A stretch of DNA of 64,000 nucleotides, from contig JAOZFI010000036.1 in NCBI GenBank assembly GCA_027491395.1, positions 1 to 64,000 on the forward strand, given 5' to 3'. The translations under genes were made by a program, and so were the position numbers. Each line of letters begins with the position of its first letter. The first letter of the stretch is position 1. Source of the DNA: Thermoproteota archaeon. GTDB taxonomy: Archaea > Korarchaeota > Korarchaeia > Korarchaeales > Korarchaeaceae. Positions 1-64,000 of the stretch are shown here, piece by piece. The notes beneath the pieces were generated by a model that had not been told where the DNA came from, ran no database searches, and was given only the letters and a program-made list of their open reading frames with translations.

Positions 1-259
1 AAGGACTCACACCCCAATTCATCGCGAGGAGGGTCGATGTATATGCCCCAACAGCGAAGAAGGCTGCATGCCCTAGAGAAAGTCTACCAGTATACCCTAC
101 CAGTATATCCAAGCTGGCAGCCGTCACTGCGTAAAGCATGACTAGTATGGTCACGTGAGTGACATAGTCCCCAGCTAGAGGGACGGGTATCAGCAGGATC
201 AGAGCGATCAGATAGTACTTGGAGATCTCCGTAACTACATCCTTAGTGATCCCCAGCAT
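1..259 (-). CDS. livM: Branched-chain amino acid ABC transporter permease, LivM type (5' part; truncated by window edge)
   Basis: Manual translation from the ATG at 259, which overlaps the livH stop: MLGITKD...LDILVGYTGRLSLGHAAFFAVGAY, a LivM signature. Confidence 0.85.
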   Translation of the reverse strand, partial: MLGITKDVVTEISKYYLIALILLIPVPLAGDYVTHVTILVMLYAVTAASLDILVGYTGRLSLGHAAFFAVGAYTSTLLAMNWGVSP

Positions 260-1176
260 CACTTCCTCCCTCCTCCTAGGATGCCTTCCGGCCTGACCCA
301 GAGCACTATGATCATTATCACGAAAGCCACGACCTGCTTATACTCAGTTCCTAGGAACAGCCCTCCCAAGCTCTCAGCTAGGCCGATGAGAAAGCCTGCC
401 AAGATGCTCCCAATTACGTTCCCCATGCCTCCCGTGATCACCACCACAAAGGCCTTGGCGACCACGTCCAGACCCATGGTCGGGTACACGTTGTAAATGG
501 GTCCAAGAATGCCACCCGCGAGCGCGGCCAGCCCCGTAGATAGAAACATAGTAATATCGTATATCTTGTATATGTTCACTCCCACAAGCATTGCAGCTGA
601 CGGGTTCTGGGCAGTTGCTCTTATTGCCCTACCCGTCTTAGTGAACTTGAGGAAAGCATATAGCCCAACAAGCGTTGCTATGGCCACCACAAATGCTATT
701 AGCCTAGCCAAACTGAATGACAATCCTCCGGGCAGCTTGACTATGTGCTTGGTCAGCGGGCTGGGTATGGAGATCGGTATGGGTCCCCACAAGACGAGTG
801 CTAGATCCACGAAGAGTATGCTGAGACCTATCGTGAGCATAATGAACTTCAGATCTTGGAAGTAGAAGGCGGCAGCACCCTTAACCTCCTTCAGCTCCTC
901 ATACAGAGACTTGAACAGTAGCCTATTTATGGCTATACCGACCGCTCCGACAGCGATAGCCGCTAGAGGAGCCAGTATGAACGGATCTCCTCCTATCAAT
1001 GTGACAAAGGTGTAGGTGAAGTAAGCTCCAAGCATGTAGAACTCTCCATGCGCGAAGTTGCTCAATCTCATGACCCCAAATATCATCGTGAGGCCGACGC
1101 CTATCACTCCATAGATACCACCTATCATTAGGCCGAAGAGTATCTGCTCTAGGAGCTCCATGGGTTGTATTACCAC
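259..1176 (-). CDS. livH: Branched-chain amino acid ABC transporter permease, LivH type (likely start 1161)
   Basis: GLTMIFGVMRLSNFAHGEF and GRAIRA motifs; hydrophobic. Confidence 0.9.
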   Translation of the reverse strand: MVIQPMELLEQILFGLMIGGIYGVIGVGLTMIFGVMRLSNFAHGEFYMLGAYFTYTFVTLIGGDPFILAPLAAIAVGAVGIAINRLLFKSLYEELKEVKGAAAFYFQDLKFIMLTIGLSILFVDLALVLWGPIPISIPSPLTKHIVKLPGGLSFSLARLIAFVVAIATLVGLYAFLKFTKTGRAIRATAQNPSAAMLVGVNIYKIYDITMFLSTGLAALAGGILGPIYNVYPTMGLDVVAKAFVVVITGGMGNVIGSILAGFLIGLAESLGGLFLGTEYKQVVAFVIMIIVLWVRPEGILGGGRK

Positions 1177-1219
1177 GATTCATCCCTTCCCAAAAGGAAA
1201 AAGTGGAAATGAGGGTTGA

Positions 1220-2425
1220 TCAGCCACCGTAAAGCTTCTCTGGAGGTATGTACTCTCCCTGCTTATCCGACGGTGGGTAGAGGATGACTCTCTTGAGTTC
1301 TCCCCCGACCTTCTGTACTTGGACAAGCAGTACCTTGGTCTGGGCTTGACCTTTCTCGTCGAAGTATATGGTTCCCTGAGCTCCCTCGAACTTGAGAGAT
1401 CTTATAGCATCAGCCACTTTATCGACATCCCATGTACCTGCCTTCTCAACGCCCAGCTTGAACGCCAAGAAGGCGTCCCAGACTCCAGCAGCGTACATCG
1501 CTGGGCTCCTTCCCCACCTCTCCCTGAATTTCTTGACGAACTCAGCTGCAGCGGGTCTCTTTGAGGTGGGCTCGAAGTAACTCACATGAACCAGCCCAAG
1601 AGCATCGTCATCCGCCAACTGTAGGAACTCGTCACTGGTCACTCCGCCTAGCATGACGAATTGCTTGTAGAGACCTATCTCGTGGGCCTGCCTGAGTATG
1701 TTGGCAGCATCCCTTATGTTAGCGACGACGAATATCACATCGGGATTGGCTGCCTTTATCTTGGATAGCTGCGATGTGAAGTCAGTCGATCCCTTGTCGA
1801 AGTACTCCTCCGCAACTATTTTGACTCCCTTCGACTTGGCCCGATCTCCCCATATCTTGAGCCCCTCTCTCCCATAATCATCATTCACACCCAGCATTGC
1901 AGCAGTCTTGGGTTTCAGGTGCTCCACCACCCAATCAGCGTTCTGCGTCGTCTGCATCCGCTGATTAGCGCAGGTTCTGAATGTGTACTTGTATCCCTGC
2001 TCCGTTATTTTAGTAGCAACTGAAACTGGTACAAACAGAAGCCTCTTCGCCTCCATGATCGAAGGCTGAACTGCTAAAGTGACCGTAGAACAGTACTCTC
2101 CGAATACAGCGTATACGTTCTCCTGAGTGAGCAACCTCTGGACTGCTGCGGTCGCCTTGGTGGGATTGCACTCGGTGTCCTCTATAACTAACTCAACCTT
2201 CTTACCCAGTATTCCTCCCTGCTTGTTTATCTCATCAACGGCCAAGATAGCTGCCTGCTTCATATCCAAACCATGCTCAGCCAATCCACCAGTCAAAGGA
2301 GCTATTAAACCGACTTTCACGGTTCCACCAGCGGCAGGTCCAGTCTGGGTTAGATAGAATGCGGCGGCCGCTATCACGATAAGGGCTACAACAACGATAA
2401 CTAACACATTCTTGCTAAGAGCCAT
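1220..2425 (-). CDS. livK: Branched-chain amino acid ABC substrate-binding protein (LivK/LivJ family)
   Basis: N-terminal TM anchor, VKVGLIAPLTG, EINKQGGILG, DFTSQLSKIK. Confidence 0.9.
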   Translation of the reverse strand: MALSKNVLVIVVVALIVIAAAAFYLTQTGPAAGGTVKVGLIAPLTGGLAEHGLDMKQAAILAVDEINKQGGILGKKVELVIEDTECNPTKATAAVQRLLTQENVYAVFGEYCSTVTLAVQPSIMEAKRLLFVPVSVATKITEQGYKYTFRTCANQRMQTTQNADWVVEHLKPKTAAMLGVNDDYGREGLKIWGDRAKSKGVKIVAEEYFDKGSTDFTSQLSKIKAANPDVIFVVANIRDAANILRQAHEIGLYKQFVMLGGVTSDEFLQLADDDALGLVHVSYFEPTSKRPAAAEFVKKFRERWGRSPAMYAAGVWDAFLAFKLGVEKAGTWDVDKVADAIRSLKFEGAQGTIYFDEKGQAQTKVLLVQVQKVGGELKRVILYPPSDKQGEYIPPEKLYGG

Positions 2426-2441
2426 ACGCTCCCCCGCTAAT

Positions 2442-2649
2442 CCAGAGAAGTTACTTTTAAAGATTGATAGTTTAAAGATGTCATCTCATATCTAAGAGCC
2501 CTCAGATCCCGGTGTTTCCGAAAAAGATGCTTATAATTGGAATATAACACTGTAATACTATACGCGCGCGGTCAATCCGGTAGGAGTTGACAGCGCATAT
2601 CGACGAATTACGTACTTGATTTGTGGGTGTCAATGAACCAGAGAAGTTA
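2442..2649. promoter_or_regulatory. Divergent liv/argF promoter region with 12-bp direct repeat CCAGAGAAGTTA (2442-2453, 2638-2649)
   Basis: Exact repeat read from the sequence; each copy is near an AT-rich TATA-like element of one divergent unit. Confidence 0.45.
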
Positions 2650-2714
2650 TCTTTCGTAGAAAAGTTCTTAGCTTAGCTAACTGATATAATGCATACCAAT
2701 CAGGAGGGATTCTT

Positions 2715-3656
2715 ATGGCATTGTTCGATCTGAGAGGTAGGGATTTCATCACCACAAGGGACTTCACGAGAGAAGAGCTGGAGTACCTTATCCAGATGTC
2801 TATGGATCTGAAGAAAATGTGGTACTCTGGGATAAGGGTTAAGCCCTTGGAGGGGAAAGCCGTTGCTCTTCTGTTTAAGAAGCCCTCTACCAGAACCAGA
2901 AACTCATTTCAGGCAGCTGTTTACCGGTTAGGTGGATTTTCCGTTTACATGAGGCCTGATGAGCTCCAGCTCAAGAGAGGTGAGCCCTTAAAAGATACGG
3001 CTAGAGTCCTCGACAGGTATTACGACGCCCTTGTCATAAGGACCTTCGGTCAGGACGAGATAGAGGAGTACGCTAAGTGGATGAGGAACCCCGTTGTTAA
3101 TGCGCTCTCTGATGAGGAACATCCCTGTCAGGCCATGGCCGACCTCATGACCATAAAGGAGAAGTTCGGTTACTGGGAGGGACTCAAGCTCGTTTACACC
3201 GGTGACGTATGGAATGTGGCGCACTCGCTGATCGCCACCGCGCCAGTGTTTGGGATGGATCTGACCCTCGCGGTCCCCCCCGGGTACGAGCCACTGGAGG
3301 AGATATGGAAGTTCGCGGAGCAGGAGGCTGCGAGGAGGGGGACCAAGCTCGAGATAGTCCATGATCTAAAAGAGGCAGTTAAAGGAGCCGATGTGGTCTA
3401 CGCCAATACTTGGTGGAGCATGGGTAAGCCAGAGGAGACTAAGGAGAAGAGGAAGAAGGACTTCGCTCCCTTCACAGTCACGCCTGAGATTATGAGCTTA
3501 GCGAAGGAGCATGCAATATTCATGCACTGTCTGCCCGCGTACAGGGGCAACGAGATGACCGACGAAGTGATAGAGGGCAAGTGGTCTGTGGTATTCGATC
3601 AGGCCGAGAACAGACTTTGGACCGAGGCCGCGATTCTCGCGGCCATCATAAGGTGA
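2715..3656 (+). CDS. argF: Ornithine carbamoyltransferase-family enzyme, probably catabolic
   Basis: STRT, HPCQ, SMG and HCLP motifs; followed by carbamate kinase. Confidence 0.85.
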   Translation: MALFDLRGRDFITTRDFTREELEYLIQMSMDLKKMWYSGIRVKPLEGKAVALLFKKPSTRTRNSFQAAVYRLGGFSVYMRPDELQLKRGEPLKDTARVLDRYYDALVIRTFGQDEIEEYAKWMRNPVVNALSDEEHPCQAMADLMTIKEKFGYWEGLKLVYTGDVWNVAHSLIATAPVFGMDLTLAVPPGYEPLEEIWKFAEQEAARRGTKLEIVHDLKEAVKGADVVYANTWWSMGKPEETKEKRKKDFAPFTVTPEIMSLAKEHAIFMHCLPAYRGNEMTDEVIEGKWSVVFDQAENRLWTEAAILAAIIR

Positions 3657-3681
3657 TACCCCCACTCCCAATTTTTCGAGA

Positions 3682-4626
3682 GTGATGCTTATGGCTAGGT
3701 TGATCACGATAGCCCTTGGAGGCAACGCTCTCCTTCAATACGGGCAGAAGGGAACCTTCGAGGAGCAGCTGGCTAATGCTAGAAGGACGAGTAGGCAACT
3801 GGTGGAGCTCCTCAGGAGGGGATACAGGCTGGTCATCACCCACGGTAATGGGCCCCAAGTAGGCGCCATACTCCTCCAGCAGGAGGCGGCCACTGATCAG
3901 GTTCCTCCCATGCCCCTCCACGCCTGCGGAGCTATGAGTCAAGGGCTTATAGGATACATGATCCAGCAGTCCATGATCAATGAGCTTAAGAGAGCTGAAA
4001 TGGATGTGCCTGTCGCCACAGTGGTCACTCAGGTACTCGTGGATAGGGAAGACCCAGCGTTCCAGAACCCGACCAAGTTCATCGGACCGTGGTACCCTGA
4101 AGAGGAGGCGAAGCGGAAGGAAGAGCAGGGATGGGTTATGAAGTACGATGTGGGGAAGGGTTGGCGGAGAGTGGTACCCTCTCCGGATCCCATAGGACAG
4201 GTGGAGATAGAAGCGATCAGGAGGATGGTGGAAGCGGGAATAGTGGTGATTGCATCCGGAGGGGGAGGAATTCCCGTCATTGACGATGGGGAGTATGAGG
4301 GAGTGGACGCTGTAATAGATAAGGATCTAGCTGGCGAGAGACTGGCCACGTCGCTGGACTCCGACCTCTACATGATACTCACTGACGTGGAGAAGGTCGC
4401 AATAAACTTCAAGAAGCCCAACCAGAGGTTCTTAGATGTCTTGACGCTAGAAGAGGCTAGGGAGTACTACGAGGAGGGACACTTCCCACCGGGGAACATG
4501 GGTCCCAAGGTAAAAGCTGCCATGAGGTTCGTGGAGAGGACGGGCAGGGAAGCCATAATAACGAGCTTGGACAAGATTATCGAGGCGTTAGAGGGCAAGA
4601 CAGGTACCAGAATAGTCCCAAAATAA
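3682..4626 (+). CDS. arcC: Carbamate kinase
   Basis: ALGGNAL, THGNGPQVG, GGGGIPV, AVIDKD, MGPK. Confidence 0.95.
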   Translation: MMLMARLITIALGGNALLQYGQKGTFEEQLANARRTSRQLVELLRRGYRLVITHGNGPQVGAILLQQEAATDQVPPMPLHACGAMSQGLIGYMIQQSMINELKRAEMDVPVATVVTQVLVDREDPAFQNPTKFIGPWYPEEEAKRKEEQGWVMKYDVGKGWRRVVPSPDPIGQVEIEAIRRMVEAGIVVIASGGGGIPVIDDGEYEGVDAVIDKDLAGERLATSLDSDLYMILTDVEKVAINFKKPNQRFLDVLTLEEAREYYEEGHFPPGNMGPKVKAAMRFVERTGREAIITSLDKIIEALEGKTGTRIVPK

Positions 4627-4636
4627 ATTGAGGGGT

Positions 4637-5920
4637 TTAAAGCCCCAGAACATCCTCATATCCCTTCAGGTCCAGCAACCCATGTCCGGAAAAGTTGAAG
4701 AGTATCACCTTCTCCCTACCCTCCTCTTTAGCCTTCAGCGCCTCATCTATTGCCGCTTTCACCGCATGGGTGGTTTCCGGGGCTGGGATCAGACCTTCCG
4801 TCATGGCGAATATTCTCCCAGCCTCGAATACGTCCTCTTGTGGGTAAGCAATTGACTTAATTACTCCCTTGGACTTCAGAAGGCTCACCGTCGGAGCGGC
4901 CCCGTGATACCTCAGACCACCAGCGTGTATAGGTGGTGGCACGAAGTCATGCCCGAGCGTGAACATCTTTATGAGAGGAGTCACCCCAGCGCTGTCTCCG
5001 AAGTCGTACCTGTACTCTCCTTCCGTAAGTGAGGGAGAAGCCCTCGGCTCCACTGCTATGACCTTGTACTCCTCTCTTCCACTCAGCATCTCCTCTATGA
5101 AGGGAAAAGTGAGCCCAGCGAAGTTGCTTCCACCTCCAACGCATCCTATGAGCACATCCGGCTTCTCACCCACGATCTCCATCTGCTTCTTGGCCTCTAA
5201 TCCTATTACGGTCTGATGCAGTAGCACATGATTTAGAACGCTTCCCAGCGAGTACTTCGCTTTCTCATCCTTCATCGCCGTCTCTATAGCCTCGCTTATG
5301 GCTATGCCTAGGGAGCCGGGGTGATTCGGATCCTGTTCAAGGTACTTCCTGCCTATCTCAGTCCTGTCGCTCGGTGACGGAACGATATCTGCGCCGTAGA
5401 GCTTCATGACTAGTTTTCTATAGGGCTTCTGTTGGTACGAGATCCTGACCATGAAAACTAGGGCTCTCAGTCCCATCATCGAAGTCGCGTAGGACAGCGC
5501 ACTTCCCCACTGCCCAGCACCCGTTTCAGTCGTCAGGTATTCAAGTCCCTCCTTGGCAGCACAGAAGGCCTGCACTAATGCGGTGTTCAGCTTGTGGCTC
5601 CCCGTCGGAGTCACATCCTCCCTCTTGTAGTATATCTTGGCCGGAGTCCTCAGGTACTCTTCTAATCTCCTAGCCCTGTACAGGGGCGTGGGCCTACCGA
5701 TCCTCACGTAAAACTCCCTGAGCTCTTCAGGTATCTTGATGTACTTCTCCTTGGAGAACTCCTGATTCACGCACTCCTTCGGGAACAGGGGATAGAAATC
5801 CCCTGGTCCCAGTGGCTCCTTCGTCGCCGGATGTATGGGTGGCGGTAAATCAGGCAGATCCGAGACTATGTTGTACCAATAGGTAGGTATCTCCTCTTGA
5901 CCGAGATCCACCCTTATCAT
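4637..5920 (-). CDS. trpB2: Tryptophan synthase beta chain, TrpB2 type
   Basis: GSHKLNTA (PLP lysine), [29 protein letters not shown]; no trpA nearby. Confidence 0.93.
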
Positions 5921-6051
5921 CTGAGTACACCTCCATCCAAGGAGCTGGGCAGGTCGCTGGACGATCCGGACGTTGTATGGAACGCGGGAATGATGACGGT
6001 TGTCTTAGACAAGGAGAGAGGAGATCTCATCAGAGGTCTCTCAAGGCCAAA
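5917..6051 (-). other. Open +1 frame (44 sense codons, internal ATG at 6030) in the trpB2 leader; its TGA overlaps the trpB2 ATG (ATGA)
   Basis: Read manually: TTT GGC CTT GAG ... GTA CTC AGA TGA, with no stop between 6051 and 5920. Confidence 0.4.
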
Positions 6052-6064
6052 CTAGATCCCCCAT
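6041..6064 (-). promoter_or_regulatory. Candidate Trp leader peptide MGDLVWP*
   Basis: ATG GGG GAT CTA GTT TGG CCT TGA, with GGGGTG RBS 5 nt upstream and TTTTAA box at about 6109-6114. Confidence 0.55.
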
Positions 6065-6178
6065 ACTTGCACCCCCTAGAGCGGGTTGGGTCGGCTGACC
6101 TTCAACAGTTAAAAGCATTACTGTACAGGGAACTCCGCACAGAGCTTTCGGACCCCGATCTTCAAGGAGGCATTCGAA

Positions 6179-7474
6179 ATGGAGAAGCGGAACATCATAA
6201 TACTCTCACTGGTTGGATTCGTCATATCCCTGGGATTCGGTGCCATATCCCCGATCCTCCCTTACTACGTGGTCTACTTGGAGGGAGGGATAACTGAACT
6301 CCCCGAGGAGCTGGGCGTCATAGAGCATGCCTCCCAGTACGCCGTGGAGTACGGTTTAATGATGTCCGCATTTATGCTCACACGGGCCTTCTTCGCTAGG
6401 TACTTCGGCTCCCTCAGCGATAGGATTGGAAGGAAGAAATTGATAACGGCGGGCTCGATCATATACTCGCTTCTGGCCTATGCATACATACTGTCCTCGA
6501 GTGTTTATGACCTCTATGCTATTAGAGCCCTTCAGGGAATTGCTTCAGCCATGGTCTGGCCTGTCGCCGAGGCATTGCTGATGGACAGCGTTCCAAGCGA
6601 GATGAGGGGGAGATCCATGGCGATATACATGACCTTAACGAATCTGGCAATGATCGGGGGTCCGGCCATAGGCGTGGGTATCTACAAATTCGGTATCCAA
6701 ATTCTGGGGATAAGAGATGTTGAACAGGCGCTGAAGTTCCCCTTCATCGGTTTAGCGGTTATATCGGCGTTCTCCGTTCTCTTCTCCTTACTACTCAAGG
6801 AGAATAGGGCGGAGCTCGATAAGAAGGCAATAGATTCACTCAAATCAGATGTTAAACTCCCTAAATCTATCAGAAGAAGCATAAACGCGATTTACGTTAT
6901 GGCATTGGCTAACGGATTTGCAATGGGATTCATAGCTCCAATAATGAGCCTCTACATTATACAGTTCATTTCATCGGACCCGGCCGCAATAGCAGTGGTC
7001 ACCACAGTCTCCGGACTCTTTGGATTAGCAGCCGCTTACCCAGGAGGGAGATTGAGCGACAGATTTGGGAGGAAACCACTGATCTTAATAGCTGGAGTCT
7101 TCTCACGTCTCATGACCTTGCTGATACCCACTGCTAGAGATGTAGAGGGACTTACGGTCATATCCACCGTCAGATCCATCGCATTCAACATGTACATACC
7201 CTCGTTTAGAGCGCTCCAGGCTGATATAGCCCCGAAGAACATAAGGGGAAAGGTGTTCGGGACGGTACAAGCTATGTTCAACTTCGGGGCAGTTTTGGGT
7301 CCGGTAGTTGGTGGTCAGCTCTACAAAGAATTCGCTCCTCGAAATGTACAGGTGGGGAGCATCGTCCTACCTGGCGCCGCGTTATCCTTCATAGCCAGCG
7401 CTTCCATCGGATTGTTCACTCTGTTGCTGTTCGCCCTGTTCGTGGAAGAACCGGCTAATCCCCAAGGACAGTAA
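6179..7474 (+). CDS. MFS transporter (DHA1-like)
   Basis: GSLSDRIGRK and GRLSDRFGRK motif A twice; about 12 TM segments. Confidence 0.9.
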   Translation: MEKRNIIILSLVGFVISLGFGAISPILPYYVVYLEGGITELPEELGVIEHASQYAVEYGLMMSAFMLTRAFFARYFGSLSDRIGRKKLITAGSIIYSLLAYAYILSSSVYDLYAIRALQGIASAMVWPVAEALLMDSVPSEMRGRSMAIYMTLTNLAMIGGPAIGVGIYKFGIQILGIRDVEQALKFPFIGLAVISAFSVLFSLLLKENRAELDKKAIDSLKSDVKLPKSIRRSINAIYVMALANGFAMGFIAPIMSLYIIQFISSDPAAIAVVTTVSGLFGLAAAYPGGRLSDRFGRKPLILIAGVFSRLMTLLIPTARDVEGLTVISTVRSIAFNMYIPSFRALQADIAPKNIRGKVFGTVQAMFNFGAVLGPVVGGQLYKEFAPRNVQVGSIVLPGAALSFIASASIGLFTLLLFALFVEEPANPQGQ

Positions 7475-7877
7475 CTATTACCTTTCTAATGCGTGGATGG
7501 GTATCCACCTCAACCCATATGATGCTCTGCCAAGTTCCTAACGCTAAAGACCCGCCGATCACAGGAAACACCTTGCTGGGTTCCATTAGGATTGATCTGA
7601 TATGGGAATGCGCATTTACCGGGTGTTTGTATTCGGCGTGACGGGGAATGATCCTCTCAAGAACCTCCCTCAAATCCTCTAACAGGGACGGATCATTCTC
7701 GTTGATTATAATGGCCCCAGTAGCGTGGGGCGCGAAGACCACGGCTATTCCGTCTCTAATCCTGCTCTTCTCGACTATCTCCTGAATCTTATCGGTTATA
7801 TTGATGAAGCTGATCTCCCCCTCCGTCTTGAACGAGAAGGTGGATGTAATTACCTTCAAGGACCACTCACCTCGCAC
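7455..7877 (-). CDS. yjbQ: YjbQ/UPF0047 family protein (likely TTG start about 7859)
   Basis: HATGAIIINE, NAHSH, LGTWQ. Confidence 0.88.
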   Translation of the reverse strand: MRGEWSLKVITSTFSFKTEGEISFINITDKIQEIVEKSRIRDGIAVVFAPHATGAIIINENDPSLLEDLREVLERIIPRHAEYKHPVNAHSHIRSILMEPSKVFPVIGGSLALGTWQSIIWVEVDTHPRIRKVIVTVLGD

Positions 7878-7904
7878 CTAAAATGTGATAAAATGTAAAT
7901 CTTC

Positions 7905-8606
7905 ATGGGGGTTCCACAGCCTGTGAGACTGAGGGAAGAGGCTCTGAGGAGCATCCACCTCATGGTGAGCGGTAGATGGGACAGAATCCCAGAAAGCCTC
8001 CTCTTATACTTCGAAGAGGAGCTAGGAGGGGATGACCTGGGCCGGGATCTAGTTGGAGTGGCCTTCCTCCTCATAAAACTCGGGGTGAGCCCCGAGAAAG
8101 CGATAGCGCTCCTCGATTGGAAGGACTTCGAGGGATTATGCGAGAGAGGGCTCCAAGTATCCGGATTTTCCACTAAGAGGGGTCTTCGATTCACACTGCA
8201 GGGGAAAAGATACGAAATAGATGTGGTGGCTTCCGACGGTGAGGTGACACTGGCTCTCGATTGCAAGATGTGGTCGAAGGGGAGTTCTCCCAAGGTTTAC
8301 AAAATACTCGAGGCCGCTGAGCACCAATATATAAGGACAATAGCCCTGAAACAAGCTATTGAACGACGATTATTAGAGGATGTTCATCCAAAACCAGGAC
8401 ATGGTGTCCTAGTACCGTGTGTCGTCACTTGGCTGGATTTCGGCTCTAAACTATCCAAATCAGGCGTCCCAGTAGTCCCGATTTCCAAGTTCCCTTCCTT
8501 CGTGAACGACATCAGATCCATCTTGGCAGAGATAGCTTCTTTAGAGACCGATTTCAGGGTTAAGATTGGGAGAGAAGCTTCCTCACAGCATCGGTTACCT
8601 CTCTGA
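7905..8606 (+). CDS. PD-(D/E)xK restriction-endonuclease-like protein (Mrr-like)
   Basis: E-x12-EIDVVA...LDCK-x-W catalytic pattern. Confidence 0.65.
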   Translation: MGVPQPVRLREEALRSIHLMVSGRWDRIPESLLLYFEEELGGDDLGRDLVGVAFLLIKLGVSPEKAIALLDWKDFEGLCERGLQVSGFSTKRGLRFTLQGKRYEIDVVASDGEVTLALDCKMWSKGSSPKVYKILEAAEHQYIRTIALKQAIERRLLEDVHPKPGHGVLVPCVVTWLDFGSKLSKSGVPVVPISKFPSFVNDIRSILAEIASLETDFRVKIGREASSQHRLPL

Positions 8607-9846
8607 GGCTCACCGTCGTTCTGGTCTGCTCCGTGTAGAGCGTGACGGTTTCGGATTCCTCCTCCTTGGGACCCACGAACGCCATGATTTCAGCCCCCAA
8701 TTTACGAGCGTACTCCCTCTGACTCGACTGACTCCTCCTCATCAGATCGAGGGAAACGTAGAACCCTCCCCTCCTCAGCATCTCAGCGACCCTCCAAGCG
8801 TACTTCCAGCTATCCCTCTTGACACTGACCACGAACACCTGCACGTAACTCCTCTCATCCAAGTTGAAGATCCCGAGCTCCAGTCCCGCATCAATGAGCC
8901 GCTCAACTCCCACGCTCACCCCGGTGGCCGGGACATCCTTATTGGAGTACATTCCGATTAGCCTGTCATATCTTCCACCCCCGGCCAGTGAACCTATTCT
9001 GGGTTCCCTAACCACCGTCTCGAAAACGGGTCCGGTGTAGTACTCGAGACCCCTGACCAGCGACAGGTCGAAGACCAGTCTCTCATCACCTACTATCGAG
9101 AAGATCTCCTCCAAGTGTTTGAGTGCCTCGTAAACGGCCTCATTCCTCATTGAGCTCAAGTCCTCGACTATTTCCGAGAATCCTCCCCTCTTAGAAATGA
9201 GATCCATTATTCTATCGACCAGATCCTCATGCATCCCCTTAGATAGGAGATCCGCCCTCACCCCCTCTTCACCGATCTTGTCCAGCTTATCTATAGATCT
9301 GTAGACTGGGATGGGATTGGAAATACCAAGTTCCTCCTCAAAAATGCCCGTTAGGAGCCGTCTATCATTCAATTTCACCGTGAAATCCCTGAAACCAAAT
9401 TCTCTCATTACCTCAGTGTTCAGGCTTATCACCTCAGCGTCGGCCTCGGGATAGGGGCTGCCTACCACATCCGCATCACACTGCCAGAATTCCCTGTACC
9501 TACCCCTCTGAGGTTCCTCGTGCCTCCATACTCTCCCTATGTGATACCTCTTGAACGGCAACGGCGTTTCCGGATGCATGGCCATGTACCTAGCTAGGGG
9601 GAAGGTGAGCTCGTACCTCAGGGTGTACCACTCCTTGCTGAGGAAGTCCGGAAATATGAACATGAGTCGGCTCTCCGCCTCCTCTCCCAACTTGCCCTTG
9701 ACGGTCTCCCAGTACTCCAGTGCGGGAGTCTCGAATGGGTCGAAGCCGTAGCGCTTGAACACCTCTTCTATTCTCGACATGATCCGCTTCCTTAGTATCA
9801 TAAATGGAGGGGGGAAGTCCCTGAACCCCCTCGGTATCGAGACCAA
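8560..9846 (-). CDS. hisS: Histidyl-tRNA synthetase (TTG start at 9846; RBS overlaps upstream stop)
   Basis: PRGFRDF, LRYELT, GRYREFWQCD, RGLEYYTG, GGGRYD. Confidence 0.96.
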   Translation of the reverse strand: MVSIPRGFRDFPPPFMILRKRIMSRIEEVFKRYGFDPFETPALEYWETVKGKLGEEAESRLMFIFPDFLSKEWYTLRYELTFPLARYMAMHPETPLPFKRYHIGRVWRHEEPQRGRYREFWQCDADVVGSPYPEADAEVISLNTEVMREFGFRDFTVKLNDRRLLTGIFEEELGISNPIPVYRSIDKLDKIGEEGVRADLLSKGMHEDLVDRIMDLISKRGGFSEIVEDLSSMRNEAVYEALKHLEEIFSIVGDERLVFDLSLVRGLEYYTGPVFETVVREPRIGSLAGGGRYDRLIGMYSNKDVPATGVSVGVERLIDAGLELGIFNLDERSYVQVFVVSVKRDSWKYAWRVAEMLRRGGFYVSLDLMRRSQSSQREYARKLGAEIMAFVGPKEEESETVTLYTEQTRTTVSLREVTDAVRKLLSQS

Positions 9847-9857
9847 AATTTTCCACC

Positions 9858-10985
9858 CTAGGCTGCGAGCACCTGCTCCCATATATCGTTGATCTTGGCT
9901 CTCTTCTTGTCGGTCATTACTGGAGATAGATACAACCTCTTCATGAGATCAGGTGGAGGTATGAGGGCGGGCTCCTCGGCCAGCTCAGAGGGGAGAAGCT
10001 TTTTAGTCGCTGGTATGGGCATCGCTATGTAGACGGAGATGGTCTTGTAAGCCGCCACCAGTGGATCTATGAGATAGTTTATGAGAGCCTGGGCAGCCTC
10101 CGGATTGGGGGCATCCTTAGGGACAAGCAGGTTATCTATCCAAGCTATCGCTCCCTCCTCCGGAATCAGGTACGATATGTTCTTGAACCCGTCGCCGTAC
10201 TTTATAGTGAGCACGTCCCCGTTATAGGCGTGGGCGGCCAGCAGAGACCCATTCTCTAAGCCCGGTAGGTACTTGTCCGTGCTGAAGTAACCTGCTATAT
10301 ACGGTTTCTGCTTTATGAGGGCCTCCTTCACCTCCTCCATCGTGGAATCACTCCAGTCATCTAATTCCTTTCCTAAGTACAGTTTGGTAGCGAACACGAC
10401 CTCAGGCGGATCCTCCAGCATAGAGAACTTCTTCTTATACTTCTGTAAGTAATTAGGATCGAAGAATTGCTTCCAGCTCCTCAGATCCTTTACCTCGTCA
10501 GAGTTGAGTCCTATGGCCGTACTACCGAATCCGTACGGGACCGAATAGTTGTTCCCGGGATCATATTCAAGTTCCCTGAACTTGGGATCCAAGTACTTCA
10601 GGTTGGGGACCAGCTCCTTATCCAGCTTCCTGACATATCCCCTCTCTATGGCATTTCTCACGTACTTATCGGTGAGCACCACGATGTCGTAGCCGCTCCC
10701 ACCAGCCTCGAGCTTGGCGAATGCTTCATCATCACTATCGAACACGTCATAGATTACTTTGACGCCAGTCTCGTCCTTGAAGAGCTCGAAGACGAAGGGG
10801 TTGTTGTTATTGCTCCAGTCGTACATGGCGACCTTTCCAGAGAGTTCTCTCCTAGCCTCGCTCGCTTCCTGCTCTATCCTCGCCTGAGAGACGGAAGATC
10901 CATAAAAGTAGCCAGCAGATCCACCGACGATTAAACCGGCAGCCCCAACGACTGCCAACTTGAGGAAATCTCTCCTAGAGGTGAA
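9858..10985 (-). CDS. Spermidine/putrescine (PotD/PotF-like) substrate-binding protein. Its Tat signal SRRDFLK lies upstream of the first in-frame start (TTG 10958)
   Basis: FKDETGVKV, GYDIVV, DPGNNYSVPY, PEEGAIAWIDN; frame open from 10985; no permease genes adjacent. Confidence 0.85.
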   Translation of the reverse strand, partial: FTSRRDFLKLAVVGAAGLIVGGSAGYFYGSSVSQARIEQEASEARRELSGKVAMYDWSNNNNPFVFELFKDETGVKVIYDVFDSDDEAFAKLEAGGSGYDIVVLTDKYVRNAIERGYVRKLDKELVPNLKYLDPKFRELEYDPGNNYSVPYGFGSTAIGLNSDEVKDLRSWKQFFDPNYLQKYKKKFSMLEDPPEVVFATKLYLGKELDDWSDSTMEEVKEALIKQKPYIAGYFSTDKYLPGLENGSLLAAHAYNGDVLTIKYGDGFKNISYLIPEEGAIAWIDNLLVPKDAPNPEAAQALINYLIDPLVAAYKTISVYIAMPIPATKKLLPSELAEEPALIPPPDLMKRLYLSPVMTDKKRAKINDIWEQVLAA

Positions 10986-10998
10986 CTAAATCCCCCAT
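10975..10998 (-). promoter_or_regulatory. Candidate His leader peptide MGDLVHL* (alternative ATG at 11001)
   Basis: ATG GGG GAT TTA GTT CAC CTC TAG with GGGGTG RBS; overlaps the hisD stop (TGATG). Confidence 0.5.
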
Positions 10999-12281
10999 CA
11001 TGTCACCCCGTTGCTGGGGCCGGTATCAGGGCCCTTATAAATTTTTCCTCTAACCTCGGCGGACCTAGCGTGGTACTCCAACCCCTCCAACCTAGCGAAC
11101 TCGGCGACCCTCTCGGAGATTAGGGCTTGGGCCTCTAGGGTTCCACTCTGTCTGTAAACGTATATTCCAGAGAAGTCCTTGAAGAAAGAGAACGGGCTAA
11201 GGCCAGGCCTCTCCATTAGGGTACCTCCAGTGGGCAAGATGTGATTGGCTCCCGTGTAACCGTAATCGCCGTACACCACTCCCACACCCTCGAATACGGC
11301 TCCAGCTAGCCTTGCATTGAATTCTCCCATTATCTCCAGATGTTCAGGTGCGAAAGCATCGCTGAACTCCTCCAAGGATCTCCTGTCCCCGTACAGTATA
11401 CCGCCCCTCTCCCTGAGGGAAGAGACACTCTCATCCCCCGAATATTTATCGAGCTCCTCTTTCAGCCTGAGCGCTAATTCCTCAGACGTGACGAGGGCTA
11501 GAGAAATGGAGTCGGGTCCGTGCTCCGCTTGGGCGAGCATATCCATGACCACGAACTCTATGGGAAAGCTACCATCGTAGAGAATGAGAACCTCCGACGG
11601 TCCCGCTAGGAGATCTATTCTCACATCCCTCGAAACGACCGCCTTGGCGGCTGTCACATAGGAGTTCCCGGGTCCCACGATCATATCGACCGGCTCTAGG
11701 CCGACTTCTGGGAGTCCATAAGCGAGAGAAGCTATTGCTTGGATCCCACCAACTCTCAGAACCTCATCCACGCCCAGCCGGGCGGCTAGTCCCTCTACTA
11801 GCTTGGAATTTCTCGGAGGCGTAGCCATGACAAACTCTTCAACTCCCGCTGCCCTAGCGGGAGCTACTGCCATAAGCAGGGAGGAGGGGAGGGGATGCCT
11901 GCCCCCGGGGACGTATACACCCACCCTCTCCACAAGCTTCGATATTGTACCCTCCCTTATCCACTCTAGTCGGGTCTTGAAACCCCCGACGGAGCATTCC
12001 CTTTCATCCAATAGGGATAAGGCGCAGGAGTATAACCTCTCGTAGGGCTCTAACATGAATTCCTCTATTCTGTAGTCATGCGGGGCTCCATATACCTCCT
12101 CCTTGGCTAATCTGATCCTATCGAATTTTTCGGTCAAATGTAACACGCTTTCCAGTCCTCTCTCCCTCACCTCACCCACTAGTTGGGCGGCGACCTCGAC
12201 TGGTAAGCTGATTCTCTCGCGGAGCTTGGAGAAGGCTTCATTCCAGAGATCCCTTACGTCACCGAAGAGGGCCAGTTCCAT
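10998..12281 (-). CDS. hisD: Histidinol dehydrogenase
   Basis: GVYVPGG, GPGNSYV, AGPSEV, QAEH, PEHL, GDY, NHILPT. Confidence 0.9.
   Translation of the reverse strand: MELALFGDVRDLWNEAFSKLRERISLPVEVAAQLVGEVRERGLESVLHLTEKFDRIRLAKEEVYGAPHDYRIEEFMLEPYERLYSCALSLLDERECSVGGFKTRLEWIREGTISKLVERVGVYVPGGRHPLPSSLLMAVAPARAAGVEEFVMATPPRNSKLVEGLAARLGVDEVLRVGGIQAIASLAYGLPEVGLEPVDMIVGPGNSYVTAAKAVVSRDVRIDLLAGPSEVLILYDGSFPIEFVVMDMLAQAEHGPDSISLALVTSEELALRLKEELDKYSGDESVSSLRERGGILYGDRRSLEEFSDAFAPEHLEIMGEFNARLAGAVFEGVGVVYGDYGYTGANHILPTGGTLMERPGLSPFSFFKDFSGIYVYRQSGTLEAQALISERVAEFARLEGLEYHARSAEVRGKIYKGPDTGPSNGVT
11035..11048 (-). promoter_or_regulatory. Internal BRE/TATA promoter (GGAAAAA-TTTATAA) within the 3' end of hisD
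   Basis: Purine-rich BRE plus TTTATAA about 35-40 nt upstream of the leader ATG. Confidence 0.55.
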
Positions 12282-12358
12282 AGGAGAGAAGCCTACGAAT
12301 CCCGTAATAAGCTTGATGTGGAGGAGAGCTTATAACATCGTGACAACTCTTCTCCAAG

Positions 12359-12739
12359 ATGAGCACTGTAATACAGGCGCTCTTTGAGACGGTGAGGACC
12401 CTCTCTCTCGCTGGGGAGTATCTTCCTGAGGACAGGCTCTCCTCGATAGTGGATCTCATGGCCAAGACATACGTGGAAGAACTTCCAATCACGGACAAGA
12501 CTTCTTTTCTGGAGAGCTTCGAGCTAGTTAAGAGCGCCATACTGGCTAAACCGCCCACTGACGAGGACGAGGATGTAGTGAGGCTCGCTGCATATAACCT
12601 GAGGCAGATGGAGGAGAAGCTTGGACTGAACCAGGACAAACTCAGGGACATCTTCCTCAGGAGAATAGAGGAGGATCTTGGAGAGAACTTAGCTAACCTA
12701 GTGATCCTATTCGAGAGATCGATAAGGGCCTTGGGCTAA
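12359..12739 (+). CDS. Hypothetical helical protein
   Basis: 126-aa ORF with typical composition filling the gap between genes. Confidence 0.65.
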   Translation: MSTVIQALFETVRTLSLAGEYLPEDRLSSIVDLMAKTYVEELPITDKTSFLESFELVKSAILAKPPTDEDEDVVRLAAYNLRQMEEKLGLNQDKLRDIFLRRIEEDLGENLANLVILFERSIRALG

Positions 12740-13249
12740 CTCCCTGAACATTTTCTTATAGATTTGGGCCTTCTTGATGACAACCTCCCTCTCCCTCCTG
12801 AACCTCCTTATTTCATCCTCACTGAGCTCCCTCACCACCTTGGCTGGTATGCCAAGCACGAGAGTGGCTGGAGGTACCTCCTTCCCCGGTGGGACGAGGG
12901 CCCCTGCACCCACCACGGCGGCCTCTTCGACGACAGCACCATCCAGCACTCTAGCGCCTATCCCGATGACCGCATCCTCCAACACCTTAGCCCCGTGAAC
13001 CACTGCTGAATGGGATATCAGTGCCCCTCTGATCTCCACAGGATGACCCGCCGGGGCTTCAACAAGGCATAGCTCGAGTATTCCGGTCTCAGGGCCGATG
13101 ACCACGGAGTCGTCATCGCCCCTCACCACGCTGCCGAAGTAGATGGCGCTATCCTCTAGTAGGGTCACATCCCCAGCCACCCGCGCGCCGGGATCGACGA
13201 AAGCCGTCTCATGGATCGAGGGTCTCTTATCCCTGAAGGGGATTATCAT
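12707..13249 (-). CDS. Gamma-carbonic anhydrase family (left-handed beta-helix) protein
   Basis: PSIHETAFVDP, hexapeptide repeats, HSAVVHG, GIPAKVVR; start 13249 after GAGGTG. Confidence 0.85.
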   Translation of the reverse strand: MIIPFRDKRPSIHETAFVDPGARVAGDVTLLEDSAIYFGSVVRGDDDSVVIGPETGILELCLVEAPAGHPVEIRGALISHSAVVHGAKVLEDAVIGIGARVLDGAVVEEAAVVGAGALVPPGKEVPPATLVLGIPAKVVRELSEDEIRRFRREREVVIKKAQIYKKMFRELAQGPYRSLE

Positions 13250-13259
13250 CTCCCTCACC

Positions 13260-14738
13260 TCACCCCGCGCGCATGTCCCCACTCTCAAGATACCTTATGT
13301 ACCAAGAGAGGGCTTCCTTGTGAAGCAGGGGCATGTGACCCCCAACCTCTTGGATTGCCCTCTCAAAGTACTCAAGGAGTCGATCCCTATAATCCGGATG
13401 TGCGCAGTTCTCTATGAGCTCTCTTGCCCTCTCTCTGGGAGATTTCCCCCTCAGATCGCACATTCCTTGCTCTGTCACGATTACATCGACGTCGTGATCT
13501 ATGTGATCTACGTGACTTACCATGGGGACTATGCAGCTGATCTTCCCGTCCTTCCTAGTGGAGGGCGTTATGAATATGCTCATGTAAGCGGCTCTGGCGA
13601 AGTCCCCAGACCCTCCTATACCGTTTATCACATGCGTACCCATGATGTGGGTGCTGTTAACGAATCCGTAGATGTCCACCTCCACGGCAGTGTTTATGGC
13701 TATGACCCCCAACCTCCTGATTACCTCCCAATCGTTGGTGACGGATTGAGGCCTTAAGATGGTCTTCTTCCTGAAATCTCCTAGGTTAGAGAAGAAGAAG
13801 TCCCTTCCCTTGGGTGAAAGCATCAGAGAAGTTGCTGAAATGTACTCCATCTCGCCAGCAGCCATCATCTTGTAGAACGAGTCCTGAGCCACCTCTGTCC
13901 AAGCCTTTAGACCTCTTATCCCGGCTTCAGCTAGCGCGGACATCACGGCATCTTGCACGGTGCCCACACCGGACTCTATCGGCAGCATCCTCTCCGGGAT
14001 GCGCCCCTCCTCAATCTCCCTCTCTAAGAAGCCAAGGAGGTTATCTGCTATCTTCCTCTCCACGGGGCCCGGCTTCCCGACATCTCCCCCCCTATCATGA
14101 CCATGGGACTCCACTATGGCCACTATCTTGCCCTCGGGTACAGTTAGCCTGTCCCTCCCTATTCTATCGCTCACGTCCCTCACCGGAATGGGCTCCCGGT
14201 TGGGCGGGATTCCGGGGGAGTATATGTCATGCACGCCAATCAGCTCATCGGGTATATCCGGATTCACCTCTACTATGACCTCCTTCGCCTCAGAGGCGAA
14301 CGCATCCACAGCTCCCACACTCATCGACGGTACAATTCCTTTCTCATCCACGTAAACGGCCTCTATCACCGCTAGATCCAATGGCCCTACCTTCGAACTG
14401 AGGAAGCCCGATCTCAAGTACTGAGGCCACTCTCCCAGATGAAAATCATAAAACTCCACTTTACCCGAGTTTATGAGCTTCCTCATCACGGGACTGTACT
14501 GATAGGGGTACCTCCTCTCCACGAGGTTTCTCTCCCCTAGTGTCTGATCTACCTGATAGGCAGAAGCCCCCGTGAGTAGTGAGATCTTCGCAGACAGCCT
14601 TCCCTCATCGTAAAGCTCCGCTATCGTCTTTGGAATAGTTTTAGGATATCCTGAGGAGCCGAACCCGCTTATACCGATGCTTACCCTCTTCCTATCGGAC
14701 ATAACCCTCATAACGGCACTCTCAGGGTCGGTAACCAA
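13260..14738 (-). CDS. Acetyl-CoA hydrolase / succinate CoA-transferase family
   Basis: LLTGAS, ESGVG, TEVAQD, NGIGGSGDF, VTEQG, NCAHPDYR. Confidence 0.9.
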   Translation of the reverse strand: MVTDPESAVMRVMSDRKRVSIGISGFGSSGYPKTIPKTIAELYDEGRLSAKISLLTGASAYQVDQTLGERNLVERRYPYQYSPVMRKLINSGKVEFYDFHLGEWPQYLRSGFLSSKVGPLDLAVIEAVYVDEKGIVPSMSVGAVDAFASEAKEVIVEVNPDIPDELIGVHDIYSPGIPPNREPIPVRDVSDRIGRDRLTVPEGKIVAIVESHGHDRGGDVGKPGPVERKIADNLLGFLEREIEEGRIPERMLPIESGVGTVQDAVMSALAEAGIRGLKAWTEVAQDSFYKMMAAGEMEYISATSLMLSPKGRDFFFSNLGDFRKKTILRPQSVTNDWEVIRRLGVIAINTAVEVDIYGFVNSTHIMGTHVINGIGGSGDFARAAYMSIFITPSTRKDGKISCIVPMVSHVDHIDHDVDVIVTEQGMCDLRGKSPRERARELIENCAHPDYRDRLLEYFERAIQEVGGHMPLLHKEALSWYIRYLESGDMRAG

Positions 14739-14801
14739 GTGATTAAGCCCTTTTACCCTTCCCTCCAGCGTTTCGATCCCCCGACGAATGCGAAGGGGAT
14801 A

Positions 14802-14866
14802 AAGAATAACTTAGCTCTGTCCAGTCACATAACCAAGAATAACTTAGCAATGTTTATTAACTAAGC
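14802..14866. promoter_or_regulatory. 14-bp direct repeat AAGAATAACTTAGC (14802-14815, 14835-14848) plus a degenerate third copy in a divergent promoter
   Basis: Exact repeat with 33-bp period; TAACTAAGC variant at about 14858-14866. Confidence 0.55.
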
Positions 14867-14898
14867 TATGTTAAACTTTGTGACGAAGGTGCCCTCCG

Positions 14899-15597
14899 AT
14901 GCAGGGAGATACGGTCTACGAACTGGTGGATATCCGGAAGAGGTACGGAACTAGGAGGAACTACGTGGAGGCGCTTAGGGGTATCTCCCTAGTGGTTCGG
15001 AAGGGGGAGTTCATTGCTGTGATGGGCCCGTCTGGAAGCGGCAAGACGACCCTACTCAGCATACTTGGCCTGCTCACAAAACCCACCTCAGGAACCGTGA
15101 AAATATTTGGAAAGGATGTGATGAAGCTCACGGATAAGCAGGCTACCCTTCTTAGGAGGAAGACGATAGGCTTCATATTCCAGACATTCAATCTGGTCCC
15201 ATGGCTCACCGCCTACGAGAACGTTGAACTGGCCTTGGCCATAGGGGAGTACAACGGCAACCGCCGGAGGAAGATAATGGAACTCCTCTCTGCCGTAGGC
15301 CTAGAACATAGGGCCAATCACAGGCCGACTGAGCTTTCTGGTGGGGAACAACAGAGGGTGGCTATAGCAAGGGCGTTGGCGAACGACCCGATAGTCATAC
15401 TAGCTGACGAACCCACCGGTAACTTGGATACGGCTTCCGGATTGCAGGTGATGAGCATACTGAGGTCCCTAGTTGAAGAGGGCCGGACGGTCGTGATGGT
15501 CACCCACGACCAGAAGATGGCCGAAATGGCCGATCGTATCGTGAAAATAAGGGATGGTAAAATATTGGGAGAGGTGATACCCGATGTCAAGGCGTAA
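14899..15597 (+). CDS. ABC transporter ATP-binding protein (LolD/MacB-like)
   Basis: GPSGSGKT, LSGGEQQRVAIARAL, DEPTGNLD. Confidence 0.93.
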   Translation: MQGDTVYELVDIRKRYGTRRNYVEALRGISLVVRKGEFIAVMGPSGSGKTTLLSILGLLTKPTSGTVKIFGKDVMKLTDKQATLLRRKTIGFIFQTFNLVPWLTAYENVELALAIGEYNGNRRRKIMELLSAVGLEHRANHRPTELSGGEQQRVAIARALANDPIVILADEPTGNLDTASGLQVMSILRSLVEEGRTVVMVTHDQKMAEMADRIVKIRDGKILGEVIPDVKA

Positions 15598-17182
15598 TAT
15601 AGGAGCCCTTCTTGTCCTCCTCCTGATTCCCTTGCTGCCCCTCTCAGCCATTAAGGGCCATGTGACCTTGGTGGATTATGGATGGGGAACTCAGCAGGAG
15701 GCATTGATAGTCCACTCGGGAGACGGGGTGGTCCCCCTGACTGCAATATTCCGAGTATCCGTGGAGGAAAATCATACTCTGAGGCCTTTGGAGGCTGTGC
15801 TGAAGATACCCTCACCACTAAGAAATCCCAACGGGGGTAGCGTCGAGAAAATAATACCTGGGATACAACTGGGCAAGGACAGGTTCGAGGACGGGGAAGG
15901 GTTCGCACTCACCTTCAGCGTTGAAATCCCGACGAAGACCCCTCCCGGATGGTACGACTTCGAGGTGAATCTGAGCTATGAATTACTCGATGAGGACGGG
16001 GATGTGGTGAAAAGCGGAGCAAACCAATTCACCTTCAGCCTAGAAGTGAAGGGAAGATCCTCGGTCGACTTCACCCTCGGCGGAAAGGTGGTCAAGGGAG
16101 AAGCCTCCACGCTGTATCTCACCCTGAGGAATGCCGGGAAGGAAGACGCTCACATAACCTCAATACAGATCAGCGCCTCTCTGATCAGGATACTGAATCC
16201 CTCCATAAGCGGGGGTACTCTACTGACTCCCGGGGCCTCGGTCAGGTATGACATAGGTGCATACGCAGATGAGAACTTGGATCAGGATACGGACAAGGTG
16301 GCGGTCTTAGTGCACTACACCAGCGGAGGGAAGGACTACAGCGTATCCAAGGTCTTCACTGTTCAGCTGGTTGAAAAGAAAGAGGAAGAGGAGGAGGCAT
16401 CCCCTAGCTTGATCGTACTCTCCGATAAGCACATGCTCTACGCGGGCATACCCAACGAGGTCAACCTGATCGTGAAGAACGTGGGAGATGAGACAGCCAG
16501 AAAGGTGAAGCTTCAACTCTCATCCAAGACGATCACGGTACTTGGTCCCACCCTCTTCGATCTAGGGGACATGATACCTGGCGATTCTAGGAGCATAAAG
16601 TTGAGCCTACTGCCATCGGAGGACAGCAAATCCTATAGGCTGAGTCTCTCGTTTACCTACACGGAGAAGGAAGAAGATAAGGATGTGACCAAGCAGCTCA
16701 ACACCGAGGTCGGGTTTGGGAGGATAGAGGAAGCTAGGGTAGTCATCTCCTCAATGGAGGCCAGCTACAGCAAGGGCAAGCTGAGGATCAGGGGTAATCT
16801 AGCAAATGTCGGTAATAGACAGGCCGATAACATCAATGTGACCATAGAATCAGGGGTCTGCGTGGGTACATCCACCTACTTGGGGGAGCTGGATGATGGA
16901 GAGAGCACTGGCTTCGCTCTATCGTGTCAGGTCCCTGAAGATAAACTTCCACCCAAGATAGGCGTAGTTGTAAAGTACATGGCTTCTCCAGAGAACTGGA
17001 AGGAGGCTAGGAGGGAGGTCTCGGTCGAGGGACCCCAAGCAACCGAGCAACCGTCCAAGGCAACGGTTACCATGACAGATCCCCGCTACGCGGTGGTCTG
17101 GGCTGTGGCTGGCTTGGTGATAGGGTTGATAGTGGGCAAAGTCGTATTCGGCAGGAGGTCTGAGGAGATTGAAGTCCCGTGA
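15584..17182 (+). CDS. Secreted, membrane-anchored COG1361/S-layer-domain-like protein
   Basis: Signal peptide, repeated Ig/CARDB-like units (lxNxG...A), C-terminal TM; sits between ABC ATPase and permease. Confidence 0.7.
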   Translation: MSRRNIGALLVLLLIPLLPLSAIKGHVTLVDYGWGTQQEALIVHSGDGVVPLTAIFRVSVEENHTLRPLEAVLKIPSPLRNPNGGSVEKIIPGIQLGKDRFEDGEGFALTFSVEIPTKTPPGWYDFEVNLSYELLDEDGDVVKSGANQFTFSLEVKGRSSVDFTLGGKVVKGEASTLYLTLRNAGKEDAHITSIQISASLIRILNPSISGGTLLTPGASVRYDIGAYADENLDQDTDKVAVLVHYTSGGKDYSVSKVFTVQLVEKKEEEEEASPSLIVLSDKHMLYAGIPNEVNLIVKNVGDETARKVKLQLSSKTITVLGPTLFDLGDMIPGDSRSIKLSLLPSEDSKSYRLSLSFTYTEKEEDKDVTKQLNTEVGFGRIEEARVVISSMEASYSKGKLRIRGNLANVGNRQADNINVTIESGVCVGTSTYLGELDDGESTGFALSCQVPEDKLPPKIGVVVKYMASPENWKEARREVSVEGPQATEQPSKATVTMTDPRYAVVWAVAGLVIGLIVGKVVFGRRSEEIEVP

Positions 17183-18374
17183 CATCGTGAAGTTCTCCTA
17201 CAAGGCCATGATGAGCAGGAGGAAGAGGGCAGCGCTTACCCTGCTAGGGATATTCTTGGGAGTCTTGACCCTGACTGCAGTGATATCGTTCGCCACAGGT
17301 TACGGTTTGGCCCTCAAGGACATATTCAAGGGCAGCAGCATGAGACTGATCTACCTCTCGGCTCGGGAGAAGATGTTCGACGACTTGGATGTCAGCAAGA
17401 TAGAGGGAATGGAGGGGGTGGAGGCCGTGATGCCTCTGATAAGGATCCCAATGAACCTCACCATCTTAGGGAAGAGCAAGACCTACGTGGTCATGGGAGT
17501 CGATATGAACTATGTTGAGGACGTCTTCCCCGACATAGAGCTCCTGTATGGAGATTGGCCCCCCAACCCAAAGGAGGAGGCCGTGGTGCTGGGATATAAG
17601 TTGGTAAATGAGCTACCTCCAGAAGAGATCGAGGGCTTGATAGGGCTTAATGTGAAGGTGTCCTACGACGATGCACTCACGACCAGGCCAAGGATCTATG
17701 GGATCGCCGCGCCTTACGGAACATCCATAATAGCTGATGTTGATAGATCCATACTGGCACCCATAGACTATGCCATGAAGCTCTACGTCAAGCTGATGGG
17801 GCAGAGAAGCTACACGATACTGGCAATAATAGCTGAGGATGTGGATAGCGTGGACAGGGTGATAGACCAACTCAGCGATGAGTATGGGGACACAGCCTTC
17901 CCCATAGCCATGAAGGACATTCAGAAGCAGCTTGACACTGTGGTCAACATGTCACTACTGGTCCTAGGGGCGATAGCTGCCATGACCATAGTGGTCGCGT
18001 CGATAGGGATAATGAATGCTATGTTCACCGCGGTTACCGAGCGTACTAGGATAATAGGGGTGATGAGGGCAATGGGCGCCTCTCAGAGGGACATAGCCGT
18101 ATCCTTCCTCTTCGAGGGGATTCTGATGAGCAGCATGGCCATAATATCGGGTATGTTACTCGGATATGGGGCCTCCCTGCTCTTGGCGACCATAATGGGT
18201 CCAGGGGAGATGGGCGGACCGCATGCCACCTCCTTCGTGATAACGCCCACCCTACTACCCGAGCACGCTATGGCCATAGCTGGTGTAACCCTCTTCATCA
18301 CGATATTAGGCGCCCTTCCACCCGCCCTGCAGGCAGCGAGGCTGGAACCGGCTAAGGCGCTCAGGTTCGAGTGA
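17169..18374 (+). CDS. ABC transporter permease (FtsX/MacB family)
   Basis: RAALTLLGI, GIMNAMFTAVTERTRIIGVMRAMGA, AARLEPAKALR. Confidence 0.92.
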   Translation: MKSRDIVKFSYKAMMSRRKRAALTLLGIFLGVLTLTAVISFATGYGLALKDIFKGSSMRLIYLSAREKMFDDLDVSKIEGMEGVEAVMPLIRIPMNLTILGKSKTYVVMGVDMNYVEDVFPDIELLYGDWPPNPKEEAVVLGYKLVNELPPEEIEGLIGLNVKVSYDDALTTRPRIYGIAAPYGTSIIADVDRSILAPIDYAMKLYVKLMGQRSYTILAIIAEDVDSVDRVIDQLSDEYGDTAFPIAMKDIQKQLDTVVNMSLLVLGAIAAMTIVVASIGIMNAMFTAVTERTRIIGVMRAMGASQRDIAVSFLFEGILMSSMAIISGMLLGYGASLLLATIMGPGEMGGPHATSFVITPTLLPEHAMAIAGVTLFITILGALPPALQAARLEPAKALRFE

Positions 18375-18390
18375 TCACTCCGATCCTAAC

Positions 18391-18756
18391 TCACCATTTC
18401 TTGTTTATGGATTCGGCCCATAAGTATATCCTCTCAGCCAGATCTAGGATCGCATCCAAGAATCTGTCGTCTACCCTCATTGCACCTAGTTTATCTGATG
18501 TGATGAGGCCATACCTGAACTCGAACTCCTCCAATTCCGGCTCTCCCACCGAAGGTCTATACGCGTGGGGGGTCGTTAGATAGAGCCTCAGGACGTTCTC
18601 ATGGTCGGCTTCGATTCCTAACCTGCTGAGCCCTGCCCTGAATGAGTGTATCATCGACTCCTTGATGAGTGTGAGATACCTCTTCACCTCGGAGCGCTCC
18701 CTTCTGGCCTCCTCCAGCAGCTCCTTTGCCCTGTCGAGATCGCTCAACTGGATCAC
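18391..18756 (-). CDS. Hypothetical helical protein, possibly HEPN-like
   Basis: AKELLEEA start and AILDLAERIYLW end resemble HEPN helices; begins just after the tRNA CCA. Confidence 0.5.
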   Translation of the reverse strand: MIQLSDLDRAKELLEEARRERSEVKRYLTLIKESMIHSFRAGLSRLGIEADHENVLRLYLTTPHAYRPSVGEPELEEFEFRYGLITSDKLGAMRVDDRFLDAILDLAERIYLWAESINKKW

Positions 18757-18761
18757 CTCAG

Positions 18762-18839
<78 letters not shown>

Positions 18840-18891
18840 GGATGGATTGTAAGGTCCTCCCCTAGATAAATCTTATCCTGCCCAATCCGGT

Positions 18892-20556
18892 TCACACCCA
18901 TAGGAGAAGGGCCACAATTTGTGGAAGCATTGCCAATGCCAGCAAGGGTTTGGCCAGCCTGCTTGATCCCATTAAGGACGAGAGCATCGCCATGAGCTCG
19001 CTTCCCATGAACACAGTCTCCACTTTCCCCCTGTAGCACTCGACCTTTGCCTCTTCCATGGATCCGATTGACTCCTTAACCAAGTCAATGAGGTAGGATG
19101 CTCTCCCCCTCAGGCACTCTTCGGTACGGCATTCGTTGCCGACCGGATTATACCTGTGCTTGGTGGAGATAGTCTCATGAGTATCGGTAGTGGACACTAT
19201 CACCCTAACTCCTCGGGGAGCGAGCTCATCTATCAAATCTCTGAGTTCAGGGACCATATTATTGCCGTCTATCATCATATAGGAGGCGGTAATATCGCCC
19301 ACCCTCAAACTGACCACCCCAACCCCTCCACGCCCTACGGAAGGCCAGCCAGGGTCATCCCATCGGTATCCCACTAGCGCGCTCTCCCGACATTCCCTTT
19401 GAAGAGCGGATCTCCCCACCTCTAAAAGGATCCTGATCAATTTCTGACCCAGCTCCGAGTCTATGAAGGCCATCTCGTACCAATCTCTCCTGAGTGAATC
19501 GTGTCTATCCACAACTGACACATTAACCCCCAATTCCCTAGCCAAGACCTCCTCGATCTCATGTGGGATATCTTCGAAACTCTCTAGAGGCCTGCCCGAG
19601 ACGGTGAAGAGCAGGGTGTCATCGAATCTCTGGGCACTGACCTCAAACCCATCATTTGAGATGAACACCGGTTCCCCGACGCAGCAGGGCGTTACCTTAC
19701 CTAATGACCTCACGATCTCCTCCAGTATCTCATCCGTGAACTTCGATGAGGCTAGATTTCTCTCGTGAGAACATGCTCTCCTCAGAAAGATGGGATTCAA
19801 CCCCCTATCCCTGAGACGAGCCAAGACCCTCCTCGGGAGATCGTGGCTTCCCATCCTGAACGGGCCCGGATGCACATCAATAGCTGTAATCACCGATCCG
19901 CCTAGTTTTATGACATCAAAACTGGCGAAGCCCTTCACTCCCCTCTCCATCAACTTCTCCTCTAGAGAGGCCCCGGAATCCCCCAGCACGATATCTGCTA
20001 GAGCCCTGACACCATCGAATCCCTTGAGCCCTATAACTGGCTCGGTTATTGAACCCACAACTGCTCCCACGAGGCGAGCTGAGATCATCGATACGACGAG
20101 GATCGAGAGGAGCTGGAGCGACAGTCCATTGACAGCGATCGCCTCCCCAGCTAGGATGAATGGCAGCACCTTAGATTTGGTAGATTTTCCCATGGACCAA
20201 GATATGAGAGAGGCGAGGAGGAGGGATGCGTAGCAAAGCGAATAAAAGGGGATACTTAGTCCCTCAAGAAGAACCCCAAAGGCAAGTGGTACCGTTACGA
20301 AAAATGAGGTCCATAAGGATCTCCTCAGGTCGAAATACTCGGCGCTCCTCCAGACTGAGAACAAGGATGTTGTTGAGAAGAGAGCAGATGTTAACAGATA
20401 TCTCAAGGAAGATGGATGTGCCCCTACTACATGAAGCCCACTCCATGGTAGTGTAATGGCAATAATGTTGAGCAATAATGCCGAATATATCCCCGGGAGG
20501 GTGAAAAGATCCTTACTCCTCTCAGTGGCAACATCCAGTGCCACATTATACCGCAC
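18892..20556 (-). CDS. Membrane protein, DUF2070-like
   Basis: N-terminal TMs; HPGPF, CSHE, DRHDS, IDGNNM, STTDTH motifs. Confidence 0.7.
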   Translation of the reverse strand: MRYNVALDVATERSKDLFTLPGIYSALLLNIIAITLPWSGLHVVGAHPSSLRYLLTSALFSTTSLFSVWRSAEYFDLRRSLWTSFFVTVPLAFGVLLEGLSIPFYSLCYASLLLASLISWSMGKSTKSKVLPFILAGEAIAVNGLSLQLLSILVVSMISARLVGAVVGSITEPVIGLKGFDGVRALADIVLGDSGASLEEKLMERGVKGFASFDVIKLGGSVITAIDVHPGPFRMGSHDLPRRVLARLRDRGLNPIFLRRACSHERNLASSKFTDEILEEIVRSLGKVTPCCVGEPVFISNDGFEVSAQRFDDTLLFTVSGRPLESFEDIPHEIEEVLARELGVNVSVVDRHDSLRRDWYEMAFIDSELGQKLIRILLEVGRSALQRECRESALVGYRWDDPGWPSVGRGGVGVVSLRVGDITASYMMIDGNNMVPELRDLIDELAPRGVRVIVSTTDTHETISTKHRYNPVGNECRTEECLRGRASYLIDLVKESIGSMEEAKVECYRGKVETVFMGSELMAMLSSLMGSSRLAKPLLALAMLPQIVALLLWV

Positions 20557-20676
20557 TTCTATAACACCATCCCCTCATATCGCAAAAATCTTTTTATTTA
20601 CGTGGGTGTAGATGTTAGCAAGGAGTCGGGAACCGATTCCCCATCCCCTTGGACGGCGCTGTGGGGGTGTTATCTC

Positions 20677-21174
20677 ATGCCTAGAGTAAAGGGAATAACT
20701 GCGAAGGAGATAGAGATACTGAGGAAACTGGTGGAGAATGGAAGGATAACCTATACCCAGATAGCTAGGGAGCTCGGAATGAGTCCTGCCGGTGTCATGA
20801 AGAAGGTCAGGAAGCTCGAGGAGCTTGGTATAATAAAGGGGTACACTGCTCTCGTTGATCACGCTAAACTCGGTAAGGGGAACAAATATATAATCCTGTT
20901 AGAGACGGAACCGGGCAAGCACACGGATGTGGCTAAAAAAGTGGTGGAGCTCCTAGGGAACTCGGTACTTGAAGTGCACGAGATAACTGGTCAGTATGAT
21001 GTGGTGCTCAAGGTCATAGCTGGCAGCCAATCCGAGTTGAACGATATACTCCGGAAGATCCAGAGCATACCCGGTCTCAGGGATACGAACACATCCCTCG
21101 TCCTCGACACCGTCAAGGAGAGACCCTCCGTGGTTCCCGATGAGATACCCGGGATCACCACGAAGAAGAAGTGA
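20677..21174 (+). CDS. Lrp/AsnC transcriptional regulator
   Basis: HTH (IARELGMS...LEELGIIKGY), HEITGQYD; start after GGGGTG. Confidence 0.92.
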   Translation: MPRVKGITAKEIEILRKLVENGRITYTQIARELGMSPAGVMKKVRKLEELGIIKGYTALVDHAKLGKGNKYIILLETEPGKHTDVAKKVVELLGNSVLEVHEITGQYDVVLKVIAGSQSELNDILRKIQSIPGLRDTNTSLVLDTVKERPSVVPDEIPGITTKKK

Positions 21175-22101
21175 TCAGATCTCCATCCATTCTCCTCCAA
21201 GCGGTTTAGCATCAATCCCCCATTTTTTCAACCATTTAGCGAATTCCTCGCTGAACCCATAGACGGTCAGCACCTTCTCGGGGTTGGTGCCCATCACTAT
21301 GCTCACGAGTCCATCGAAATCGGCATGGGCACTCAGCGGGAAATCCTGTCTCCTCTTAGAGAAGAGGGCCCAGCCAGTCACCCTAGCCTTCCCATTGGTC
21401 CTAGCCCTGTGGGTGACCAGGACATGGGGCCCATTAGGAGAAGTCGTGTATTTGATCCCGAACCTATCTTTGAGAGGTTCACTCACCTCGGCGACCCTTT
21501 CAGAGACGACGACCTCCACATTCGTGTACTTATTCAGGAGAGCTATAACTTCTTGAGACTTTCCCACTAGGTATGCCTCTATTACGGGGGATCTGCCGGA
21601 GGACACCTCCTCCGCGACCCATCTAGCTATATCCGTCCTCACCTTATGGGGGTCGGGGAACCTATATCTGGGATGCCCGTAGGTGGACTCGATTATCAGC
21701 ACGTCCGAACTTGGGATCCTAGCGGGACTCTCCACCGTAAGCCCGCCGAGAGGATTCACATCCCCTGTATAGAAGACAGTTCTCCTTTCACAATTTATCA
21801 AGAACCCTGCGGATCCGTATATATGCCCAGCTGGGAAGGCGTACACCTCGAAGGGTCCCAGTTCCACGCTCTCGTTGAAATGGATAACATCTATGGTCCC
21901 GTTTCCATACCTCCTCCGAATGAGAGCCGCGGTTCCCTCTGTGGCTATTATCCGCCCCAAAGGATTCCTCACATCCTTGGGCACGTGATCAGAATGAGCG
22001 TGGGATATGAGAGAAGGTATGTCTCTTAGTGTCCTCACTGGATCTAGGAGCAGCTTTTCTCCACAGTCGAGTTCTATGCCGTTTCTGAACCTTATTCTCA
22101 T
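21175..22101 (-). CDS. Metallo-beta-lactamase / beta-CASP nuclease
   Basis: SHAHSDH, AGHIYGS, YTGD, IESTYG, LSAHAD. Confidence 0.88.
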   Translation of the reverse strand: MRIRFRNGIELDCGEKLLLDPVRTLRDIPSLISHAHSDHVPKDVRNPLGRIIATEGTAALIRRRYGNGTIDVIHFNESVELGPFEVYAFPAGHIYGSAGFLINCERRTVFYTGDVNPLGGLTVESPARIPSSDVLIIESTYGHPRYRFPDPHKVRTDIARWVAEEVSSGRSPVIEAYLVGKSQEVIALLNKYTNVEVVVSERVAEVSEPLKDRFGIKYTTSPNGPHVLVTHRARTNGKARVTGWALFSKRRQDFPLSAHADFDGLVSIVMGTNPEKVLTVYGFSEEFAKWLKKWGIDAKPLGGEWMEI

Positions 22102-22162
22102 CTCCCGAAATCACCATCACAAATTTATTAGTGTGGTCCAGCTCCCCGAGCGCGGGGGTAAC

Positions 22163-22324
22163 ATGCCCAAGGGTAAGAAGGATAAGAGCTTCATGCCGAT
22201 GTCCGTTGCTGGTATCCTGACCTTCAGCACAGACGAGGCAGGCGGCTTCAAGGTCCCCAAGTGGTTCCCCGTCCTGCTGTCGGTCGTGACAGGCGTCGTC
22301 ATAATAGCTCTCCAGCTCATGTGA
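22163..22324 (+). CDS. secG: Preprotein translocase subunit Sec61beta/SecG
   Basis: 53 aa, basic N-terminus, AGILTF..E...KV-P, single C-terminal TM. Confidence 0.8.
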   Translation: MPKGKKDKSFMPMSVAGILTFSTDEAGGFKVPKWFPVLLSVVTGVVIIALQLM

Positions 22325-22331
22325 GCAGGTA

Positions 22332-22628
22332 ATGCCGATGAGAATATCTGAGGCTCAAGAGCTGATAAGAAAGATTTACGGCGAGAGAGACCGTAAAAGA
22401 GGCGTTAAGGGAACCGCTCTCCACCTGGGGGAGGAGCTAGGGGAACTCTTTAGGTCTCTAAGGACCTCCGATGACGACAACCTCAAGGAAGAGTTTGCCG
22501 ATGTTCTCGCATGGCTGCTAAGCCTAGCCGATCTTCTTTCCATAGATTTGGAATCTGCTTTTGTTGAAAGATACGGAAAGGGATGTCCTAAATGTGGATC
22601 GATCCCCTGTATGTGCCCGGAGGTGTGA
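22332..22628 (+). CDS. MazG-like nucleotide pyrophosphohydrolase
   Basis: EELGEL, EEFADV, C-terminal CPKC..PCxC. Confidence 0.88.
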   Translation: MPMRISEAQELIRKIYGERDRKRGVKGTALHLGEELGELFRSLRTSDDDNLKEEFADVLAWLLSLADLLSIDLESAFVERYGKGCPKCGSIPCMCPEV

Positions 22629-22631
22629 CAC

Positions 22632-23213
22632 GTGTCAATGAAGTTTCTGCATGTCAGCCCTAGTGACGCACTGGTCTATGCTAGAAGGCTGGCGGATTCC
22701 GTAATAAATTCGGGTTTCAAGCCCGACACGATCGTGGCGATACTCAGGGGCGGAGTGGTGATAGCTAGGCTTCTAAGCGATTTCTTAGATGTGAGGGATA
22801 TAAGGAGCATAAGGGTGGTTCATTACGAAGCCCTCGACATCAGGGAAGGAGCTGAGGTCGTGGAACCCCTTCCCACTAGACTAGACGGTAAGAAGGTCTT
22901 ACTGGTGGACGATGTAGCTGACACGGGAGACAGCCTCATCGTGGCCAAGGAACACTTGGAGGAGAGGGGAGCTGTTGAAGTTAGGGTAGCTACCATGCAC
23001 TACAAGCCTTGGAGCAAGATTAAGCCGGACTATTACTCAGAGGAGACGGATGCCTGGGTCATATATTTTTGGGAATACGCTGAGACCGTCAGATACTTCT
23101 TTATGAAGTACGGTGATAAGGGCCAAGATTACATATACGAGATACTGAGGCAAGCGGGAGTGCCTGATGATATCGTGAGGTGGGTAGTGGAAAATGAGGG
23201 GTACGTACGATAA
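22632..23213 (+). CDS. Purine phosphoribosyltransferase (type I PRTase)
   Basis: ILRGG, VLLVDDVADTGDSL. Confidence 0.88.
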   Translation: MSMKFLHVSPSDALVYARRLADSVINSGFKPDTIVAILRGGVVIARLLSDFLDVRDIRSIRVVHYEALDIREGAEVVEPLPTRLDGKKVLLVDDVADTGDSLIVAKEHLEERGAVEVRVATMHYKPWSKIKPDYYSEETDAWVIYFWEYAETVRYFFMKYGDKGQDYIYEILRQAGVPDDIVRWVVENEGYVR

Positions 23214-24723
23214 GATCGTGGAGCTGGCCACGAGGAGGGGTTTCTTCTGGCCATCCTCTAGAGATGTCTACGCTGGGGCTCCCGCGGGCTTCTACGTTTA
23301 CGGGCCTCTAGGCCTCAGGATGAAAGAAAAGATAGTCTCCCTCTGGAGGAGGGAGATAGTGCTTCCCGAGGGAGTACATGAGATAGAGACCCCTAACATA
23401 CTTCCACTCAAGGTATTCGAGGCTTCGGGCCATTTGGAACACTTCTTCGACAAGCTGATAGAGTGCAAGAGGTGTCACTCGAGGTTCAGGGTTGATAAAC
23501 TGATAGAGGAAACCTTGGGTATAGAAGAGAACCTGGAGGGACTTTCGGACGAAGAGCTGATGAAGATCATAGTGGATAACGGGATAAAATGTCCCAAGTG
23601 CGGTTCCAAGGAGTGGACTGGAATAAAGAAGTTCAACCTGATGTTCACCCTCTCGGTAGGTGCTGAGGCCGAGGAGCCCAACGCCGCGCTGAGGCCGGAG
23701 ACAACTCAGGGGAGCGTGGTGGAGTTCAGGAAGTCATACATGACCATGAGGGGGAAACTTCCCTTCATCCTCGGACAGGTTGGAAGGGTCTTCAGGAACG
23801 AGATCTCCCCGAGAAGAGCCTTGATAAGGATGAGGGAGTTTCAGCAGCTGGAGATTCACGTGTTCTTCGATCCGGATAATCCCGACGAGATGTACCGCGA
23901 GAAGCTCGAACCCTACATGGACTACAAGATAAGGTTCCTCAGGAGGGAGGACAGGGAGACGGGGAGAATAGTGGAGATGACCGCTAGAGAAGGTCTCGAG
24001 ACAGGCTATACCATAAACCACCTTATAACCTACTGGCTGGTCCTGTACCAGAAGTTCTTCAACGAGGTGCTGGGCTTTCCTCTGGAAAGGCTCCGATATA
24101 GGGAGCTCATAGAGGGTGAGAAGGCCCACTATGCTCTAGCCCACTGGGATCTGGAGGTCTATACCGAGGATCTGGGTTGGGTCGAGCTGGTCAACAACGC
24201 CTACCGCACGGACTATGATCTATCCGGCCACATGAAGGTCTCAGGAAACGATCTCAGGGTCACCAGCCCCGACGGCAAGAGGAAGCTCCTACCGCACCTC
24301 TACGAGCCATCCATAGGCTTGGATAGGGTGCTGTTTCATGAGCTGATGCTCGCCTACAGGGAGGACGAGGAGAGGGTCTGGCTGCAGCTTCCGAGATACC
24401 TAGCGCCCATCGAGGTGGCGGTCTTCCCACTAATGAAGAAGGACGGAATGCGCGAGAAAGCTAAGGAGATCTACAGGATGTTAATATCGGAGGGCTTCGT
24501 GGCCTTCTATGATGAATCAGGAACTATAGGCAGGAGATACAGGAGGATGGACGAGGTGGGTACCCCGGCCTGCGTTACGGTGGATCACCAGACGATGGAG
24601 GACGAGACAGTCACCCTCAGGGATAGGGATACAATGGAACAGGTGAGGGTAGGGATCGAGGAGCTACCGGCCAAGTTGAGGAGCTTCATATATGAGGGGA
24701 AGGACATCAAGGACCTCCTGTGA
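23194..24723 (+). CDS. glyS: Glycyl-tRNA synthetase (alpha2 type)
   Basis: RRGFFW, LRPETTQG, FRNEISPR, REFQQLE, EPSIGLDR. Confidence 0.95.
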   Translation: MRGTYDKIVELATRRGFFWPSSRDVYAGAPAGFYVYGPLGLRMKEKIVSLWRREIVLPEGVHEIETPNILPLKVFEASGHLEHFFDKLIECKRCHSRFRVDKLIEETLGIEENLEGLSDEELMKIIVDNGIKCPKCGSKEWTGIKKFNLMFTLSVGAEAEEPNAALRPETTQGSVVEFRKSYMTMRGKLPFILGQVGRVFRNEISPRRALIRMREFQQLEIHVFFDPDNPDEMYREKLEPYMDYKIRFLRREDRETGRIVEMTAREGLETGYTINHLITYWLVLYQKFFNEVLGFPLERLRYRELIEGEKAHYALAHWDLEVYTEDLGWVELVNNAYRTDYDLSGHMKVSGNDLRVTSPDGKRKLLPHLYEPSIGLDRVLFHELMLAYREDEERVWLQLPRYLAPIEVAVFPLMKKDGMREKAKEIYRMLISEGFVAFYDESGTIGRRYRRMDEVGTPACVTVDHQTMEDETVTLRDRDTMEQVRVGIEELPAKLRSFIYEGKDIKDLL

Positions 24724-25426
24724 ACAGCCTGCTACAGACCGGGCACTTGGGATCCCTCTCCACTTTTATCTCCGTGTACTCCATCGTCCTGAGATCTCCC
24801 ATCAGCAACTTACCTTTAAGAGAGGGTTCCATGCCAGCTAAGTACTTCACGGCCTCCACGGCCGCTATGGAGGCGACCTGAGCCGGAGTCATCCCCAAGA
24901 CCGGAACAGGGCCCCTGTCTTGGACGTTTGGGAACATGCACCTCAAGCAAGGGGTCTCCCCAGGAACTATGAACGTTACTGCGAAATAAAAGCCGGAGAT
25001 AGCGGAGTAGATGAAGGGAATCCTGTGAGAAACGGAATACTCATTTATCAGGTATCTAGTGGCGAAGTTGTCCGTCGCATCGAGTATTAGATCGACCCCC
25101 GAGAGCACATCGCCTATATTACCCTCGGCGAGGGGCTCGGGTATTCCCTCCACCTCTATCTCCTTATTCCTCCTCTTGATCTCCCTTTCAGCAACTAGAG
25201 CCTTGGGTAAACCCACGTCATCCTCCCCGTACAGGATCTGCCTGTGAAGATTATCCAAACTGACGAGATCGCCGTCTATTAGCCTTAGATTAACTCCAGC
25301 ACCTCCCAAATAGAGGGCCAAGGGAGAGCCTATACCTCCCAGCCCCACGATTGCTACGAGTGAATTACTCAGCCTCCTCTGACCATCCTCCCCTATGAGT
25401 GGGATCTGCCTATCGTAGCGTGACAT
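24707..25426 (-). CDS. ThiF/MoeB/UbaA E1-like activating enzyme
   Basis: RYDRQ, GLGGIG, NLHRQ, DNFATR, two CxxC pairs. Confidence 0.9.
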   Translation of the reverse strand: MSRYDRQIPLIGEDGQRRLSNSLVAIVGLGGIGSPLALYLGGAGVNLRLIDGDLVSLDNLHRQILYGEDDVGLPKALVAEREIKRRNKEIEVEGIPEPLAEGNIGDVLSGVDLILDATDNFATRYLINEYSVSHRIPFIYSAISGFYFAVTFIVPGETPCLRCMFPNVQDRGPVPVLGMTPAQVASIAAVEAVKYLAGMEPSLKGKLLMGDLRTMEYTEIKVERDPKCPVCSRLFTGGP

Positions 25427-25718
25427 CCCTCAACCACCTCTCATACGCCTCCCACACCCTCTCCACGGGGAGGACCACTATCTCGGGAACCTCGTAAGGA
25501 TGTATCCCGGTCAGATACTCTATCAACCTATCCACCAGTTCATCAGAGGTCTTGATAATCAGGAGGAACTCTTGAGCCCTCTCTATCTTCCCTTCCCACC
25601 AGTACAAGCTTCTAACTTGGAAGAAAGAGATGCACGCAGCTAGCTTCTCTCCTAACAGTGAGGACGCAAGTTTCTCGGCATCTCCCTCCCGCTCCACAGT
25701 AGTCAATACTATTTTCAG
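25410..25718 (-). CDS. cutA: Divalent-cation tolerance protein CutA (probable CTG start)
   Basis: LAAC, SLYWWEG, HPYEVPEI; GGGGTG-N7-CTG at 25718. Confidence 0.88.
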   Translation of the reverse strand: MKIVLTTVEREGDAEKLASSLLGEKLAACISFFQVRSLYWWEGKIERAQEFLLIIKTSDELVDRLIEYLTGIHPYEVPEIVVLPVERVWEAYERWLRDVTLR

Positions 25719-25738
25719 GCGAGATCACCCCCAATCAA

Positions 25739-26464
25739 CTACTTGGACAGGAACTCCTCTATTGAAATGCGCTCGCTTCTCAGATCTATCTCAACCAGTT
25801 CCCACCAAATGGGGAAGGCCACATTGTATACCTTGGTATTGCCGACTCTAGCGGTCTTACTCCCGTTGTGAACATGTCCGTGGACAGCAACGTCTACGAG
25901 CCCCTCTTTCATGTACCTCTCGAACCCTCTGTGGCCCAAGTACCTCCAAGCCCTGGGATTCTCACCCTTCATGGTCTTCGTCGTGGTGGCGTAGTGGGTA
26001 AGGAGAACTGTTACATCAACCTTTTCCCTGAGCTCTCTGAGCATCTCTCCTATCACCCTCAACCTCTCGCTGTAGATCTTCTCTATCCCCGGGATGTTTC
26101 TCTTTTGCCACGTAGTAGGGAGTTCCAGACTCCCTCTGGACCCAACTATGCCTACCCTCCACCCCTCCACCTCCAAAACTATGCTCTCATCATCTAGGAA
26201 CGTTACCTCAGGGTTCTCCTCCCCTATGGCATCCTTCACACTATCGTACTCGTCATTGCCGAAGACGGCCACCATCCTGACATCTCCTAGACCCTCCAAG
26301 ACATCCACTACCCTTCGATACTGCTTGTAGTTCCCTCTATCTACCATGTCACCTGCAATCAGGATGAGGTATTCTCCTTTCTGCTTCCTACTCACAGCAT
26401 TCTCTAGATCCTTCAGCCATACGGGTGCATGTACATCGGACACTGCCAGCACTTTCATTTTCAA
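25739..26464 (-). CDS. Calcineurin-like metallophosphoesterase
   Basis: SDVH, AGD, GNDE, TH, HGHVH. Confidence 0.88.
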   Translation of the reverse strand: MKMKVLAVSDVHAPVWLKDLENAVSRKQKGEYLILIAGDMVDRGNYKQYRRVVDVLEGLGDVRMVAVFGNDEYDSVKDAIGEENPEVTFLDDESIVLEVEGWRVGIVGSRGSLELPTTWQKRNIPGIEKIYSERLRVIGEMLRELREKVDVTVLLTHYATTTKTMKGENPRAWRYLGHRGFERYMKEGLVDVAVHGHVHNGSKTARVGNTKVYNVAFPIWWELVEIDLRSERISIEEFLSK

Positions 26465-26503
26465 CCTAGTGCTGGATATGCATCATCCAATTAAACTACT
26501 ACG

Positions 26504-26764
26504 TTGTTTGGAATTCACGTGAGAAAAGGCAGGGTCAGGTCTATCCTAGAGTCGATGGTGTGGGATACTAGGGTGAAGCCTGAAGAGTTTAGAATAGTAT
26601 TCGTGAGCAGAGGGTCCTCAAACGACCTAGAAGAGGTGAGAGGGGACGAGGTCGAAGTGAGGAGCGATAGGGTGATACTTAAGGACGGAAGGGAGATACC
26701 ACACTATAGGATTGTTGCTATCTGGAGGGGAAGGGAACTCCTTTACCTCAAGAAGGATGTATGA
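26504..26764 (+). CDS. DUF504/MJ1316-like protein
   Basis: IPHYRIV motif, small basic protein. Confidence 0.7.
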   Translation: MFGIHVRKGRVRSILESMVWDTRVKPEEFRIVFVSRGSSNDLEEVRGDEVEVRSDRVILKDGREIPHYRIVAIWRGRELLYLKKDV

Positions 26765-26813
26765 AAATCTTAAAAATTTTTTATGTGATGCTCGAGAATT
26801 GAACTGGGTGGGT

Positions 26814-27200
26814 ATGTCCACCAAGGCAATCTCCCTTACTATAGCGCTCATAGCTTTAGTGGGGATCCTCCTGAGCTTCTATACGGAGTTCGTTCAGGGC
26901 ATCAGACCGTGCCTTTCCTGCTATACCCTTAGGTTCAGCTACATCGCGATATTTCTAATATCACTGGCTTACTTCAAGTTTAAGAGGGCATCCTACTTTA
27001 TTCTAGCCATATCCCTGCTCATCATCGGCATTTCCAGCTGGGGGATACTCGGTTTCTTGGGATACCAGAGTAATCCGTGCATAGAGGCATGCACCCTATC
27101 TATCGAGCTAAGCGTGAGCTACAGGCTGTTCTCCCTAGCCCTGCTCGGGGGCATCATAGAGTTAGTCCTAGCGCTGCTACTAATCAGGTACGGTAGTTGA
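26814..27200 (+). CDS. DsbB-like disulfide-bond formation membrane protein
   Basis: Four TMs, PCLSCYxxR after TM1, second Cys pair (CIEAC). Confidence 0.65.
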   Translation: MSTKAISLTIALIALVGILLSFYTEFVQGIRPCLSCYTLRFSYIAIFLISLAYFKFKRASYFILAISLLIIGISSWGILGFLGYQSNPCIEACTLSIELSVSYRLFSLALLGGIIELVLALLLIRYGS

Positions 27201-27368
27201 GGATCGTTTCCGGTGTCTAATCCTAACATTAACTCAGATAATGCTTCTATATGATGGCGAAATGAGCCTATTTATCTATATAATATGGCCACTATTATCT
27301 AAAACGTTTAACTAATCTACCGGACCCCTCCGAAACTTATATATAGTGTAGTCAAGCTTAGCAACGCG

Positions 27369-27623
27369 GTGTCGGCATTGGTGGAGATAACATGTCCATC
27401 ATGCGGCTATGAGTTCTACTTGGACGAGGAGGACTATGAGGGAGAAATACAGTGCCCCAACTGCGGAGCCCTCCTCGAAGTCAAGATAGAGAAGGGAGAG
27501 GTGAAAGAGGTTATACCTCTTGAGGAAGGGATAGAAGAGGAGGAGTGGCTCGAAGACGAGGACTTCTGGGAGGAAGAAGAGGAAGAAGAGATCTTCTGGG
27601 AGGAAGAAGAGGAAGAGTTCTGA
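27369..27623 (+). CDS. LysW-like zinc-ribbon protein with very acidic tail
   Basis: CPSCG and CPNCGALLEV; no terminal EDWGE. Confidence 0.7.
   Translation: MSALVEITCPSCGYEFYLDEEDYEGEIQCPNCGALLEVKIEKGEVKEVIPLEEGIEEEEWLEDEDFWEEEEEEEIFWEEEEEEF
27563..27618 (+). repeat. 30-nt period tandem duplication CTTCTGGGAGGAAGAAGAGGAAGA, encoding FWEEEEEE twice
   Basis: Copies start at 27563 and 27593. Confidence 0.75.
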
Positions 27624-27683
27624 CCGAAACTAGCAAGCGTTTTTCCTTACAAATCCCCCAAAAAATGAGAAAGGTGAGGAGGT

Positions 27684-28676
27684 TCAGTAACCCGCTCTCT
27701 TCAGCAGGGTTTCCCACTGTCTGTCTACCCATTCTTGGAACTTCTCTATCATCCACTTGTTCTCAGGCTTGAACATGTGCCTGAACCTTCCTTGAAGCTT
27801 CAAGTACTCCTCGACGGGCTTCTTCCTGTCGGGATTCTTGGCTATAGATACGCTCGGACCGGTGAGCCTGTACTCCCCATCTACGACCTCGTAGAGAGGA
27901 AAGACGCATGTCTCGACGGCCAGCTTCATGATCTTCACTGTATCCTCTGGAGCGCTTCCCCAGCCGAGTGGACATGTGGAGAAGGCATGAATGAATGCTG
28001 GACCCTCCGCCTCGAAACCCTTCCTGAACTTGACGAGCGCGTCGTTCCAGTAGGCAGGAGAAACTGTAGCTGCATAAGGTATCCCGTGAGCCACCATTAT
28101 GTCCATTATCGGCTTCTTGAAAAGGGGTTTACCCTTGATCACCTTGCCTACTGGAGTGGTGGTGGTCCTCGCTCCAAAGGGCGTTCCACCTGACCTCTGT
28201 ATGCCGGTGTTCATGTAAGCTTCGTTGTCATATAGCACGTACATGATCTTATGCCTCCTCTCAAAGGCCCCGGATATCGCCTGCAGTCCTATGTCGTAGG
28301 TGCCTCCATCTCCACCAAGCACTATCACGTCGTAATCCAGTTCTACATCGGGATCTACATCGAACCTGTTCACCCTAGCTAGCTTCTTTCTAGCGGCTTC
28401 CACTCCGGACCCGACAGCTGCAGCGTTCTCAAAGGCATTGTGGGCCCAAGGGATGTTCCAAGACGTGTACGGGAATATGGTCGTCGCCACTTCAACGCAT
28501 CCCGTGGCATTTATCCAGACTAGCGGCTTTCTAGCTGCCATGGCTATCTGCCTTATTATTATCCCCGCACCGCAGCCGGCGCACAACCTGTGACCGGACT
28601 CCACAGGCCTCTTCTGACCCTCTATCCTCGCTAGTTCCTTGATATCTGGCCTCCATACAGCTTTAGCCACCATCAC
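27684..28676 (-). CDS. porB: Pyruvate/2-ketoisovalerate:ferredoxin oxidoreductase beta subunit
   Basis: GHRLCAGCG, TGC, GGDGG, DNEAYMNTGIQRS. Confidence 0.93.
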   Translation of the reverse strand: MMVAKAVWRPDIKELARIEGQKRPVESGHRLCAGCGAGIIIRQIAMAARKPLVWINATGCVEVATTIFPYTSWNIPWAHNAFENAAAVGSGVEAARKKLARVNRFDVDPDVELDYDVIVLGGDGGTYDIGLQAISGAFERRHKIMYVLYDNEAYMNTGIQRSGGTPFGARTTTTPVGKVIKGKPLFKKPIMDIMVAHGIPYAATVSPAYWNDALVKFRKGFEAEGPAFIHAFSTCPLGWGSAPEDTVKIMKLAVETCVFPLYEVVDGEYRLTGPSVSIAKNPDRKKPVEEYLKLQGRFRHMFKPENKWMIEKFQEWVDRQWETLLKRAGY

Positions 28677-29920
28677 TCCCTCACCCCCAGATATTTGATA
28701 ACAGGCTTCTCTGGCTCTTCTCTAGCCTCAAGGAGTTCGTTGAACGCCTTCTTTATCAGTTTGGGCGGTAAATCTCTTCCTCCAAGCCCATATACGTAGT
28801 CGTATACGGTGGGCTTCGAGGAGGAGCTGTAAAGGGCAGATCTCACCTCCATGAATACGGGACCACCCTCGGCCCCGAAGCTCAACGATCTATCAAGGAT
28901 ACCTACAGTGCTGATCTTAGAAAGCTCCTTCCTAATCATGTCAGCTGGGAAAGGCCTGAATACCCTCAACCTTATGGCACCCACCCTCTTCCCCTCACTC
29001 CTCAGCTCGTCCACAACCTTCCTCACCACACTCATGGTCGAGGAGAGGCCCAGCAGCACGACATCCGCGTCCTCTGTTTTATAGGGGATCATATGGACGG
29101 GCTCATAAGACCTTCCGCTTATCTCGGCGAACTCCCTGTGGACCTTCTCTATGATAGGGACGGAAGCCTTCATGGCCTCATTCTGCTGGACCTTATGCTC
29201 GAAGTAGTAGTCGAACAGGTCCAGTGGCCCGAACGATATCGGATACTTCGGGTTCAGCATCAGTGGTATCTCCTTCTCCCCATAGATGTGGGGTAGCTTG
29301 ATCCTTGGGATCTTCCTGATTCCGACGAAGTTTGAAACGACCTCATCAGGAAGAACTGAGACATTTTGCAGTGTGTGAGATATGGTGAACCCGTCTAAGG
29401 TTATCATGACAGGTAACATCGCCTCCTCAGCTATCCTGAAGGCCATTATGGTGTTATCATAGGCCTCCTGCGCATCTTCGCTGTATATCTGAATCCAACC
29501 GGAGTCCCTAGCTCCCATGCTGTCACTATGATCGTTATGAATGTTTATCGGCGCGCTCAAAGCTCTGTTAACGACGGCCATGACGACCGGAGTCCTAGTG
29601 GAAGCGGTTATATACAAGATCTCCCACATCAGAGCTAGACCGTTTGCAGCAGTAGCAGTAAACGCCCTCGCCCCAGCGAGAGCTGCCCCCCAGCTCGCAC
29701 TCAGGGCGCTGTGCTCGCTTTCCACTCTTATGAATTCCATGTCCACCTCTCCATTGTGGACGAACTCGGATATCCTCTCCACAATTATTGTTTGTGGAGT
29801 TATCGGATATGCTGCAACCACATCCACATTGCTCTGCTTCACAGCCCAAGCGACAGCCTCATCTCCATTAAGGGCCATCATAGTTTGACTAACCGACTTC
29901 TGAACCACCATAAAACTCAC
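28673..29920 (-). CDS. porA: Pyruvate/2-ketoisovalerate:ferredoxin oxidoreductase alpha subunit
   Basis: AYPITPQT, VESEHSA, VNRALS, GLGGRD. Confidence 0.93.
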   Translation of the reverse strand: MSFMVVQKSVSQTMMALNGDEAVAWAVKQSNVDVVAAYPITPQTIIVERISEFVHNGEVDMEFIRVESEHSALSASWGAALAGARAFTATAANGLALMWEILYITASTRTPVVMAVVNRALSAPINIHNDHSDSMGARDSGWIQIYSEDAQEAYDNTIMAFRIAEEAMLPVMITLDGFTISHTLQNVSVLPDEVVSNFVGIRKIPRIKLPHIYGEKEIPLMLNPKYPISFGPLDLFDYYFEHKVQQNEAMKASVPIIEKVHREFAEISGRSYEPVHMIPYKTEDADVVLLGLSSTMSVVRKVVDELRSEGKRVGAIRLRVFRPFPADMIRKELSKISTVGILDRSLSFGAEGGPVFMEVRSALYSSSSKPTVYDYVYGLGGRDLPPKLIKKAFNELLEAREEPEKPVIKYLGVRE

Positions 29921-29923
29921 CCC

Positions 29924-30199
29924 TCATATCCTGACCATCTCTATAGCCTTTGTGGGGCACTCCGTAGCGCATATCCCGCATCCCTTGCAGTGATCCAAGT
30001 CGGGGACGGGAACGCTCTCCCCATCCCACCTGTACACGCTGTCAGGGCAGTACATCCAACAGAGCCCACACTTAACACACTTGCTCTCATCGATCTTGGG
30101 CTGAAATACCGCCCACTCCCCAGTGGGGTATTCCCTCGCACTCAAGAAGGGAACTGCCGCCATGGGGAGATCCTTCCACCCAACCATCGGCGTGCTCAT
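29924..30199 (-). CDS. porD: Oxidoreductase delta subunit, 2[4Fe-4S]
   Basis: TGEW, CVKCGLCWMYCP, CKGCGICATECP. Confidence 0.93.
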   Translation of the reverse strand: MSTPMVGWKDLPMAAVPFLSAREYPTGEWAVFQPKIDESKCVKCGLCWMYCPDSVYRWDGESVPVPDLDHCKGCGICATECPTKAIEMVRI

Positions 30200-30783
30200 A
30201 CACTCACCACCTCCTTGGCGGGATCTGACCTAGCCTCCTTCATCGCCCTCTTGAGAGCGTTAATGTTCTTCTCCCCTACGGAGCCGGGCCATCTCCATAA
30301 TATTCCCTGCTCTAGATACTCCACGGGTAGCAGGTTCGTTGCAGCAAGTAGCACCCCCAGCATCGTTGTATTGGGAGAGGCCCTGCCTATCTCCTCCAGA
30401 GCGATGGTCGTGGCATCGACGGACCACACGTGAATCTCATCTGGCAAGTCCAGTTCTTCTCTCAGCTCCGAAGGATACTTCTCGCTATTAGCTAGGAAGT
30501 AACCGCCCTTCTTTAGGCCGCTTAGTAGTGACGTCATGTATCTGGGCTTTAGCAGGCTGGGATCTATCACTATAACAATATCCGGCTCGTAAATGGGCCC
30601 CCTATCCACTATAGGCTTATCATCGATCCTGTTGAATGCGGTAACTGGACCACCTATCCTCTCAGGACCGAACTGCGGAAAGGACTGCGCGTATTTACCC
30701 GCTTTAATGGCTGAATAGGCGAGTACGGCAGACCCGCTCCAAACACCCTGTCCTCCTCTACCGTGCCATCTTATCTCGATCAG
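30196..30783 (-). CDS. porG: Oxidoreductase gamma subunit (CTG start, upstream of the ORF-track start)
   Basis: Frame extends to (M)IEIRWHGRGGQG...FGPER; only CTG is available after the in-frame TAG, with GGGGTG 7 nt upstream. Confidence 0.9.
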   Translation of the reverse strand: MIEIRWHGRGGQGVWSGSAVLAYSAIKAGKYAQSFPQFGPERIGGPVTAFNRIDDKPIVDRGPIYEPDIVIVIDPSLLKPRYMTSLLSGLKKGGYFLANSEKYPSELREELDLPDEIHVWSVDATTIALEEIGRASPNTTMLGVLLAATNLLPVEYLEQGILWRWPGSVGEKNINALKRAMKEARSDPAKEVVSV

Positions 30784-30995
30784 GGGATACCACCCCTATA
30801 GTATGACCATCTTTAAGGGTAAAAAGATATCTAGATTGTCCATTCTTAAGCTTGAGAGATTTCTAGATCTCTTTTTACACAAAAATAGTGCATGATTAAC
30901 GTGAAGGCCCTCTACTGATTACTATATGTAAACATTTATCTGCCTCACAGAGATCCCTCCCGTGTCACCTACATCTAATTAATGCGGATAGCCAC

Positions 30996-31553
30996 TTACT
31001 GGTAGTTTTTTTCACCTAGGAACCTAGGGGCTAAAATAGACAGCAGAAGCGATGTCGTGGCCTCGGTTGTCGGACCGATTGCTATAGCGCCACCACCTGC
31101 TACGGGAAGGAATAAACCCATAAATCCCAGAATGAATGCCTCCATAGGAGGGAACCCGAATATCAGGTAGAGGATCCACGATGTCAATATGTCGTAGAGG
31201 AAGGTGGACAGATATGCTATTACAAATATGAATATACGTTCTTTAATCCGTAATCTAGCCCAGATTGCCCCTATAGCTCCTGCTAGACCACCATCGACTA
31301 GGGTCCAGATGCCCAGCCCGATTACACCATCGGACACTAAAAAGGAGAGGAATCCCACGCCGAAACCAACATTACTCCCGTAGAGCATACCAGCTAACAT
31401 CGTAAAGAGTAGAGGTAAGTTAACGAACTGAAAGGGGCCTATAAGGACATGCTTCCCTATTCTAGCGGCCACAGCTAGGGCGCTCCATACACCTATCTGT
31501 GCGGTCACTTTTGAAAGTGAAGCCTCTTTTTCATCCCTATTCATCGTCATCAT
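30996..31553 (-). CDS. ECF transporter S-component-like membrane protein
   Basis: About 5-6 TMs, AGMLYG..VGFGVG..SFLVSD pattern; AT-rich flanks. Confidence 0.65.
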   Translation of the reverse strand: MMTMNRDEKEASLSKVTAQIGVWSALAVAARIGKHVLIGPFQFVNLPLLFTMLAGMLYGSNVGFGVGFLSFLVSDGVIGLGIWTLVDGGLAGAIGAIWARLRIKERIFIFVIAYLSTFLYDILTSWILYLIFGFPPMEAFILGFMGLFLPVAGGGAIAIGPTTEATTSLLLSILAPRFLGEKNYQ

Positions 31554-31672
31554 CCCAATTTAATGTAAATTTTAGTTAGATTAACTATGTTTTTTGATGG
31601 CATGAGCCTCGGCCATGTGAGTTTACATGATGGAATTTAAATAGATGAGTGGTCGGTTATCCCGGTGTAAGC

Positions 31673-32380
31673 ATGGGCCACGCTCACAACCACTCCCAGA
31701 GGGTCATTGACGAGCAAACGGCGTCACAGCTTAAGGCCAGATTTGACGCCGAGATGGTTCGACCTATTGAGCTGGTCATGTTCAAAGGCGTGGGCAACGA
31801 AGAATACTCCCAGTGGACGGAACAGCTGCTGAGGGAGCTGGACGACCTATCTGATAAGATAAGGGTCGAGATACACGATGTTACCCTAGAACCCGAACTC
31901 ATAGAGGAGTTCAAAGTAACGAAGACGCCCACAATTCTAATAGACCCTAGATCTGGATACAGGATAAGGTACACAGGTGCTCCAGCAGGATACGAGGCTT
32001 GGGCATTCGTGGAGACCATGATACTGGTGAGCAGGGATGATAGTGGCCTCTCGGATCGAGTCAGGGAGATCCTCAAGGAGGCTAGAAACTACGGTAAAGA
32101 GGCTCATATAATGATATTCGTAACTCCAACGTGTCCTTACTGCCCGAATCAGGTCCTCCTAGCCAATAAATTTGCCATAGAGTTAAAAGGACAGATCGAG
32201 GCAGACTGCGTAGAGGCATACGAGAATCCCGACCTGGCTGATATGTTCCATGTCTCTGCCGTTCCCCATAACGTGATAACCGTGAGAGACAATGGTAAGG
32301 AGATACCAAAGGAGGTCTCTATAGGAGTACAACCGGAGGAGAAGTATGCAATGGATCTGATCAAGGCTCTGAGGGAATAG
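31673..32380 (+). CDS. Protein disulfide oxidoreductase (two thioredoxin units; only the C-terminal CPYC is intact)
   Basis: YTGAPAGYE, FVTPTCPYCP, VSAVP. Confidence 0.85.
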   Translation: MGHAHNHSQRVIDEQTASQLKARFDAEMVRPIELVMFKGVGNEEYSQWTEQLLRELDDLSDKIRVEIHDVTLEPELIEEFKVTKTPTILIDPRSGYRIRYTGAPAGYEAWAFVETMILVSRDDSGLSDRVREILKEARNYGKEAHIMIFVTPTCPYCPNQVLLANKFAIELKGQIEADCVEAYENPDLADMFHVSAVPHNVITVRDNGKEIPKEVSIGVQPEEKYAMDLIKALRE

Positions 32381-32383
32381 AGT

Positions 32384-33295
32384 ATGGAGTATCACATCCT
32401 CCTCACGAATGATGATGGGCTTCATTCTGCCCCTTTCAGGGCTTTTTGGACTGGTCTAATGGAGAGGAAGATCGGTAAGGTGACCGTTGTTGTCCCCGAG
32501 CACGAGATGAGCGCTGCCGGAAAAGGGATAACTCTTCACAAGCCTCTCAGGATAAGGAAGCTTCCTGTAAAGGTTAGGGGTTTCGGGTACAGGGAAGCGT
32601 TCACAGTTAGCGGAACCCCTGGAGATGCCGTCACTGTTGCTGTAAAGTACATAATGGACTCAGAACCAGATGTTGTGGTCTCCGGTATAAATGTGGGCGA
32701 CAACATAACCTTGGACAACATATTCACGAGTGGTACCATAGCGGCAGCCCTGCAAGGCACGATAATGGGGATAACATCATCCGCATTCAGCGTGGAGATA
32801 CCCGCTGGACAGCCCAGCCGCCCGGTGGACAGGTTTCTACCTCAAGCCAGACTAGCAGCAATTATAACGGAGTGGTTGGTTATGAAGGGACTGCCGGAGG
32901 GCGTAGATCTACTCAACGTGAACTTCCCTTACAAAATATCAGAGGACACGCCCATAAGGGTAACTAGGCTAGCTAGAATGAAGTTTGAGAACTATGTACT
33001 GGAAAGAATAGATACTAGAGGGAATCCTTACTACTGGTTGGGTGGAAATCCGGTTCCAGTAACTGAGAAGGATAGGGGCACCGATCTTTACGCTCTAATG
33101 GTGGAGAGAGCAGTCTCCATAACCCCCATAAGCTTGGATCTGAGTGTAAGGGAGCTAAACTGTGAAGAGCTGAATAGAAAAAGGAGAAGGGCCTTGGAGG
33201 AGATCTCCTCCTTAGTGGATCAGCTCAAGGGGTATCTCATGGATTTGACCGGAAAACACTCACACGTTCAGGAGGAAGAGACCTCCTCTCTTTAG
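32384..33295 (+). CDS. surE: 5'/3'-nucleotidase SurE
   Basis: ILLTNDDG, GTPGD, SGINVG, SGT, DTRGNPYYW. Confidence 0.93.
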   Translation: MEYHILLTNDDGLHSAPFRAFWTGLMERKIGKVTVVVPEHEMSAAGKGITLHKPLRIRKLPVKVRGFGYREAFTVSGTPGDAVTVAVKYIMDSEPDVVVSGINVGDNITLDNIFTSGTIAAALQGTIMGITSSAFSVEIPAGQPSRPVDRFLPQARLAAIITEWLVMKGLPEGVDLLNVNFPYKISEDTPIRVTRLARMKFENYVLERIDTRGNPYYWLGGNPVPVTEKDRGTDLYALMVERAVSITPISLDLSVRELNCEELNRKRRRALEEISSLVDQLKGYLMDLTGKHSHVQEEETSSL

Positions 33296-33688
33296 ATCCC
33301 TTTTCAGCTCACCTTCAAGTTCTATAATCGCAATTTCACACGTCCCTCCGACGTATCCCTCGACAAGATGGCCCGCCACTGTTCTCTCCTTATTCCCCAA
33401 GACCACGTGGATGTGGGCAAAGGGCTTCCCTTCCCTGAGGCTCACATTCCCAGCTAGGGAGGCTAGCTCCATTGGTGTATTCACATCAAAGGTCTCATAC
33501 TCTTCCTTCTCTGGATTGAACACGGCGAGTTTAGCCTTGCTTAACAGCCCTAAGCCAGATAGAACCGCCCCTCCTACTCCAGCTTCAGTGCAGGCCTTAA
33601 TTACTGAGGAGACGACCTCCTCTCCCCGATCTACTCTTATCACATGTACCTTCCTGATGCCGAACGACTTCAACTCAACCACCCGCAC
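33260..33688 (-). CDS. PPC/DUF296 domain protein
   Basis: ELASLAGN, HIHVV, AGHL. Confidence 0.85.
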   Translation of the reverse strand: MRVVELKSFGIRKVHVIRVDRGEEVVSSVIKACTEAGVGGAVLSGLGLLSKAKLAVFNPEKEEYETFDVNTPMELASLAGNVSLREGKPFAHIHVVLGNKERTVAGHLVEGYVGGTCEIAIIELEGELKRDLKRGGLFLLNV

Positions 33689-34667
33689 TAGTCTGTATGG
33701 GATACATAATAGGGGTAGCCTCCCCGGCCGTGACTATTATGGTAGCATTGGCCTTGGCTATGTCCTTTAACCCCTCTAGGTAGATGACTAGTGGTGCTAT
33801 CTTATCCGGATCGGCTCCCGATCTAACTAGTATGTCTATGGATCTCGCCGTCCCATTGGCTATTATGATCCTAGACTTAGCCTCACCCTCGGCCTCGAGC
33901 ACCTTGGCAGTGGCTGAGGCGTTAGCGAGTATTATGGTCCTGTTCCTGTCATAGTAAGCGGCTATCATCCTCTGCTGAGATGTTAGCTTCTCCTGAATGG
34001 CCTTCAGGAATTCCTCAGGAAGCTTTATGTTCCTGACGTAGACCTCATCTATCACTACACCTCCGCCTGTCGTCTCGTCCTTGGCGAACACCTCTTGGAG
34101 GAAGCTGAATATCTCACCGCTAATCCTGTCCCTAGCTACGGGTACTTCGGCAGCCTCGTACTTGGAGAGAACGTCTCTGGCGATCTTCCTTATCTCAGGT
34201 ATTATCAGCTTCTCCTCGTAGTCCAGAGCTGGGTAAGATTCCACGATCTTTGGTACTGAGCTCGGTATTATGTGCCACCTTACAGTCAGGTCCACCCAAG
34301 CCTGTAGTCCATCTTTGGTGAGCGATTCTATAGCCGGATAGTCTCCTATAGCGCTACCGTAACCGTGCTGGACAGCGTTGACATCGGTCCACATGTGGAC
34401 GGCGTCCGTGGCAATGTAGACCTTCTTGACCGACTGCCAAGGCATCTTGAAGGCGACCTTAGGCCCTATAACTGGCCCCGATATCTCACCTGTGAAAGGA
34501 TCCACTGTCACGGCTGCATAACCCAGTTCAACGGTATATACACTCAGGAAAGAGGCTATCAGCAGGAGGATCACAAGGGCAGCGGCTAACAACACTCTAC
34601 CACTAATTTTAGGCTGGTAGGGAAGTTCAGGCGTGTACACAGGTATCTCGTCGTCTCTTCCAGGCAT
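33675..34667 (-). CDS. SPFH/prohibitin (band 7) membrane protein
   Basis: N-terminal TM, TKDG, VRNIKLP..F..AIQEK, AEGEA coiled coil. Confidence 0.85.
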   Translation of the reverse strand: MPGRDDEIPVYTPELPYQPKISGRVLLAAALVILLLIASFLSVYTVELGYAAVTVDPFTGEISGPVIGPKVAFKMPWQSVKKVYIATDAVHMWTDVNAVQHGYGSAIGDYPAIESLTKDGLQAWVDLTVRWHIIPSSVPKIVESYPALDYEEKLIIPEIRKIARDVLSKYEAAEVPVARDRISGEIFSFLQEVFAKDETTGGGVVIDEVYVRNIKLPEEFLKAIQEKLTSQQRMIAAYYDRNRTIILANASATAKVLEAEGEAKSRIIIANGTARSIDILVRSGADPDKIAPLVIYLEGLKDIAKANATIIVTAGEATPIMYPIQTSAGG

Positions 34668-34741
34668 CTTTCAGCTCCCACTATAGTGAGGTATCTCGTC
34701 TTTTAAGTTAGCATGCAGATGGGGCGTTATGGATGTGAACG

Positions 34742-35503
34742 CTAACCGTGGTAAGGGAGACCCTTCTCTTCCTCCTCCGGTTTATACTCGGCTCCTTCAC
34801 TGAGCTTTATTTCTTCCTTGATTACCTCTTCCGCCATCTCCGCTTCCCTCTCCAACTCCTCTAAGTCCATATTCAGGCCATACAGAGCATCGATTACCTC
34901 CAATACCATCTTAGACGCCTTGGGATCGGGAAAGGCGCCGCTGGTAGTTCCGAGGAGACAGGCGCTCGTTAACCCCCTGAGATCAGCGAGCCCAACTAGG
35001 AGACCAGCTGCTCCAGTCACATAACCGCCGGTTAGGGGCTTGACACCAATAGACTCCAAGACCTTCATGAAGTCATCGTCGTTAGTGCAGGCGAAGACCC
35101 CCGTCACATCGGGCGATCCTGGGACATACCCACCCATGGTAATGATCCTGGTAACCCCTAACTCCTGTGCGAAGTCCAGCACGAGTTCCCCTATCTTGTA
35201 CTGGCCGAAGGCGATTGGCTGAACCTCGGAAGTGAGCACCAAAATGTCATTCTCAGATCCCTCAACTAGGTAGATCTCGTAAGTAGGTGGTTGTATATCA
35301 TCCCCCTCAACCCTCACACCGGAGGATCCATCCGGTAGGGGCAGGTAATCGCTGTAGATGACCGCTATCTTCTTGGCTTCGAACTTTCTAATGAGATAGC
35401 TGGCGGCTATCTTCCCCACTAGACCTAGCCCCGGGACTCCCTGTATCAGGATAGGATTCCTCGGCGCCACTTCCTCTAGTCTCACTAGTTCAACGTATCC
35501 CAC
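34742..35503 (-). CDS. PAC2-family proteasome assembly chaperone homolog
   Basis: GVPGLGLVGKIA, TMGG, GAAGLL, PDPKAS. Confidence 0.85.
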   Translation of the reverse strand: MGYVELVRLEEVAPRNPILIQGVPGLGLVGKIAASYLIRKFEAKKIAVIYSDYLPLPDGSSGVRVEGDDIQPPTYEIYLVEGSENDILVLTSEVQPIAFGQYKIGELVLDFAQELGVTRIITMGGYVPGSPDVTGVFACTNDDDFMKVLESIGVKPLTGGYVTGAAGLLVGLADLRGLTSACLLGTTSGAFPDPKASKMVLEVIDALYGLNMDLEELEREAEMAEEVIKEEIKLSEGAEYKPEEEEKGLPYHG

Positions 35504-35568
35504 AAAGGCTCCCCATCAGGAAGCCCTTAACTCAATATTAAACAATGAGGCCTACCTCTGGGATACCG

Positions 35569-36912
35569 ATGCAATACGTGGTCGTGGGGCATGGCACAGC
35601 CGGGCAAACAGCTGCAGCCGTTTTGAAGAAGGTAGATCCGGATTCGGAAGTTTACGTATTAGAAAAGGGAAAACACGTCTCAATTCATCCGTGCGCCTTA
35701 CCTATGGTCTTGGGAGGCAGACTACCTCTGGAAGCGGTCATAGAGACGGCACCAAAGGGGAGGATCAACGTGCTGCTCAGATCAGAGGCGAAACACATTA
35801 ACTTGGAGAATAAAATCCTTATCTTTGAGAGAGATGGTGAGACAGACGAGATACCCTACGATCGGCTGATAATAGCTACCGGGCTCAAACCCATATTCCC
35901 CAAGGTCGAGGGCATTGACCTAGAAGGGGTCGGAACCGTGTGGGACGTCGAATCCGTCGAGAGGCTTAGTAGAGTCTTGGGAAATAGGGTGGTCGTGGTT
36001 GGTGGTAGTGCCACGGGAATAGAGGTCGCAGCAGAGCTAGCTAGGACTGGCCGAGATGTAACTCTAATAGAGGCTATGGGACAGCTCATGCCCGGGAAGA
36101 TAGATCCCCCAATAGCCTCATCCGTAGCCAAGGCGCTAACCGACATGGGAGTCGAGGTAAAGCTGAAGACGCCCATGACCAAGCTGGAGGGATCAGGCGG
36201 CAGGCTCCGATACGTTGTAACCCCTGCCGGGAAGATAGAGGCCGAAACGGCCGTGGTCGTCATAGGTGCCAAGCCTAATTCAGATTTAGCTGCTGCATCA
36301 GGATTGAAGATAGGCGGCACGGGTGCCATCAAGGTGGACGAATATCTCTTCACATCCGACCCTCATGTCCTCGCAGCAGGCGACGTCGCTGAGGTGAGGG
36401 ATTTCGTAACGGGTCAGCCGACTGCAACCGGCCTGGCATCAACAGCTCTTGTTCAAGGTAGAATAGCGGCTGAGAACGCAGCAGGCCTTAAAATCAGATA
36501 CAAAGGAGCCCTTTCCCCATATTTGGTCTCTGTGGGTGACTACTGGTTCGGCGGGGTCGGTATATCGGCTAGTAAGGCGGAAAAACTCGGGATGGAATAC
36601 AGGGCATTCAGATTTGCTGGATCCGACCTCCCGAGATACATGCCTGAGAGGGACAGGTTTGTGGTGTGGCTGGTGACCGATCCCAAGGGAAAACTGTTGG
36701 GCGCTCAGGTCTTCGGGAGGAGGGGGGTGAGGGAGAGGGTAGTCTTCCTGACAGCCGCCATTTACGCGGGCTTTCATATACAGGACATGAGACTGATGGA
36801 GTTCGCTTATCAGCCAGAGGTATGTGACCTATTAGATCCAGTTGCAGTGGCTGCGGAGGGGATGAGCAGGAAGTACCGGCTATTGGAATCTACCAGTGAC
36901 CAGCTTGGCTAG
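35569..36912 (+). CDS. CoA-disulfide reductase / NADH oxidase family flavoprotein
   Basis: GHGTAG, single Cys in PCALP, ATG, GGSATG, AAGD, C-terminal dimerisation domain. Confidence 0.82.
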   Translation: MQYVVVGHGTAGQTAAAVLKKVDPDSEVYVLEKGKHVSIHPCALPMVLGGRLPLEAVIETAPKGRINVLLRSEAKHINLENKILIFERDGETDEIPYDRLIIATGLKPIFPKVEGIDLEGVGTVWDVESVERLSRVLGNRVVVVGGSATGIEVAAELARTGRDVTLIEAMGQLMPGKIDPPIASSVAKALTDMGVEVKLKTPMTKLEGSGGRLRYVVTPAGKIEAETAVVVIGAKPNSDLAAASGLKIGGTGAIKVDEYLFTSDPHVLAAGDVAEVRDFVTGQPTATGLASTALVQGRIAAENAAGLKIRYKGALSPYLVSVGDYWFGGVGISASKAEKLGMEYRAFRFAGSDLPRYMPERDRFVVWLVTDPKGKLLGAQVFGRRGVRERVVFLTAAIYAGFHIQDMRLMEFAYQPEVCDLLDPVAVAAEGMSRKYRLLESTSDQLG

Positions 36913-37143
36913 CAGCCCTCCGGGCCTCTGGCCCACCCAGTAAACTTCCTTATCTAGCAATCTAGCTAAGAAAGCGATTAGAGAGGTATCTGGATCCGAG
37001 CAACCGCCATCAATCACCACGGAGTCGACGCTTAGAATGGTTTTAACGACTTCTTCCCATCCCTTATCAGTCTCTATCGGAACTCCATCGGGAAGGGAGT
37101 AACATCTAGGGAGATAGGCAATCTTATTAGTCATTAATCTCAC
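36880..37143 (-). CDS. Hypothetical protein
   Basis: Short ORF overlapping the end of the upstream DUF354 gene. Confidence 0.55.
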   Translation of the reverse strand: MRLMTNKIAYLPRCYSLPDGVPIETDKGWEEVVKTILSVDSVVIDGGCSDPDTSLIAFLARLLDKEVYWVGQRPGGLLAKLVTGRFQ

Positions 37144-38161
37144 CCAAGATGGAAGCGATTACATTCCTAGGATCCTCAAGGGCAAGCAACATATCTCTCG
37201 TGTCCACGATGAAGGAATCAGGATCCTTGAGTATGTTCGTCACGAGACGCTCGGCTTCCTCCAACTTCCTAGATCTCCAGATAGGAAAACCCCTCTCCCT
37301 CAGATACTCGTTGACATACAATCTCACATCAAGAGGAAATACAGATATGGAGGGAGTCCCCAAGAGAGCTGCCTCCCGTGCCATGGTTCCCCCACCAGTT
37401 ATCACTAGGGAAATCTTGCTAAAGAGATCCAGAGTGTCAACAGCGCCCCTTAAAACTAAGAGCCTTCCCTCCCTGAAGGCTCTCATTTTACTGAGTTCCT
37501 CGACTTGACTCTCGTACCTCGGTTTGACTATAACCTCCGCTCCCATCTCTAATACAACCTTTACGAGTTCCAGCGCTATAGACTTACCCCTCCCTAGCAA
37601 ATAGGAGGCGCCACTCTCCTCAGGCCTTATAAATACCTTGAACTCCCTGCTCTCAGGCAGGGTCGATAGAGCGTAATCTCTTACCCAAGCGACCTCATCC
37701 ACGCCAGCATAAGAGATCAAGGAGTCCTTAGAAGCCCCTAATCTAAGCATCTCATTCTCCGGGATGGCTTTTGGATAAACGACTCTCCAAGATAAGGGAA
37801 AGGTCAGCCTAGCGACGTGATACGAATGGGGTGTGTCATTCATGGTGACGGCCTTGATAGAGAGGCCGAAAGCCACTCTAACAGCCTCAGGTGAGGAGAA
37901 AGATATCAAAACGTCTGGGTCAAAGTCCATGACGGTATCTAGCAGTAGTCTAACTCTCTCAGCGTAGGATAGGAGCTTATCCTTGAGCCCCCCGATGGCA
38001 TACCTCCCCACGACCTTATGCCTGCTCCCCAGCTTCTTCAGAAGGGATGCTGGCTCCCCCAACCCCTTTACGGTTATTAGGTAGTCTGAATTCAGGAAAG
38101 ATGCTATGGCCGTCATCAATCTGGCCTGTTTGGGAGTTATGACATCGAGCCAAACCTTCAT
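37127..38161 (-). CDS. DUF354 family (GT-B-like) protein
   Basis: KVWLDVITPKQ, SPEA, DTPH, GGGTMAREAALLGTP. Confidence 0.85.
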   Translation of the reverse strand: MKVWLDVITPKQARLMTAIASFLNSDYLITVKGLGEPASLLKKLGSRHKVVGRYAIGGLKDKLLSYAERVRLLLDTVMDFDPDVLISFSSPEAVRVAFGLSIKAVTMNDTPHSYHVARLTFPLSWRVVYPKAIPENEMLRLGASKDSLISYAGVDEVAWVRDYALSTLPESREFKVFIRPEESGASYLLGRGKSIALELVKVVLEMGAEVIVKPRYESQVEELSKMRAFREGRLLVLRGAVDTLDLFSKISLVITGGGTMAREAALLGTPSISVFPLDVRLYVNEYLRERGFPIWRSRKLEEAERLVTNILKDPDSFIVDTRDMLLALEDPRNVIASILGEIND

Positions 38162-38544
38162 CCAGAACCTTCCTTCCCTGATTCCCTTTTTAGGGACTCC
38201 AGTGTTATTTCAAGGAACGAGAGACCCTCATCAAGAAGCTTCCGTCCTGATTCGGTTATCTCGTAGTAATTTCTCATCTTACCCGTATCTTCGCCCTTCC
38301 TCTTTGACATCTTCACATATCCCTTGGATTTGAGGGACCTCATCACTATGTACGCAGTTACTCTAGCCGGTCTCCACCCGAACCTCTCCTCTATTAGATC
38401 CGATATCTCGTAAGGATATGCCGGTCTCTCTCTGAGAATGGATAGCACGTATAACCAGAGATTCTCCTTCGTTAGCTTGTCTTTCAATCTCTGAAGGGGT
38501 GCGGGGAGCCTACCCGACGTACTCCGCGGACTCATCCATCTCAC
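38158..38544 (-). CDS. PadR-family transcriptional regulator
   Basis: LTKENLWLYVL, YPYEI, RNYYEITESG. Confidence 0.85.
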   Translation of the reverse strand: MRWMSPRSTSGRLPAPLQRLKDKLTKENLWLYVLSILRERPAYPYEISDLIEERFGWRPARVTAYIVMRSLKSKGYVKMSKRKGEDTGKMRNYYEITESGRKLLDEGLSFLEITLESLKRESGKEGSG

Positions 38545-39277
38545 CGTGTCCTCCTAGTTCTTCCCTGATCCTGCGTTCTATTTCCTTTATCAACTCACTC
38601 TTTATCCTTTCTATCTCCTCTATCTGCTTGTCTATCATCTCAAAGTCCAAGCCCAACGAGAAGGTCTTGTCCAAGACCTCAAGCACCCCTTTCGCTGCCT
38701 TGGGATCCGGTGAATAATCAGGAGCCACTCCACTCAGTACCACGCTGTTTAATCCCCTTATTTTGGCCATACTCAACATCGAACCAGCTAGACCGATAAC
38801 GGATTTGATCAAGCTTTCCTTAAGGGCACCAGCACCCAAAAACCTACCCAGTAGTTCCTCATCGTCGCCGAAAGCTAGGACCTTACCAGCATAGTTCTCG
38901 TCTACGAAACCCGTCACCACCACCGTCTTAGTGACCCCCATCCTATCGAGGATCTCCAAGACCTTGCTCGCAACTTCCATTCCCCCCCATGGAACCGGCT
39001 GGACATCGCTGGTCACTAAGGCTATTGATGGATCTTTAGCTTGAAACACAGATATTGACGGGAGTGTGAATCTCCCCCCCTCGAGCACGGAAATGCCCAC
39101 CATGTTGTTGGGGAACATGAGGTACTCCGAGTAGATCTTGGCTATTGGAACCGGATCTAAATTCTTTATTAGGTAAGTTATCACTTGCTCACCGACATTG
39201 GCCATACCAGGGAATCCAAGCACGGCCACATCGGCCTTTAAAGGCTCAGAGATCTCTTTGACTTTCATCCATCCCAT
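38510..39277 (-). CDS. PAC2-family protein (second paralog)
   Basis: GFPGMANVG, DVQP, PDPKAA. Confidence 0.8.
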   Translation of the reverse strand: MGWMKVKEISEPLKADVAVLGFPGMANVGEQVITYLIKNLDPVPIAKIYSEYLMFPNNMVGISVLEGGRFTLPSISVFQAKDPSIALVTSDVQPVPWGGMEVASKVLEILDRMGVTKTVVVTGFVDENYAGKVLAFGDDEELLGRFLGAGALKESLIKSVIGLAGSMLSMAKIRGLNSVVLSGVAPDYSPDPKAAKGVLEVLDKTFSLGLDFEMIDKQIEEIERIKSELIKEIERRIREELGGHGEMDESAEYVG

Positions 39278-39340
39278 TTCCCTTACCCTTCCCCTAAGGG
39301 AGGGGGCGACGTATTAAATAAGGGGCAGTTCAAAAATCGT

Positions 39341-40639
39341 ATGAAAAAGGTAATGCTCATCATCTTGGATGGTTTGGGTGATAGGCCTCATCCTTCATTA
39401 AAGCACTTGACGCCCCTCCAAGCTGCAGAAATACCGAACATGGATCTCATGGCATCTAAGGGTCTGTTGGGTATGCAGTATCCTATAGCTCCGGGAATCC
39501 CCCCGGGGAGTGATACCGGGCACCTCTCCCTGTTCGGCTACAGCTTAGACGAGGAGTACCCAGGGAGAGGGATATTTGAAGCCTTGGGAGAGGGTATAAC
39601 GCCGAGAGGCGGCGTCGCTTTCAGGGCCAACTTCGCCACAGTCTCCGAGAGGAACGGTGAACTAATAGTGGAAGATAGGCGGGCCGGGAGGATATCTGGT
39701 GAGGATGCTGAGATCTTAGCCTCTGAGATATCCAGAATGAGCCTCTTAGGGGGTGAGGTAGAGGCCGAGTTCGTGCATACCTTGGAGCATAGGGGCTTCC
39801 TCATCCTGAGAGGGGAGGGCCTTAGTAGTCAAGTAACCGATGTTGATCCACATGAAGAGGGATACCCGGTTTTAGAACCCCTACCTATTGAAGAGGAAGC
39901 GATTAAAACAGCCAGAGCTCTAAAGGAATTCCTCATAAGATCTCACGAGATCCTTAAAGGGCATGAAGTCAACAGGAGGAGAGTTAGAGAGGGTAAATCG
40001 CCAGCAAACTTCATATTGCCAAGAGGAGCCTCGGAATCGGTTAATCTGGAGAGATTCAGTGACAGATGGGGGTTTAACCCTGCAGCAGTAGCCGCCGGTC
40101 CCATGTACAAGGGAATAGCTAGGGCCTTGGGTTTCGAGGTGCATCATCCAGAGGGGGCCACGGGACTACCTGATTCCAATTTCCATGGAAAGATCAATGA
40201 AGCGCTGGATCTCTTGGGGGAGTTCGACTTCGTATATGTGCACATGAAGGGCACAGACGTTGCATCTCATAGGAAAGACCCCAAGTTAAAGGTCGAGGTC
40301 TTGGAAAGGATAGACGAGGCCTTGGAGCAGATCATAGATCCCCCTGAAGATTTACTAGTGGTGATCACGGGAGACCACGCTACTCCCTGCCTGCTGGGCA
40401 AGCACAGCGGAGATCCCGTTCCAATCCTCTTCTTCGGGAAGGATCTGCCTAGAGATGACGCTTCCAACTTCCACGAACTGGACGCATCACTAGGAGGAGC
40501 GGGTTGGTTCCTTGGAGGAGACCTGATGAAGCTGATTCTGAACTACTCGGATAGGTCTCTGGAGTACGGCCTGAGACCATTACCTAAGAGGAGATGGTAC
40601 ATACCAAGGAGGGAGGAACTTGTTCCCTTCAGGATTTAG
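39341..40639 (+). CDS. apgM: 2,3-bisphosphoglycerate-independent phosphoglycerate mutase (archaeal)
   Basis: ILDGLGD, PGSDTGH, DRRAGR, HMKGTD..H, TGDHATP. Confidence 0.93.
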   Translation: MKKVMLIILDGLGDRPHPSLKHLTPLQAAEIPNMDLMASKGLLGMQYPIAPGIPPGSDTGHLSLFGYSLDEEYPGRGIFEALGEGITPRGGVAFRANFATVSERNGELIVEDRRAGRISGEDAEILASEISRMSLLGGEVEAEFVHTLEHRGFLILRGEGLSSQVTDVDPHEEGYPVLEPLPIEEEAIKTARALKEFLIRSHEILKGHEVNRRRVREGKSPANFILPRGASESVNLERFSDRWGFNPAAVAAGPMYKGIARALGFEVHHPEGATGLPDSNFHGKINEALDLLGEFDFVYVHMKGTDVASHRKDPKLKVEVLERIDEALEQIIDPPEDLLVVITGDHATPCLLGKHSGDPVPILFFGKDLPRDDASNFHELDASLGGAGWFLGGDLMKLILNYSDRSLEYGLRPLPKRRWYIPRREELVPFRI

Positions 40640-41619
40640 TCCCACAGATCTCTATCCTTTCTTACCTTTTCCAGATTGAGCGGCCGAACTAAGTCCCGGT
40701 GAAGGAAAGTAGATAACTCTTTCTTGAACTGGCAGGCCTTACACACCTCCGCCGTGGTTGGTTCACCGCACACGCGGCATCTCCTGAGCTGTACATCTGA
40801 TGATAACCCATGGGAGATCAGAGAGAAGGTCTGAAGTGCCTTAACCTTGGTACCGGGGATGCGGTCTTCCAAGTCATCAATCTCCCTCCTCACACCTATC
40901 CTCATCCCTTGGGTGAAGGGACACTTCCCTAGATGGGCGGGGATCTTTTTGGCCACAACTAGAGTAGCGACTTCCCTCTCATAGACCATCTTCAGCGGTC
41001 TGACTCTAGGTACAAGCCCCTCCTCCATCTTTCTCTCATGCCTGAGAGTCTTCACTAAGGCGTTGATATCTCCCCTCGACAGGTTCATCGCCGCCGTCTG
41101 GACCAGATCATCGAGGTTGTGTCCCGTCACAACGACAGTAGCCCCTATCTCCCTAGCAATCGCGTTCAAAGCTTGTCTCCTAAGGACTCCACAGTAGGTA
41201 CATGGACTTCTCTTCCAGTTGACAGGAAGTCTGAAATCCAGCTCTTCTATGGATAGACCATGAATCTCCTCCATTGTATACGTCCTATGTCTCACCCCGA
41301 GCTCGTTAGCCAGTCTCTCAGCGAGCTTCACGGAGGCCTTCCTGTAGAAGGTCCCTTCATCTACAGTAACAGAGAGTAGGCTAAGCTTCATGTCCGGGTG
41401 AGCGTCAGCGAACTCCTTTGTGAGGAGAAGAGCAAGGGAACTGTCCTTTCCCCCAGAGTGAGCTATCATCACCTTGTCCCCTGCTATTAGCTCCCCCTTC
41501 AAGACCTGCCAAGCTCTCCTCCTCACGGACTTCATAAGACAGTCGGCGCATACCGATACCCCCTTACTGTGATCCGTGTACACGGCCTCATTGAAGCCGC
41601 AAAGGTCGCATTTCCTCAA
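40636..41619 (-). CDS. ttuA: tRNA 2-thiolation enzyme TtuA/NcsA
   Basis: Zn fingers at both ends, SGGKDS PP-loop, PCTYCG, TGHNLDD, CP. Confidence 0.85.
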   Translation of the reverse strand: MRKCDLCGFNEAVYTDHSKGVSVCADCLMKSVRRRAWQVLKGELIAGDKVMIAHSGGKDSSLALLLTKEFADAHPDMKLSLLSVTVDEGTFYRKASVKLAERLANELGVRHRTYTMEEIHGLSIEELDFRLPVNWKRSPCTYCGVLRRQALNAIAREIGATVVVTGHNLDDLVQTAAMNLSRGDINALVKTLRHERKMEEGLVPRVRPLKMVYEREVATLVVAKKIPAHLGKCPFTQGMRIGVRREIDDLEDRIPGTKVKALQTFSLISHGLSSDVQLRRCRVCGEPTTAEVCKACQFKKELSTFLHRDLVRPLNLEKVRKDRDLWD

Positions 41620-41846
41620 CGATCCTCCCCCGAGCTCTCCCTAGGGCTCTCATGGTAAGTTATCCTTAACCATGTGATCACATCTCCTTCCTCCAAGTAG
41701 GAATCATCAGCTTTCGGCTCTCCGTTCACCAAGAGGAGGGTGCTCCACTTGCTCACACCAAGCATCTCATAAAGGTCACCCACCATAGTATTCCACGGCA
41801 GTTCTACTTCTCTACCGACTAGGAACACTTTAATGGTCCCCTTCAT
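41616..41846 (-). CDS. ThiS/MoaD-like ubiquitin-fold protein lacking C-terminal Gly-Gly
   Basis: LVNGE...LEEGDVI pattern; overlaps ttuA start; ends ...ESSGEDR. Confidence 0.7.
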   Translation of the reverse strand: MKGTIKVFLVGREVELPWNTMVGDLYEMLGVSKWSTLLLVNGEPKADDSYLEEGDVITWLRITYHESPRESSGEDR

Positions 41847-41855
41847 ATATCCCCG

Positions 41856-42557
41856 GTGTCAACGATGTTCCTCTCTAAAAAGGCGAACCTGAAAGGTGTA
41901 TCTCTGGAGGGGGATGTGACGGTCATCGGTCCCTCATCCATAGGCCTAGGCACGGTTTTGGGGATGTATTCCGTTGTTGGGTACCCCACTTACCGCAAGA
42001 TCAGGTCCTTAGGAGAGAAGGACCTGACATCTTACGATGACCTGAGCGAGGGAGCCGTTATTGGAGAGAACTGCTTTCTGAGAAGTCACTCAGTCGTATA
42101 CGAGAGGGTGAAAATAGGGAACAGAGTTCAGACGGGACATGCCGTCCTCATAAGGGAAGACACGATCATAGGGGATGGGACCGTCGTGGGAACCCATGCA
42201 GTTGTAGACGGGAGAGTGATCATTGGGAAGAGAGTCAGCATACAGAGCGGCACCTACATACCGCCAGAGAGCAATATAGGGGATCGCGTATTCTTGGCTC
42301 CATTCGTCGTCATAACCAACGATAAGTATCCGGCGAGCAAGAGGCTGCTCGGAGTAACTGTAGAGGACGATGCCGTTATCGGTGCCAATGCGGTGTTGAT
42401 ATCAGGAGTCAGAATAGGTGAGGGTGCCGTTGTGGCTTCAGGAGCCGTCGTCACGAGGGATGTACCCCCAAGGAAGGTCGCTATCGGAGTTCCAGCCAGA
42501 GTAGTTATGGACAGAGAGGAATATGAGAGGAAGAAAAGGGAGTACGAGGAAGGTTAG
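41856..42557 (+). CDS. Hexapeptide-repeat N-acetyltransferase (sugar acetyltransferase-like)
   Basis: Left-handed beta-helix repeats, TNDKYP, GAVVTRDVP, GVPAR. Confidence 0.85.
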   Translation: MSTMFLSKKANLKGVSLEGDVTVIGPSSIGLGTVLGMYSVVGYPTYRKIRSLGEKDLTSYDDLSEGAVIGENCFLRSHSVVYERVKIGNRVQTGHAVLIREDTIIGDGTVVGTHAVVDGRVIIGKRVSIQSGTYIPPESNIGDRVFLAPFVVITNDKYPASKRLLGVTVEDDAVIGANAVLISGVRIGEGAVVASGAVVTRDVPPRKVAIGVPARVVMDREEYERKKREYEEG

Positions 42558-43567
42558 ATGTCCTCTATACCTCCTTCAGTTATGACGACCTCAACCGTTC
42601 CCTCCGGAAGGTAGGGACTCTTGACCAGCTTGACCACTCTGCGGTCCTTCTTCCCCCTCTTTATGTAGAGCCTAGCCGTTACGCCATGGCCCAATACATG
42701 ACCACCTGCGGGCCTGTTAGGATCTCCAAAGAAGGCGCTGGGATCGGCCACCACCTGATTTGTAACTATGACCGCCAGATTGTATCCCAGAGCCAGCTTG
42801 AGCAGCTTGTGAAGGTACTTGTTGAGCTTCTGCTGCCTCTCGGCGAGAGTCTCCCTGCCCACGTATTCTCCTCTGAAGTGGCTTATCAGGGAGTCCACGA
42901 TTATCAACCCTATGTTCCTCTCCTTTATGTAAGGCTCTGCCCTCTCCGTTACTATCATCTGGTGATCACTAGTGAACGCTCTCGCGTACAGTATGTTCTT
43001 CAGGGCCTTTTCCGGATCCAATCCAAACCTCTCAGCTATCTGTATTATCCTCTCTGGCCTGAATGTTCCCTCCGTATCGATGAAGAGAGCTGCTCTTCCT
43101 AGACCACCCTTATCCTCCGAAAGCTGGACTGTGACCGCCATCTGATGAGCGAACTGCGTTTTTCCGGATCCGTAGGGACCGTATATCTCCGTGATCGACT
43201 GGGTCTCAACACCCCCTCCTAGTAATTCATCCAATGCCTTGGAACCAGTTGTTATCCTCTGAACCATCTTCCTCTGCTGATAGTAATCATAAGCGGACAT
43301 GACATCGATATTCAACTTAGATCTCGCGGCCTGTATTATCTTCTGGGCCACACCTTCGCCTATCCCCGCGTAAACGGCCAGTTCAGCTGGGGTAGACATG
43401 GCTATGGACTCCAACGTGGTGTAGCCAGCTTCCATGAGCCTCTTAGCAGTGGCGGGGCCGACCCCCTCTAGATCGGTTAGATCGAACTCATCTCCCGCAC
43501 TCACCTCTTCGTAGTAAGTTTCATCAATCTCATCAGGCGCTTCCTCCTGAGGTTCCTCTTTGACCAC
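42554..43567 (-). CDS. radA: DNA repair and recombination protein RadA
   Basis: HhH N-terminus, GPYGSGKTQ, IDTEGTFRPER, LAERQQKL, TNQV. Confidence 0.96.
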   Translation of the reverse strand: MVKEEPQEEAPDEIDETYYEEVSAGDEFDLTDLEGVGPATAKRLMEAGYTTLESIAMSTPAELAVYAGIGEGVAQKIIQAARSKLNIDVMSAYDYYQQRKMVQRITTGSKALDELLGGGVETQSITEIYGPYGSGKTQFAHQMAVTVQLSEDKGGLGRAALFIDTEGTFRPERIIQIAERFGLDPEKALKNILYARAFTSDHQMIVTERAEPYIKERNIGLIIVDSLISHFRGEYVGRETLAERQQKLNKYLHKLLKLALGYNLAVIVTNQVVADPSAFFGDPNRPAGGHVLGHGVTARLYIKRGKKDRRVVKLVKSPYLPEGTVEVVITEGGIEDI

Positions 43568-43678
43568 CTTCTTCCTCGGTATCCCTAATCACCTTCCCAT
43601 AGTTGGGGGATGTGAGGGGATATTTAACTATCACATATCTGAGAAACCCTCGCTTGCTGTTTCTGGGATCAGGTCGTT

Positions 43679-44086
43679 CTACAACGAAGGTTCCCTTTCC
43701 GAGATCTCTACTTTTTCACCACCTTCTTCATCCTCCAAGGGCTCCTCAGGATTGAAAGGGTCACTTCTGTGCTTCAGCATATATGAACCAACGATGATAG
43801 AGAGTATGAAGGTGAGCATACCTTCCGAAGGAAGCGCCGGGATGAGAAACAACCCCAGAATCGCTAACACGATATAGAAAATAGATAATAGAAGTATGGC
43901 TCGTTCATCTCCCCTGAACACGAATGCAGAGACCAAGATCAGCAACACTGAGGTGATAATTCCCAACGAGGAGGGCAGAGGATTGCTTTTAAGGACTTGT
44001 ATCGAAAGATAGGCGATCCCCAGCGACAAGATCAGCGTAAGAAGGGCGGATACCGCCATTCCTAGACGTAATCTCATCTCACACAC
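43679..44086 (-). CDS. Hypothetical 4-TM membrane protein
   Basis: Hydrophobic segments with acidic tail; overlaps prs stop. Confidence 0.6.
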   Translation of the reverse strand: MCEMRLRLGMAVSALLTLILSLGIAYLSIQVLKSNPLPSSLGIITSVLLILVSAFVFRGDERAILLLSIFYIVLAILGLFLIPALPSEGMLTFILSIIVGSYMLKHRSDPFNPEEPLEDEEGGEKVEISEREPSL

Positions 44087-44975
44087 CCTGAACGGCTTCG
44101 GCGATTGATCCCACCACCGACGCCTTGGAGCCTGACCATTCTATTGTGTCCGTGGCTATGATGATATCCGCTCCGGCTCCTAGTATTCTATCCACTGCCT
44201 TGGGCGCGAGGACCGGATGTACAAAAGCCGATACAACAATCCTAGCGCCCATTCTCTTTACCTCTTTCACGGCATTCGCCATCGTCCCTCCAGTGGATAC
44301 CATATCATCAACAACTATCACATCCCTACCTGAGAGATCTATCTCCTTAACATGAGTCTTTATCTCACCAGTAGCGACATCCCTTTCCTTCTTGAATGCG
44401 TCGAACTCCTCAGTCCCGTAGTAGTGAGCCAACTCCCTAGCCCAGTGTATGCTCTCGGTATCCGGCCCCAATATGAAGGGATCTCTAAGGGGCAGCTCCT
44501 TAATCTTGTCAGCGAGCGCTTCAAAGCCGCTCACGTTCACAGCCTTTGCTCCCTCGAAAAGCTCGGAGAATCCTCCAATCCTGTGGAGATGCACCGTAAC
44601 GCTGATTACAGCATCAGCTCCAGCCGCCTCAAGTAGCCCCCCCAAGTACTTAGAGCTCAAGGGCTCTCCCGCCCTGAATATAGCATCCTGCCGAGCGTAA
44701 GGGAAATACGGCATGACGAGAATTATGGACTTAGCACCCATATGTTCCTTAAGATTCCTTAGCGTGAAGAGAACCTCCATCAAGTATCTGTTGGGAGATC
44801 CGCTGCCTGCCTCCATTCTAATGGAGAGAACGACGTCTTCATCCCGGGTATCCCCCAATACCCTTGGACATACCTCTCCATCTGGGAATACCCTCCTATC
44901 TAAAGCCACTAATTCCACATCGAGATTCTTAGCGAGCCTAATGTTGAAATCGTCGTTGGGGCCAACTAGTAGCAT
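44079..44975 (-). CDS. prs: Ribose-phosphate pyrophosphokinase
   Basis: FPDGE, PYFPYARQD, VVDDMVSTGGT; real start taken as MLLVGP. Confidence 0.92.
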   Translation of the reverse strand: MLLVGPNDDFNIRLAKNLDVELVALDRRVFPDGEVCPRVLGDTRDEDVVLSIRMEAGSGSPNRYLMEVLFTLRNLKEHMGAKSIILVMPYFPYARQDAIFRAGEPLSSKYLGGLLEAAGADAVISVTVHLHRIGGFSELFEGAKAVNVSGFEALADKIKELPLRDPFILGPDTESIHWARELAHYYGTEEFDAFKKERDVATGEIKTHVKEIDLSGRDVIVVDDMVSTGGTMANAVKEVKRMGARIVVSAFVHPVLAPKAVDRILGAGADIIIATDTIEWSGSKASVVGSIAEAVQGV

Positions 44976-45026
44976 ATGCTGAGGGCACAATGCGAGATTA
45001 AAAAGTAGTCGAAATGGATCCAGAAG

Positions 45027-45611
45027 ATGCTCATAGCCTTTGAGGGTATAGACGGGTCTGGTAAAACGACCATAAGTACTAGAATCAATGAAGAGCTGGA
45101 GAGAAGGGGCATAAGGTCTCACTGGACGACGGAGCCGACCGACGGTCCAATAGGTAGGATCATACGTGAAGTACTAGAGGGGAGGATGGAGGTCGACCAC
45201 AGAACGCTGGCTCTACTCTTCGCCGCTGATAGAATGCAGCATGTGATTCAGTTGGAAGATCTTCTAGAGAAAGGCTACACGGTCATAAGCGACAGGTACC
45301 TCTTATCATCACTAGCATATCAGGGGTGCGATCTCCCGATGGAGTGGGTTCGGGAGATAAATAAGTGGGCTCTGCTGCCTGATTTAGTGATATACTTGGA
45401 CTTGGATCCTGCATTAGCCTTGGAGCGCGTTAAAGAGAAGCAACTATTTCACACTCTGCACAAATTGAGGTCGATCAGGGCCAATTACCTCAGTCTGATA
45501 AGGGAGGAGGAGTGGTCCAGTAGGACCGTAGTGGTGGATGCAAGTAGGGGAGAGGAAGAGGTCTTCCAAACAGTTCTTAATATCATCTTGAAGAAGCTCG
45601 AGGTGGTTTGA
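45027..45611 (+). CDS. tmk: Thymidylate kinase
   Basis: FEGIDGSGKTT, LFAADR, DRY..SSLAYQ. Confidence 0.95.
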   Translation: MLIAFEGIDGSGKTTISTRINEELERRGIRSHWTTEPTDGPIGRIIREVLEGRMEVDHRTLALLFAADRMQHVIQLEDLLEKGYTVISDRYLLSSLAYQGCDLPMEWVREINKWALLPDLVIYLDLDPALALERVKEKQLFHTLHKLRSIRANYLSLIREEEWSSRTVVVDASRGEEEVFQTVLNIILKKLEVV

Positions 45612-46534
45612 TGAAATTCTTGGCCATTGGGAATGCGAACATCGACGTAACCACGTTTATAGAGAGAATACCCGATCAGGATGAGGCCATAGACGCCCTA
45701 GCAGCCACGATGAGCGCGGGAGGATCGGCTTCCAACTTCGCTCTGGCCGCCGCTAGGCTGGGAATTGAGGTTTTCGTCATTGCCTCTCTGGGCGATGACT
45801 CCCTAGGGAAGATCTATCTAAGGACCATGGAGGAGGGAGGAGTTGATACCTCTCACATCAAAATAACAGAGGGCAGGAGAACGGGACTTGTAGTCATAAT
45901 CAACGTTTTAGGAGAGAGCAGAAGGATGATAGAGAGCCCGGGAGCTAATGAAGAGCTTTCCCCAGTAGATATAGTTGAGAGAAGCGAGCTGATTCGATCA
46001 GTAGATGAAGTGCACATGGCCAGCGTCAGAGTACCCATAGCCAGAGCGGTCTTGGAGGTGAGGAAGGGAGTATCTTGGGATCCCGGGATTAGGATACTCT
46101 CTAAAAACAGGGATGATTGCTGGAAGCTACTAGGTGGGGTGGGAAAGATCTTTCTTAACGAGAAGGAGGCAACAGTCCTATCTGGGGAAAGAGATCCAGA
46201 GCTAGCTGCCCGAAAGATAGGAAGAGAAGGACCAGAAGAAGTTCTCATAAAGATGGGTCCTAAGGGATCGCTTGCTTGGGTTGAAGGAACCCTGTGCCAT
46301 GTGAAAGCCGTCCCCGTAAACGTAGTTGATACGACCGGAGCAGGGGATGTGTTCGCGGCTGCTTACCTAACCTCAAGGGCTAAAGGCTTCTCTCCAGTGA
46401 AATCCATAAGATTAGCCAACTCTGCGGCAGCCCTGACTATTTCAAGGCCCGGAACGGCCTATGGAATGCCCGTATGGGACGAGATAGCGGCCATGGAGTT
46501 CATCTCGTACGGGAAGGGTGATAATGAGTGCTAA
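45608..46534 (+). CDS. PfkB-family carbohydrate/nucleoside kinase
   Basis: GGSASN, NEKE, DTTGAGD. Confidence 0.9.
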   Translation: MMKFLAIGNANIDVTTFIERIPDQDEAIDALAATMSAGGSASNFALAAARLGIEVFVIASLGDDSLGKIYLRTMEEGGVDTSHIKITEGRRTGLVVIINVLGESRRMIESPGANEELSPVDIVERSELIRSVDEVHMASVRVPIARAVLEVRKGVSWDPGIRILSKNRDDCWKLLGGVGKIFLNEKEATVLSGERDPELAARKIGREGPEEVLIKMGPKGSLAWVEGTLCHVKAVPVNVVDTTGAGDVFAAAYLTSRAKGFSPVKSIRLANSAAALTISRPGTAYGMPVWDEIAAMEFISYGKGDNEC

Positions 46535-46585
46535 CACAGTAGAATTTTGTAAATCCTTTTTAAATATCCTCGCGAGGAGAGTCCG

Positions 46586-47584
46586 ATGGAGGAGGCAGGA
46601 AGGACTCCGAAAATAGGCAGGAAGAGCCTGCTCTTGCTTATACTCGGCATAGCTCTTATGATACCCCTACTTGCCACCTTCGATCTAAGTGAGGCGGTGA
46701 GCAGCCTTCGTACTATAGGGATAGTTCCTGTAGTCCTTTCCTTCCTCTCGATACATGTGGGGGTCCTGTTCTACAACTTGGGGTGGTACATCCTATTAGA
46801 TAGGAGAGCCAGCTTCATGGATGTCTTCCTAATAGGGTGGACCAGCCTGTTCATAAACCTACTAATACCGGCTGGTTCAGCCACAGGAGAAGTAGCCAGA
46901 GCCTATCTGATCAATAGAAAATCTAAGATTCCTATAGGGCATGCTGTGTCCACTATTGTAGCCCACAGGGTCGTCATGATAATACCATTCGTGGTCAGCA
47001 TAGTACTTGGTTTCTCCTACTTAGTGGGATCGTCCGGCGTGGGACATAGCACTCTTACCACCATCTTCTTGGCGATTGGTCTCCTGATAGTGACCTTCTA
47101 TCTCATTTACAGAGTTAGCATGGACGAAAGCAGCATGCTCAGATTGATATCCTTCTTTGAACGGAGGCTTCGAAGAGATCTTGGGAAGATAAAGGAGATG
47201 GTGAGAGAATATTCTAGGGCATTCAGGGAGCTCATGAGGAACAGGAGAGCACTAGGTCTCTCCCTGCTCTGCGCGTTCCTCAACTGGTTCTTCGACATGC
47301 TACCGATTTTCATCTACTTCTACGCCCTCGGCTACTGGATAGATCCTCTCATGGGAATCCTAATATACTCAGTGTCTATCATTATGGTCCTTATTCCCAT
47401 AGGAATCCCTGGGAACACCGGAGTGAGAGAATGGGTGATGACGGGCCTCTTATCTGCAATGGGATTCAGTAAGGGTGATGCCCTCGCTATAACGCTAGTT
47501 TCCTCCACTATAACCGTGTTCCTTAACGAACTCATATTCGGCTTCCTAGCATACCTCCTTGTCCTTAAGGGGATGTCCAAGTAA
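46586..47584 (+). CDS. UPF0104 / lysylphosphatidylglycerol-synthase-TM (flippase-like) membrane protein
   Basis: NLLIP...GEVAR, PGNTGVRE, many TMs. Confidence 0.8.
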   Translation: MEEAGRTPKIGRKSLLLLILGIALMIPLLATFDLSEAVSSLRTIGIVPVVLSFLSIHVGVLFYNLGWYILLDRRASFMDVFLIGWTSLFINLLIPAGSATGEVARAYLINRKSKIPIGHAVSTIVAHRVVMIIPFVVSIVLGFSYLVGSSGVGHSTLTTIFLAIGLLIVTFYLIYRVSMDESSMLRLISFFERRLRRDLGKIKEMVREYSRAFRELMRNRRALGLSLLCAFLNWFFDMLPIFIYFYALGYWIDPLMGILIYSVSIIMVLIPIGIPGNTGVREWVMTGLLSAMGFSKGDALAITLVSSTITVFLNELIFGFLAYLLVLKGMSK

Positions 47585-47642
47585 ATCCCCATATTTCGAA
47601 AGTTTTTCAGTAAAGCTCCTCCTTACTGTTCGGGTGCATGTC

Positions 47643-48812
47643 ATGCCTAAGTTTGCAGAGAGGATGAACTCGTTAGGAGTAGAGGGAGCATTCATAGTCT
47701 TGGCCAAGGCTAGAGAGCTTGAGAGGCAGGGGAAGAGTGTAATTCACTTGGAAATAGGGGAGCCCGGTTATCAGCCACCTAAACACGTGCTGGAGGCTAC
47801 TAAGAAGGCGATTGATGAGGGAAAGACCAAGTACACACCCGCATCTGGGATATATGAGCTTAGAGAGGCGATTGCCGAGAGGGTCTCGAGCAGCAGGGGC
47901 GTGAAGGTCGAGCCTGAGAATGTGGTCGTGACCGTCGGTGCCAAGATGTCCATATTCGCCGCCCTGATGGCCTTCGTAGATCCTGGAGATGAGGTAATAA
48001 TTCCCATGCCAGCATACCCCTCATACGAGAGTGTAACTAAGTTTGTTGGCGGTGTAGTCAAGCCGGTGGTACTCAAAGAGGAGAGAAAGTTCTCGCCTGA
48101 TGTTAACGACATCTTGGAGAAGGTAACTGATAAGACCAAGGCCATAGTGATAAACACTCCCAGTAACCCCACAGGAGGCATTTACAGAAGGGAGGATCTG
48201 GAAGAGATCGTGAGTCTAGCTCTCAAGAGGGATGTACTGATAATCTCCGACGAGATATATGAGGATATAATATTCGATGGGAGGAAGCACGAGAGCGTTC
48301 TGTCTATAGCTGGTGCCGAAGAGGTAACTGTGCTAGTGAGCGGTTTCAGCAAGACTTGGGCAATGACAGGGTACAGGCTCGGCTACGCCGTGGCGAAGGA
48401 GGATATAGCCCAGAAGATAGCTCAGATTCAACTAAATGCGGCTTCCTGTCCCGTTCATTTCGCCCAAGTGGCGGCTGTGGAGGCTATAAGGGGTCCGCAG
48501 GATGAGGTAGAGAGGATGGTTAAGGACTACGAGAAGAAAAGGGACATCATCTACGAGGAGATACAGAAGATCGAAGGTTTCTCAATGATAAAACCTGCAG
48601 GGACGTTCTACGCATTTCCCAACATAAAAGGAACCGGAATGTCCTCGGAAGAATTAGCTGATAGATTGCTGAACGAGGCAGGAGTTGCGTTACTACCTGG
48701 AACTGCCTTCGGAGAATCGGGGGAGGGCTTCCTTAGGATATCATTCGCTGGCCCCATGGAGGATATAGTTGAGGGGATGAAGAGGATAAGGGAGTTTGTG
48801 AGTTCCCTGTAA
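47643..48812 (+). CDS. Class I PLP aminotransferase (aspartate/aromatic)
   Basis: IGEP, NTPSNPTG, SDEIY, GFSKTWAMTGYRLG. Confidence 0.93.
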   Translation: MPKFAERMNSLGVEGAFIVLAKARELERQGKSVIHLEIGEPGYQPPKHVLEATKKAIDEGKTKYTPASGIYELREAIAERVSSSRGVKVEPENVVVTVGAKMSIFAALMAFVDPGDEVIIPMPAYPSYESVTKFVGGVVKPVVLKEERKFSPDVNDILEKVTDKTKAIVINTPSNPTGGIYRREDLEEIVSLALKRDVLIISDEIYEDIIFDGRKHESVLSIAGAEEVTVLVSGFSKTWAMTGYRLGYAVAKEDIAQKIAQIQLNAASCPVHFAQVAAVEAIRGPQDEVERMVKDYEKKRDIIYEEIQKIEGFSMIKPAGTFYAFPNIKGTGMSSEELADRLLNEAGVALLPGTAFGESGEGFLRISFAGPMEDIVEGMKRIREFVSSL

Positions 48813-48814
48813 CC

Positions 48815-49330
48815 CTATAGATCTAAAACCTCCACACTCCTTTCCCCTGTTTCTAAAATCGCAACGGTTCTTCTCCCCGTAAGCTTTCCACATGACTCAC
48901 CCGGATTTATCACCAGCGCGTCCCCCACCTCCTCCACGTGGACCTCGTGGGTGTGGCCGTACAACACGAAGTCGAACTTCCCGCTCTTAGCCAGCTGGAT
49001 GGCTGATAACTTGGTTAATTCCTTTGAGCCAAATCCGTGGAACAACAGGGCCTTTTTCTCGCTGAGGAGTACTTCTACAGGTCCTGGATAATATGCTCCC
49101 TCATTCTCCAGAGCCGAGATGGTGGTGAGCGCCTCAGCGTCATTGTTCCCTCTGAGGAGGCGGAAGGATATTCCCGAGTTTATTATGGGCTTCAATGAGA
49201 AAGGAGAGATCAAGTCACCTAGATGTATTATCTCGTCAACACCCATCCTCTGAAAGATCTCCACAGCCCTCTCTATCGACTCTAGGTCATCATGAGAGTC
49301 GGATATTATCCCCACAAGCAAGCACATCAC
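48815..49330 (-). CDS. YfcE/MJ0936-family metallophosphoesterase
   Basis: SDSH, HLGD, GNND, HG, GHTH, INPGE. Confidence 0.9.
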   Translation of the reverse strand: MMCLLVGIISDSHDDLESIERAVEIFQRMGVDEIIHLGDLISPFSLKPIINSGISFRLLRGNNDAEALTTISALENEGAYYPGPVEVLLSEKKALLFHGFGSKELTKLSAIQLAKSGKFDFVLYGHTHEVHVEEVGDALVINPGESCGKLTGRRTVAILETGERSVEVLDL

Positions 49331-50092
49331 CTAACCCTGAAGCAACCCGTCCCTCCTAAAAACTGGCGCGGTCTCCAGTACCCTCTTAATGTATTCGAGA
49401 CCCTCCGGGGATGAGAATAGGGGGAGTTCCCAATCAACGACGACCTCTTTCCTCTCCACCGGGCCGTATTCTGTATTCCTAATCCTGACGGTCTTCCTGA
49501 CGAGAACGCCCCTTCTCTGCCAGGCAGGTACCTTAGCAATATTGACTCCGAGCTTCTTGAAGATGAGTTCGTGGAGGTACTCCGATTTCTTTCCATGCAG
49601 TTCTTCGGCAGCCTTCTCCCTCGAGAGCCCTTCCTTCTCAAGGGACAGGAGCGCGTAGGAGTTCAGCGCGTTTCTCCACGCCTCATCCTGCCTCCAAGAT
49701 AGGTAACTCACCAGTTCGTCCTCGTCTCTGATGAGGACGATCCTCCCGTCGAAACTGGCTGCATATCCTAGGGCTAGGGAGGTCCGCGCTGAGATGAAAG
49801 AGGATACTATCGAAACGATCTTCTCCACTCTACCGTTCCACGGTAGAGGGGGTGCAAATAGGAGGGATATTTCATCGGAAAATATGTAAGCGAGAGCAAC
49901 TGGGAGGTTGCGCTCCATTAACTCCTCGGATGCATTGATCAAGGATCTCAATAATCTCTCGTCGTAGGGCCTCTCGAGCTCTAGCTCCTCGGCTAACTTC
50001 CTGAATCTCCATCCATCCACTCTCACGATTATGGGTATATCAACGGGAATGGATAAACGAGAGAATATCTCCCTGGACTTCCAATCAAGCAT
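49331..50092 (-). CDS. thg1: tRNA(His) guanylyltransferase, Thg1-like protein
   Basis: VRVDGWRF, SDEISL, GRVEK, FDGR, WRQ..AWRN. Confidence 0.9.
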   Translation of the reverse strand: MLDWKSREIFSRLSIPVDIPIIVRVDGWRFRKLAEELELERPYDERLLRSLINASEELMERNLPVALAYIFSDEISLLFAPPLPWNGRVEKIVSIVSSFISARTSLALGYAASFDGRIVLIRDEDELVSYLSWRQDEAWRNALNSYALLSLEKEGLSREKAAEELHGKKSEYLHELIFKKLGVNIAKVPAWQRRGVLVRKTVRIRNTEYGPVERKEVVVDWELPLFSSPEGLEYIKRVLETAPVFRRDGLLQG

Positions 50093-50093
50093 G

Positions 50094-50426
50094 CTACCCG
50101 CTCAGCCTTGATATCCTCTCGGCTATCTCGAGCACGGCTGATTCAACGTCTTCTCTGTCTGTCTCGAGGGTTATGATCCCCCTAGCCTCCACTATCTCCC
50201 TCAATTCAGCATCGAACTCCCTAGCTATTAGCACCTCGCAGTCCCTCAGTATCTCCAGAACGGAAGTAGGTCCCCTTTTACTTCCCTTTCTGGTATTGAC
50301 TCTCATCTCCACCTTGGTGGGACTTCTCCCTAGGACATCGTATATGGCGAAGAACTTGGCCTCGTGAAAGGGTCCTTCCTTCAGGGTTTTCCCATCATCT
50401 GTTGCGACGGCGACTCGGATCGGCAA
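50094..50426 (-). CDS. NifB/NifX (FeMo-cofactor-binding-like) family protein
   Basis: RVAVATDDG, F.EAKFFAIYDV, DCEVLI. Confidence 0.7.
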   Translation of the reverse strand: MPIRVAVATDDGKTLKEGPFHEAKFFAIYDVLGRSPTKVEMRVNTRKGSKRGPTSVLEILRDCEVLIAREFDAELREIVEARGIITLETDREDVESAVLEIAERISRLSG

Positions 50427-50480
50427 ATTATCTCATCCTCCCGGATGGACTATGTTTGAATAAGGAGACACAAGATATAA

Positions 50481-51542
50481 TCATGCCGCCGGAGGATTCG
50501 GTTGATTCCTTTGTAGGATTCTGGCTAGTGATTCTATGAACTCGCCCATACGATCGGAGTCCACTATCAGGGAGGAAAACCCTCTACCCCCGAACACCGA
50601 TCCCTCCATCTCCCCCATCGCCTCCCTAGTTAGAGGGAAGAGGTCCACTTGGGGATCGCCCGCTACATAGATCAGTCCCAATGGAGGATCGTAGAAATAA
50701 GATACAGCGAAAGGGAACCCCCTTTCATGAGCCACAAGCGAAACTACGAATCTCTGATAGGGTTCCTGAACCTCCCACCCGGTGAGGCTCCTCGATTCAA
50801 ATGTGGGTTCGTCGAGGAGGGAATCAATCTCCCTATTCACATCGGCGATCTTGGACCTGATCAGACTAGCCATGGCCGAGGTTCCGCTCAGGAACCAATC
50901 TGGATCATCGAACGATTCTCCTAGGGCTGAAGCTGCTAGGTAGATCCAATCCTCACCTAGGAAGGACGCCGCTACCAGCGCCTCCTGAACGGTCCTTATT
51001 GAATTCTCATCCAGCAGCTCAGGCCAGGAGAGACGCGCCCTTTCGAGCACACCTTCACATACTTCTGAGGTGCACTTCCCAAAGAACCCTCCAGAAGCCA
51101 CCCATGATAGGAGATCATTATTCTCATCAGCCTTTACGGCTATCAGGTATGCTAGGAGGCTTGTAGAAATTCCAGGAGAATCCAAGCTCATCCTGACAGT
51201 ATTCTCATAGCTCAATACAGGAGTTGAGCCGTGGTCCAGTATGATTACACTCCTATACAACTCGCTCGATACTTGAATGGGGCCCCTGCCGTGGGGAGGA
51301 AGATCCAAGAACATTAGAGAGTCACATCTCCCCGAACAACTCTCAATTACATCTATTGCGCTTTCCGGCGCTGACGTAATAAGCTCCGGCTCTATTCCAC
51401 GTTGGGACAGCACTTCCTCCATGATCACCGACGAGGAGATCCCATCCGGTGTAGGAGGAAATACTATGCCTGCCTTACTTACGCCCGCGAGTCCCGATTC
51501 CAGTAGCCTTAGGGCATTAGTGGCCCATTCATCAAGTTCCAT
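50481..51542 (-). CDS. DHH/RecJ-fold protein with degenerate catalytic motifs
   Basis: TPDGISS (motif I), FLDLP (II), ILDHG (DHH altered), STSLL, terminal GGRG. Confidence 0.55.
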   Translation of the reverse strand: MELDEWATNALRLLESGLAGVSKAGIVFPPTPDGISSSVIMEEVLSQRGIEPELITSAPESAIDVIESCSGRCDSLMFLDLPPHGRGPIQVSSELYRSVIILDHGSTPVLSYENTVRMSLDSPGISTSLLAYLIAVKADENNDLLSWVASGGFFGKCTSEVCEGVLERARLSWPELLDENSIRTVQEALVAASFLGEDWIYLAASALGESFDDPDWFLSGTSAMASLIRSKIADVNREIDSLLDEPTFESRSLTGWEVQEPYQRFVVSLVAHERGFPFAVSYFYDPPLGLIYVAGDPQVDLFPLTREAMGEMEGSVFGGRGFSSLIVDSDRMGEFIESLARILQRNQPNPPAA

Positions 51543-54003
51543 GCTCAGGCCTCCTTAGGCGGATCGCAAGCAGTATGGCAGACGTTATCCCAACACCTAT
51601 GAGGAAATAGATGAGGCTGTTCATCAACTCGTCAAGGGACGAGTAGGTATACTCCTCTAGGGAGGAGATCTCAGCTTCCGCTCTATTGAGGATCTCGCTG
51701 GCTTTTTCGTAGGAGGCCTGATTTATCAAATCCTTAGCCTCCTCCAGCATGCCCTCTATCTCACTCATTTTCTCCTTTACTTGGGGATCCAGTCCCCCTG
51801 AAGCCTCTTTGAGCGTCTTAAATCTCCTTCTAAGATCGGCGAGCTTAGATCTGAGTGACATCTCCAATGACTCTTGACCGCCCTCCCCCACCACCTTCAC
51901 GGTCACTGTGTTTGTGGGGATGAGGAGACTGCCATTCACTGAGATGTATGTCGGGATAGTGTAGACGCCTCTCTCGGAGAATGACCCGACCACCTCGATC
52001 TCACCTGGCGCGACGAACTCCACGGAATTTCCCCTGATTCTACCCTTAGCCTCTAGAATAGACATCTTAGCCGGGAACTCGACCGTTACATTACCAGACA
52101 GGTCCTCTACCCTGATCTTCAGCCTTATCTGATCCCCTACGTTCACTTGCCTCTTATTGATCTCCACAAGGGCTCTCCCAGATACCCCGCCTATCGGTAT
52201 CTTTATCTCCTTGGTATAGATTCGCTCGGAAGCTTCGCCTTCTATGGAGTAGTAGATCACTACCTTCACAGCAGCTGGACCAACGCTCGCTGCCCTAAAG
52301 GTGAAGGTCAACTCCCTAGTAGATCCCTCCTGTAGGTCCTTCACTAACTTGGAGGTATCGGTTATCGGCTCCAGCTCATCAGACGAGTTAACGGCTACCA
52401 AGATCTTGGAGAGTGGGACCATAGTGGTGAATGTCACCTTGATCTCCACACGGTCTCCTACACTGGGGAGATCTGGAGATATCGCAATCAATGCGTTCAA
52501 CGGGTTCTCACTGGTGGATACTATCGAAATATCACCCAGCGAGATGGTATGGACCTCCCCACTTGAATCCTCAACGTATATCTCCAATGTGCCCCTGTAA
52601 TCTCCAACAGGTAAGCTCAAGGGCAGGAGGATCCTCTGTGATCCGTTACCTTGAAGCTGTATCGAGAGCGGGAACTTGAGGGATAACATGTCTCCCCTCC
52701 TCGTGGTTAAATTGAGTCTAGCCTCGATCAGGGAAAGTGATGTGGGCCCTACGTTTAAAGCCAAGATGTGAAGATCTCCCCTCCCTCCGACTAGGAAGAC
52801 GCGAGACCCGTTAAGCAGTCTAATGTCGTAAGCTTTGAGGATCTTCATCTTACGCTCGATACCGTAGATTCCATCGCTGGAAAAGCCAGTTAGATAAATC
52901 GGAACGACTATCTCTGTCTTGGGAAGGGGGAGGCTCACCTTGAGAAGGTATTTGAAGCCCTTATTTCTCAGGGATACAGATCTCCCGCCTGGAAGGAGCA
53001 GCGTCAGGTTGGATGCATCTCCCGGATCCACGGATACCTCGATGGAAGTACCACCAATGCCCTCACTAGGTGTATCCAGCCCTATGTCCAGACTGAAGTT
53101 CGGATCGGACACGAAAGTCAGCCCATCAACGATGCATGTATCGCATCGATCCGGAGACAATATCGTGTATGTGGAGGGCCCTGTCCGATCAACCCTCACC
53201 AAGTACTTCCCGTCGCCGAGGGTGTATATCCCAAGGAATTCGCGGATAGGTAATCTGCTCGTTACAGTCAGATTTACTGAAGGTCCAAAGGCCAGTAAGG
53301 AGACCTCCCCATCTTGAATGACAAACTTCGTATATGCATAGGGGTCAACGGGACCCTCCAACTCCACTTCGCTTGCAAGGGGCTTGATGAGACCGTTAAA
53401 GGAGAGGATCGTGTTATTTTTGCATATAAGCACCTCGGAGAGTTCACCTTCGTTCGTCCAGTTAACCTCGAAAATCCATCCATCTAGGGAGGAAACCCAA
53501 GAACCTCTAGATTCGTTACCCTGTATCATGGCAACGGCTTCACCATCGACTTTGGCCTCCAGGAGTTCCACGGTGGGCCTTCTCTTCGAAAGGATCGATA
53601 TCTGAAGGATCTTGTCTGAAGACGCCTTCACAAGGAAGGGTCCTACAAGAGCGTACCCGGTCGAGTTGTCGGCTCCATTGGCGGGATGGGAGACGATCGA
53701 TAGGTTCTTGAGCACGAATGTGACATTGGTACCGTTAACTAGAACCGCGTTGTAGGTGGAGTTTCCCTCCTCAAGAGGATAGTATCCCATGTCACCTATT
53801 TTCGCTATCACATCTACAACGTAGTTCACAGCCTCTATTAGGTGGAAAGATGAGAGGGCCTCTCCACCCCTGACTAAAACTATACCGCTATATCTCACGC
53901 TATCTGGTGGTTGAGCAGTTGATGGCTGAGCGTGCACACTAGGGAAGCTTATCGACAGCAATAACAGCACTGCCATAAGCGCCAGAGTCTTCCTATTCCA
54001 CAT
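51532..54003 (-). CDS. Large secreted, C-terminally anchored beta-rich protein (cell-surface/S-layer-associated)
   Basis: Signal peptide (VHA-Q), many N-x-S/T sites, Ig-like segments, coiled coil, C-terminal TM plus RLRR. Confidence 0.7.
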   Translation of the reverse strand: MWNRKTLALMAVLLLLSISFPSVHAQPSTAQPPDSVRYSGIVLVRGGEALSSFHLIEAVNYVVDVIAKIGDMGYYPLEEGNSTYNAVLVNGTNVTFVLKNLSIVSHPANGADNSTGYALVGPFLVKASSDKILQISILSKRRPTVELLEAKVDGEAVAMIQGNESRGSWVSSLDGWIFEVNWTNEGELSEVLICKNNTILSFNGLIKPLASEVELEGPVDPYAYTKFVIQDGEVSLLAFGPSVNLTVTSRLPIREFLGIYTLGDGKYLVRVDRTGPSTYTILSPDRCDTCIVDGLTFVSDPNFSLDIGLDTPSEGIGGTSIEVSVDPGDASNLTLLLPGGRSVSLRNKGFKYLLKVSLPLPKTEIVVPIYLTGFSSDGIYGIERKMKILKAYDIRLLNGSRVFLVGGRGDLHILALNVGPTSLSLIEARLNLTTRRGDMLSLKFPLSIQLQGNGSQRILLPLSLPVGDYRGTLEIYVEDSSGEVHTISLGDISIVSTSENPLNALIAISPDLPSVGDRVEIKVTFTTMVPLSKILVAVNSSDELEPITDTSKLVKDLQEGSTRELTFTFRAASVGPAAVKVVIYYSIEGEASERIYTKEIKIPIGGVSGRALVEINKRQVNVGDQIRLKIRVEDLSGNVTVEFPAKMSILEAKGRIRGNSVEFVAPGEIEVVGSFSERGVYTIPTYISVNGSLLIPTNTVTVKVVGEGGQESLEMSLRSKLADLRRRFKTLKEASGGLDPQVKEKMSEIEGMLEEAKDLINQASYEKASEILNRAEAEISSLEEYTYSSLDELMNSLIYFLIGVGITSAILLAIRLRRPEHGT

Positions 54004-54073
54004 TTTTCAGGCGTTTCATCTCTTGGGCCTATTTTACGTTTGAACGACCATCGTCGATCATTCCTTCTCAAGA

Positions 54074-55351
54074 TTAAGGCAATACCCTCTCTGGATCCCT
54101 AGGGAAGAGGGCCGCCTCCTTTATGTTGGGTAGATCCAGCATCTTCATGGTTAGCCTCTCTATCCCCACAGCGAACCCCCCATGAGGTGGTGCACCATAA
54201 GCGAAGAACTTGGTGAACCACTCAAGGCTTTTCGGATTCATCCCTTTCTCCCTTATCTGTGACACGAGTACATCGTATCTATGTTCTCTCTGACCGCCTG
54301 AGCTTAGTTCCAGCCCCTTATAGAGAAGATCAACGCTTCTAGCCCAAGTTTCATCTTCTTTCATCACGTAGAATGGTTTCACCTTGAACGGAAATCTGTT
54401 GACGAAGAAGAAGTCAGCTCCGTACTCTTGCTTCACATACTGCCATAGAAGCCTCTCGCTTTCAGTGTCGTAGTCCTCACCATATTCAACGCTCTTCCCC
54501 ATCTCCTCCAATATGTCGTACACTTTGGGGAATCTTAACTCTGGAAACGGCGTTTTTGGAACCTCCAGATCCACATTCAGTAGCTCCAACTCCTTTGACC
54601 TCTCCTCCACCACGCGTTTTATACCAGCCCTTATCATCTCCTCCTCAACCCTCATTGTATCCTGCTCATTCTCTATGAAGGCCAGCTCCACCGCTATGGA
54701 TCTGAACTCGCTTAGATGTCTGGGGGTGTGGCTGAGCTCCGCTCTCCAGTTCACGCCTAGGTCGTATATTCTCTCAAATCCCCCTATTATGGTTAACTGC
54801 CTGTGTAGCTGGGGATCCTGTCTCAAGTACGCCTCTCTATCGAAGTATTGGACCCTGAAGACCTCCGCACCACTCTCACTCGCAGCCCCTATTATGGCAG
54901 GTGTGAATACCCTCAGGAACCCATTCTCCCTCAACCATTCCTCCATGCCATGTATCAGAGATGCTTCTATCTTGAAAATGGCTTGAACTTCCGGCCTTCT
55001 GAGGTCCAGAGGACGATTATCCAATCTGGTAGGTAGCTGGGCGGGAACCTTCCAGTTGGGATCCATCGGAAGTTTAGGATGGGCTACGGAGTGCACGACG
55101 ATCTTGGCTGGCACTATCTCCCTATCCACGGCTTTAGCCTTCTTCTCAGCTACTTCCTCGCCCACGGCCTCTATGACCGATTCTTGGGTTAAATCGTCGG
55201 TGAGCTCGAATAGCTCATCGGGAGTGATTCCTCTCTTGAGGGTCAGCTGGATCTTCTCCTTCCAGTTCCTTATGACCACAAACCTGATCCTTCCTAGATC
55301 GCGTACCTCGCTGACCCAGCCGTGGACTTTCACTCTACCTTCTTCACCCAT
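54074..55351 (-). CDS. aspS: Aspartyl-tRNA synthetase (archaeal type)
   Basis: GWV..VRDLG, RLDNRPLDLR, SESGAEVF, WRAE, SSGGQREHR, PPHGG, FPRD. Confidence 0.93.
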   Translation of the reverse strand: MGEEGRVKVHGWVSEVRDLGRIRFVVIRNWKEKIQLTLKRGITPDELFELTDDLTQESVIEAVGEEVAEKKAKAVDREIVPAKIVVHSVAHPKLPMDPNWKVPAQLPTRLDNRPLDLRRPEVQAIFKIEASLIHGMEEWLRENGFLRVFTPAIIGAASESGAEVFRVQYFDREAYLRQDPQLHRQLTIIGGFERIYDLGVNWRAELSHTPRHLSEFRSIAVELAFIENEQDTMRVEEEMIRAGIKRVVEERSKELELLNVDLEVPKTPFPELRFPKVYDILEEMGKSVEYGEDYDTESERLLWQYVKQEYGADFFFVNRFPFKVKPFYVMKEDETWARSVDLLYKGLELSSGGQREHRYDVLVSQIREKGMNPKSLEWFTKFFAYGAPPHGGFAVGIERLTMKMLDLPNIKEAALFPRDPERVLP

Positions 55352-58287
55352 ATGAATACCCTCCGACCGTCTACCTCCCATTCCTTTCCGAAGGAACTCC
55401 CTGGCACCTCTCTCTCATTGCTAATGAATTTTATAACGTTCGCATCGGAGTCCCACGCTATCTCATCGTAGTACCTCTCCAGCGCCCTTTTTACATCCTC
55501 GTCACCTTGCACATAGACTTCTATCCTCTCCAAACCTATGGTGAGACCTAATTCCTTTCTCATAAGCTGTATCCTCCTAGTAAGCTCCCTAGCGAGACCT
55601 CCCAGAATCTCCTCATCACCCATCTCCAAATTGAGGAACACGCTTCCCTCACTAAAGTCGGCATGGGCCCATTTTCCGTCAGTGGGCGCCTCTCCTAATC
55701 TAACCTCTCTCACATTCGCCTCCGTGACCAGCACATCTTTGAAGACCTCGACGGCCCTCCTAACCATATCATTCTCAGTAACGACGACCAGTTCCCTCAA
55801 AGGCTGCCTCTTCCTTATCCCGGCGTTCGATCGAGCAAATCCTGACGCGCTGATTATAGATCTGATGTGCCTCATCATATCCTCCAGCTCAGGATCGATC
55901 ATCCCGTCATCCGGATCCTTCAACAGGAGGAAGTTCACGCTATCTGGATCGTTCTCTCCTCTAAACGATTCCAAGTATATCTTCTCAGACATGAGCGGTG
56001 CGAAGATGGATAGGTAGGGCAAGGTCTCCCTCAGCACATGGAAGAGCACCTTTCCCCATTGGTCGGCCACGGATCTATCCTTTGATCTCAGCTTCTTCCT
56101 AGCTACCCTAAGATACAGGTGACTCAGGTCATCTATCAGGAACGAGAGGATCTCGTTGCTTGCTACATGGAGGTGATATTCGTTCATGCTCTCCCTGACC
56201 CTCTTCATCATGGAATGAAGCCTAGACAGAACCCACCTGTTAACAGGATCCAGCTCCTCCTTGGGAGGGAGCTGACCCAATTCCCTATCCCTAAGATAAG
56301 TTGTAGCGAATACGTAAACGTTCCATATGACTGAGAGGCGTCTCTCCATCTCCTTGAGTCCCTTCCAGGAGAACCTCAGGTCCTGCCACGGTACTTTGGT
56401 GAGGACGAAGAACCTGAAAGTGTCCCTAGCTACATTCTTCAAGATCTCCGGAGGAGGCACATAGTTCCCCAAGCGTTTGTGCATCTCCCTTCCCTTCTCA
56501 TCTAACATGAAGCCGTGCATTAGGACGGACCTGTAAGGCACTTGGTTGAAGAGGAGGGTCCCCATCCTCAGGAGGCTGAAGAACCACCCCCTTATCTGAT
56601 CATGTCCCTCCGTTATGAAATCGACGGGGAATATCTCTTGGAAGACTTCCCTGTTCCTATGAGGATACCCGACGCTGGCGAAAAAGGATACACCAGAGTC
56701 ATACCACACATCCATTATATCAGGGACCCTCCTCATCTCTCCCCCGCACTCGGGGCATTTCCATGTAACCCCATCGACCCATGGCCTATGTAGGTCCTCT
56801 AGCTTGGCTCCAGCCTTCTCCTCGATCTCCTTGGCAGAGCCTATTACCTCTACATGACCACAGCTCTCGCATCTCCAAATCGGTAGCGGAATGCCCCAAT
56901 ACCTCTGCCTCGATATTATCCAGTCCTCCAAGCCAAGCAGCCAGTCCCTGAACCTTCTCTCCCCACCCCACTTGGGGACCCACTTGGCCCTACCGCTCTC
57001 CTCGAGCAGCTTCTCTCTCAGGTCGGTCAGCTTGACGAACCACTGCTTGGTTGTCCTTATTATCAGCGGCGTGTCGCACCTCCAGCAAACGGGATACTTG
57101 TGTATAACGGTCCCCCTGTGGAACAGAGCGCCTCTCTCATCCAGATCTTCAATTATTATGTTGTTCGCTTCCCTCACTTGGAGACCAGCATACTTACCGG
57201 CGTCCTCAGTGAACCTACCCCTCTCATCCACTGGACTGACGACGGGCAGGCCGTACCTCATGCCGACCTCGAAATCCTCCTTACCGTGACCGGGAGCGCT
57301 ATGCACGCACCCGCTACCTTCTTCCATAGTGACATACTCCTCACTTAGCACGACCCTGTGCTCATCCTTGAGCCTCTGCTGAACAGAAACTAGGTCCTCT
57401 AGAGGATGCTCATACTTCAGACCTTCAAGCGTACGTCCCTCAAACTCCTCCACGATCTCGTACTTCTCTATCCCCGCATCCTTCATCACGGCCTCTAACC
57501 TAGCCTTAGCTAGGATGAGCAGGTCCCTACCGACCCTGACTTTGACATACTTCTCGTTAGGGTGCACCATGACCGCTACATTGCCGGGCAGGGTCCACGG
57601 AGTGGTCGTCCATATGAGAAGGTACTCGTTCTCACTCCCTCGAACCCTGAACTTGACGTATATGGAGGGATCCATCAGGTCCTTGTAGCTCTCACTTACC
57701 TCGTAGTCTGATAGAACGGTCTCGCATCTGGGACACCAGTGAACGGGCCTTTCTCCTTCGTAGAGTCTCCCGCTTTCCCAAATCTTCTTCACGCCCCACC
57801 AGGCGCTCTCTATGTATTCGTTCTCGAATGTCCTGTATGGACGATCCCAATCCATCGATACCGCGAACTCCTTGAAGTGCCCGGTCATGGATTTCAGATT
57901 CTTGGTCGCTAGCTCCTTACATTTCAAAACGAACTTGTCTATCCCGTAATTCTCAATGTCCTTCTTGGATGTGAAGCCCAAGGCCTTCTCGGTCATCACC
58001 TCTATGGGGAGGCCGTGAGTGTCCCATCCTGGTTTATCCAAGACGTCGTATCCCTCTCCCCTCTTGAACCTGATTACCGAGTCCTTGATTATCTTGTTCC
58101 ACACGGTTCCCGGATGGGGCATGTCAGATGACGGATAGGGGGGGCCATCTAGGAAGTGAAACCTCTTACTACCCTTCCTAGCATCTCTCAGCCTTTCGTA
58201 GACCCTAGCTTCATCCCAGAACTTCAGTATCTCAGGCTCGTACTTCTTGGGATCGAAATTCCTAGTCAGTTGCCTTACCCTGCTCAT
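55330..58287 (-). CDS. ileS: Isoleucyl-tRNA synthetase
   Basis: DGPPY, HPGT (HIGH variant), WTTTPWTLP, EGHDQIRGWF, EMHKR (KMSKS variant). Confidence 0.96.
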   Translation of the reverse strand: MSRVRQLTRNFDPKKYEPEILKFWDEARVYERLRDARKGSKRFHFLDGPPYPSSDMPHPGTVWNKIIKDSVIRFKRGEGYDVLDKPGWDTHGLPIEVMTEKALGFTSKKDIENYGIDKFVLKCKELATKNLKSMTGHFKEFAVSMDWDRPYRTFENEYIESAWWGVKKIWESGRLYEGERPVHWCPRCETVLSDYEVSESYKDLMDPSIYVKFRVRGSENEYLLIWTTTPWTLPGNVAVMVHPNEKYVKVRVGRDLLILAKARLEAVMKDAGIEKYEIVEEFEGRTLEGLKYEHPLEDLVSVQQRLKDEHRVVLSEEYVTMEEGSGCVHSAPGHGKEDFEVGMRYGLPVVSPVDERGRFTEDAGKYAGLQVREANNIIIEDLDERGALFHRGTVIHKYPVCWRCDTPLIIRTTKQWFVKLTDLREKLLEESGRAKWVPKWGGERRFRDWLLGLEDWIISRQRYWGIPLPIWRCESCGHVEVIGSAKEIEEKAGAKLEDLHRPWVDGVTWKCPECGGEMRRVPDIMDVWYDSGVSFFASVGYPHRNREVFQEIFPVDFITEGHDQIRGWFFSLLRMGTLLFNQVPYRSVLMHGFMLDEKGREMHKRLGNYVPPPEILKNVARDTFRFFVLTKVPWQDLRFSWKGLKEMERRLSVIWNVYVFATTYLRDRELGQLPPKEELDPVNRWVLSRLHSMMKRVRESMNEYHLHVASNEILSFLIDDLSHLYLRVARKKLRSKDRSVADQWGKVLFHVLRETLPYLSIFAPLMSEKIYLESFRGENDPDSVNFLLLKDPDDGMIDPELEDMMRHIRSIISASGFARSNAGIRKRQPLRELVVVTENDMVRRAVEVFKDVLVTEANVREVRLGEAPTDGKWAHADFSEGSVFLNLEMGDEEILGGLARELTRRIQLMRKELGLTIGLERIEVYVQGDEDVKRALERYYDEIAWDSDANVIKFISNEREVPGSSFGKEWEVDGRRVFIWVKKVE

Positions 58288-58334
58288 TTCCTAGGGCACC
58301 TCGCTGCGTGCTCACTCCTACGTCGACCTTCAAG

Positions 58335-58342
58335 TTTATAAA
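58335..58342. promoter_or_regulatory. Palindromic TATA box TTTATAAA between divergent ileS and 5S rRNA
   Basis: About 24 nt upstream of the 5S 5' end and about 48 nt upstream of the ileS ATG. Confidence 0.65.
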
Positions 58343-58365
58343 TGAGAGCGAATACCCCCCTACGA

Positions 58366-58491
58366 GGGCGAGCGGCCATAGCGGCCGGGGACACACCCGG
58401 ACTCATTCCGAACCCGGAAGTTAAGCCCGGCCGCGTTCCGCGGAGTACTGAGCTCCGTAAGGGCTCGGGAAACGCGGAAGCCGCTAAGCCC
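58366..58491 (+). rRNA. rrf: 5S rRNA (stand-alone; ends approximate)
   Basis: GGCCATAGCG, ACACCCGGACTCATTCCGAACCCGGAAGTTAAGC, GGAGTACTG; terminal GGGC..AGCGGC/GCCGCT..GCCC helix. Confidence 0.93.
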
Positions 58492-58493
58492 CC

Positions 58494-59609
58494 TTAACAT
58501 GTGTGCAGCAACTCATCCGCACCTACCTTCTCCGCTACATTTACGAAATCCTTCCATTTACCTTTAGTCTTCGGCTTCTTAGGGACGAATGGGCACGAAA
58601 TATCATACGATACGGATACATCATAGGTCCCGACCTCCTTCGCTAGCTTGACTATATCGTCCTTATCCATCCCTATCAAGGGCCTGAGAACTGGCTTTTC
58701 TAAGCACCTGCTCTCCACCTCTAGGTTATCTAGGGTCTGACTCGCCACTTGGCCTAGGGAGTCGCCCGTGACTATGGCGCTGGCTCCCATCTCCTTGGCC
58801 ATCTTATTGGCGATGACGAGCATCCTCCTTTTGCAGAGGAGGCATGTCCACTCCCTTGCGCCCCTCTCGACGAACTCCTTCAGGGCCGATCCATGTTCTA
58901 TCACCACAGGCTTGAACTTAGCGCCATGGGAGTACCGCTTCAGCACAGAGACTATCTCTCTGAATCCTCTCTCCTCCTCTGGTGTCTTCCTGAAGTGAAC
59001 AGGTATGACTGCGGCGCCTCTCCTCATCATAAGCCAGGCGGCCACGGGGCTGTCTATACCGCTGGATATGAGGGCGATCACTTTCCCCTGACTGCCAACG
59101 GGAAGCCCACCGTATCCCTCTATCCTCTCATCGGTAATGTAGGCCTTGCCCGCCACTATCTCTATAATTATCTCCTGGTCTGGACTACTAAGATCGACGG
59201 GCTTTCCCGTATTTCCCTTTATCAGCCCGCCGACCTCTCTGGCCAACTCCATTGACGTTAGGGGAAAGTCCTTGGTGACTCTCTGGACCCTGACAGCGAA
59301 ACTACCTTCCTTCTGGGTGGCTATCGAGAGGGCCACTCTCTTTATCTCATCTATCTGGGCTTCGGTCTCGATGGAGGGGCTGTAGGACTTCACACCGAAC
59401 ACCCACTTGGTGACCTCCCTGACCCGAGGATCTGATGTGTATACCACAATTCTGCTAGCTCTCTTGACGATCTTGATGAAGTGAACTCCTTCCGCTCTGA
59501 AGGTCTCCTCCAAATTCCTGATCAATAATCTCTCCATCTCTCTCCTGACGTGCGAGGATTTCAGGCCTATCTCGGAGTACCTCACTATCAGGGAGTTGAA
59601 CTTATTCAA
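58494..59609 (-). CDS. thiI: tRNA 4-thiouridine synthase ThiI (THUMP plus PP-loop, no rhodanese domain)
   Basis: VRYSEIGLK, GGLPVG, SSGIDSPVA, CLLCKR, GDSLGQVASQT. Confidence 0.92.
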   Translation of the reverse strand: MNKFNSLIVRYSEIGLKSSHVRREMERLLIRNLEETFRAEGVHFIKIVKRASRIVVYTSDPRVREVTKWVFGVKSYSPSIETEAQIDEIKRVALSIATQKEGSFAVRVQRVTKDFPLTSMELAREVGGLIKGNTGKPVDLSSPDQEIIIEIVAGKAYITDERIEGYGGLPVGSQGKVIALISSGIDSPVAAWLMMRRGAAVIPVHFRKTPEEERGFREIVSVLKRYSHGAKFKPVVIEHGSALKEFVERGAREWTCLLCKRRMLVIANKMAKEMGASAIVTGDSLGQVASQTLDNLEVESRCLEKPVLRPLIGMDKDDIVKLAKEVGTYDVSVSYDISCPFVPKKPKTKGKWKDFVNVAEKVGADELLHTC

Positions 59610-59742
59610 AGGATCACCGGGCTACTTGGATGTCTTCCCAAAAATCTATCGCTGCTTATCGCGAGATGTCCGATAAAGATTTTACGAGCAACAGGAGGCG
59701 AAACCTTAAAGCGCCTCCTCATCTAATTAGGAGAGGAGCATC

Positions 59743-61959
59743 ATGCCCCCGATTTACTACCACTTGGAGGATTCAGAAGGAGCGGTGGAGGTGTGGTTCA
59801 CTGGAGGGACCAGCAGGAAGGTGAAGCACAGGCCCTATTTCTACACGCTCCCAGATGAGGAGACAAAGGTTTCTGGCTTCATAGAGAAGGAGAGGGTAAG
59901 GGCCAAGGTGATGGGCGTAGAGAAGGAGCTGATAAAGTTCTACTTCTTGGACGACAAGGCTAGGAAGAAGGCTGCCAAGAAGGTGGAGAGACCCTTCGAT
60001 CTGGACGTCCCTCCTTGGTTTCAATTCTGCGTGGATCACGAGCTAATCCCGTTCTCACAACTGGATGAGGACCTGAAACCTGTCGGAGAACTCGGTGGAC
60101 TAGAGAACCTCAAGAAGGTCTTCTTTTCGGGGTTGGTATACAGCGATGAGGGTTTTCCTATCGAGGGAAAGAGCCCGGTGGTAGCCATCGCTTATGCCAT
60201 CGATGATGGCCCCATAGAGACGATCGCGACGGAGGACTTAGATGATTCGACTGTACTCAGGGAATTCATTTCGATGATCAGAACTGAGGACCCAGATGCC
60301 TTAGTTGGATACGGCCACGATGCCGACGAGTTCAAGCACATTATGGCCCGGGCCAAGCTCCATGGGATCAAACTGGCGATAGGGAGAGACGGTTCTGAGC
60401 CCCAAGAGACGGGTAGGTTCTTCAGGGGGACCATACTGGTTGAGAATAGGATAAGAGGGAGGGCCAACTTGGACATCTTTCCCATTGCTTGGAGGGATTT
60501 CCCACAACTCCCAGAGAGGACATGGTATGAGCTAGCCGACGAAATAGGTGTGGAGAGGCCCAAGGTGCTGATGAAGTTTAGGGTCGCGGAAGCTTGGAGA
60601 TCGAACAGGGAAGAGGCCATCAGCTATCTGAAACAGAAGCTCCACACGATAAGGGAGATATACGGGAGGTTGATGGATCATCAGGCCGAACTCTCTAAAC
60701 TTACCCTGAGACCCATTCATAGACTGATCAGGACCCCTGTGGGTGAAATAGTCGAATCTTACGTCATTAGAGAGGCGAAATCCCACGGGTGGGTGTTTCC
60801 TCTCAAGGAGGCGAGAAGGGAGAGCGGATATGAGGGCGGTTACGTCTGGCTGAAATCACCAGGTATGTACGAGGAGATAGGCTACCTCGATTTCGCCAGC
60901 ATGTACCCTTCAATCATGGCTCATCATAATATAAGCTTCGAGACTGTCGATCCCTCCCCGGAACTCTGTGAGGAAGTCGAGGATGTAGAGGTAGAGGGAG
61001 TCGTTGCGAGGATCTGTAGAGATGTGAGGGGTCTTGTTCCAATACTGGTCGGAAAGCTGATGGAGGAGAGATCAGCGATCAAGGCTAAGATGAAAGAAAT
61101 TCCACCAGATGATCCCGAGTACAAGAGGTTGGATGCTCTCCAGAAGGCCGTTAAGGTCGTTACTAATGCCATGTATGGCTACATGGGTTGGACGAACGCC
61201 CTCCTCATGAATGTGAAGGCGGCTAGGATAACCTCAGCATACGGGAGGTATTACATAAAGGAGGTGAGGGAGAGAGCCGAGTCCAAGGGACTCACCGTGA
61301 TCTACATAGACACGGATGGGATTCAACTCGTGGGGGGAAAGAGAGAGGACTACGAAGAGCTGCTCGAGGTGGTGAATAAGGACCTCCCCATAAGGATCGA
61401 GTTGGAGTACATCGCCGAGAGAGGGATCTACGTCGCGAAGAAGAAGTACGCACATCTAGTGGAGGGCAGGCTCATCGCTAAGGGATTCGAGTTCGTCAGG
61501 AGGGACTATCCATCCATAATAAAGGAGGCCCAGAAGAAGGTAGTTGAAATGGCCCTCAGGGGGAGCGATCTAGATGAGATAAGGAGATTGATCAACGAGT
61601 ACAGAAGCAAGATCTTAAATAGGGAGGTAAGAAAAGAGGATCTCATCATCATAGAGACCATGGGCAAGGAACTGGACAAGTTCGAGAGAAGGACCAAGGG
61701 ATTCTACGTGGCGATGTGGCTGCTAGAGAGGAAAGGTATAGAGGTGCATAGAGGGCAAGTCCTAAGGATCCTCATAGTGAAAGGACCAGGAAGTGTTAAC
61801 GAGAGAGCTAGACCGGCCGAGTTCTTCGATCTAGATGACGTGGATTTGGACTACTACGTGAAGCTCTTCGATCAGGTTATGGAGAGGACCCTATCCTCCC
61901 TCAAGAAAGTCGGAATATCTGAGAAGAGGACAGGGGGGTTGGAGGAGTGGTTCGGATGA
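59743..61959 (+). CDS. polB: Family B DNA polymerase with intact polymerase motifs and degenerate 3'-5' exonuclease
   Basis: DFASMYPS, KVVTNAMYG, YIDTDG, KKKY, KGFEFVRRD; C-terminal PIP-like LEEWF. Confidence 0.92.
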   Translation: MPPIYYHLEDSEGAVEVWFTGGTSRKVKHRPYFYTLPDEETKVSGFIEKERVRAKVMGVEKELIKFYFLDDKARKKAAKKVERPFDLDVPPWFQFCVDHELIPFSQLDEDLKPVGELGGLENLKKVFFSGLVYSDEGFPIEGKSPVVAIAYAIDDGPIETIATEDLDDSTVLREFISMIRTEDPDALVGYGHDADEFKHIMARAKLHGIKLAIGRDGSEPQETGRFFRGTILVENRIRGRANLDIFPIAWRDFPQLPERTWYELADEIGVERPKVLMKFRVAEAWRSNREEAISYLKQKLHTIREIYGRLMDHQAELSKLTLRPIHRLIRTPVGEIVESYVIREAKSHGWVFPLKEARRESGYEGGYVWLKSPGMYEEIGYLDFASMYPSIMAHHNISFETVDPSPELCEEVEDVEVEGVVARICRDVRGLVPILVGKLMEERSAIKAKMKEIPPDDPEYKRLDALQKAVKVVTNAMYGYMGWTNALLMNVKAARITSAYGRYYIKEVRERAESKGLTVIYIDTDGIQLVGGKREDYEELLEVVNKDLPIRIELEYIAERGIYVAKKKYAHLVEGRLIAKGFEFVRRDYPSIIKEAQKKVVEMALRGSDLDEIRRLINEYRSKILNREVRKEDLIIIETMGKELDKFERRTKGFYVAMWLLERKGIEVHRGQVLRILIVKGPGSVNERARPAEFFDLDDVDLDYYVKLFDQVMERTLSSLKKVGISEKRTGGLEEWFG

Positions 61960-61966
61960 CCCCCCC

Positions 61967-62308
61967 TCATACCTTGAGGAACTTGAGAGGGAGCTTAGAG
62001 GACCCTCTCTTCCTGTAGGGCCTGTTCAGGGGAATGGCTATCTTCCTCTCCTCCTCGGACCTAGGTCTCACGATTCCTAGGTAGACCGCGCAACTTATGC
62101 AGTAGTACCTAGTCTCGAGCCTCTTGGATATGTAGGCCCCCTGTCTCTCTAAGTCCTTCCCGAGACTTCCACCAACAGGCGACACCCACCTAGTCACCTT
62201 AACCGCCTTATCAGCTGGGACCGCTCTCCCACACTGATAGCACTGGACTATCCTCTCGTGGCCCGAACCACCCAGTTTCCTACCTCTGTTTTTCCTCTTC
62301 TTAGGCAT
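61967..62308 (-). CDS. rps26e: 30S ribosomal protein S26e
   Basis: MPKKRKNRGR, CxxCG..VP.DKA, YCISCA. Confidence 0.95.
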   Translation of the reverse strand: MPKKRKNRGRKLGGSGHERIVQCYQCGRAVPADKAVKVTRWVSPVGGSLGKDLERQGAYISKRLETRYYCISCAVYLGIVRPRSEEERKIAIPLNRPYRKRGSSKLPLKFLKV

Positions 62309-62445
62309 ACATTTCCCTAGCGAACTGAGATGATCTGTGAAAATAAAGGTTTCCTTCTATGCTGTCCAACAACTGCAATCAGTTGGCGAGGGATTTTGGA
62401 GGTAAAGAAAGGAAATCATAAGGAGAGGAGACCGGACTTCGGTGA

Positions 62446-63885
62446 TCAGTAGGATCTTCCTATCCATGCCCTGTGTTTCGCCTCTCTTCCACAGATAACG
62501 CACTTCTCCCCCTTGCCCTCAAGTGCGTTTTCCTCGTACCCCAATATACCGTATCCAATCTCTTCCTCTACTTCGTGCCCGCACTCCTCTAGACCGCACC
62601 AAGGGAACGACACAATCTTCTCGCCCACGTTTTCTCTGATCTCCTCTACTGTTTTAGCATGCACCGTCCTCTTTTCAAAGTATTCCTTGGCCTGCCTCCT
62701 CATCTCCTCCTCTATTTCACCGAGAAGGGGTTCAATTCTGCTCCTGAGGTCTTCGAATGGAACTAGAGACCTCTCCATGGTGTCCCTCCTGAAGAGGGTC
62801 AAGGTCCTCTCCTCGTACTCCTTCCTACCCACTTCAATCCTTACGGGTACGCCCTTCATCTCCCACTTGAAGAACTTGTATCCCGGCCTCTCATCGGTAT
62901 CATCCAGCTCGACCCTGTAATCACCGACGAGGGCGTTATAGACCTCCTTGGCGTATTCAAGCACCTTATCCTCATACCCCTTCGATGGGATAGGTACCAC
63001 GACGATCTGAATTGGAGCAAGCTTGGGCGGGAGTTTCAATCCCCTATCGTCTCCATGTATGGCTATCAGGGCCGCTAGAGACCTCTCAGATATCCCGAAG
63101 GAGGTGGTATTGACGTTCCTCTTCTCCCCGTTCTCGTCCATGTACTCCAAGCCGTAGGTCCTAGCGAACAGGTCACCGAAGTTTATGGCACTTCCAAGTT
63201 CCAAGGCCTTCCCATCGGGCATTATGGTTATCAAATCGTAGTTGTACTTGGCCCCGGGGAATGTGTCCCAAGGAGTGGTCTTCACCACCACATAGGGGAC
63301 TAGGAGCTCGTCATAGAACTTCTTGTAGATCCACACCTCAAGCTCCACCTGCTTCACCGCATCCTCGTAAGTGGCGTGGAATGTATGCCCCTCCTTGAAG
63401 AACACGATCTCCCTGACCCTCAGCATGGGCCTAGTGGCCTTAGTCTCGTACCTGTACACCGGAACGATCTGGTAGATCCTGAGCGGTAAGTCCTTGTAGC
63501 TCGTTATCCACCTGTTCAGGACTTCGTACATAATGGCCTCGCTGGTTGGCCTTAACGCTAGCTTCTCCTTTATCTCCTGCTTACCCAGTCGGGTTATCCA
63601 GTAAATGGAATCCTCAAAGCCCTTGATGAATCTGAACTCCCTGCTCAAAACTCCCTCCGGCACCACGCCCGGGAAGTACACCCTCCTATGCCCAGTCTGT
63701 CTCATCAGCCTCTCCATGACGTTCATCACGTTCTCCATGAGTTCATAGCCGAAGGGAAGCCATACGTACATCCCCTTGACTGGATATCTCTCATCCAAGA
63801 TTTCCGCCTTGAAAAGGACCTCATCGAACCATCTGGAGAAGTTCTCTCCCTTAGGAGTTAGTTCGAACGCTTCTCTTTCCGACAT
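62446..63885 (-). CDS. proS: Prolyl-tRNA synthetase (archaeal/eukaryotic type)
   Basis: YPVKG, LRPTSE, RYETK, FGISER, KGVPVRIEVG, C-terminal Zn domain. Confidence 0.96.
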   Translation of the reverse strand: MSEREAFELTPKGENFSRWFDEVLFKAEILDERYPVKGMYVWLPFGYELMENVMNVMERLMRQTGHRRVYFPGVVPEGVLSREFRFIKGFEDSIYWITRLGKQEIKEKLALRPTSEAIMYEVLNRWITSYKDLPLRIYQIVPVYRYETKATRPMLRVREIVFFKEGHTFHATYEDAVKQVELEVWIYKKFYDELLVPYVVVKTTPWDTFPGAKYNYDLITIMPDGKALELGSAINFGDLFARTYGLEYMDENGEKRNVNTTSFGISERSLAALIAIHGDDRGLKLPPKLAPIQIVVVPIPSKGYEDKVLEYAKEVYNALVGDYRVELDDTDERPGYKFFKWEMKGVPVRIEVGRKEYEERTLTLFRRDTMERSLVPFEDLRSRIEPLLGEIEEEMRRQAKEYFEKRTVHAKTVEEIRENVGEKIVSFPWCGLEECGHEVEEEIGYGILGYEENALEGKGEKCVICGREAKHRAWIGRSY

Positions 63886-63923
63886 GTTCCCGCCTCGCCC
63901 TGCTCAACCTTCCGAGTCAGTCC

Positions 63924-64000
63924 CTATCTAAAAACTATGCCGATTGATCTGAGGAAGTCCTCCCTCTCGGATACTCTAAGCACATTGAACCTCATCCCTG
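63924..64000 (-). CDS. Possible 3' end of an upstream gene (...MRFNVLRVSEREDFLRSIGIVFR*)
   Basis: Only the minus-strand frame open from the window edge to TAG at 63924. Confidence 0.3.
   Translation of the reverse strand, partial: GMRFNVLRVSEREDFLRSIGIVFR

Follow-up and report, generated by a model that had tools for sequence, protein, structure and literature searches.

Leader cassettes at tryptophan and histidine loci of an archaeon: candidate amino-acid-sensing +1 frameshift switches

Two 8-codon leader ORFs with the same layout were identified on the minus strand of the 64,000-nucleotide stretch of DNA analysed here (the window), one ahead of trpB2 and the other between hisD and the genes for a solute-binding protein and histidyl-tRNA synthetase. 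Judged by comparative sequence analysis, both are probably programmed +1 frameshift switches resembling those of prfB and Ty1, triggered by a hungry sense codon. If this is true, a starved ribosome slips one base forward into a gene that relieves the shortage of Trp or His. No publication describing such an amino-acid-sensing frameshift leader in archaea was found. The original prediction had proposed a switch of this kind; its observation is confirmed, both ORFs having the coordinates and letters it gave, and its interpretation is supported by the comparisons described here, with each of the computational predictions it named borne out.

The Trp leader ORF (MGDLVWP*, 6041..6064 (−)) reads ATG GGG GAT CTA GTT TGG CCT TGA, and the His leader ORF (MGDLVHL*, 10975..10998 (−)) reads ATG GGG GAT TTA GTT CAC CTC TAG. 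The letters as read are ggggtgcaagtATGGGGGATCTAGTTTGGCCTTGA at the Trp site (site 1) and ggggtgacatgATGGGGGATTTAGTTCACCTCTAG at the His site (site 2), and a TATA box and a Shine–Dalgarno (SD) site are present at both leaders. In the shared module a G-rich, SD-like tract is separated by one codon from an NUU codon, which UGG (or CAC) follows. TGG and CAC differ in all three bases, yet the preceding 15 nt are retained. The +1 frame at both sites has a TAG at nt 11–13 and is open thereafter; this TAG, pointed out originally as part of the layout, is not universal, and neither is the run of five G, as other genera differ. The window holds three matches to ATGGGGGATYTAGTT with at most two mismatches, where 0.36 are expected, and 0 of 100 shuffles reached three. 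Across the 1.72-Mb genome the 26-nt layout is present at exactly two places, also with three mismatches allowed, and no similarity was found between the two sites beyond the cassette. The initial caution that a 14/15 match can arise by chance is decisively answered by conservation in other genomes.

The Trp leader is located within a 258-nt divergent spacer between trpB2 (−) and a gene for an MFS transporter (6179-7474 (+)). A TATA-like box, TTTTAA (6109..6114 (−)), lies about 47 nt upstream of the leader ATG, and the TTTTTAAA/TTTTAA box is equally spaced in 18 distinct Trp-type loci of the same genus. The SD site GGGGGTG (6070..6076 (−)) stands 5 nt ahead of the ATG and shows complementarity to the 16S 3′ tail GGAUCACCUCC, as read in two same-genus genomes. 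Inside the leader, a second G-rich, SD-like tract, GGGGGAT (6056..6062 (−)), ends one codon before the slippery codon and may pair with the same tail. The proposed shift heptamer, GTT-TGG-C (6046..6052 (−)), would place GUU in the P site and the hungry UGG in the A site, with TTT GGC as the +1 reading. A bridging +1 ORF, FGLERPL...GGVLR (5917..6051 (−), 44 sense codons), follows, and its TGA overlaps the trpB2 ATG (ATGA). trpB2 (4637..5920 (−)) encodes a stand-alone TrpB-like PLP enzyme of 427 aa and has its own SD, GGAGGTG; its identity is given by Pfam PALP and by an NCBIfam TrpB-like match of 699 bits, above the cut-off. No member of the TrpA, IGPS or anthranilate synthase families was detected in the 98.4%-complete genome, and the control families for this search were detected in 14/14 genomes. 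This leaves TrpB2 as the only Trp-forming enzyme found, which fits the proposed Trp-sensing physiology.

The His leader follows directly on hisD (histidinol dehydrogenase, 10998..12281 (−); Pfam Histidinol_dh, E 3.7e-84), whose stop overlaps the leader ATG (TGATG). Its candidate internal promoter is a TATA box, TTTATAA (11035..11041 (−)), inside the 3′ end of hisD, and its SD site is GGGGTGA (11003..11009 (−)). From the proposed shift heptamer GTT-CAC-C (10980..10986 (−), +1 reading TTC ACC), the +1 frame continues as an ORF of 375 codons (9858..10985 (−)), which encodes a PotD/PotF-like solute-binding protein with a Tat signal and lacks its own usable start. hisS (histidyl-tRNA synthetase, 8560..9882 (−)) comes next, with its first ATG at 9882; an alternative TTG lies at 9846, and the GGGTGG preceding it overlaps the binding-protein stop. 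The binding protein resembles polyamine binders in NCBIfam, below the cut-off, and only its gene neighbourhood suggests a link to histidine.

We compared the His locus in the 11 same-genus genomes that hold the binding protein, whose orthologues are 83–99% identical at the protein level. All 24 nt of the leader are identical in 11/11 genomes, and TTTATAA is kept in all of them despite diverged flanks. The variable positions number 0/24 in the leader, 10/24 in the next 24 nt and 38/40 among downstream third codon positions. In every orthologue the open frame for this protein runs to exactly 375 aa; at site 2 it begins FTSRRDFLK..., and the twin-arginine motif SRR(D/E)F(L/I)K is coded in the +1 frame and retained through synonymous changes. 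The stretch from the +1 TAG to the RR codons lacks ATG, GTG and TTG. Just after the motif, at 10958, five loci have TTG, three TTA, two ATG and one CTG, so a canonical start stands there in only 7 of the 11. The binding protein thus appears to need the leader for its start. Paralogous binding proteins begin M-TS-RREFLK or M-Q-RREFLK, and the +1 codon TTC aligns with the ATG of the former; the leader therefore joins exactly where a GTT|C shift would give MGDLV-TSRRDFLK.

Seen in one genome alone, the same picture could come from a single base added to a continuous MGDLV..TSRRDFLK frame. The binding-protein gene would then carry an indel from sequencing or assembly, or have been pseudogenised by a recent frameshift, with the trpB2 site as a chance look-alike. 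We reject this reading and give it almost no weight. The continuous frame was seen in 0/11 orthologues, the same layout recurs in all 11 independently assembled genomes and in five metagenome contigs with diverged flanks, and the Trp leader is conserved across two classes.

A Trp leader precedes trpB2 in 21/21 genomes of the genus. ATG GGG GAT YTA GTT TGG is invariant there save for Y, with a GTG start in one genome; codon 7 and the stop codon vary, the stop being TGA, TAA or TAG and always present. In each of the 21 genomes the +1 frame stays open for 31–49 codons beyond the leader and stops on the trpB2 start, as ATGA in 13 and RTGCTGA in 8. The bridging sequence is poorly conserved, and frames 0 and +2 contain stops. 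For shuffled sequences the probability of an open +1 frame is 0.11–0.37 per cluster, with a product of 10^-3.3 over the five clusters.

Leaders of the same kind were found at 14 further loci in sister genera and a second class, that is, at 14 of the 15 assessable trpB2 loci of the phylum outside the genus. Not one of the phylum's 35 leaders departs from (G/C)TT-TGG. Outside the genus, the +1 frame leads into a SerK-like ParB-fold gene at 12 loci and into a bridging ORF at 2, and the +1 ORF ends at, or shortly before, the trpB2 start. The SerK-like gene is without a conserved start in at least 8 of the 12 loci; the SerK-like ORFs of four genera lack one. Across eight genera the product of the probabilities of an open +1 frame is 10^-5.2. 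Peptide and heptamer are both kept in the synonymous variant ATG GGT GAC CTA GTT TGG; other variants (MGDRLW, MGDHLW, MGGLLW and MRDNVW, with ..CGT CTT TGG also seen) retain only NTT-TGG. One genus counts against a switch, as it combines trpB2 and the SerK-like gene with no leader at all.

In a second phylum, which includes Thermococcus, 29/30 trpB2 loci carry serial modules, three in 23 loci and two in six, of the form ..GAT TGT TTT TGG... The consensus is AGGaGgGAT TGT TTT TGG C over 81 contexts, in all of which TTT-TGG is invariant and the SD-like tract has the same position. Each serial module is reachable solely via the +1 frame of the preceding one, and the last +1 ORF ends ATGA on trpB2 in 29/29 loci. 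The 30th locus (L124) has trpB2 fused onto the +1 frame, and this trpB2 lacks its own start.

Within the genus, nucleotides are conserved beyond the needs of the peptide (GGG, GAT and GTT never vary), and the element sits just downstream of a promoter. The 15–24 nt could thus be the operator of an amino-acid-responsive repressor or an RNA-binding site, with the ORF features coincidental. We consider this very improbable, as other genera vary synonymously while keeping the start, the frame, the position of the W codon, a nearby stop and the +1 continuity. Stop codons change identity and are never lost, and from one second-phylum module to the next the frame relation is strictly kept.

Amino-acid sensing by leader peptides that involve no frameshift is also unlikely. 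Here a stall at codon 6 would alter downstream initiation or transcript survival, and the downstream ORFs would start non-canonically. Short ORFs with a cognate regulatory codon before biosynthetic genes are indeed the hallmark of bacterial attenuators, and trpB2 has its own SD and ATG. Such leaders leave unexplained the +1-specific openness (21/21 in the genus, 14/14 leader-bearing loci elsewhere in the phylum, 29/30 in the second phylum), the stops placed exactly on the trpB2 start, and how the binding protein, the SerK-like ORFs and the fused L124 trpB2 are initiated without a start codon. The conserved alternative RNA structures of an attenuator were not found, nor was any conserved RNA structure able to give classical attenuation, nor an Rfam match. 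Counting against the switch, no conserved hairpin masking the trpB2 SD was seen across the 21 genus sequences; minimum free energy (MFE) folds were inconsistent.

All of the architectural evidence is equally compatible with constitutive programmed +1 sites, in which a fixed shifting fraction sets low downstream expression and codon 6 is merely slowly decoded; a single tRNA reads UGG, and one gene for tRNA-His was detected. What makes this doubtful, though the least so of the alternatives, is the match of codon to pathway at every locus. TGG occupies the position in 35 leaders and 81 modules, and CAC does so only at the hisD/hisS locus, with a complete replacement of codon 6 behind a retained 15-nt stretch. 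Two or three identical serial modules would moreover suit a steep response to one signal and hardly a fixed attenuation. The original expectation that codon 6 tracks the neighbouring genes holds, as TGG always stands before trpB2 and CAC always before the binding protein and hisS; in every case, too, the +1 frame connects to the downstream gene. Two amino acids only, Trp and His, are represented among the leaders, which counts against the switch.

In the conditional switch that we favor, the ribosome would initiate at the SD-preceded ATG and translate M-G-D-L-V, leaving peptidyl-tRNA(Val) on the P-site GUU to await the tRNA for codon 6, UGG (Trp) at site 1 or CAC (His) at site 2. With that charged tRNA plentiful, codon 6 would be decoded, termination would follow one codon on, and the downstream frame would not be entered. 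With it scarce, the A site would stay empty and the P-site tRNA could slip off GUU and onto UUU at site 1 or UUC at site 2, so that the rate of shifting would be set by amino-acid supply. The GGGGGAU tract, ending one codon upstream, may aid the slip through base pairing to the 16S tail, much as its counterpart does in bacterial prfB. Conservation of this SD-like tract and selection on the peptide M-G-D cannot be told apart. Counting against the switch, tRNA-Val(GAC) would be mismatched at the first position after re-pairing on UUU or UUC, and each leader in this phylum has a single regulatory codon.

At site 1 the shifted ribosome would traverse the 44-codon bridging ORF, whose putative role is to bring it to a stop on the trpB2 start (ATGA), and trpB2 expression would rise. 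Candidates for this last step are termination–reinitiation and protection of the transcript from premature termination. Because trpB2 keeps its own strong SD and ATG in the genus and in the Thermococcus-like group, the frameshift would not be strictly needed to translate it. At site 2 the binding protein would be made as MGDLV-TSRRDFLK... and ribosomes would be delivered to hisS.

The module is similar to that of bacterial prfB (release factor 2) in having a G-rich SD-like tract a few nt upstream of an NUU codon (CUU in prfB; GUU, CUU or UUU here), a slowly decoded A-site codon after the slippery codon, a shift early in the ORF and a useful product in the +1 frame. The likeness drawn originally is better aligned in another register, with GGGGGAU as the SD-like tract, YUA as the one-codon spacer and GUU as the slippery codon. 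In both systems the frequency of shifting would signal that the reader of the A-site codon is in short supply. In prfB that codon is a stop read by the gene's own product, whereas here it is a sense codon, UGG or CAC, for an aminoacyl-tRNA. The host is an archaeon, the 0-frame product is a throw-away peptide of seven residues, and the output is a different gene (trpB2, the SerK-like gene, or the binding protein and hisS). The trpL and hisL attenuators and TnaC likewise have a short upstream leader ORF with cognate codon(s), in which the translating ribosome is the sensor. Unlike in those systems, the domain is Archaea, there is a single regulatory codon, a terminator/antiterminator RNA structure was not found, and the proposed output is a change of reading frame and not of RNA fold.

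The Ty1 heptamer CUU_AGG_C and hungry-codon frameshifting are established, and the review that describes them calls the natural use of hungry-codon shifting unclear (PMC5009743). As presented there, yeast Ty1 and Gallant's 'hungry codon' share with our sites a seven-base site on which a P-site tRNA on NUU slips +1 when the A-site tRNA is scarce; the next +1 codon of Ty1 is GGC, as at site 1. The Ty1 tRNA is permanently rare and gives a fixed Gag:Pol ratio, whereas scarcity here would be conditional and the shift a regulatory input. A 2021 review gives the −1 frameshift of Saccharolobus solfataricus fucA1 as the only case demonstrated in Archaea (PMC8211752). It too is an archaeal cellular gene expressed via programmed frameshifting, but its shift is −1 on A_AAA_AAT, joins two enzyme halves, and involves neither amino-acid logic nor a leader ORF. 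In eukaryotic antizyme, a +1 shift is both sensor and effector of a metabolic feedback loop (PMC8211752), as proposed here. What antizyme senses is polyamines, at a stop codon followed by a pseudoknot; our sites would instead sense a charged tRNA, at a sense codon. That our binding protein resembles polyamine binders is probably coincidental.

The original prediction had described two minus-strand sites in the window that share one layout, and our analysis confirmed the sequences and coordinates of both. Site 1 lies in a spacer of 258 nt between trpB2 and a divergent MFS transporter gene. It consists of a TATA-like box (TTTTAA, 6114–6109, minus strand), a Shine–Dalgarno (SD) sequence (GGGGGTG, 6076–6070, minus strand) and the Trp leader, an eight-codon ORF reading ATG GGG GAT CTA GTT TGG CCT TGA (6064–6041, minus strand). 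The TrpB2-type gene itself (4637–5920, minus strand) scores 699 bits against the NCBIfam TrpB-like family. Site 2 comprises a TATA box (TTTATAA, 11041–11035), an SD sequence (GGGGTGA, 11009–11003) and the His leader ATG GGG GAT TTA GTT CAC CTC TAG (10998–10975), all on the minus strand. The ATG of this leader overlaps the TGA of hisD, and 3′ of it are a gene for a PotD/PotF-like solute-binding protein and then hisS. Codon 6 matches the neighboring pathway in each case: tryptophan before trpB2 and histidine between hisD and hisS. At both sites, nucleotides 11–13 form a TAG in the +1 frame, which is open thereafter. The claimed reopening of this frame was borne out, with 44 codons at site 1 up to a TGA overlapping the trpB2 ATG, and 375 codons at site 2 starting with FTSRRDFLK. 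There are exactly two copies of the cassette in the 1.72-Mb genome. The similarity between them stops at the 26-nt cassette itself, and this, together with the copy number, rules out a repeat or mobile element. A third peptide-level match (MGDLVF..., contig C62) was dismissed, as it has no SD sequence and its context does not match.

The reading frame at site 2 was followed in orthologues of the binding protein. A search of 41 genomes gave full-length orthologues in 11, all from the window's genus and 83–99% identical. The open frame is exactly 375 codons long in all 11. Aligning the loci on the leader shows its 24 nt to be invariant, with 10 variable sites among the 24 nt that follow and variation at 38 of 40 third codon positions beyond them. 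The end of hisD and the SD context also differ among species. The frame break is identical in 11/11 orthologues and in five metagenome contigs. This conservation excludes a sequencing error, an assembly indel or a pseudogene, the simple explanation against which the prediction had to stand. Tat signals are N-terminal and have the consensus S/T-R-R-x-F-L-K followed by a hydrophobic stretch. The binding protein carries such a sequence, TSRRDFLKLAVVGAAGLIVGG, in the +1 frame, and its twin-arginine motif is kept through synonymous changes (AGG AGA/AGA AGG; GAT/GAA; TTC/TTT). No canonical start codon was found between the +1 TAG and the two arginine codons in any of the 11 loci, so that a functional product lies in the +1 frame with no start of its own. 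The TTG at 10958 could be proposed as this start. The codon following the RR motif is TTG in five loci, TTA in three, ATG in two and CTG in one, so the TTG is not conserved, and starting there would remove the RR motif. In the same genomes, paralogues of the binding protein have the N-terminus M-TS-RREFLKIA (five loci) or M-Q-RREFLKIA (four loci); the +1 codon TTC thus occupies exactly the position of the paralogues' ATG. If the ribosome shifted with GTT in the P site, the product would be MGDLV-TSRRDFLK.

The Trp leader is conserved in relatives as well. The pattern ATGGGGGATYTAGTT (at most one mismatch) was found in 21/21 genomes of the genus, while the reversed pattern, used as a control, gave 0–1 matches per genome. 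Every genome has a Trp-type copy of the form ATG GGG GAT YTA GTT TGG CNN stop, invariably upstream of the trpB2 orthologue; the one exception in form has a GTG start and nine codons. Codon 7 is either CCT or CTN and the stop is TGA, TAA or TAG, the kind of variation that a translated ORF should show. From the leader on, the +1 frame is uninterrupted at each of the 21 distinct loci until a stop overlapping the trpB2 start (ATGA in 13, RTGCTGA in eight), and frames 0 and +2 contain stops in this interval. The bridging peptide, 31–49 codons long, is barely conserved. Shuffling gave a probability of an open frame of 0.11–0.37 per sequence cluster, with a product of 10^-3.3 over five clusters. The trpB2 gene of the window has its own SD sequence and ATG and is thus not a start-less product. 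A moderately conserved CTCTCC(C/T)TGAT lies within the otherwise variable bridging ORF (window 5990–6030, minus strand, and same-genus loci; columns 49–62 of alignment A2). It can pair with the leader GGGGGA in single-sequence folds, and no covariation lies behind such a structure.

Across the phylum, trpB2 is present in 37/43 genomes. Outside the window's genus there are 16 genomes with trpB2; 14 have a leader, one could not be assessed because the contig is cut, and one (G025) has none. One genus, with five genomes, has the leaders VGDLVWSRE and MKVGDLVWLPD, starting with GTG or ATG. All other leaders start with ATG: MNVGDLVWLL and MGGLLWFSP (one genome each, further genera), MGDLVWVS (another family), MGDLVWLL (ATG GGT GAC CTA GTT TGG, with synonymous changes), MGDRLWSL and MGDHLWPP (these three from a single genus), and MRDNVWPTYKTKQ and MMRDRVWLNRETSK from a second class. 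All 35 leaders of the phylum share an invariant core, (G/C)TT-TGG.

A small gene with a ParB fold stands before trpB2 in these genomes outside the genus. Its product gives a weak match to Pfam ParB_N and a partial one, scoring below the family cut-off (E 1.4e-21), to the archaeal serine kinase SerK. The stop of the gene overlaps the trpB2 start or sits a few bases upstream. The +1 frame of the leaders (TTT GGN...) runs continuously into the SerK-like ORF, or forms a bridge of 46 or 59 codons in AT-rich DNA in the second class, and terminates on or just before the trpB2 start in all of them. For the non-conserved bridging parts, with one representative per genus, the product of the probabilities of an open frame is 10^-5.2 over eight genera. 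The start codon of the SerK-like ORFs has no consistent placement in four genera, and this is a second functional product in the +1 frame with no start of its own. In G025, the genome without a leader, the SerK-like gene has its own ATG. In another genome (G024), the SerK-like sequence is decayed (NKHHR for DGHHR), yet it is open for about 135 codons. The SerK-like protein has no match in the window's own genome; the genus has therefore apparently lost the gene but kept the open bridge. The loci of sister genera with a SerK-like gene in the +1 frame between Trp leader and trpB2, its start mostly missing, are L084–L090, L093, L095–L097 and L101. At three loci of one sister genus (L084, L085 and L088), an ATG two bases 5′ of the leader GTG opens a +1-frame mini-ORF, ATG TGG GGG ATC TAG (MWGI*), which terminates on the +1 TAG of the leader and, like the leader, has a Trp codon. 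The downstream frame could in principle be entered from such an upstream ATG by read-through of the in-frame UAG. We rejected this explanation, as this layout (ATGTGGGGGATCTAG) is restricted to part of the genomes of one genus and is not general.

Related modules were found in a second phylum, that of G037, where 50/61 genomes have trpB2; one module-bearing record (L140) is titled Thermococcus sp. The following counts rest on the 30 trpB2 loci examined in this phylum (L104–L133). In 29 of them, a first ORF such as MIARSDCFWL* is followed by one or two more short ORFs ending in ..(D/G)(C/R)FW, 0–5 codons and a stop. The modules (..GAT TGT TTT TGG..) thus stand in series, with 23 three-step and six two-step loci. 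Every later module lies in the +1 frame that continues from the preceding TTT-TGG and is reachable only that way. The last +1 ORF ends in an ATGA on the trpB2 start in 29/29 serial loci; in the 30th (L124), the last +1 frame enters the body of trpB2 directly, and this trpB2 has no start of its own. The consensus of 81 heptamer contexts is AGGaGgGAT-TGT-TTT-TGG-C, with TTTTGG at 100%, and the site in the window, ATGGGGGAT-CTA-GTT-TGG-C, aligns with it position for position. In 15 genomes of the second phylum, the tract-plus-slippery motif is almost confined to the trpB2 locus.

The module common to both phyla is made of a G-rich SD-like tract, one codon, a slippery NUU and the regulatory codon. 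The tract (GGGGGAT, GGGTGAC, GAGGGAT or GGAGTGAT) ends exactly one codon before the NUU in both phyla, and the NUU directly precedes the presumed slow codon, as GTT-TGG and GTT-CAC in the window. UGG or CAC would supply the slowly decoded A-site codon of a prfB-type site. The 16S gene was searched for and not found in the window's own genome, and the 3′ tail, GGAUCACCUCC, was taken instead from two genomes of the same genus. The tract could pair with this tail, though imperfectly, in a register with a spacer of one codon between it and the P-site codon; it also coincides with the conserved codons for G-D. Among the tRNAs identified by aragorn in the own genome are Val(GAC), Gly(GCC), Thr(GGU) and a single His(GUG). 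The run excluded intron-containing tRNAs, and so the absence of tRNA-Trp from its list carries no meaning. GUU would be read by G:U wobble; cognate tRNAs exist for GGC and ACC, the codons of the +1 frame. In the proposed mechanism, the P-site tRNA on NUU would slip by +1 while the regulatory codon in the A site waits for a scarce tRNA. A shifted ribosome arriving at the trpB2 start might terminate and reinitiate at the ATGA. Alternatively, it might keep the transcript covered, so that transcription or survival of the mRNA continues. Polarity occurs in archaeal operons.

A switch based on RNA folding would require a conserved structure over the leader. RNAalifold of 21 leader-to-trpB2 regions found no conserved secondary structure (−2 kcal/mol, six trivial pairs and no covarying ones) and no mutually exclusive terminator and antiterminator hairpins, and five loci compared with Rfam matched nothing, even with E as high as 1. 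Masking of the trpB2 SD sequence by RNA structure is likewise not supported: single-sequence minimum-free-energy folds are inconsistent with each other, and the alignment fold showed no such structure. The conserved features are all features of the reading frame, which argues for a translational device over an RNA-fold switch. Transcriptional slippage was considered as well. From the sequence alone, we judge it unlikely in the window's phylum, where the T runs are only 2–3 long and loss of a base in the G5 or T3 run would lead into the +1 TAG; at the T5 run of the Thermococcus-like modules it is a formal rival to slippage of the ribosome.

In the genus, the cassette is limited to two types, Trp and His. 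No other amino acid was seen there at up to one mismatch, nor in a peptide-level scan of the own genome. Exact matching across the class gave matches in 21/40 genomes, again of these two types only. Among the best 80 of at least 599 trpB2 matches from Bacteria and Archaea, the module is present in only two, one from the same genus and one from a Thermococcus sp.; five further matches to a loose filter among the 80 sampled loci have no G-rich tract and were rejected. A metagenome scan yielded 18 matches: seven of the Trp type, five of the His type, five unrelated long ORFs and one MGDLVY*. The last is a single ATG GGG GAT TTA GTT TAC TGA following GGTG on a contig of 2040 nt (L231), with the +1 frame open for 36 codons. 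Neither a promoter nor a downstream gene is recognizable on this short contig. The match is probably due to chance, the alternative being a Tyr-type cassette.

With this putative pairing of tract and 16S tail, the module would have the site geometry (tract, one-codon spacer and P-site codon) of bacterial prfB, whose motif was quoted in the original prediction. Bacterial prfB differs in that its A-site stop is read by the gene's own product, an autoregulation, whereas here the A site would hold a sense codon, UGG or CAC. The Ty1 site CUU_AGG_C resembles GUU-UGG-C, CUU-UGG-Y and UUU-UGG-C; as described in a 2016 review, the P-site tRNA at Ty1 slips by +1 while a slow A-site codon waits (PMC5009743). 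Like bacterial leader-peptide attenuators, both leaders are short ORFs with codons for the regulated amino acid upstream of its genes; the terminator and antiterminator hairpins of the attenuators have no counterpart found at the Trp leaders. With a sense codon in the A site and no attenuator structure, the device falls outside both families. Going by comparative evidence, it would best be filed as +1 frameshifting of the prfB/Ty1 type joined to leader-peptide sensing.

A 2021 review on archaeal recoding lists one demonstrated cellular frameshift, the −1 event in fucA1, with +1 shifting only as likely in a haloarchaeal virus and frameshifting suggested for Mg-chelatase (PMC8211752). The 2016 review describes hungry codons alongside Ty1 and calls the natural role of hungry-codon shifting unclear (PMC5009743). 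A study that surveyed 1106 prokaryotic genomes for frame transitions names neither tryptophan nor Thermococcales in its main text (PMC3711429). Our full-text search of openly available papers found no description of the cassette, and no ribosome-mediated amino-acid-sensing device for Archaea was found in the literature searched.

All available comparative tests support the predicted interpretation. We consider programmed +1 frameshifting quite likely, and the full amino-acid-sensing model seems a fairly probable account. The module would be used singly in the window's phylum, retargeted from Trp to His by a one-codon swap in the window's genus, and chained two or three times in Thermococcus-like genomes to give a steep response. 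We lean slightly towards the broader view that archaea hold an old and portable class of translational sensor, single, swapped or chained in this manner, with a prfB-like layout (SD-like tract, one codon, NUU and a hungry sense codon), in which scarcity of one charged tRNA directly causes a +1 frameshift that opens the relieving gene. If this is true, no natural amino-acid sensor that acts through frameshifting would precede it, nor any cellular +1 programmed frameshift in Archaea, and the bridging ORFs, open throughout, would imply that the downstream message is kept alive or translated by ongoing translation. The design that emerges from comparative genomics (seven-base site, one-codon spacer, SD-like tract and frame-linked outputs) is falsifiable and conserved over two phyla. 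It would be directly testable in the Thermococcus-like group if some member is genetically tractable. Should it hold, charged-tRNA level read as reading frame would be a new regulatory logic. It would explain 'split' or start-less genes mis-called by annotation (the SerK-like gene, the gene of the binding protein and some copies of trpB2), suggest that archaeal ribosomes may respond to SD-like stimulators inside an ORF, and give synthetic biology in thermophiles a compact sensor programmable by a codon.

The physiological setting is consistent with such control. A search of the window's own genome (98.4% complete) found no member of the TrpA, IGPS or anthranilate-synthase families, while all three were detected in 14/14 control genomes. 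TrpB2 is thus the only Trp-forming enzyme found, which makes control by the charging of Trp-tRNA sensible; indole salvage would be switched on only when charged Trp-tRNA runs low. TrpB2 enzymes use O-phospho-L-serine and bind indole with high affinity, according to PMC11917138 (citing Busch 2014 and Hettwer & Sterner 2002), and SerK is described in PMC5120207 as a serine kinase annotated as ParB. The SerK-like gene and trpB2 therefore plausibly form an indole-salvage unit. For histidine, a HisG domain and hisD are present in the own genome, HisA/F gave only a weak partial match, and IGPD was not found. The organism may salvage indole, and perhaps histidinol, in place of de novo synthesis of Trp and His. 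The His leader would raise the levels of a periplasm-type binding protein and HisRS. The binding protein resembles PotF/PotD (NCBIfam, below cut-off); from its gene neighborhood, we speculate that its ligand is histidine or histidinol instead of a polyamine. It is an orphan with a Tat signal (9858–10985, minus strand), wedged between hisD and hisS with no adjoining transporter genes. Two further ORFs flank this locus: one with an Mrr-like restriction-endonuclease domain (7905–8606, plus strand) converges on hisS with a 3′-end overlap of 47 nt, and one of 130 amino acids with no Pfam match (12259–12651, minus strand) overlaps the hisD start by 23 nt.
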